From positions 1 through 32,000 of the forward strand of contig MTSL01000190.1 in assembly GCA_002794465.1 (NCBI GenBank): a stretch of DNA of 32,000 nt, given 5' to 3'. Made by a program: the position numbers and the translations under genes. Under the pieces are notes generated by a model, which saw only the letters and a list, made by a program, of their open reading frames with translations, ran no database searches and had not been told where the DNA came from. Source of the DNA: Paramicrosporidium saccamoebae KSL3. Lineage: Eukaryota > Fungi > Cryptomycota. Shown here one piece after another: positions 1 to 32,000 of the stretch; the stretch's first letter is position 1, and each line of letters starts with the position of its first letter.

Positions 1-31
1 ATAGCCAACTAATCAATCCTCCATGTCACAA

Positions 32-227
32 AACAGTACCCACTTATGACGGTTAATCCCGACAGACATTATAGTCATATTGAGGATGGCGGCCTATAAA
101 GGCGCCACATACTAACGGATACTCTTGCGAATCAACAGGGTCCGTTTATGATTAGGGGCCCCGACCCAGTTAGTAATCCTAAAATCTAGTCATACTGGGG
201 GTGGCGGCCTGAAAGACGTCATATACT
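32..227 (+). repeat. Dispersed non-coding element, locus C (two degenerate ~100-bp tandem units)
   Basis: Units start AACAG at 32 and 134 and end in GGATGGCGGCCTATAAAGGCGCCACATACT (84-113) and GGGTGGCGGCCTGAAAGACGTCATATACT (199-227); aligns by eye to the reverse complement of 9948-10151. Confidence 0.65.
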
Positions 228-280
228 ATGATATATACTTTCGTGCGCTAAAAAACGCATTGTCATTATACAAAATCTAT

Positions 281-1342
281 TTACGGACGCCGATTCGAGG
301 ATAAATAACTCTTGCCAAACTCGTAAGCACCGACCATGATGGCACACGACGGAGTAACCTTGCCCACCCTTGGTCCAATACCTCTCGTCAATCCCGCGAA
401 TCCTTCTGTGCGCCAAATTTCCATCAAATGACTCCCGATACTCTTTGGTACATGAGATGCATCTCTATAGAGTGCAACCTGTTGACGTGTCTTGGCTACA
501 TCAAAGGGCGTGGTAAGAGAGGCGGCAATCATTCCGGATGATGCGCCAGCCATAAACGAGACCAAAAAATTGTTACTGGCAGAATCTCGAAGATGGATGT
601 TACGCCTGAAAATCGATTTAAAGTTTTCATAGCCGGCCCAGTAGAGAGCAGAAAAGGGAACATCCCGCCAGAGGGTTGGGATCAATCCACGATAAAGCGC
701 ACCAGGACCATGGTTCCTGACAGAAGAGAGGATTTCCCGCGCTACGGGGATTACTCCGCCATCCTTTCCCCGATGCTGCATTTTTGTCTTGAGTAGCTCT
801 ATTGGAGAAATCATGGTCACGGCAATTATTCTGGCAGTAGAGCCGGCAAGAAGGGGAACCGCCCAGTGGTGTATATTCGGCTGTTGAGAGATGACAGGAA
901 GTTTCTTTAGTGACTCCCGGATACTCTCATAGCCGACAAAATAGACAATCGTCGCCGGTATGGCCATCAGCAGTGTAGGAGAAAGTCCTCGCCATAGGCC
1001 GCCCAAACCTTCGTGTTGGGTAATCTTGACCACACCGTCCAACGTGCCGGTGATTGAGAGTCGTGGAACCGGACGATCAAAGACGTATAGAGTACGACAG
1101 TTACATGGCCCGACGTGGTCGTAAAAGCGCGAGCAAAATACATAGGGTGACGATACTGAGGCCGAGGCGGGCGCCTGCATACGAACTTTGATAACATCCA
1201 ACGGCGTTACAACCAACGAGGTAATAACGGCGCCGCTACTAGCCGACAGCACCTTTTCGGCCAGCTCGACGGATGCCGTGCCGCCCAGCGGCCTCAGCTC
1301 TGAGACTGACGCAAAGGGTAGAGTCACATTCTCGCCTCTCAT
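281..1342 (-). CDS. MTM1: Mitochondrial carrier, SLC25A39/40 (Mtm1) family
   Basis: Three carrier repeats with Px[DE]xx[KR] motifs (PLDVIK, PIELLK, PFDVAK), RGLSPTLLMAIPATIVYFVGYE and the Cys-containing first matrix loop typical of SLC25A39/40. Confidence 0.9.
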   Translation of the reverse strand: MRGENVTLPFASVSELRPLGGTASVELAEKVLSASSGAVITSLVVTPLDVIKVRMQAPASASVSSPYVFCSRFYDHVGPCNCRTLYVFDRPVPRLSITGTLDGVVKITQHEGLGGLWRGLSPTLLMAIPATIVYFVGYESIRESLKKLPVISQQPNIHHWAVPLLAGSTARIIAVTMISPIELLKTKMQHRGKDGGVIPVAREILSSVRNHGPGALYRGLIPTLWRDVPFSALYWAGYENFKSIFRRNIHLRDSASNNFLVSFMAGASSGMIAASLTTPFDVAKTRQQVALYRDASHVPKSIGSHLMEIWRTEGFAGLTRGIGPRVGKVTPSCAIMVGAYEFGKSYLSSNRRP

Positions 1343-1391
1343 ACCATAAGAATCTTACTCCTGGCTTAACCAATCAGCGGAACCCAACGAC

Positions 1392-1994
1392 ATGAATACA
1401 GACGCGGAACTGTCCACTCGTGACCAGGAAATTATTGCACGTATTTTCAATCAAGGTAAGGGTGAGCTGATGTATAGAGTAAATCGGTTAGAGTTGTATG
1501 ACGTTGGTGCGAATGGGAAGGGCCAGGATGTGAGAGTTAATAGACCCTTATCCGAGACGGAAAGGAGGGCGGCCGGACTTGAAGTAGAGGCCATTAAAGC
1601 AGCAGAGGAGGACAAGGATTTTGAAAGAGCCGCACTGATACTGACCAAAGCAGTTGAGCAATGCCCCTCGTATCCATCACCGTACAATAATAGAGCCCAA
1701 GTATACCGACTCCAAAACAACCTTGACTTGGCCATTTGCGACCTTGACCGTGCCATCGCCCTTTCACAAGAATTCCCCGTCGTCCGACGTCAAGCTCTCT
1801 GTCAACGGGCGTGGATCCGGTATTCGAGAGGGGAAACTGAGGTTGCGTATAAGGATTTTGAAGCTGCAGGTAACCTAGGCGATGCAGACGCCCGTCGAAT
1901 GGCCGTCCGATGCAATCCCTATGCCCGTCTCTGTAATAATATTGTGCAAGGAATGCTTGAGCGGCTCTACTACAGTAAACACGATGAGGTGTAG
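1392..1994 (+). CDS. TTC36: TPR protein, TTC36 family
   Basis: DQEIIARIFN N-terminus, TPR SPYNNRAQVYRL and C-terminal NPYARLCN match TTC36; possible in-frame 36-nt intron 1456-1491 (GTAAGG...TTAG). Confidence 0.85.
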   Translation: MNTDAELSTRDQEIIARIFNQGKGELMYRVNRLELYDVGANGKGQDVRVNRPLSETERRAAGLEVEAIKAAEEDKDFERAALILTKAVEQCPSYPSPYNNRAQVYRLQNNLDLAICDLDRAIALSQEFPVVRRQALCQRAWIRYSRGETEVAYKDFEAAGNLGDADARRMAVRCNPYARLCNNIVQGMLERLYYSKHDEV

Positions 1995-2187
1995 TGTGTT
2001 AGGATGGAGTGGGGTGGGGTGAGGCGGGGTGTAAATTATAGTGAAATATTATAAACTACAAGTGTTAGAATCGGTCAGATTACAGGAAACGTGTTAACAG
2101 TAGTCAACACCGACAATCACTATTGGCCAATACAGTTAGTTAGTAGGAACCAAAATTTACTGAAACTCGACTGGCTCAAAGATAAAA

Positions 2188-3090
2188 CTAGTTAATCTTT
2201 TTTGCGGGGCCAGGCTTTGCAACAGACTGGCGGCCGGAAAAATAGGTACGACGCGCAAAATCCAGGAAAAGGATAATCAGATAGAATACGTAGCTGAAGG
2301 AAAAGGCAAGCGAAACCACATGACTCCAATAACCGTTGATTCCAAGCACATGGGCGAGATTGTCCTTGGGATGCGCCTGGATCGGCACACAGCCCGGAAC
2401 AAGAAGATAGCTCACGGCCAAGGGCAGACCCACGAAGAACTGTGTCAGCTGCATATAAGTCATCAGACGCTTCCATTTGGGCTGATAGCCGAAACAGGTG
2501 AGCGTGTAATAAAAGTACATGAATGTGTGGATGAACGAGTTGAAGCAAACAAACACCCACGCACCGAAAGCACGCGTGCTCGACAACATCCACATGGCAA
2601 TGATAGCGCCTGCGTGATGATAAGTCTGCAAGAAGGAGGAGGGACGACCTTTTGCCAACAAAATGGCCGTGTCGATGAGCTCATAATATTTGCTCATGTA
2701 GAAGATCCAAGTCCAGAAGCCCAGTCCATGACGGTAAGCCCATCCGCCAACATCACAGAAACTGTCATAGCAAGGACGGAAGCGAAAGCTAGCAAGCAGT
2801 AGAGGGAACACGGAGTAGAATGTGTAACCCGAGAACACGGTCAACAGTATGTTGTGGGCGACAACGGCAACTCGGAACAGAGTCCATTCCTGCTTCTTAG
2901 TTGTCTTGGTAGCGGGCGCAGGATTGGCAGCAGCACGACGAATATTGCGACGGCTAAAGTAGGTGACTACGATGGCATAGATGAGGGAGGCGGAGAAGGG
3001 CACGCGCCAGTCCAACGACCAGTTGTAGAGGGCGAGGTCCTCTGGAATATACCAGGTCATCCTCTCGACTACCCTGGTCTGCTGGGCCAT
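2188..3090 (-). CDS. GNS1/SUR4 (ELO) fatty acid elongase
   Basis: SKYYELIDT, LQTYHH histidine box, NSFIHTFMYFYY, TYMQLTQF; multiple TM segments; C-terminal dilysine KKIN. Confidence 0.92.
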   Translation of the reverse strand: MAQQTRVVERMTWYIPEDLALYNWSLDWRVPFSASLIYAIVVTYFSRRNIRRAAANPAPATKTTKKQEWTLFRVAVVAHNILLTVFSGYTFYSVFPLLLASFRFRPCYDSFCDVGGWAYRHGLGFWTWIFYMSKYYELIDTAILLAKGRPSSFLQTYHHAGAIIAMWMLSSTRAFGAWVFVCFNSFIHTFMYFYYTLTCFGYQPKWKRLMTYMQLTQFFVGLPLAVSYLLVPGCVPIQAHPKDNLAHVLGINGYWSHVVSLAFSFSYVFYLIILFLDFARRTYFSGRQSVAKPGPAKKIN

Positions 3091-3259
3091 GAGGTGCCCA
3101 AACTTTCAACTTTTCCATATTTGTATACAGATAAAGTCGTATAATGTATTCGTTGTCGGGGGCTGGGGATATTTGGGGTGGCGGCTGGCTCATGGTCCGC
3201 ATGTAGGGTCAGCTGACATTTCAGGGTCGGATGTACCCCAGCTGGCGTCCTCACGATAA

Positions 3260-4339
3260 ATGTCGCTGGCTGAATTACGTGTGCGGAGAGAGTTGGTAGA
3301 GCCATTAGCAGTGTATCGAGGCAACACTGCCGCAGTGACAGCCTGTGCATTAATACCTCTCGGGGACGAAAACTATGTAATTACTGGGTACTATTATGGA
3401 CGTTGCGTCATGTTACAGTGATACCCATGGTCTAGTGAGAGTGTATGACCTTGCCACGTCAAAGTTTCAGAGGGAATTTAGCCTAGGCAGCGGAATTCTC
3501 TCGCTCCAGGGCAATGGTCGCAATGTCCTCTGGATACACACAAGATCAGGCCATGTATATATATTCAACAACAGTTTTGAGAAAATTAACGATATTTGCT
3601 GTGGTGGATACAGCTTTTGTAAGCTGCGCATACCAAAGAAATGCAGACTTGCTGCATTGCCTTCCACGGAAGGACCAGAACTCTTGGATATCTGGGATTT
3701 GATTGATATTAATTGTATAAGACGGTCTATTGGCGTGTCGGATGAAAAGACTGGAAATGCCATGTGCAGTTTGTGTGTGCCGCAGGGCTTGCTAGTCGGA
3801 TACGATGATGGGACATTGCGGCAATATGGCCCTGACGGAGCAGTCCTGTTGCGATTAAAATTGTTCCCTCAGACAGGTAAGCTGATTGCCTTCCTTATGA
3901 CCTCTAGTGACATGTCTAGATTATACCCCAGACTCTGACATTCTGATTGTCGGTGGTCCACAGACAGACTTGGTCATGATACAGAACTATTCCAAGCCCT
4001 CCGATCATGTCATTGTAAGGACCACGGTCTGCAATGAAGGATTTTCCGACTGTGCCATTGCCGGGAACCTCGTCATGACTGGTGGGTGGGATGGCAAGTA
4101 CGACAAGATGGATAAGCATTAATTGTAGGATTAGGATCTTTTCGGCCAAGAGTATGCAGATGCTGGGAATCATCAACTCACACAGCGACACAATCATATC
4201 GCTAAGTGTCCACAATTGTCCCGATGGCTTCCGTTCTGATCGTCGGCCATACAAGCATCATAATTTGCTATTGGCAGCCAGTCAAGACCGCATTGCAACC
4301 CTCCACTCGCTCGACTTGCTGGAAAATGCAGCAAAATAA
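3260..4339 (+). CDS. ASA1: WD40 protein Asa1/GNB1L; 4 exons, 328 aa
   Basis: Exons 3260-3387, 3419-3876, 3908-4097, 4129-4339, separated by three 31-nt GT-AG introns; spliced product reads PLAVYRGNTAAVT...GDTHGLVRVYDL and GGWDGKIRIFSAKSMQMLGIINSH. Confidence 0.8.
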
Positions 4340-4351
4340 AGTTAAACATAT

Positions 4352-5725
4352 ATGGAGGAAATTGGCGTGCTGCATTTCCTAAAGGCGCCGAAATGGGCTG
4401 CATTGTGTCCGACAGTAGACTTGGTGGCTGTCTTGGGGGACGAATATTTGGCAGTGTATCGGTTCACTGGAAAGGTGGTTTGGAGCAGGCGAGTGGTACG
4501 GGACGCAGAAATTAAATGGAATGCAGATGGTGCTTCAAACATCAACGTGCTGAGATTGTAGGCACCTTTTTAATCTTGCGCACCGACAGTTCAGTGTGTC
4601 TATATGACAGGGAAAATGGGTGCGAGAGAGCTCTGCCAAGAGAATTTATGGACTGCAACAGCTTCGTAATGGTGCTCCACGATGGCCAGAACGTCAGCAT
4701 ACAGTAACCCATAACTGTCACTAACTCATAGGTCGTGGGATGGCATCGAGTTGGCCGCTCTTAATCACACAAAATTCCACTGTTTGCATGGCAAGTGTAT
4801 ACTCGTTGGTGCAAGCGGCGCCAATCTGGAACTTTACGAAATGACACACGTGGAGCAGTCTACTAGCAACACTACTGATCATGCAAAAGTGTTAAAGGAT
4901 ATTGAGGCGGAAATTGAGCATCTGAACGCTTGTTTCTGCAAAATTCGTGACCAAATTGTCAATTTTGGAGTCGATCAGATTGTGCAAATGTACACCACGG
5001 CTGATCAGAAATTGTTTAGTGGGTTCTCAGAGCGGGTCATGTCGTTGAATACGAGACAACAGGAGAGTCGGTATCATACCGCTCACACAGGCATCAGTTC
5101 TAATCTGAGGAGACTTAGTAAGGGACACGAGGCTGAATGCCAAGAAATGAGACGTCTTATAAGCGATCACCAGGAAGGATGGGATATTTTGGTGCTGTGG
5201 CTCAGAGGAATCCAGCAGTCAGTTCTGGCAGAAGACACGGCCAGGAAATGGCAGTCAAAATGCACCTCAACAACAATGTCCAAGGTGCTAAATATTCTTC
5301 AAAAAAGCACAGATGTGTGGAATGACCAAGTGGTGTGGCTTTGCAACCTGCTGAAAGTGTCCTTTACAGAGCCGCCGATTCGAGTGAATCTAAAGTTTAT
5401 TACCACAATTGAGGAGACTTGTGTTACAAATGTAGTTTCCGATGAACACTACATTGTGACAATCTCCGACTGCAAAATTTCTAGGGTGCACCTGTCCAGC
5501 CTAGAATCATGCAGATGGGACACGATTCAGGGATCACAGATTTTGGATGCCCACAATCTATTGTATAGTAAAGAGGAAGATTTGATCCGGCTGAACTTTG
5601 ACACTTGTGAAAGCAGTACTGTCGGTCATTGGGATTTTGCAAATGTGCCATTCACTGTTTGTTCTGCGAGAAGAACCATTTTAGCTGCTGTCGACAACCG
5701 CCTCCACGCGTTATCCATAGATTAA
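4352..5725 (+). CDS. Anaphase-promoting complex subunit 4-like, divergent; 3 exons, 437 aa
   Basis: N-terminal CPTVDLVAV...VYRFTGKVVW...IKWNADG resembles the APC4 WD40 start; introns 4530-4561 (32 nt) and 4704-4731 (28 nt, CTAAC branch) restore one frame; helical middle region. Confidence 0.6.
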
Positions 5726-5766
5726 TGTTACCAGAGACGTGATAGTAAACTGCGATGCATTCCATC

Positions 5767-5903
5767 ATAGCATGGCGCAACTACGAATTAAAACTGTGAC
5801 ATTTTATAGCATGGCGTCACTATGGATTAAAAATGTGACCTATTATAGCATAGCATAACGACGAATTAAAACTGTGTGACATATTATAGCATGACTACGG
5901 ATC
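5767..5903. repeat. 39-41 bp minisatellite, about 3.4 copies
   Basis: Units at 5767, 5806, 5845, 5886, each ATAGCAT...ATTAAAA(C/A)TGTGAC. Confidence 0.9.
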
Positions 5904-6029
5904 AATCGGGGTTTTCGATATATGCAGTCCTTATTGCTACGTAAGGGTTCACAACGGACCAAAACCGCACGGATCAAAGACCCCCGTTTTTATTATAAAC
6001 CAATTTCGTATCTTCCGGTCGGTGTTTCA

Positions 6030-6270
6030 ATGTCATCCATCTGGACAAAGTTCCGAGTCGACCCCGCCGTGGTGCTCGCTCGTCAGCGCGAATACCTTGT
6101 ACAATACTTTAATGGTCTAACGGTAGAAACCATCTCCATACCCGCTGTTCATGCGCACACCCTTTCGTCGCTACACGTTTGCAGGGTATTGCGTATTTCT
6201 GGTCGGTTTAATGGGGTTTAATGGCTATGCCGTATATGCCCTTCTCACAGTACCACGGGAATTATGCTAA
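6030..6270 (+). CDS. Cytochrome c oxidase subunit 7 (Cox7/COX7A)-like micro-protein, 70 aa, 2 exons
   Basis: Intron 6099-6126 (GTACAA...TCTAAC.GGTAG, 28 nt) joins MSSIWTKFRVDPAVVLARQREYL to KPSPYPLFMRTPFRRYTFAGYCVFLVGLMGFNGYAVYALLTVPRELC; the V..Q+.Y / P.FMRTP / single TM pattern resembles fungal Cox7 as recalled. Confidence 0.7.
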
Positions 6271-6441
6271 TAGTTTAGGGGAAGTATAACAAGGAGTAGT
6301 CAATAAATGTGCGTCGTAGTGGATTTATGATGCAGTGGACTGATTGACGCATTATTTATTGCCAGTCGCCTCTAGTTGGTGTACATTAATGCCTCACTTG
6401 CGAGGCACAAAACCGTCAAAGCTCCACTACAAAACAGGTTA

Positions 6442-7959
6442 TTAATAGCTGCGCGCAAAGAGTGTCCATCGCTTGGAGGGCCGACTGCAGGCTGGACAGG
6501 AGAGGTTGGAGAGGATTTCAAAGGGCTGCTCAAACGGTATGCAGAGACATTTGGCACCGGCAATTGCTTGCTCACTTGTGCGCTCTTTAATAGATCGCTC
6601 ACAGGAGGCCTCTTCACACCATGGAATCATGCACATTTTGCCAGCAGCAAGTGCTTGGGTGACAGTGTCCCAATTGGTGGCAGGGATGATACTTTCCAAG
6701 TATTTTTTACGCGCCTTGCTCAACATGCCGTTGTGGATAGACTCCAACTGTAATGTTACAATATTTACAAGATCTGACTTTAACATCCTGCCCTTTGTTC
6801 CATCATATCGCACTGCGTATGAATATGCCTCTGAATCCAACTCTTTTGGCCCGACTTCTATGCGAAGGGGAACACCCTTTAGCTCCCAATGACTAAACTT
6901 CCATCCTGGAGTCTGATTTTCTGCCAAATCTGCCATCGTTCGAATGCCACCAGCATTCAATTGTGCAGCAATTGTCTGACACTCCTGTCTGATACGATTG
7001 GAGATGGCAGAATCGGTCCTGGTTGTGATTCCCACAGGTAACACGACCACTTGGGTTGTAGCAACTCTTGGTGGCAATACCATGCCTTGATCGTCGCCAT
7101 GAACCATGGCCATGACGCCAATCGATCTCGTAGTGAATCCCCATGAATTTTGCCAAGCATACTGCAATTGTCCCTTGCCGTCCTCGAATTTAATGTCAAA
7201 CATTCGTGAAAAATTCTGTCCCAATCCATGGGACGTTGCTCCTTGAATCGCCCGTCCAGCCTCAGGGATAAATGCCTCTACTGTGGTGGTGTATTCTGCG
7301 CCGGCAAATTTCTCCGTTTCTGATTTGACGCCCTCCATGACCGGAACTGCCAGCATCTCCTCAAACACTCGTCGATAGAGTCCCAAAATGTCCCTCACCT
7401 CTGCATCCGCTTCTTCTCTTGAAGCAAAGGCAGAATGTCCCTCTTGCCAGAGAAATTCTCGTGACCGGATGAGCGGCTGGGGGTTCTTAAATTCCCACCG
7501 AACCACATTGCACCATTGGTTCAGTCTAAGTGGGAGGTCCCTCCATGTCTTTATCCACCGTGAATATGCCGGATAAATGGCAGTCTCTGAGGTCGGTCTA
7601 ACCGCCAATCTCACATTCAATGGCGCGTCACCAGCATGAGTCACCCAAGCCACTTCTGGAGAGAATCCTTCAAGGTGAGCTTGCTCGCGTTGAATGGCCG
7701 GTTCCGGGATGAGAAGGGGAAAGTAGGAATCCTGGATGCCACGAGATTTAAATTCGGTATTCATAAAGGCCTGAATATGGGCCCATATGGCGTATCCCCA
7801 AGGACGGAGAATATAGCACCCACTGACGTCGGAGTAGTCCAGCATCTCTGACCGTATCAAACTCTGTGTATACCATTGCGAAAAGTCGTCCCGTTTAGCG
7901 ACTGTAAGACCCAGCTCCTTGGCCTTGATGGCTTGATACAGCCGAACACTGATGCGCAT
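6442..7959 (-). CDS. Prolyl-tRNA synthetase (eukaryote/archaeal type), paralog 1
   Basis: RPTSET, NQWCNVVRWEF, REFLWQEGH, QNSWGFTTRSIG, anticodon-binding domain, Zn-binding Cys and terminal RSY. Confidence 0.97.
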   Translation of the reverse strand: MRISVRLYQAIKAKELGLTVAKRDDFSQWYTQSLIRSEMLDYSDVSGCYILRPWGYAIWAHIQAFMNTEFKSRGIQDSYFPLLIPEPAIQREQAHLEGFSPEVAWVTHAGDAPLNVRLAVRPTSETAIYPAYSRWIKTWRDLPLRLNQWCNVVRWEFKNPQPLIRSREFLWQEGHSAFASREEADAEVRDILGLYRRVFEEMLAVPVMEGVKSETEKFAGAEYTTTVEAFIPEAGRAIQGATSHGLGQNFSRMFDIKFEDGKGQLQYAWQNSWGFTTRSIGVMAMVHGDDQGMVLPPRVATTQVVVLPVGITTRTDSAISNRIRQECQTIAAQLNAGGIRTMADLAENQTPGWKFSHWELKGVPLRIEVGPKELDSEAYSYAVRYDGTKGRMLKSDLVNIVTLQLESIHNGMLSKARKKYLESIIPATNWDTVTQALAAGKMCMIPWCEEASCERSIKERTSEQAIAGAKCLCIPFEQPFEILSNLSCPACSRPSKRWTLFARSY

Positions 7960-8004
7960 AATAGTTTATTATTTTTAGGATGTTAAAGAGTAAAGGTGTG
8001 AGGC

Positions 8005-8013
8005 TTGAGTCAT
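8005..8013. promoter_or_regulatory. Gcn4/AP-1-like site (8/9 match)
   Basis: TTGAGTCAT, about 46 nt upstream of the ProRS-1 ATG. Confidence 0.5.
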
Positions 8014-8221
8014 TCATTAGTAATGACTGGGGAGTTTCGATCCGTAAATATTCTGTTGAACGAACGGAACTCGTGGATTGTGGGATCGCTATCTGGATTA
8101 CCAATTAGAAGCGGGTACTGTTCAACACAATGTATTTATAATCGCCACAAAAGACTCTTTATTAGACTCCATGGTTTCCTGAGTTGCTGATTCGTTGTAT
8201 CGGTTCTTTGCCGTTGCAAGC

Positions 8222-9748
8222 CTAGTAGCTGCGACCAAAGAGGGTATAGCTCTTTGCGGGCTTGCCACATTGGACACAAAACTTTTCAGTACACTTGGCG
8301 GGCTGATCAAAGGGAATGCAGAGTGATTTGGCACCCATTGCCGGAGCACGCGAATCCACAGCCGCGTCATCAGTAGCTTTGACAGCGCTCCTGTCCTTAA
8401 TTTGATCCTCACAGGTGCTATCCTCACACCATGGGATAAGCACGCAGCACTTGTTATCCAGAGCAGGGGTGACATCCTCCCACTTTTCAACAATCTTGAT
8501 GCAGGCATCATAGGCAGTCTTGGCTTTGGCAAACATTCCACCGTGGATCTCGTCCAAGAGAGCCTTTGCCACCTGTCCAATGTTGTCTAGCGAGACTTGG
8601 CGCTTTTCTCCACTGTATCTGATGCAGGCTCGGGTCTGGTTGGAAGTGAGTTCCTTGGGTCCGACTTCGAATCGCACGGGAACACCCTTCAATTCCCAGT
8701 GATTAAACTTCCAGCCCGGGGTAATGTTGGCTCGCAGATCAGCCTTGGCACGGATGCCGGCAGCAATCAGAGCATTTGCCAACTCGGTACACTTGGCCTG
8801 AATCTTTTCTTCATCCTCAGCCGAGGTCTTTGCAGTGATGCCGACGGGGACAATCACAACTTGGATCGAGGCAACACGCGGAGGAAGGACGAGACCGCTA
8901 TTGTCACTGTGTGTCATCACCATAACACCAATGGAGCGCGTAGTGAATCCCCAAGAGTTTTGCCAAACATATTCAGTCTCGCCATCCTTGCCTTCCACAC
9001 CAATCTTGAACATTTTAGAAAAGTTTTGTCCCAAACAATGTGAAGTACCACCTTGGATTCCACGTCCGACGGAGGGAATAAATCCTTCTACTGTGGTGGT
9101 GTATAAAGCACCGGCAAATCGCTCCTTCTCGCTCTTCATTCCCTTAATCATTGGCACGGCAAGCAAATCTTCATAGACGGCGCGATAGGATTCCAAGGCT
9201 TGAAGCACATCCTGGTCTGCCTCGCTCTTGGTAAGGAAACAAGTGTGTCCCTCTTGCCAGAGAAACTCACGCGAGCGCAAGAACGGCTGGGGATGCTTAA
9301 ACTCCCACCGCACCACATTGCACCATTGATTCATCTTGAGCGGCAAGTCACGATGACTGTTGATCCATTTTGCATATGCCGGGTACATGATTGTCTCGGA
9401 TGTTGGACGGACTGCAATCGGCTCAGGAAGTTCAGAGGAGCCGGACCGTGTGACCCAAGCAACTTCGGGGGCGAATCCTTCTACATGGTCCTTTTCCTTT
9501 TGTAGGGCACCCTGTGAGATGAATAGGGGAAAGTAAGAGTCCTCAACACCGGCCGCTTCAAACCTTTGGCCTAAAAAGGCCTGGATTTCTTTCCAGATTT
9601 TATAACTCCAGGGACGAAGAATATAGCAGCCAGAAATGTCTGAATAATCCATCATTTCAGCACGGAGCAGCACTTGGGTGTACCAGGCGGAGAAATCGAC
9701 TTCCTTTTTGGCTTCAATGCCGAGCTTTGTTTCCTTTTCGTTAGACAT
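8222..9748 (-). CDS. Prolyl-tRNA synthetase (cytosolic type), paralog 2
   Basis: Same motifs as paralog 1; GIQGGTSHCLGQNFSKMF; ends FGRSY. Confidence 0.97.
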   Translation of the reverse strand: MSNEKETKLGIEAKKEVDFSAWYTQVLLRAEMMDYSDISGCYILRPWSYKIWKEIQAFLGQRFEAAGVEDSYFPLFISQGALQKEKDHVEGFAPEVAWVTRSGSSELPEPIAVRPTSETIMYPAYAKWINSHRDLPLKMNQWCNVVRWEFKHPQPFLRSREFLWQEGHTCFLTKSEADQDVLQALESYRAVYEDLLAVPMIKGMKSEKERFAGALYTTTVEGFIPSVGRGIQGGTSHCLGQNFSKMFKIGVEGKDGETEYVWQNSWGFTTRSIGVMVMTHSDNSGLVLPPRVASIQVVIVPVGITAKTSAEDEEKIQAKCTELANALIAAGIRAKADLRANITPGWKFNHWELKGVPVRFEVGPKELTSNQTRACIRYSGEKRQVSLDNIGQVAKALLDEIHGGMFAKAKTAYDACIKIVEKWEDVTPALDNKCCVLIPWCEDSTCEDQIKDRSAVKATDDAAVDSRAPAMGAKSLCIPFDQPAKCTEKFCVQCGKPAKSYTLFGRSY

Positions 9749-9804
9749 GTAAGTGACTTGAAATGATCGTCACGACCCCGGCTGCATTTATCCTGCCAGC
9801 TCAC

Positions 9805-9848
9805 ATGAGTCATGGTGGTCAGGTCTATTACGATGACTAATGATTCAT
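9805..9848. promoter_or_regulatory. Gcn4/AP-1 consensus plus two variant sites
   Basis: ATGAGTCAT 9805-9813, ATGACTAAT 9833-9841, ATGATTCAT 9840-9848, upstream of the ProRS-2 ATG (9748). Confidence 0.6.
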
Positions 9849-9947
9849 TTAAACGTGATTCATAGTTGTGAGGTCATCCGTAAGGACCCTGTTACCGGGT
9901 GTGGGTGTTTTCATTAAAGGCGCCTGTTTATGGGTGGGCTATCTTTG

Positions 9948-10151
9948 ATTAAAGTATGCGGCTTCTTTATAGGTAGCCATTCTTAATGTAACCAAACTGG
10001 GCTGTGGGAACGCTATCTGGGCCGGACTCACCAATAATAAGTGGATGCTGCTTAACAGCGCCTTTATAGAGGTCGTCATCCTTGGTATGTCTGGATTGCA
10101 GGATAGCATAAATATCTAGGCTGGGGTTACTGACCATAAACGGATACTGTT
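9948..10151 (-). repeat. Dispersed non-coding element, locus A
   Basis: 9948-10068 aligns ungapped to 31012-31132 (121 nt, 20 mismatches counted); the remainder aligns to the reverse complement of 134-227. Confidence 0.85.
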
Positions 10152-10367
10152 TAGTAGGGTTTATTGAAATCTCTAGCTCATAGACATTTCATATTACAAT
10201 AGTAAATCCACTTGAAATAATTAATAATGATTCAGCCTACTGTAAGATCTAGCTTAACATAAAAATCTATCACTTGCCCTGTCGGGCTACTAATGACGAA
10301 ATTTGCGCACGACCAACTAACTAATTTTTAACAGCCATGTCTTTATTTTCCGTGTGTACTGGATTAC

Positions 10368-10739
10368 TCACTGCTTGCAGCCAGATCCACACTTGCAGCC
10401 AGGTCCGCATTTGCAACCAGGTCCGCACTTGCAGCCAGATTCACATTTGCAACCGGGTCCACACTTGCAACCGGGTCCACGCTTGCATTCCTCGCCTTTC
10501 TGGCACTCGCTACTCTTGCAGTTGTGTTTACATGTGCATTTTCCTCCCTCCTGACATCCACACTTGCACCCGGCACTTTTACAGTCCACATTATCCCCAC
10601 ACTTGCCTTTATCTCCGCGGTTACAGTCTTGACCCTTATGGCACTCACAGTGCGAGTGCGCAGAGTCGCTACACTTTGAAGCTTGACCTACATGTTGATT
10701 ATTTCCGCCACCCGGGGCTATACCTTGTCCACTTTGCAT
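10368..10739 (-). CDS. Metallothionein-like Cys-rich protein with (GCKCGP)n tail
   Basis: 25 Cys in 123 aa, CxC motifs, no Phe/Trp/Tyr; possible in-frame 36-nt intron near the N-terminus (GTATAG...ATGTAG). Confidence 0.8.
   Translation of the reverse strand: MQSGQGIAPGGGNNQHVGQASKCSDSAHSHCECHKGQDCNRGDKGKCGDNVDCKSAGCKCGCQEGGKCTCKHNCKSSECQKGEECKRGPGCKCGPGCKCESGCKCGPGCKCGPGCKCGSGCKQ
10375..10487. repeat. 18-bp coding tandem repeat (about 6 copies)
   Basis: TTGCA(G/A)CC(A/G)G(A/G)T(C/T)C(A/G)C.. units; encode the hexapeptide repeats of the metallothionein. Confidence 0.95.
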
Positions 10740-10862
10740 CTTGCCGGTTTGCTTATTTGCTGCGCGGTGTGTAAATATATAGTAGTAGCGGGATTTTGCT
10801 ATTGGTCAGTACGGTCCTACCGGGCATTTTATTGGTTGTAGAATATAGACCCTCCTATCCGG

Positions 10863-12380
10863 CTAAAAGGTCTCTTCGTGAAAGTGAAAAGTCGTGGTCC
10901 GAGTGGAGAATCCATGACAGAGTGACTCAACGCGCTGACCGATTGGGGCAGGGCCGCAATAAAAGACTCCAACCCGCTGCCCGGCTAGGCTGTGACTCCA
11001 ATCTGTAAAGAGAACCTCAAAGCGGGGGCGCCCAAAGTGTGTGGGACTACGTAGACCGGTGATGGGATCGGCCATGCCAAGTTCGTGATGCGCAGTTATT
11101 AATCCCTGTTCTTCCATGTTTACATTTCCGGTAACGTAGAGATGCGTATGTAATAAATGGTCAGTATCTGATCGCTCTAGAGCGACTAGAATGTCATTAA
11201 ACCATTCAAAGGACTACAATTAAACGTTTGGAAAATTGCTACCTTTGTGTTCCTACAGATTCCAACAAAATGGATTGATCTGAATCGGTGTCCTCCGATC
11301 GGCTTATTTAGCCTAAACCTAGAAATTAGCCAGAGCCTCGGCATACCATAGTGATTTCATGATTGACGCAAACGGTGTTTGGCCGATGCCAGCACCGATG
11401 CAGATGATTGAGCTGAATTTACCATGATCTTGACTAGCACAGCCATACGGCCCGTCCACGTACACTTTTATCCCTTCCAGTGCCGAGCTTTGCAGCAGCT
11501 TCCATAGCTTCTCAGTCCAACTACCAGCTAGCCTAATGTGCATTGATAAATGGTCCTCCTCGGGTGCTGATGTCAGCGTGAATGGATGCCATTGGAGCCA
11601 GCTTACCGCCGGGCATTTGATATAAACATACTGTCCAGGCAGGAATACAAAGTCTGGACGCCGGATCTGTACCTCTATCACGTTGGAAGGGTGTACGATC
11701 ACCTTTGAAATGTATGCGAAGCGACTCCCACGCCATAGCGACATTGCCTGATCGAGCAGGTATACTGCAGCAGGAATAGCAATCCAATAGAGGGTGGTGG
11801 AGCCGGTACAGCGGGAGTCGCTATTCTTTAGGAAGCAGAATATCCCATGTAGATAGAGCAGGAGCATGGAAAGGGGAGCAGCATAGTGGACATAATAAAA
11901 TAGCTCAAAGGAATAGCGTTTGATTCGCCCAACCAGTGACGTGACGGCCACTGTGATGTAAATAATCAGCAGCGCAAGCCCAGTTATCAACGTGGGATGC
12001 ACCCATTGTAAACTTCCTTTCTGGGCAAGCAAGACTACATTGAAAAGATGGGCCCCACAATGAATCAAGACCCCAGCTATGAACATGATCCCCGCTCCAC
12101 GGTGTATTGGGATCATCCAGCCGACGGAAAAGTACCTCCCGACTCTTGTACGGCTAATTCTGGTCATGACTGCGCGGCTCATGGACAATAGTAGCAAAGC
12201 GCTGCTGAATTTAATCAGAGCGGCGCCGGTTTTGGCCACGGACACGCCGAGATGCAAGGCCGTATTGTCGGAAAATACATTGACATCCAGGTATGTAAAG
12301 AGAAATCCCGATAATCCAACACTGGTATAGAGCCCCCAGAATGCGAGTAAGATAAAAAACTTGCGCCAAGACACAATCAT
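10863..12380 (-). CDS. NADPH oxidase (NOX, gp91phox-like, no EF-hands); 3 exons, 486 aa
   Basis: Introns 11319-11346 (28 nt) and 11214-11242 (29 nt); heme His pairs (IHRGAG...IHCGAH; VHY...LHG), WHPFTLTSAP, GAGIGQTPF, SFEWF, ITGLRSPTHFGRP, VGVFYCGP, terminal EETF. Confidence 0.9.
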
Positions 12381-12439
12381 GCGGTAATGCTGTTGTGCTG
12401 AAACGATTTATTATATGATCACCGAATTAGGCAATAGCA

Positions 12440-14234
12440 TTAAAGGAGAGGTTCGATATTTAGCTCCAAGACGGATGACACGTAGGGGGCGTCAAAGTTG
12501 GCGGAGACTTCTGGGTGGACAATTCCAAAGGCACCAACAACCTTGCCGTTTACGTAAACTTCTGCCTGTCTACCCGGGAACAATGTCGGGACTAAAAATA
12601 AGAAAAGGCGGAAAATGCTTACGATTAGAGGGCTTGATGTAGTAGCCCGTCGCTGAACCCACCGGCGTATTGGAGACATTCAACATTAGCATTACACGAT
12701 CCAGCAGCCCATGAATAATTTCCAGTCCTGAGGACATGCCGCAAAATACCGCACAAAGATGACGTTCATTGCGGGCCCCAACCTCGTGAGTGGGATCTTG
12801 CAGGACCACATCAGCCACCTGGAAGATGCGAATGGGGAGGGGCATTTTTTTGTTCGATGCAAGCGTCTTGAGCATGGCGGGAATTAGACTGGTGTGGACA
12901 ACTTCAAACTCGATCGTTTTTGGGTTCGATAGGACAACAGCCTCGTTGCCAGGATCAGTCTTTTTCAAGTGTGAATAATTCTCCGCGTAAGAACAAAGGG
13001 AAAAGGTCAAAACTTCCGAAAAGCCAGTGAGGGCGACTTCCCGTCGGACAATATCCGAGAGCTTATTGATCGGATAGGTGGCTCCGATGCAAGATGTTGG
13101 TGGGATGCGAGAAGGAATACGGTTAAAGCCATATGCAATGGCAACGTCTTCCATAACATCGCAGGCATGAATAATATCGGGCCGGATGGGAGGCACCATT
13201 ACTTTGACAAAGTCTGCACTAGCAGGCTCGACATGAAGCAACATTTTGGTCAAAAGTTTGCAAATCTCGTCTGTAGACAGAGAGAGACCAAGAGAACGGT
13301 TAATGTATGCCACAGACACTGCTTCGTCGCGGCAGGCGAGGTCGGGACTTGTCACTCGAGAGCCGTCGGCACGAATTATCGTGACTGACTCAATAGTGTC
13401 CACATTTTCACAATAGCGAGCAAAAGTGGTTGTCAGTATATTCAACGCAATGTTGACCTTGGTAATATCGATTCCGGTGACATCAATGAAAATGTTCTTA
13501 GTGTTGAGAGTAATTTTGGAGCTGTTGCCATTGATCAGGGGAGGAACAGAAAGCACGACACCCTCTCTATCTCTAAGTACTGGATAAACAGGAGAATCTC
13601 TAATGATCGGCACGAATTTTCTCAACTTTAAATCACTTTCGAGAAGCTCGACAAGCTGGCGTCCATTGACACTTTGCGTGCGATTGAGGGGGATGAATTG
13701 AATTTCCTCAGGCTTTACGGCGTCATAGACCATGTCAGGAGTCAAAGTGTCAAGGTCATATGTTCCTATCGAAACAATGGTACGCTGGCGGCCAATACCG
13801 CTGTGGAGTTTATCCTGCAGGTCTATCAAAGACTCATACACTTCTGGGCTCATTTTAATATTGCGTAAAACGGCGCAGGCAATGTGGGGACGAATACTCC
13901 CAGTGGCAGGCTTTACGGTAACAGAGATGGGTCCTGCAACAGTCTTGTACACGGGTACAGGCGTGGGTGCGAGGTATGCTCTCACAGCACGCACCAATCC
14001 TTCAATTGTCAAAAGATCGTATCGGTTTGCTGGTATTTCGACACGATAGATAGTGTCGTCAGAGAGATGCGCAGCCTTGTCCTCGCCCTGCTCCTTGGCA
14101 ACCAGTTGACGCTCCGAGGTCACCTCGTCCAACTCGATACCAAACTCGAAGCAGAATTCGTCAAACTGCTCGTCAGTCATTTGTTGTCCCAGGTCTTTGT
14201 AGAATTGGGCACGATTTACGTGGATAGTCGGCAT
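12440..14234 (-). CDS. FRS1: Phenylalanyl-tRNA synthetase beta subunit; 2 exons, 587 aa
   Basis: MPTIHV start, IPANRYDLL, LIDLQDKLH, RPDIIHACDVMEDVAIAYG; 31-nt intron 12592-12622 restores TLFPGRQAE...FGIVHPEV. Confidence 0.96.
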
Positions 14235-14278
14235 GGTGAGTGATGCGCCCTACCCCTGGACAGGCTTTGTCACTCAGT

Positions 14279-14287
14279 ATGAGTCAT
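14279..14287. promoter_or_regulatory. Gcn4/AP-1 consensus site
   Basis: ATGAGTCAT, 45 nt upstream of the FRS1 ATG. Confidence 0.6.
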
Positions 14288-14428
14288 CGCCAACGATCGG
14301 GGTTGGAGCTAGGGAGGACACTCTGTAGTTACGAACAACCTAATCCAATGTCCACACAGGCTGGGCCAGAATGTCAGTTCTCTGAAAGATTTAAATAAAG
14401 CAGCAATTTCCTTTTTGCATCTTCCGCC

Positions 14429-15517
14429 ATGTCCCCGTCCGTTAAGCAAATTTCTCAGCTCTTGCAAGGCACCTTCTGCACCGACATTCTCAAAGGGCAG
14501 AAAATATTTGAAATTGATGCTTCTGACTCTATTGCAAAGGGCTGCCAGGTACCTTTTCTTATTCTCGTCAGACTGGATAGTGTCTTGTCGGCCATGGCAT
14601 CTCCTCCGCACCAGTCTACAACAACGAAACGGGAGAATATGTGGGGATGCTAGATTACCGTGACATTGTGGATTTTGTCTTGACAGTATTCCACAAGAAA
14701 CGCATGGAGCCTATTACAGAGAATGAGTCTGTTGGTATTTCCGACATTGTACATCGTGCTACTGCCGGTGAGACTATTCCCACCGAAGCCATTGTCGGTA
14801 GGGACTAGTTTGCAAACACTTAGCAATGTAGATTTGTCGAGAAAGAATCCATTTTATTCAGTGATGACGCAATCCTCACTGCAGGCAGTAATCGAAATAT
14901 TCTCCAGCAATTTGGGCATCCATCGCATTAATGTCATGAATAGCGACGGTCGCGTTCAGGGACTGCTGTCTAAGACTGATGTTGTTCGCTTCCTATTGTC
15001 CAAGATTGATGTTTTTGGGGAGGATGCAAAAAAGACCCTCGAGGAGGCTGGACTAGGAAAGGGGCCACTTATCAGTGTTGCAGCCACGGCAACTGTTCTT
15101 GAGGCTCTGGAACGAATGAGTGAATACAGCATCTCTAGTATTCCCGTACTCGACCAAGCAGGCTGTCTGATGGGCAACATTTCCATGGCAGATGTCCGAG
15201 TAAACTCCCACACTGGTACTGACTCAACTTAGTTTATTTTTCAACACAACCGATTTAGCCGTCTCTGGTTAACCTGTTCCAATTTCATATCCTTGGCGCT
15301 TTCGCAAAAGGGACTCGAGAACGCTGGCCAAGACTCTTATCCCGTTTTTGATGTAAACAGTAGCGTAACAGTGGAAAAGGTGATGCAAAAGCTGCTCGCC
15401 ACCAAAACCCACCGCATATGGGTTGTAAATGCGCAGGCCCAACTGGAGGGCGTTCTGTCCATGACTGATATTATTCGATATCTCTGCAAATCTGACCAGC
15501 TAAAAGTATCCGAGTGA
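14429..15517 (+). CDS. CBS-domain protein, Sds23/AMPK-gamma-like; 4 exons, 329 aa
   Basis: Introns 14549-14580, 14798-14831, 15200-15232; spliced product has HGISSAPVY...GMLDYRDIV, DLSRKNPF, YSISSIPVLD, THRIWVV...GVLSMTDII. Confidence 0.8.
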
Positions 15518-15567
15518 TAATGCGAGCCAATGTGATGAGTAAATAAGCTAGGGTAGTGGTGGTGGTA

Positions 15568-16386
15568 ATGGAGGGAGAATTGTTCGTGTATCACGAGCGC
15601 TTGGTTGCATTCGAGTCGGGGCCCAGAGACAGTGGGACTTGTGTTGTGGTTATCGGTGGCATGACCGATGGACTGCTGTCGCTTTCTTTTGTACCATTAC
15701 TGTCACAAAAGTGTGTCGAAGCGGGATACTCCATTGTCCAAGTGATCCTCTCCAGCTCATACACTGCCTATGGCTTATCATCGCTCCAGCAAGACTCTGA
15801 GGAGATGGCTGCATTGTTGGACCATCCACGCATGCAACAAAAGAGTCGCATTCTGTTGCTTGGACATTCCACTGGGTGCCAAGACCTCCTTTGGTATCTC
15901 CAGAATCAAAAACCAGACCGACGAATAGTTGCTGCCATCCTTCAAGGCGCTGTATCGGACCGCGATTACCTGCAAGCCAGTCTCCCAAATTATAACCAGA
16001 TATTGGAGTGGGCAGAAGAACAATGTGCTGCTGGGAAGCCGAAAGCTATTTATGGCGAGGTGACGTTCGGTGCTCCGATGACTGCTTATCGCATGCGTTC
16101 TTTACTGGCGAGGCTTGGTGATGATGATTATTTCTCGATGGACCTAAGTGTAGAGGAGAAGCGTCAAAAATTTAGTAGAGTCTCAGTGCCGATTTACATT
16201 GTGCTCAGCGCTGAGGATGAATATGTTGTTTGCAAGGAAAAATATTTAACATGTGAACAAAGCTACAAGGACTCTTGCGAGATGATCAAGGAGGTTCTCA
16301 TGATTCCAGATGCAGATCATGCCTTGTCACAACCACAGGCTCAAGAGCACTTGTGTAGCCTTGTTACAAGGATTCTTCAAAACTAA
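15568..16386 (+). CDS. DUF1749/UPF0613 alpha/beta hydrolase
   Basis: VVIGGMTDGL, nucleophile elbow GHSTGCQD, VSDRDY, DDYFSMDL, ADHAL; first ATG at 15568. Confidence 0.88.
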   Translation: MEGELFVYHERLVAFESGPRDSGTCVVVIGGMTDGLLSLSFVPLLSQKCVEAGYSIVQVILSSSYTAYGLSSLQQDSEEMAALLDHPRMQQKSRILLLGHSTGCQDLLWYLQNQKPDRRIVAAILQGAVSDRDYLQASLPNYNQILEWAEEQCAAGKPKAIYGEVTFGAPMTAYRMRSLLARLGDDDYFSMDLSVEEKRQKFSRVSVPIYIVLSAEDEYVVCKEKYLTCEQSYKDSCEMIKEVLMIPDADHALSQPQAQEHLCSLVTRILQN

Positions 16387-16522
16387 AGTACAATATATTT
16401 GTGTGTGAGAGTGAGGGTGCGAGAGTGAGTGAGGGTATTGACGGGCTAAAGTTACTCCGCTGCGGCTATAAATCCCACATTGTATCGCTGTCGACCATGT
16501 ACTTACTGACACTTGTTGGCTT

Positions 16523-17884
16523 TTAGTACTTTACCCGAAGTTTCACACCGATCGTGTCTTCACATGTCATGAAAATGTTTGGATTCGGAAATAAACGATA
16601 ACTAGCATCTGGGAATGCGTCACAAAAGTCACTTTCAAAGGGCATTTTTCTGTGAAAGCACGGCTCGTGGGATATTGCTCTGCTACACGCGCCCTCTTCA
16701 TTTGGACCGCTTAGGAACATTGGCAGCTTTTTACTAAGCGCGGTCGCGACGTATCCCAGTGTGGATCTCTTGGTGACTACAAGATCGTCACACACCGCCA
16801 ACATCCAAATGTCATGTACCGCCTCTGAGGCCTGTTTCCTGCCAGTCAGTTGCTTTCCTTCCGAGTAGCGGTGTGTAATATTCCAAAGACGATTATTAGC
16901 AAGGTATTCAGAGACTTCACAGTGGAGAGACGCAACGAAAACGTGCTCCGGTTTGAGGACGTCCAGACAATGGATGGCTGTATTGGCAGAGGCCAGTTTT
17001 ACGAGACCATAAAAATAGCGCGCCTGTAGTCCGATGCGATAGAAATGATGGCTGTCTTTCAGTGTCTGACTGACTTCATCTATGATATAGTCCCGGGGAT
17101 GAAAGAGGTAGGAGAAGAGGGTTGATGCGACGTTTCCATCCGGGAACCATCCCTGCAGGATCTTTGTGTATGTAGGATTCGCAAAAAGTAAGGGGAGAAA
17201 GTAGTGATTCCCACTGATATGAAGGATTTGCACATTTTTCCATCTCTCCATCAGGTCGCCTCCGCAGGCAAGCAGCTGCACTGTAGATTGCTTACTGGAC
17301 TGACTCAGAACCAACCTGACCATTTTGCGAAGCATCTTGGAAGTGACCTCTACGGCAGGCTGCGGTTCATTGTACATTGTGGACCGTATTTTACCCCATT
17401 TTATAGTGTCGGGCATTGACCACTTACTTTTAGGAAAGGGGTTACAAAAGAGGGTGTCAATGTCATAGTCGGAGAAATGCACAATTAACGTGCGATCGGT
17501 CAACAATGCCAGCAAATAAGTCGACAGTAGCGATAATAGACGGTTTCCTAACCCACAAGTGCTGCTCACTGGAGTATAGATAATGTAGCGGTGATCAATG
17601 ACATTGTCATCCTCAACATAACGATACATCTCGGCAGCGAGCATCTCTCCATTCGCGCCAATGCTATGTATCTTTTCGTACCGCTGCATTGCTGCTTGCA
17701 ATTTTCCATTTCCCACCATCTTTCTCGTCTGGTGTTTACAGCCCATGAATTGTGATGGTCGTCTGTATGATTTCGAAAGGCGCTTTCGTTTATTCTCCCA
17801 TCTTGGCTGATATGCATCCGTCAACAATGCTACCACGGTCAACAACTGTAGTGGCAGCAGTATCAAAACAACCCAAGGACCCAT
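16523..17884 (-). CDS. Xyloglucan-fucosyltransferase-like (GT37 fold) type II membrane protein A
   Basis: N-terminal TM; GLGNRLLSLLSTYLLALLTDR, LFCNPFP, YLFHP, RIGLQAR, STLGYVA, CSRAISHEPCFH, CED match plant FUT1-type motifs; first ATG at 17884. Confidence 0.85.
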   Translation of the reverse strand: MGPWVVLILLPLQLLTVVALLTDAYQPRWENKRKRLSKSYRRPSQFMGCKHQTRKMVGNGKLQAAMQRYEKIHSIGANGEMLAAEMYRYVEDDNVIDHRYIIYTPVSSTCGLGNRLLSLLSTYLLALLTDRTLIVHFSDYDIDTLFCNPFPKSKWSMPDTIKWGKIRSTMYNEPQPAVEVTSKMLRKMVRLVLSQSSKQSTVQLLACGGDLMERWKNVQILHISGNHYFLPLLFANPTYTKILQGWFPDGNVASTLFSYLFHPRDYIIDEVSQTLKDSHHFYRIGLQARYFYGLVKLASANTAIHCLDVLKPEHVFVASLHCEVSEYLANNRLWNITHRYSEGKQLTGRKQASEAVHDIWMLAVCDDLVVTKRSTLGYVATALSKKLPMFLSGPNEEGACSRAISHEPCFHRKMPFESDFCDAFPDASYRLFPNPNIFMTCEDTIGVKLRVKY

Positions 17885-17932
17885 GTGAGGGCCCGGAATA
17901 TCAAACAATTAAATACATTTACCCATAGACCA

Positions 17933-20353
17933 ATGTCAACGGACTTTGAGGAGCAACTCATTTCCCAGCTGATTCTGGATTCCTCCAGTCTGGACCAGAC
18001 TGGTGCTGCAGTGTTTAAAACAGTATTTGCCGCGGGAAGACAGACAGAATTCACCAAGGCCCTATCCTCGTATGCCAGTCGGAAGGACAATGAAATTGAA
18101 AAGGTCTGTCATCAGTATTATTACAATTTCGCAAAATCCATCGATGAGCTGCTGGGACTGAGGGAAGAGGCGGCAAAGCTGAGGGCGGCTGTGCTAAAGG
18201 TTTTGGAGGAGCTGGCACAATGTGGGCAACTGCTGTATGATAGCAAGGTGGAAATGCACGAGACGCATAAAATGTTGTATAATACCAAAAGGACGGTTCT
18301 TGCAATGAGCGACTGTCTCAAGGCACTGGAAGTGGCCCAACAAGCGACTCTTGAGATTGTCGACCAGAACTTTGGACAGGCCCTCCGTCTCATTGAGCAA
18401 TTACAAACACAGCTATTGCCGCGCATAGATCAGTTTTCCTTTTCCACCAAACTATATCAATGGATTCCAATACAATTGGACACGGTGCGTAGTTTTGCCG
18501 TGGAAGAGCTCAAAATGTGGCTCAGCAAGGTGAGGGAGCAGAGTGGTGTCATTGGAGAAGTTGCCTTTGGTAGGGCCCAGAAGAGAATTGAGAAATGGAG
18601 GAACCTTTACGAGGGCGTTGCTACACCGACTGCAATCAACCTGGGATTCTCTGTAGCAGAAGATATCAGGAGTGCTGCTGCATACGGCGATTTAGTTGAA
18701 ATGGAGAGGGAGGACGCCGCGTCGATCATTGAGAATGATCAGGTTCAAGTCGATTTTGGACCGTTGTTAAAGGCAGTCCATCTGTTTGACCTCATGAACC
18801 ATCGCGCAGAATTCCAGTCTTTATTTGCTGAATATCGCCGTGCCCAAGCAAAAGTTATATTCGACATCCAGGTGAATCTCAAAGACGGCAAGGCTGATTC
18901 GTTTTCAAACTTTTTGCATAACGTCTGTGGCTTCTTTATCATTGAATACTTTATCGTTCGCAAGCCACAGAAATTTTACTCTCCTGCTCATGTCGAGGGG
19001 TTGTGGGAGACTGCGGTCAATTTGATTAACAATTACGTGCTGGAGTCTCTGGGATGTGGATTAGATCAGAGTGTTTTTATGAAGATCAAGTGGCTTCAAG
19101 TATTCTTCCTTCATGCCATCGAGGTAAAGTTTATACGCAAGCTCCTAGTTGTGTAGGTTTATGATATTTATTCCATCTCTTCCATGCTGGATACGATCCT
19201 GAGCCTTTTCTACCGATATGTAGACTTGACCAAAGGTGAAACTGTCCAAAAAATTAAGGACGCCGCCGTTTCTTGCGAGCTGAAGCCGCTGCCAATTTCG
19301 TCATCAAATTCTATCAGCAAAGCCCAACGGCAGTTTACCTTTATGGCAGAGGATTCCACCTTTGCCAACGCCACTGAATTCCCATTTTCCTCATTCATTA
19401 TGGATGTGTTTGCGGGAATCTCGGAATTCATTAACAACTTTTACGTTTTCCTCGAAGGCGTTCCCCAGCAATCCAGCGAGCTCGATGACATTGCCAAAAA
19501 GGTACCAAATTTCCTACCACGTAATTGTAGAATTGCGACTGGTTATTGGAAGAGGCAGCTAGGTCGTATTTGGAACGCGTAGAAGATGCTAATTTTGATG
19601 CAGTCGTTCAGATGATTCGCGACTTGGACGCTCTGGTCAAGATTTGTCCCGATGTTGCGCGTCTGCTAACTCAACGGCGCTCGCGGTCCAGGACTGTTCC
19701 AGTCCGAATGAGTTCTGGCGAAAGGATAGAACGGGCTTTACATGACATTGAAGCCCATTTGTTCCACATGGTCAACTTGGAGATGGACCGTATTTTCAAA
19801 GCCCATCCGTACAATTTTACTCCAACCGCCAAGCCATCAACGCATGCTCCTCTCATCGCCGGTATGATCAGCCCAAGTGGCGTGATTTTGTAGAATTTGT
19901 CAAGTTTTATCAGAGAACTGCAGAACGACTGGCCACCATGCTTCCGCCTGATTCTATCAAGCAACTGGTCTATAACATGTTCAGTCATTTGTCCACAAAA
20001 CTCACAGAAATGCTTTACGACCAAGCCTTGACGGCCATTAATATGAACTTTGTAGAAGGATTATCTGCCGATCTTGCATATATTCAGAACTTTTCCCAAG
20101 AGCAAGGGCAGGATGCATTGGTTATGGAGACGTTTTCAGAAGTGCAACAGTTGATGAATCTGATGACGGCGGAGCAAGTACACGAATATTTGGACCCCAT
20201 TGTACGGAATCGAAAATACCCGAGCCTACGCTCCAATGATCTCATCCCCGTCCTCCAAAAGTAATGGTGTTGCCGTGATTAGATTTTTGTAGAGTGACAG
20301 AGCCGGTGGATAAGAAGCGCGTCTTTGAAGACATGCTACTCCTTCTTCGTTAG
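17933..20353 (+). CDS. SEC15: Exocyst subunit Sec15; 5 exons, 764 aa
   Basis: Introns 19124-19156, 19502-19530, 19862-19893, 20261-20292 give a continuous frame; IEKVCHQYYYNFAKSIDELL, VDFGPLLKAVHLF, EYLDPIVRNRKY. Confidence 0.9.
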
Positions 20354-20407
20354 CATCTAGTGAATACGCTGTAGGGTGTGTATATGGCAGGGTGGATATG
20401 TGGTAGT

Positions 20408-20506
20408 GTTGATTGAATCGGCCCAGTTTGCTGCTTGAATCGACCCAGTTTGCTGATTGAATCGACCCAGTTTGTTGCTTGAATCGACCCAGTTTGCTGA
20501 TTGAAT
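20408..20506. repeat. 22-bp minisatellite, 4.5 copies
   Basis: G(T/C)TG(A/C)TTGAATCG(G/A)CCCAGTTT at 20408, 20430, 20452, 20474, 20496. Confidence 0.95.
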
Positions 20507-20608
20507 TCACAAGCCTCAATCTCAATCACAAGCACAATCTCAGCCTTAGTCTCACCCACTGAAACATTTAATAAAAAGCGATAATTTTTATTCGGGACGC
20601 GGCGCACT

Positions 20609-23600
20609 ATGCCGCCCAAATTCAAAAAGGGCATTCGTGCGGTGGCCGAAGGAGAGGAGGACGAGGCATTAGTTAATGTTAAACGCTTTGCAGAGATCTC
20701 ACGTCGCGCTGAGATTGACTCGCAGATGGGATTTTCTTCCTTCTCTGGCGGGACACGCATTGGTTGGATGCTTAATATGCAATCTGTAGCATCAAGAGTT
20801 CCTTGTCTGATGGGTGTAGACCTTTGTGATGGACAGTGAATGGCCGAGTGGGAGGTCGGCTGTCGACTATTACTTTATGTGTGAAGATGGTTCCTGTTTC
20901 AAGGCAACCATGACATACAGCCCCTACTTTTTTGTCAAATGCAAGGCATCACCCTCGCTCTGTATCTTAATATGTAGAAAGGAACGGAGAATGAGGTGGA
21001 AGAATATTTGCGACGGAGATTTGAGAACACCATCGAGTCGATGCAACGAATGATGAAAGAGGACCTTGATTTACCCAACCATCTGGCTGGAGTGCAGCGC
21101 TGCTATCTCCAACTCTGCTTCCGCAATACCTCGGACCTCTTGTCAGTTCGCAAAGTGCTCCTTCCCGCAGCCACTCGGAATGGCGAGGGATACAAAGAGG
21201 CCGTCATGGCACAGGATGAACCAGTTTCCAAACGAAGTGAACATGGAGCCCTGTCCAATATTGTGGGCCTGCGGGAGTATGATATTCCGTATCATTTGCG
21301 TGTGGGCATTGATCGTGATGTGCGGGTTGGGCTTTGGTATACAGTCACATCTCACGGCCCCACTACAACTCTCACGAGGCTCACCACCAAAGATGTTCGT
21401 CCCGATCCGGTCGTATTTGCATTTGACATTGAAACGAGCAAGATGCCGCTCAAATTTCCCGATGCCGCCCAGGATCATATTATGATGATTTCATACATGG
21501 TCAACGGACGAGGCTTCCTCATTGTCAATCGCGATATTGTTAGCGAGGACATTGAAAACTTTGAATACACGCCAAAGCCCGATTTCCCCGGTGTCTTTAC
21601 CATCTTTAATGTGGCCGATGAACAAGCACTACTACAAAAATTCTTTTCGCATATCCAACTCATTAGACCGCATGTATTTGTCACTTACAATGGCGATTTC
21701 TTCGATTGGCCGTTTATTGAGACTCGTGCAGCATCATATGGGATGGTAATGGAGTCGATGATTGGGATTGCAAAAAACTCGCAGGGAGAGTATTGTGGCA
21801 GTTATTGTGTGCACATGGACTGTTTTTGTTGGGTCAAGCGAGACTCGTATCTGCCGGCAGGTAGTCATGGACTCAAAGCCGTCTGCTCCATCAAGTTGGG
21901 CTATGATCCCTTGGAACTGGATCCCGAGCTGATGACTCCCTTGGCGTCTCAGGATCCCCATACTTTGGCAAATTACTCTGTCTCAGATGCAGTGGCCACA
22001 TATTACTTATACATGAAGTATGTCCATCCATTCATCTTTTCCCTCTGTAACATTATTCCCCTAATGCCTGATGAGGTGTTACGGAAGGGCACCGGGACTC
22101 TGTGTGAGACCCTTCTGATGGCTGAAGCATACAAAGCCACCGTTATTATGCCGAATAAATACGAAGAGGCTCGCGAAAAGTTTCACAAAGGCCACCTATT
22201 GGAGAGTGAGACTTATATTGGCGGTCATGTGGAGGCATTGGAGGCTGGCGTGTATCGGAGCGACTTTACATACAAATTCAAGATTAACCCCGAAACGATG
22301 CATCAACTGGTTAATGATCTGGACCGGGCACTTAAATTCTTCTTGGAACACGAAAGTCACACCCCGCTTGCCGACGTGCGCAATTATGAAGAGGTTTACG
22401 AAAGCATCAAGGGAATGCTTTTGGCTCTTGCGGAAACGCCTACTAAGCACGATCGTCCGTTAATTTACCACTTGGATGTGGGGTCCATGTATCCCAACAT
22501 TATCCTTACTAATCGTCTACAACCCTCCGCCATGGTGAGCGATGCAACCTGTGCAGTGTGTGACTTTAACCGACCCGGAAAGCAATGTCAGCGAGCCATG
22601 ACCTGGTCCTGGCGTGGCGAATATTACAGTGCCAAGCAAAATGAATACAAGATGATCAAGAAGCAACTTGAAGGCGAGAGATTCCCGTCCAAGCACGTTC
22701 CCAACACTACTGTCGCCTTTCATGAACTGTCCCAGGTGGAACAGAGTGCTCTGATCAAAAAGCGTCTGGCTGATTACAGTCAAAAGGTTTATCGACGCAC
22801 TCGGCAAAATGAAGTGATCACAAAGACGTCGGTGGTGTGTCAGCGTGAAAATTCCTTTTATATTGATACAGTGAAAAGCTTCCGCGACCGCCGCTATGAC
22901 TATAAGAATCTGCAAAAGGTTTGGAAGAAGAAGCTGGATGAGGCAACCAAGGGAAAGGATCCCACCAAGGTGGAAGAGGCCGGAAAATTAGTCGTCCTGT
23001 ACGATTCGTTGCAACTTGCGCACAAGTGCATCCTCAATTCATTTTACGGTTATGTGATGCGCAAGGCGGCCCGATGGTATTCCATGGAGATGGGAGGGAT
23101 TGTTTGTGAGACAGGGGCGGCAATTATCACTCTCGCCCGACAGCTGATTGAGCAGTTTGGACGTCCACTTGAGCTGGACACGGATGGGATCTGGCTCATG
23201 TTGCCCTCGGGATTTCCCCAAAACTTTTGTTTTGATCTCTATTCGGGAAAAAAGGTGCATTTTGCATATCCCTGTGTGATGCTTAATCATTTGCTATTTG
23301 ACAAGTTTACCAATCATCAATATCAAACTCTCGTGGGACCACAAAGCTATACGGTGAGCAGTGAAAATTCCATCTTTTTTGAAATCGACGGACCGTACAA
23401 GGCAATGGTGATCCCCTCTTCCACCGAGGAGGGCCGACAGCTGAAGAAACGATATGCCGTCTTCAATGAGGACGGCACATTGGCCGAACTAAAGGGCTTT
23501 GAAATCAAGAGAAGAGGAGAGTTGAAGCTGATCAAGATTTTCCAATCGCAAATATTCAAGACATTCTTGGCGGGCACCAACTTGGTAGAGTGTTACAAAG

Positions 23601-26600
23601 AAGTAGCCACGGTGGCAAATTATTGGTTGGACATTTTGTACTCTCGCGGCGCCAATCTGCACGATTCCGAGCTAATTGAGTTGATTTCGGAGAATAGGAG
23701 CATGTCCAAGGCATTGGAAGACTATGGTGCCCAAAAATCCACCTCCATCTCCACGGCCAAACGACTGGCCGAGTTTCTTGGCGATCAGATGGTAAAGGAC
23801 AAGGGTCTGGCTTGCAAATTTATCATCTCTGCCAAACCAGCCGGCCTGCCCGTTACCAACCGAGCCATTCCCGTGGCCATCTTCTCCGCCGCCCCTGAGA
23901 TCCGTCGTCATTATCTCTCCAAATGGCTAAAGGACAGCTCCCCTGCCGTTGACATTCGTGATATTATCGACTGGTCGTACTATTTGGAGCGCATTGGGAC
24001 AATGATCCAAAAGCTCATTGTGATTCCAGCTGCGTTGCAATCAGTAGCGAACCCAGTGCCAAGGGTCATCCCGCCTGAATGGCTAAAGAGCGGAACGGCA
24101 GGCAAGCCAGTGCAAAAGGAACAAAGAAAGATTACTGACATGCTGGCGGCCATGCGCACAGTCGACATGGAAGATACTGTTCTGATGACAACAAAAGTTG
24201 CATTTAAACGTCCAGCTGAGGTTCTAGTCACGGCAAACGATCCAGTGGTTTTGGCCGAGATTGATCCGGAAGTGGACTATTCCGCTTGGGTTGCGTCTAG
24301 GAAAGACCACTGGCGACTGCTGAAATCTAAATTGAAGAATAGCGAGTCGGTAGGAAAGAAGAAGAATAATACGATTGGATCCATGTTGAACCAGGATCGG
24401 GTCAATGTATTACGGACGCCATGGGAAATAGTGGCTATCCAGGAAACATTGGTGCCGGGGGAATTTCAACTATGGGCCATGGTTGCAGATACGATGCGAT
24501 CGTTCAAATTGACGTGCCCTCGTCGGGTTTACGTGGGTACCAAGGAGCCACTAGCCGATCTGGGCAGCCGGGTTCATTTCCGTCTTCCCGAGGGATTGTC
24601 CGCCAGTCACCTCTATGAGCTGGTAATGCCGGAGCGGGTTTTCCAGGAAGAATTCATCTCCAACTCGGCGGCGCTCCTTGATCCCATGTTGGAGGGCATT
24701 TGGGAGGCCAACATTCCACTAAACTTTCAACTGTACACTCGGCTGGGAGCAGTGGTGTCAGTGGTGAAGGAGGCGCAACGGGAAACCTCTGTTGACCGTG
24801 TCTTTACCCCTGACGAATTAGTGTTCCGTGCTGAATTGCCCTATTTACAAGGGGAAAGGATTGTATATGGATATTATGGTGCGTTGAGCGCTGATAATCG
24901 ACATGTCATGTTGTTAGCATTCAGCAATTCGCCCATTCTGCGGATTTTTGTGACGGATGATGGAATGAGGAGACAGCTGACTGGACCAAAGGCGCTTCTA
25001 GCTATGGCGTTGAAGAGTCACGAATTGCTGCCCGCTCCCTTTACTATCGATGAGGAGCTTGTTCAATATGAAATTGATTATTTCCCCGACTACGAGTCTG
25101 CTGTAAAGACTCTGCAACGCGCGATTAATAGCTATTTGGATGATCGACCTCTGCCGACCATCATGTTGACACTTTCCTCAACCAAGGACATTCCTGCATT
25201 CTCCCGATTGCCCTGTGTGCCCATCCCCTCGTGGCATGGACAATACATCTTCCCGCCCCTCGATTGGCAACGAAGCTCTGCCCGTCGTCTATTGGAATAT
25301 TACGTGCAGATCAATAGCTGGCTGGCCGACCGTATTGCATTGGCACGCTTTTCTCATGTTCCATTGGCCAATTTGCCTGCCAAAACGGACGTGATGAGCT
25401 TTGTATCGGATATATTCTTTGCACGCATGCATCGCCAACAGGGATATCTGCTACCTTGGAACCAGAATGACAACATTTCCTGGCGTAATGATTCAACCGA
25501 TTACGAGTTGCACATTACTCCCAGTGCGGGAATTGACACTCCGGGATTATACCGTCACGTATCGGTGGATTTTGATGTATCGGCAATGCCAATCAATGCG
25601 ATTCTCGAGTACGGACACATTAGTCCCGATGAAAACACGCCGCCCATGTTCACCATCCTAAAAACGCTACTCACCAATTGGCTAAAGGAGACGATCAAAG
25701 GCAATCCGCTGGCTGCCCAACTCGTAGAGAGTGCCTTCCGATGGATTCGATCGGGAGAATCCCAATTATTGGCGTCATCGGTGCTGCAGCGCCTCAATGT
25801 GACAATGCAGCGTGCACAACAGCGTCTTGTGGAGCATTTGCGCCAACTCGGCTGTACAGTGGTGCATGGTGACCATCATCGTTTGGTAATTGCAACGGCA
25901 AAGGACCATGTGGAGAATGCCAAGGCATTTGTAGAGTATTTACTGAATGATTTGAAAAGAACTGATGGTTTGGCATGGATTACCCTCCATCCGGCCATGT
26001 ATTGGCAGAGTATCTTGTGGATGGATAAATCCAATTTTGTTGCCTTTCCCTGCACTGAGGACGGGAACAGTGAGGTAACACTGAGGTTGAATTTGGGAGA
26101 CTATTTGCCGCCGATCCTTCATCGACCCTTTACTGTAATGGTTGCTGAATATCTTGCGCAAATATCCACAACGATCCCAACGGCTTCCCAAACAAAGATC
26201 GAACCAATGAAGGCGGCCGAATTGTTTGATGAGGAAGCTGATGATGCGGAGATGGAGCAATGTGAGGAGCTGATCAGTGCAGAGTATAAGACTAAGTTCC
26301 TGTCGGTAGTGCGTGAGGTGCAGCGTCTACTATCAGGGGCGCCCATATCGTCGGAGGATGCCCTACGGAAAGCATTCCCTGTCCGTGTTGGGTCCCACGT
26401 CGAGCTGACTGATGCTCCACTTACCTTTGTCAAGTTCCTGGGAGCTCTACTATCCCTGGACAAGATCTGCGCCCCAGCCATCTTCAATCTCGTTAAACAG
26501 GCATATGCGCTACTCGGAGTCCGTGAATTCAGCGAAGCAACCGTCTTTGTGGACCCGTGTCGCTCCTTTGTCCTGCCCGCCGTCATCTGTCCCGGCTGCA

Positions 26601-26941
26601 ATCACACCCGCGATCTTGATTTCTGTCGGGATGTCGATGTACTCGCCGCCATGTCCCGTCCCGTCCATTCCTTTTCCTGTTCCTGTGGTCGTCTCTATGA
26701 TTTGGTCGAGATAGAGGCAGAGATTGTGGCTGTCCTGGCTGAGGAGGCTGAACGATATCAAAGACAGGATCTGACGTGTTCGTGCGGCGTGGTGGCAGAG
26801 TTGATGGGATGCAAGTGTGCCGGAAAATACCGACTAGAGGGCTTGGATGCGATGGAGCGGGTGCGTGTGGTCACTCGGGTGGCCAGGGCGCTTGATCTGC
26901 AGTCCCTGTCCGCATACATTTCAAGCAACTATAATCTGTAA
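20609..26941 (+). CDS. POL2: DNA polymerase epsilon catalytic subunit; 3 exons, about 2088 aa
   Basis: Exons 20609-20785, 20820-20945, 20978-26941; exonuclease DIETSK, polymerase LDVGSMYPN and ELDTDG, CysX (CAVC...C...CQREN), inactive second PolB half, C-terminal Cys clusters. Confidence 0.97.
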
Positions 26942-27015
26942 ACAATCATTTATATTAGTGAGTGGTGGGGGGGATGAGAGAGATAGAGAGCATATATTAG
27001 TGTAAAGGATCTTGG

Positions 27016-27227
27016 TGTCGCGTAGTGGGGATAATACCACGGCCCAGTTTAGGTGAGAAGAGAATTTATTCAGTCAATCCAACGACCCATTTATAGTCTC
27101 ACAAATAACATAATCCCCAAATGGTAAGATATAGATCTCATTATCCTTCATCGATTGTTCTGATTATCCCTTCTCCAAACTAGAGAACTATTTCCAAAAG
27201 ACATACTAATCAGTCTTCTACGTCACA
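27016..27227 (-). mobile_element. Solo LTR-like element, copy 1 (212 bp)
   Basis: TTGG|TGTCGCG...CGTCACA|TTGG: TG...CA termini with a perfect 4-bp flanking duplication; TATAAAT then AATAAA on the minus strand; inverted homolog at 28224-28448. Confidence 0.75.
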
Positions 27228-27363
27228 TTGGTACCTATGCAAGTTTGTGTTTACATCTGTTTAACTAATAGTAAGCAAATTGCCATCTACTTGCCAAGAC
27301 ACATAGTATTCCTCTTACCAAGCACCATCACGTTTATTGAACTGCTCCTTCACTACACCAGTC

Positions 27364-28079
27364 CTAATCCTCCAGCCCAACTCGTTCCAAGATCTTGTCG
27401 AGGGTCCCTCGCTGTGCCACCTTGACTACCTTTTCTGCGGGTAATGCCTTCCTTGGCACTCTCACCACCAACACCCCCAAAGTACTCCACGCTTCCACTC
27501 GTTCTTGGTCCGCATCTTCGGGTAGCTCAAACACTTCTTCCACACTCCGCTCATAACATGCACGACGTGAACCCCGGGAGAAGCATTCCTCGTGATCGCC
27601 AAAGACAAGCAGCTGGTTGCGGGTCAAATGTATATGCAGCGACGAGATGGGCAGACCGGGACAATCCAGAAAGACAATGTAGTCGTCTGGCAGCACTCTG
27701 ACCTGAAAGTTTCTGCGATCAGTACGAAGGCTGTCCATGCGAACTCTAAAAGTCTCATTAGCACAGAAAGGCGGTACCCAGTAAGTTGTTGACGTACACG
27801 CGTGAGAATATCAGAAGCCTTGTCCTTTGTCCAGCTGACTGCCTCCTGGGCCCGTTCCGCCACGTCTTGGGTTCTGTCTTTGGTCCAATGCATTGCATCA
27901 CTATTTAGTCAGTAATGATTCAACGTGGAATACCTTGTGGCATCTTTGACTGCTTGGGAAGCATCCCTCAAGCCCACAGATGGTGATTCCACATATTCTC
28001 CAGGATGCATCAATGTCCAGGATTGCAATGCGAAAATGATGGCTGTACTTGCAACAAGTGCTGGAGCTGTAAGTATCAT
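27364..28079 (-). CDS. Small heat-shock protein (alpha-crystallin domain) with N-terminal hydrophobic leader and LEA-like repeats; 3 exons, 216 aa
   Basis: Exons 28079-27934, 27900-27778, 27745-27364; introns of 33 nt (GTATTC...ACTGAC..ATAG) and 32 nt (GTACCG...GCTAAT..TTAG) give one open frame; ACD motifs DCPG, FELPEDAD..V.A....GVLVVRVPRK. Confidence 0.8.
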
Positions 28080-28574
28080 GTTGTTGGATGCGAGCCAAAT
28101 CGAACTCTTTAGTACAATGTTATTGAACGCGAGCTAAATCGAACCCCTTAGTATAACGTTGTTGGATATGAGCTAAATTGAACTCTAGTAAAATATTGTT
28201 GGATATGAGCTAGATCACAAGTCCGTGACGTAGAGGGTCGATTAGTTGGGTATTTGAGGATGGTTCCCTAGGCTGGAGAAAGGATAATCAAAACAATCGA
28301 TGGAGGATAATGAGATCTATATCTTTACCATTTGGGACTGTTACTTTATTTGTGAGACCATAAAAGGGTCGTTGGATTGACTGAATAAACTCTCTTCTCG
28401 TCTCTTCCCGCCCGACAAAGTCCGTGGTTTTATCTCCACTACGCGACAAGTCTGCTCCTTAGTATAATGTTGTTGGTGTTGAGCTAAATTGAATTCTAGT
28501 AAAATGTTGTTGAATATATGCTAGATTGAACTCCTTCATACAGTGTTGCTGAATGTGGACCAAATTGAACATTT
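28072..28574. repeat. 37-39 bp minisatellite (about 7 units) interrupted by the solo LTR
   Basis: AGTA.AATGTTGTTGGAT..GAGCTAAAT.GAACTC(TT) units at 28072, 28111, 28150, 28187 and 28461, 28498, 28537. Confidence 0.88.
28224..28448 (+). mobile_element. Solo LTR-like element, copy 2 (225 bp)
   Basis: AGTC|CGTGACG...CGCGACA|AGTC: 4-bp flanking duplication, 5' T>C variant of TG; CATAAAA 28359, AATAAA 28384, pyrimidine tract; roughly 85-90% identical to copy 1 over the core by eye. Confidence 0.75.
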
Positions 28575-28606
28575 ACTCCTTAATACACTTGCTTTATTAG
28601 TACTGT

Positions 28607-29314
28607 CTACAGATAGGGACCAACTCGACATTCAGGTGTAATGCACACCTGTCCCACAATATTAGGCTTGATTGCTATATATCCGTCGTGTTCCTTTAGC
28701 ACTGACCAGAACAAGCCCTCATAAACCAAGACGTTCGTGTCCGCAAACCGTAGTGATCCACCAAGCCAGCGTTTTAGCAGACTAATCTGCGCACCGAGGG
28801 TGAGAGTCACAAAGACGGCAGCCTTTACTGCCGCTGACCAATAGACGGTGAAGAGCCCGTAATCCACTGCAGTCATGATTAGAGGCGGGATGATTGCTAC
28901 CATACAGCAAATACCGTCCAACAGGGCCATTAGGGCGGTTCCCGGGAAGGACCAGGTTTGCAAATCAAAGAGCCTTTGGTCCTTTTTGCCCTCGGGATGC
29001 TGAACTAGGGTCTCCAAGTTCCATACTGCTGCCGACGAGCCATCTGAAAGACGCACCTGTGAAAAGAAGAGATGCATTTGCTCGATTATTCCTTGCTTAT
29101 CTCCATTATTGACTGAATCGCCGACATGCAGTTTACCCTGGAACGCATGGAAGATCATCATCCTCACGAACAACATGAAAAGGAGCCCGCTGATCATTCC
29201 CAAGTTTACCAATCCCTTGCCATAGATCTGTGTCGCTTTCCATAGTTCCCATCCCTGTTGTCCGGCAATAAAGATCGAAGCGGCGTCTATCGCAACCCCG
29301 ATCCACCACCACAT
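28607..29314 (-). CDS. Small MscS-like membrane protein with two tandem TM+beta-domain modules, 235 aa
   Basis: KLHVGDSVNNGDKQGIIEQMHLFFSQVRLSDGSSAAVWN fits the MscS middle-domain pattern; second module GSLRFAD...LFWSVLKEHDGYIAIKPN; ATG 29314 chosen to avoid antisense overlap with the next gene. Confidence 0.6.
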   Translation of the reverse strand: MWWWIGVAIDAASIFIAGQQGWELWKATQIYGKGLVNLGMISGLLFMLFVRMMIFHAFQGKLHVGDSVNNGDKQGIIEQMHLFFSQVRLSDGSSAAVWNLETLVQHPEGKKDQRLFDLQTWSFPGTALMALLDGICCMVAIIPPLIMTAVDYGLFTVYWSAAVKAAVFVTLTLGAQISLLKRWLGGSLRFADTNVLVYEGLFWSVLKEHDGYIAIKPNIVGQVCITPECRVGPYL

Positions 29315-29392
29315 CAGCCGACCAACCAGAAGTTGCTTCCTAAAATGGAAATGACTGACCAATGAATTTGAGCCCAGCTGACAAACATTAGG

Positions 29393-30937
29393 ATGGAACG
29401 GCGGTGGCAATTCATTCTTACACAATTCGTCCTGCCATTTCTGGTGGGAGTGGGGATTGCCGTGGTTATAGTAACATGGCGGACGAACGTCCCTCGGCAC
29501 GATGATGAACCGGCCATGATGGCACAGCCGTCAATGATTATTGAGCCAATGGCCCAATTCGAAGAGCTCAAAGTGGAGGAGGATCAGCAAATTGCAGCCG
29601 AACCAAAGATTGAGGAGGAGCCTGGACCAGCCGAGTTTACGCCAATGAACACACCTCCTAAGCCCGACGATGCGGCGAAACGAAAACTGCGCGCAGAGCG
29701 AGCCGCCAAGGGCAGCTGGACCTGCCGACACCGCTCCACCAAGTGGCTTGAACAAAACTCGCAGTATCTCCCATCCGAGTTACGTGAATATCTCCAACGG
29801 TACAACCGACTTCATGACAAGTCGCTGAAAGAGTTGTCAGTCGAAGAGGCTTTTCAGACCAGCCTGACGAGTGTCAAAAATAATGTGCGATATATAGTAT
29901 GGCGGCCGGTAGGAGAGGATTTGGCGGGACAGATTCTTAGTCTCACCTCTGCCTTCCTGCTAGCATTACTGACCGATCGAATCTTGCTCATCAATCTTCC
30001 CTATGTAAGACTATTCTTCTGCGAGCCATTCACGCGCTCCTCCTGGATCTTTCCCCAGAAACACCTGGCAGATTTAAATAATTTCACAGTGATGCGAAAC
30101 GCCTTGCAGACGCGCACTTTACTGCGGGTTACGCGTCTCAAGCTCAAAGACGGATTCCAGGATGACGACTCGATCTTTCTAACTTGCAATGGAAACCTCA
30201 AGACGATGATAGCGCATTCCCAAATCCTACTGGTCGAGTCACCAGTTGGATTTGTGGAATTATTAGCTGCAAATCCGTCTCATCGTAACCGTCTCAACCA
30301 CCTGTTCCAGGATCGTCCTATCTACACTCTTCTCATGCACCATTTGCTGCACCCATCAAACGACATGTGGTTCCGGATTATTGACACATATCATGTGCAC
30401 TACACTAATGATGTTGAGCGTCCCTCCCGTCTCGGTGTCCATTTGCCCGTTGTTGGAACTGACGCGGTTGAATCCTTCAAACTCCGCCACAAGATGCAAT
30501 GCGCCCTCCGGAAGCATATCGACTTGCCGACCACACAGGGCCGCATTATCTACTACAGTCCCTCAGGGCCGACCAACGACCCCCGATTGTGGGCAAAGAG
30601 ACAGCTGAGTATTCCGATGGGATACAAATTGGTGACGTCAACAGCAGAGAATTCCAAAAAGGGCTACCTGGGCGACTGGCGACGGCTCCTCACAGATATA
30701 TGGATGGGTAGTTGGACGCATGTATTTGTGATAGGCGAAATGACTCAGGCGGCACTGGCGACGCATTACTACCGGGCAAAGGAGTCGTGGGTACTGGAGC
30801 AACAAGCCGAGGGAGAGGATTGCAACTATGTTGCAATGTCGTCTGCATACCTACTGCCAGTGCCTGAAAATTTGACTGATTGTCCAGCCTTTCGGCAAGA
30901 ATGGCGTGCCAAATACAAAAAAGTCAAATCTCAATAA
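29393..30937 (+). CDS. GT37-fold fucosyltransferase-like type II membrane protein B (degenerate active site)
   Basis: N-terminal TM and stalk; VRYIVWRP...LSLTSAFLLALLTDRILL, FCEPFTRSSW, LLHPSNDMW; the GLGNR and GIQxR motifs are replaced by DLAGQ and GVHLP. Confidence 0.75.
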   Translation: MERRWQFILTQFVLPFLVGVGIAVVIVTWRTNVPRHDDEPAMMAQPSMIIEPMAQFEELKVEEDQQIAAEPKIEEEPGPAEFTPMNTPPKPDDAAKRKLRAERAAKGSWTCRHRSTKWLEQNSQYLPSELREYLQRYNRLHDKSLKELSVEEAFQTSLTSVKNNVRYIVWRPVGEDLAGQILSLTSAFLLALLTDRILLINLPYVRLFFCEPFTRSSWIFPQKHLADLNNFTVMRNALQTRTLLRVTRLKLKDGFQDDDSIFLTCNGNLKTMIAHSQILLVESPVGFVELLAANPSHRNRLNHLFQDRPIYTLLMHHLLHPSNDMWFRIIDTYHVHYTNDVERPSRLGVHLPVVGTDAVESFKLRHKMQCALRKHIDLPTTQGRIIYYSPSGPTNDPRLWAKRQLSIPMGYKLVTSTAENSKKGYLGDWRRLLTDIWMGSWTHVFVIGEMTQAALATHYYRAKESWVLEQQAEGEDCNYVAMSSAYLLPVPENLTDCPAFRQEWRAKYKKVKSQ

Positions 30938-31011
30938 AGCGATGCAAACTGTGAGATAGTATAACTACGAGCCAGGGATACGAACAGGTACTGTTGATGG
31001 GTCTCGTTTTT

Positions 31012-31132
31012 ATTAAAGTATATAGCTTCTTTATAGGTAACCATTCCGAATATAACCAAACTGGCCTGTGGGACCGCCACCTGAGTCGGACTCGCCAATA
31101 ATAAGCGGGTGCTGTTTAACAGGGACCTTATA
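31012..31132 (-). repeat. Dispersed non-coding element, locus B
   Basis: Ungapped 121-nt match to 9948-10068 (about 83% identity). Confidence 0.85.
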
Positions 31133-31261
31133 ACCTCACACCAACAGATCGGCTACATGATGATGCGACGACCTACGTACAGAAACAGGAAGCGAGAGCT
31201 ATGTTTATTGGGGTAGAGTGTCTTTTCTAGGGCGGTTTTCACCGATCATGCTCTGACTAGA

Positions 31262-31385
31262 TATGACGTGACATGACATGTCATGATATTATATTATATT
31301 ATATCACTATTATACTATTTTGATATTCCAATATTCCACTATTTCACTATTTTGATATTCCACTATATCACTATTCCAATATTTT
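31262..31385. repeat. AT-rich low-complexity tract with a 14-bp palindrome
   Basis: CATGACATGTCATG at 31272-31285; recurrent CACTATT/GATATTCCA units. Confidence 0.7.
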
Positions 31386-31465
31386 ACAGATTCGCCGTGT
31401 ATCAATAAGTAATGCCTGCAAACATATGGACATAGTATCTGATTGGTCAGTAATGCTGCGATGAG

Positions 31466-32000
31466 ATGAACAGTTCAACAGACGAATTCTATGAATCCAG
31501 CCGTCGTGCCGTTGCCGTCCTGCTGCTCTTCTGGCTTTCTTATGTGCTTGCCTACACCATAATGGCCTGGGTCATTCTCCCATCGCGGCCGTATAATCCA
31601 TTGTCTCGGAAGCGACGTTCGAATTTGTCGCGACTCATGCTGTTGGGGCGACCGGAGCGGAGACCGCGCTCACTGCCCCCCGCCAGGACAAATAGACACT
31701 TGAGGACGGCTAGTCTGCGGGACATTGCAGAAAGTGAAGGAGACCACAGTCTTTGTGATGTGGACAGTCTCTCGCGAGCCAGTGACACTGACGCTGGTTG
31801 GGGAGATGAGTTTCGAGTGTCTTCGGGAAGCGTGGAGGCATTATCGAGTCGTCACATTTTGTCCTCGTTTGCACCGGAATACACTGCCGCTGTCTGCGGC
31901 TTGGCGGTGGTGATTCAGGGCATCTTGTTGGTGCCGGCTAGTTTGGCAGTGTTGGCAGTGGTGGATGGAATGCCCGAGGCACAGCGGCTTTTCCATGGAA
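31466..32000 (+). CDS. Hypothetical membrane protein, 5' part (runs off the window)
   Basis: Open frame from ATG 31466 to the end of the window (MNSSTDEF...); hydrophobic segments AVAVLLLFWLSYVLAYTIMAWVILP and AVCGLAVVIQGILLVPASLAVLAVV. Confidence 0.65.
   Translation, partial: MNSSTDEFYESSRRAVAVLLLFWLSYVLAYTIMAWVILPSRPYNPLSRKRRSNLSRLMLLGRPERRPRSLPPARTNRHLRTASLRDIAESEGDHSLCDVDSLSRASDTDAGWGDEFRVSSGSVEALSSRHILSSFAPEYTAAVCGLAVVIQGILLVPASLAVLAVVDGMPEAQRLFHG

Follow-up and report, generated by a model that had tools for sequence, protein, structure and literature searches.

A predicted three-exon gene for a small heat-shock protein with a putative secretory leader and a long amphipathic arm in Paramicrosporidium saccamoebae

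The window, the 32,000-nucleotide stretch of a Paramicrosporidium saccamoebae KSL3 contig analysed here, carries on its minus strand the core of a small heat-shock protein (sHsp), of which a plain list of open reading frames makes visible only a 124-codon piece (27738-27364, with an ATG at 27738). A sequence-only reading of the same DNA had proposed that this piece is the end of a longer gene, interrupted by two micro-introns, whose product joins an uncharged hydrophobic leader and group-3 LEA repeats to the Hsp20 core. The locus therefore raises the question of what the gene encodes: an ordinary cytosolic sHsp core, or a longer protein with an N-terminal region of a different kind and a destination outside the cytosol.

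Exon structure and conservation in relatives

When two GT..AG micro-introns are spliced out, a 651-nt frame of 216 codons is obtained that ends at the TAG at 27366-27364. The elements of this gene model, in the order of transcription, are as follows.

28134..28136 (-), in-frame upstream TAG, the nearest in-frame stop 5' of the ATG at 28079-28077
27934..28079 (-), exon 1, Met1 to the first two bases of Ser49, encoding the leader and the start of the amphipathic arm
27901..27933 (-), intron 1, 33 nt, phase 2, GTATTC...TACTGAC...AATAG
27778..27900 (-), exon 2, residues 49-90, with both Trp-containing 11-mers and a conserved SD(I/L)LxR(V/M)RQ(Q/R)LxG segment
27746..27777 (-), intron 2, 32 nt, phase 2, GTACCG...GCTAATG...TTTAG
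27364..27745 (-), exon 3, residues 90-216 and the TAG stop, with the alpha-crystallin domain (ACD) and C-terminal extension

Because no in-frame ATG lies between the upstream TAG (28136-28134) and the ATG at 28079, the latter is the first possible start, just as the sequence-only reading had stated. Left unspliced, the frame from this ATG meets a stop after 56 codons. The TACTGAC of intron 1 is branch-point-like. The first splice junction rebuilds a motif of the family, [DE]A[VIM]xW[TS][KR][DE] (S/DAMHWTKD, with the slash at the junction), and the residues at the second junction, LTG/V, agree with the uninterrupted LTG-I and VMG-I of two intronless relatives, P0001 and P0003.

These relatives came from a word-indexed search of 5.8 billion proteins, which returned three proteins (P0001, P0002 and P0003). 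P0001 (244 aa) and P0003 (319 aa) carry the leader, the helical arm and the ACD as single uninterrupted ORFs on their own contigs, and match the window protein at 38-45% identity with coverage of up to 100%. P0002 (165 aa) is a truncated gene call, for which an upstream ORF on its contig, L003, supplies the leader. The orthologue on L003 likewise has two micro-introns, of 35 and 36 nt, and a spliced product of 245 aa. Its first intron (phase 2) falls in the same region as intron 1 of the window gene, and its second interrupts the same codon in the same phase as intron 2, after RQ(Q/R)L(T/V)G. Micro-introns of such size are the norm in the window's genome: Sec15, also encoded in the window, is interrupted by a 33-nt GTA..TAG intron (19124-19156) exactly where its counterpart on the syntenic contig L003 has one of 36 nt, and the Pol epsilon gene has a 34-nt candidate intron near 20778-20811.

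Gene order points in the same direction. The window and L003 have in common the order ferric reductase, PheRS-beta, CBS, DUF1749 and Sec15, and in both of them the sHsp gene lies tail-to-tail with the Pol epsilon gene, in a two-gene block that is inverted between the two contigs. The same tail-to-tail pairing with Pol epsilon is found on the contig of P0015, a much more distant member of the family. Given this shared gene order and pairing, the sHsp genes of the window, L003 and P0015 are orthologues.

The gene might instead be the 124-codon ORF alone, encoding a cytosolic sHsp core, with the upstream 'exons' being chance ORFs. The ATG at 27738 opens a frame that a prokaryote-style gene caller can see, and several database relatives have been called in this way (P0002, P0008), but the truncation of P0002 is a gene-calling artefact of the equivalent introns. 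Moreover, the exon 1 and exon 2 residues are conserved family-wide, and in the intronless orthologues they run on into the ACD without a break; for exon 1, the leader and the W motif after it are kept in P0001, P0003, P0151 and the spliced product of L003. The comparative sequence data already contradict the short-ORF alternative, which we regard as barely credible. The frame, the splice sites, the intronless relatives and the intron shared with L003 all bear out the two micro-introns and the single 216-aa frame first proposed, and on this evidence the window gene is predicted to be a three-exon gene for a 216-residue sHsp.

Within 600 nt upstream of the gene no heat-shock element (HSE) was found, and a scan for STREs in the upstream region gave only single AGGGG or CCCCT words, a result that says nothing for or against stress regulation. 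The window also holds two repeat arrays with a 240-bp spacer between them; tRNA and Rfam scans of the window were empty, so this spacer is not a known RNA gene.

The alpha-crystallin domain and the amphipathic arm

Translated from the spliced frame, the protein has the following features.

28029..28079 (-), signal-peptide-like leader, residues 1-17 (MILTAPALVASTAIIFA), with Ala17 as putative -1 and Ile15 as putative -3 residue, followed by a conserved LQSW..HP
27778..27974 (-), amphipathic arm with 11/3 periodicity, residues about 36-90 (roughly 55), spanning intron 1
27445..27714 (-), ACD, residues about 101-190, supported by Pfam, AF2, Foldseek and PDB profiles
27556..27585 (-), Cys144...Cys153, a putative disulfide in HEEC-x8-C-x-ER, flanking the turn of a long beta-hairpin
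27418..27426 (-), V197-K-V199, the I/V-x-I/V sHsp oligomerisation motif, a column conserved as [VI]-x-[VI] across the family
27367..27405 (-), conserved C-terminal tail TLDKILERVGLED, subfamily-specific, with an AF2 helix at 204-211

The identification of an Hsp20 core is secure. Pfam HSP20 (PF00011) matches residues 108-195 with 42.3 bits against a cut-off of 20.8 (E=8.7e-11), and the 22 family members scanned all pass this threshold. In an AF2 model based on a 25-sequence alignment (a four-sequence run, with a pLDDT of 50.7, was not used for structure claims), residues 101-190 have a pLDDT of 92-98, and the best Foldseek matches are the ACDs of alphaA- and alphaB-crystallin, at a target-normalised TM of 0.81-0.88 and an rmsd of 2.0-2.4 A. 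Profile matches to sHsps in the PDB reach E=1e-15, and the best sequence matches are to bacterial and plant sHsps. The protein thus shares with cytosolic sHsps and alpha-crystallins (PF00011; PDB 2Y1Z, 4M5S, 3L1F, 5J7N, 1GME) the ACD beta-sandwich, the V-x-V motif and the AxxxxGVL motif, here A175-WSTL-G180-V-L and conserved in the family alignments; its long beta6+7-type hairpin is a likeness to metazoan ACDs in particular. Unlike cytosolic sHsps, it begins with a hydrophobic leader, and one long amphipathic helix makes up its N-terminal region; a glutamate replaces the beta7 arginine, and two conserved cysteines flank the hairpin turn.

Two of these differences lie within the domain itself. 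The position of the beta7 arginine (R120 in alphaB) is occupied by Glu160, which is invariant in the window clade, and in distant members by R, K, H, Q or E. This arginine is common, and not obligatory, in the sHsp family; with its replacement by Glu160, it cannot be taken for granted that the protein behaves as a classical chaperone. Among 25 sequences, both Cys144 and Cys153 are retained in at least 90%, with a loop between them that varies from 6 to more than 60 residues, and the AF2 strands 134-147 and 150-163 set residue 144 opposite residue 153. From this model a Cys144-Cys153 disulfide is a reasonable inference, and the conserved pair fits an oxidising compartment; in all, the window protein has three cysteines, an odd number. 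The C-terminal tail has the consensus LDKILExVGLE, with D206, I208, L209, E210, V212, G213, L214 and E215 invariant in the four closest members.

N-terminal to the ACD, the AF2 model has the arm as one long helix (40-89) with a pLDDT of 61-73. Its hydrophobic moment is coherent over the whole segment and peaks at 98 degrees, which corresponds to 11 residues per 3 turns (z=3.8, p<=0.002), and of 24 family linkers, 19 have their spectral maximum at 96-100 degrees. Self-similarity of the window linker is raised at a lag of 11 (z=3.1) and best at 18 (11+7); in the family as a whole, a lag of 11 ranks first (mean z 3.3), ahead of 22, 7 and 18. The 11-residue amphipathic repeats seen in the first reading are therefore confirmed. 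The core unit, [DE]A[VIM]xW[TS][KR][DE]K, occurs twice in the window protein, at residues 51 and 69 (11+7 apart), and as four exact tandem 11-mers in P0009, with a conserved Trp in every core repeat. The arm is 33% charged and 20% hydrophobic, is rich in Ala, Lys, Asp and Thr, and varies in length from about 50 to 170 residues across the family.

Repeats of this kind had been taken as the mark of a group-3 LEA protein. Such proteins are highly hydrophilic, disordered in solution and essentially free of Trp and Cys; some LEA proteins bear signal peptides, and ER-targeted LEA proteins occur in bdelloid rotifers. The arm resembles them in its 11-residue periodicity, in its Ala/Lys/Asp/Thr-rich amphipathic helix and in a plausible role under water stress. 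It differs in having Trp in its repeats, in being fused to a folded ACD and in lacking detectable LEA_4 homology: Pfam LEA_4 (PF02987) matched neither the window protein nor the arm alone at E<=10, nor any of 21 relatives (E<=10, E<=1 or E<=0.1). A true fusion of a LEA_4 protein with an sHsp, giving a dedicated desiccation chaperone, would account for the real periodicity and amphipathicity, for the likeness of ASQAVKDATSD and, in P0012, of GAEKAKATVKD to the LEA-3 pattern, and for the C-terminal position of the repeat block in some distant members, where it behaves as a movable module. We nevertheless consider such a fusion very unlikely, given that the 22 members scanned yielded no LEA_4 match even at permissive E-values, that the core repeats contain Trp, that the variable arm resembles local amplification of a family-specific 11-mer and not an acquired domain, and that a profile search of 1.84 billion representatives recovered no LEA-only homologue. 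The claim of group-3 LEA membership is thus not sustained.

Sub-threshold Pfam matches in the family are to YtxH, Apolipoprotein and DUF7553; for YtxH (PF12732, a bacterial stress family) the window arm scores 14.9 bits and the best member, P0011, 20.5 bits, both below the cut-off of 37.5. YtxH, apolipoprotein-type helices and ATP synthase subunit b are like the window protein in that an N-terminal hydrophobic helix is followed by a long charged amphipathic helix, and the sub-threshold HMM matches to these types fall at register-compatible positions. None of them carries an ACD, however, and the matches, all below curated cut-offs, are probably compositional. The arm is LEA-like in physical terms only, and not a member of the LEA_4 family; judged by its sequence, it is best described as a hendecad helix of LEA-like or apolipoprotein-like type, the product of repeats amplified locally in this sHsp lineage.

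The leader and the probable destination

The leader, which spans residues 1 to about 22, is hydrophobic and uncharged, as the sequence-only reading had it: in the four closest members no charged residue occurs in positions 1-25, and the Kyte-Doolittle hydropathy over 19 residues is 1.8-2.05. It is followed by a conserved Trp-containing motif, SW..(W)..P, which in most members ends in Pro. At the aligned position, the second-tier, more distant members have a basic K/R n-region, an h-region of 14-20 residues and small residues at -3 and -1. Examples, with the following residues after a slash, are MRLSLLLALPLASS/LLEW, MLRLFVLLLLVSLSSA/LNW and MRWLETFILVLCASLAAA/LFEW, and a further leader ends in SKA/LLEW. 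Family-wide, position -1 is A or C and position -3 is I, V, T, S, L or A, directly before the conserved W-x-x-P motif; in the window clade the -1 column is invariant Ala and position -3 is I, V, T, L or S (IFA/LQSW, VFA/WSS, TAA/LSS). By these heuristics the leaders of the distant members look like classical signal peptides, which supports entry into the ER, and a secretory destination of the window protein is plausible.

The leaders of the window clade have neither a basic n-region nor a c-region with helix-breaking Pro or Gly, and so could be uncleaved anchors. This is the main rival to a secretory sHsp: a single-pass membrane protein with the leader as N-terminal signal anchor, the long helix forming a stalk or resting on the bilayer, and the ACD kept at the surface of the ER, the plasma membrane or an organelle. 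The uncharged run of 24-32 residues in the window clade, with a hydrophobic core of about 18-20, would suit an anchor, as would the fairly well conserved leader sequence within the clade, for example MI(V/L)xTT(Q/H)...VFAW. The N-terminal half of the family profile also matches ATP synthase subunit b, a TM helix followed by a long helix, weakly (E about 3e-5), and the sub-threshold similarity to YtxH is to a family of TM plus amphipathic helix; both of these matches, however, may be compositional. Insertion energies summed on the Hessa scale are only marginal (-0.2 to +2.8 kcal/mol), and the distant orthologues have short h-regions (14-20 residues) with classical cleavage contexts at the aligned site. 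On balance we judge a membrane anchor rather unlikely.

Alternatively, the hydrophobic N-terminus could direct the protein to a membrane site outside the secretory pathway, for example lipid droplets, the mitochondrial outer membrane or the intermembrane space. Its hydrophobicity is moderate, and amphipathic helices with 11/3 periodicity typify proteins that attach to lipid droplets and to the surfaces of membranes; the Cys pair would also suit the oxidising intermembrane space. But the hydrophobic segment in the window clade is not flanked by basic residues, an amphipathic basic presequence is absent, and the leaders of the distant members resemble plain secretory signal peptides, all of which make such a destination improbable. 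Bipartite targeting of the plastid type, suggested by the aromatic residue after the leader, was also considered and rejected: the region that follows is acidic, helical and conserved as mature protein, and the organism is an opisthokont.

Other features of the sequence count against a secretory destination or leave it uncertain. The window protein has a third cysteine, no N-glycosylation sequon and no ER-retention tetrapeptide (K/H/xDEL-like), its C-terminus being ...VGLED. Those of its relatives read GLEEL, GLEDVR, GLETPVIA, GLE and GLDSEN, and EDEL is found only in P0006, so that an ER-retention signal is not conserved in the family.

A lineage-restricted family and its possible role

The architecture is not unique to the window. 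In an exhaustive HMMER search of the family profile against 1.84 billion representatives, 10 proteins at E<1e-30 covered the whole profile, and in a second tier of about 18 proteins (1e-24 to 1e-10) the arm was covered as well. The architecture is common to about 10 close and about 25 more distant clusters, nearly all from metagenome or SRA assemblies. Some of the weaker matches keep the leader, the W motif and the Cys pair but have their Ala/Lys/Thr-rich repeats C-terminal to the ACD. Two distant members come from named chytrids, Hyaloraphidium curvatum (KAI9034100.1, E 2.6e-8) and Borealophlyctis nickersoniae (KAJ3282316.1, 7.3e-7). Both are annotated simply as hypothetical proteins and are similar to the window family at the level of the ACD only; they are like the window protein in having a signal-peptide-like leader, the W motif, an ACD with C...CxER and Ala/Thr/Lys-rich amphipathic repeats, and unlike it in that the repeat block is C-terminal to the ACD.

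The sequence-only reading knew of no described family with this architecture, and in this it is right: the only annotations among the members are 'HSP20 family molecular chaperone IbpA' and 'hypothetical protein', so that the family is mis-annotated throughout. A literature search for an sHsp-LEA fusion or a fungal ER sHsp likewise found no description, and only plant ER sHsps. From its sequence relationships, the window protein appears to belong to a previously undescribed, lineage-restricted sHsp subfamily of early-diverging fungi and their uncultured relatives. The Pol epsilon of the window is 87-97% identical only to metagenomic proteins, and next to fungi of several phyla (60-63%), animals (59-61%) and plants (55-59%); in a neighbor-joining tree, a single-gene distance tree without support values, the window clade lies beside the sampled Fungi. 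By this gene the source organism would be an opisthokont, probably a fungus of an early-diverging lineage. The GT37 protein of the window matches metagenome proteins only.

The nearest functional parallel is in plants, whose ER-class sHsps carry a signal peptide, as in wheat TaHSP23.9 and rice OsHSP23.2 (PMC7069362). The window protein shares with them the succession of an N-terminal leader (in its case a putative signal peptide), N-terminal region, ACD and C-terminal extension, and with it the notion of an sHsp within the secretory pathway. It differs in the absence of an ER-retention tetrapeptide, and in adding a long hendecad arm, a conserved Cys pair and an extra C-terminal helix. No plant sequence is present among the family-specific matches, and the leader was therefore probably acquired independently.

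Localisation and function we infer from the sequence. We consider it somewhat probable, and the likeliest of the readings, that the protein works as an sHsp in the secretory pathway, with a long amphipathic helix for binding membranes or clients as its N-terminal region. The uncharged hydrophobic leader would act as an ER signal peptide, with cleavage probably after Ala17. The mature protein would then fold in the oxidising environment of the secretory pathway, where Cys144-Cys153 would staple the beta5/beta6+7 hairpin, and ACD dimers would assemble through the V-x-V motif. The product may serve as an ATP-independent holdase in the ER lumen, or, since the family lacks a conserved ER-retention signal, farther along: in the vacuole, the cell or spore wall, or the medium. 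In such a protein the long hendecad helix would replace the usual sHsp N-terminal region and would most likely form the client- or membrane-binding surface; it may gain structure on membranes or upon drying, as do 11-mers of the LEA, apolipoprotein and synuclein types. Nothing speaks in favour of the host-directed role that had also been raised for it.

A wider proposal, which we offer tentatively and hold to be possible but doubtful, is that early-diverging fungi and their relatives possess a dedicated family of secreted or luminal sHsps. With a disulfide-stapled ACD and LEA-like hendecad helices at either the N- or the C-terminal side, these would act as extracytoplasmic chaperones and membrane protectants in the ER lumen, the cell wall or the resting-spore wall during drying or other stress. 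To our knowledge, sHsps outside plants are treated as cytosolic, nuclear or mitochondrial chaperones. If the proposal is true, these proteins would form an sHsp class active beyond the cytosol in organisms other than plants, and a conserved subfamily with a secretion leader, a probable disulfide and a LEA-like arm would bring ATP-independent chaperoning into the secretory pathway of fungi or onto their cell surface. Such a subfamily would also provide a natural, testable case of an sHsp core combined with a helix of the desiccation-protectant type.

Since its genes are split by introns of 32-36 nt, the family is invisible to ORF-based gene calling. The gene model, together with the W-x-x-P motif after the leader, HEEC...CxER, and V-x-V with LDKILExVGLE, permits members to be annotated correctly in metagenomes and chytrid genomes.

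Inversion of the Pol epsilon/sHsp block and the position of the repeat module

The small heat-shock protein (sHsp) gene forms, with Pol epsilon, a two-gene block (window 20996-28079) that is inverted relative to positions 9690-12522 of L003, the syntenic metagenomic contig carrying the sHsp orthologue. In L003, Sec15 is followed by sHsp in the forward direction and then by Pol epsilon on the opposite strand; in the window, Sec15 is followed by Pol epsilon, with sHsp last and reversed. The tail-to-tail pairing of the two genes is kept in both arrangements, and also on the contig of P0015, a more distant member of the sHsp family.

Some distant members have a LEA-like or apolipoprotein-like repeat block C-terminal to the alpha-crystallin domain, not N-terminal to it. 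This module thus seems to have been acquired or relocated on more than one occasion in the family. The relatives with this arrangement, outside the window, are P0032, P0033, P0037, P0062 and P0070; both named chytrid members, Hyaloraphidium curvatum and Borealophlyctis nickersoniae, are among them.

A tandem repeat at the sHsp start

Two repeat arrays lie upstream of sHsp, the first of which reaches and overlaps its start codon.

28078-28216: 39-bp tandem repeat, 3.6 copies, minus-strand unit about GTTCGATTTAGCTCGCATCCAACAACATTGTACTAAAGA
about 28459-28575: about three further, diverged copies of the repeat, 240 bp farther upstream

The repeat, which occurs nowhere else in the window and contains no heat-shock element, may be an element of the promoter or of the 5'-UTR, or what is left of a small mobile element. 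In the sequence read upstream of sHsp in L003, about 340 bp, no comparable repeat stood out.

Neighboring genes and micro-introns

Other genes and ORFs of the window include the following.

4751-5725 (+): ORF, 324 codons
6442-7959 (-) and 8222-9748 (-): two intact, tandem prolyl-tRNA synthetase genes
16523-17908 (-) and 29393-30937 (+): two GT37 'xyloglucan fucosyltransferase'-like genes
28607-29500 (-): ORF, 297 codons

Neither ORF has a match in Pfam; the 297-codon ORF, which encodes many hydrophobic segments, directly adjoins the sHsp promoter region on its upstream side. The prolyl-tRNA synthetase copies, which share 55% identity, go back to an aminoacyl-tRNA synthetase that was duplicated in tandem long ago, with perhaps one copy cytosolic and the other organellar. 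Both GT37 genes sit in a non-plant, opisthokont genome, and the copy used as the query (16523-17908) gave homologues in metagenome assemblies only. One contig with such a homologue agrees in length alone, at 63,957 bp, with the contig of P0024, a distant member of the sHsp family.

Micro-introns of 32-36 nucleotides with GTA...TAG ends are the norm, at sites including these.

19124-19156: intron in Sec15
about 20778-20811: candidate micro-intron in Pol epsilon
about 20947-20978: candidate micro-intron

The length of the Sec15 intron is divisible by three, and its closing TAG would be an in-frame stop if read through. One candidate Pol epsilon intron has an apparent GC start instead of GT.
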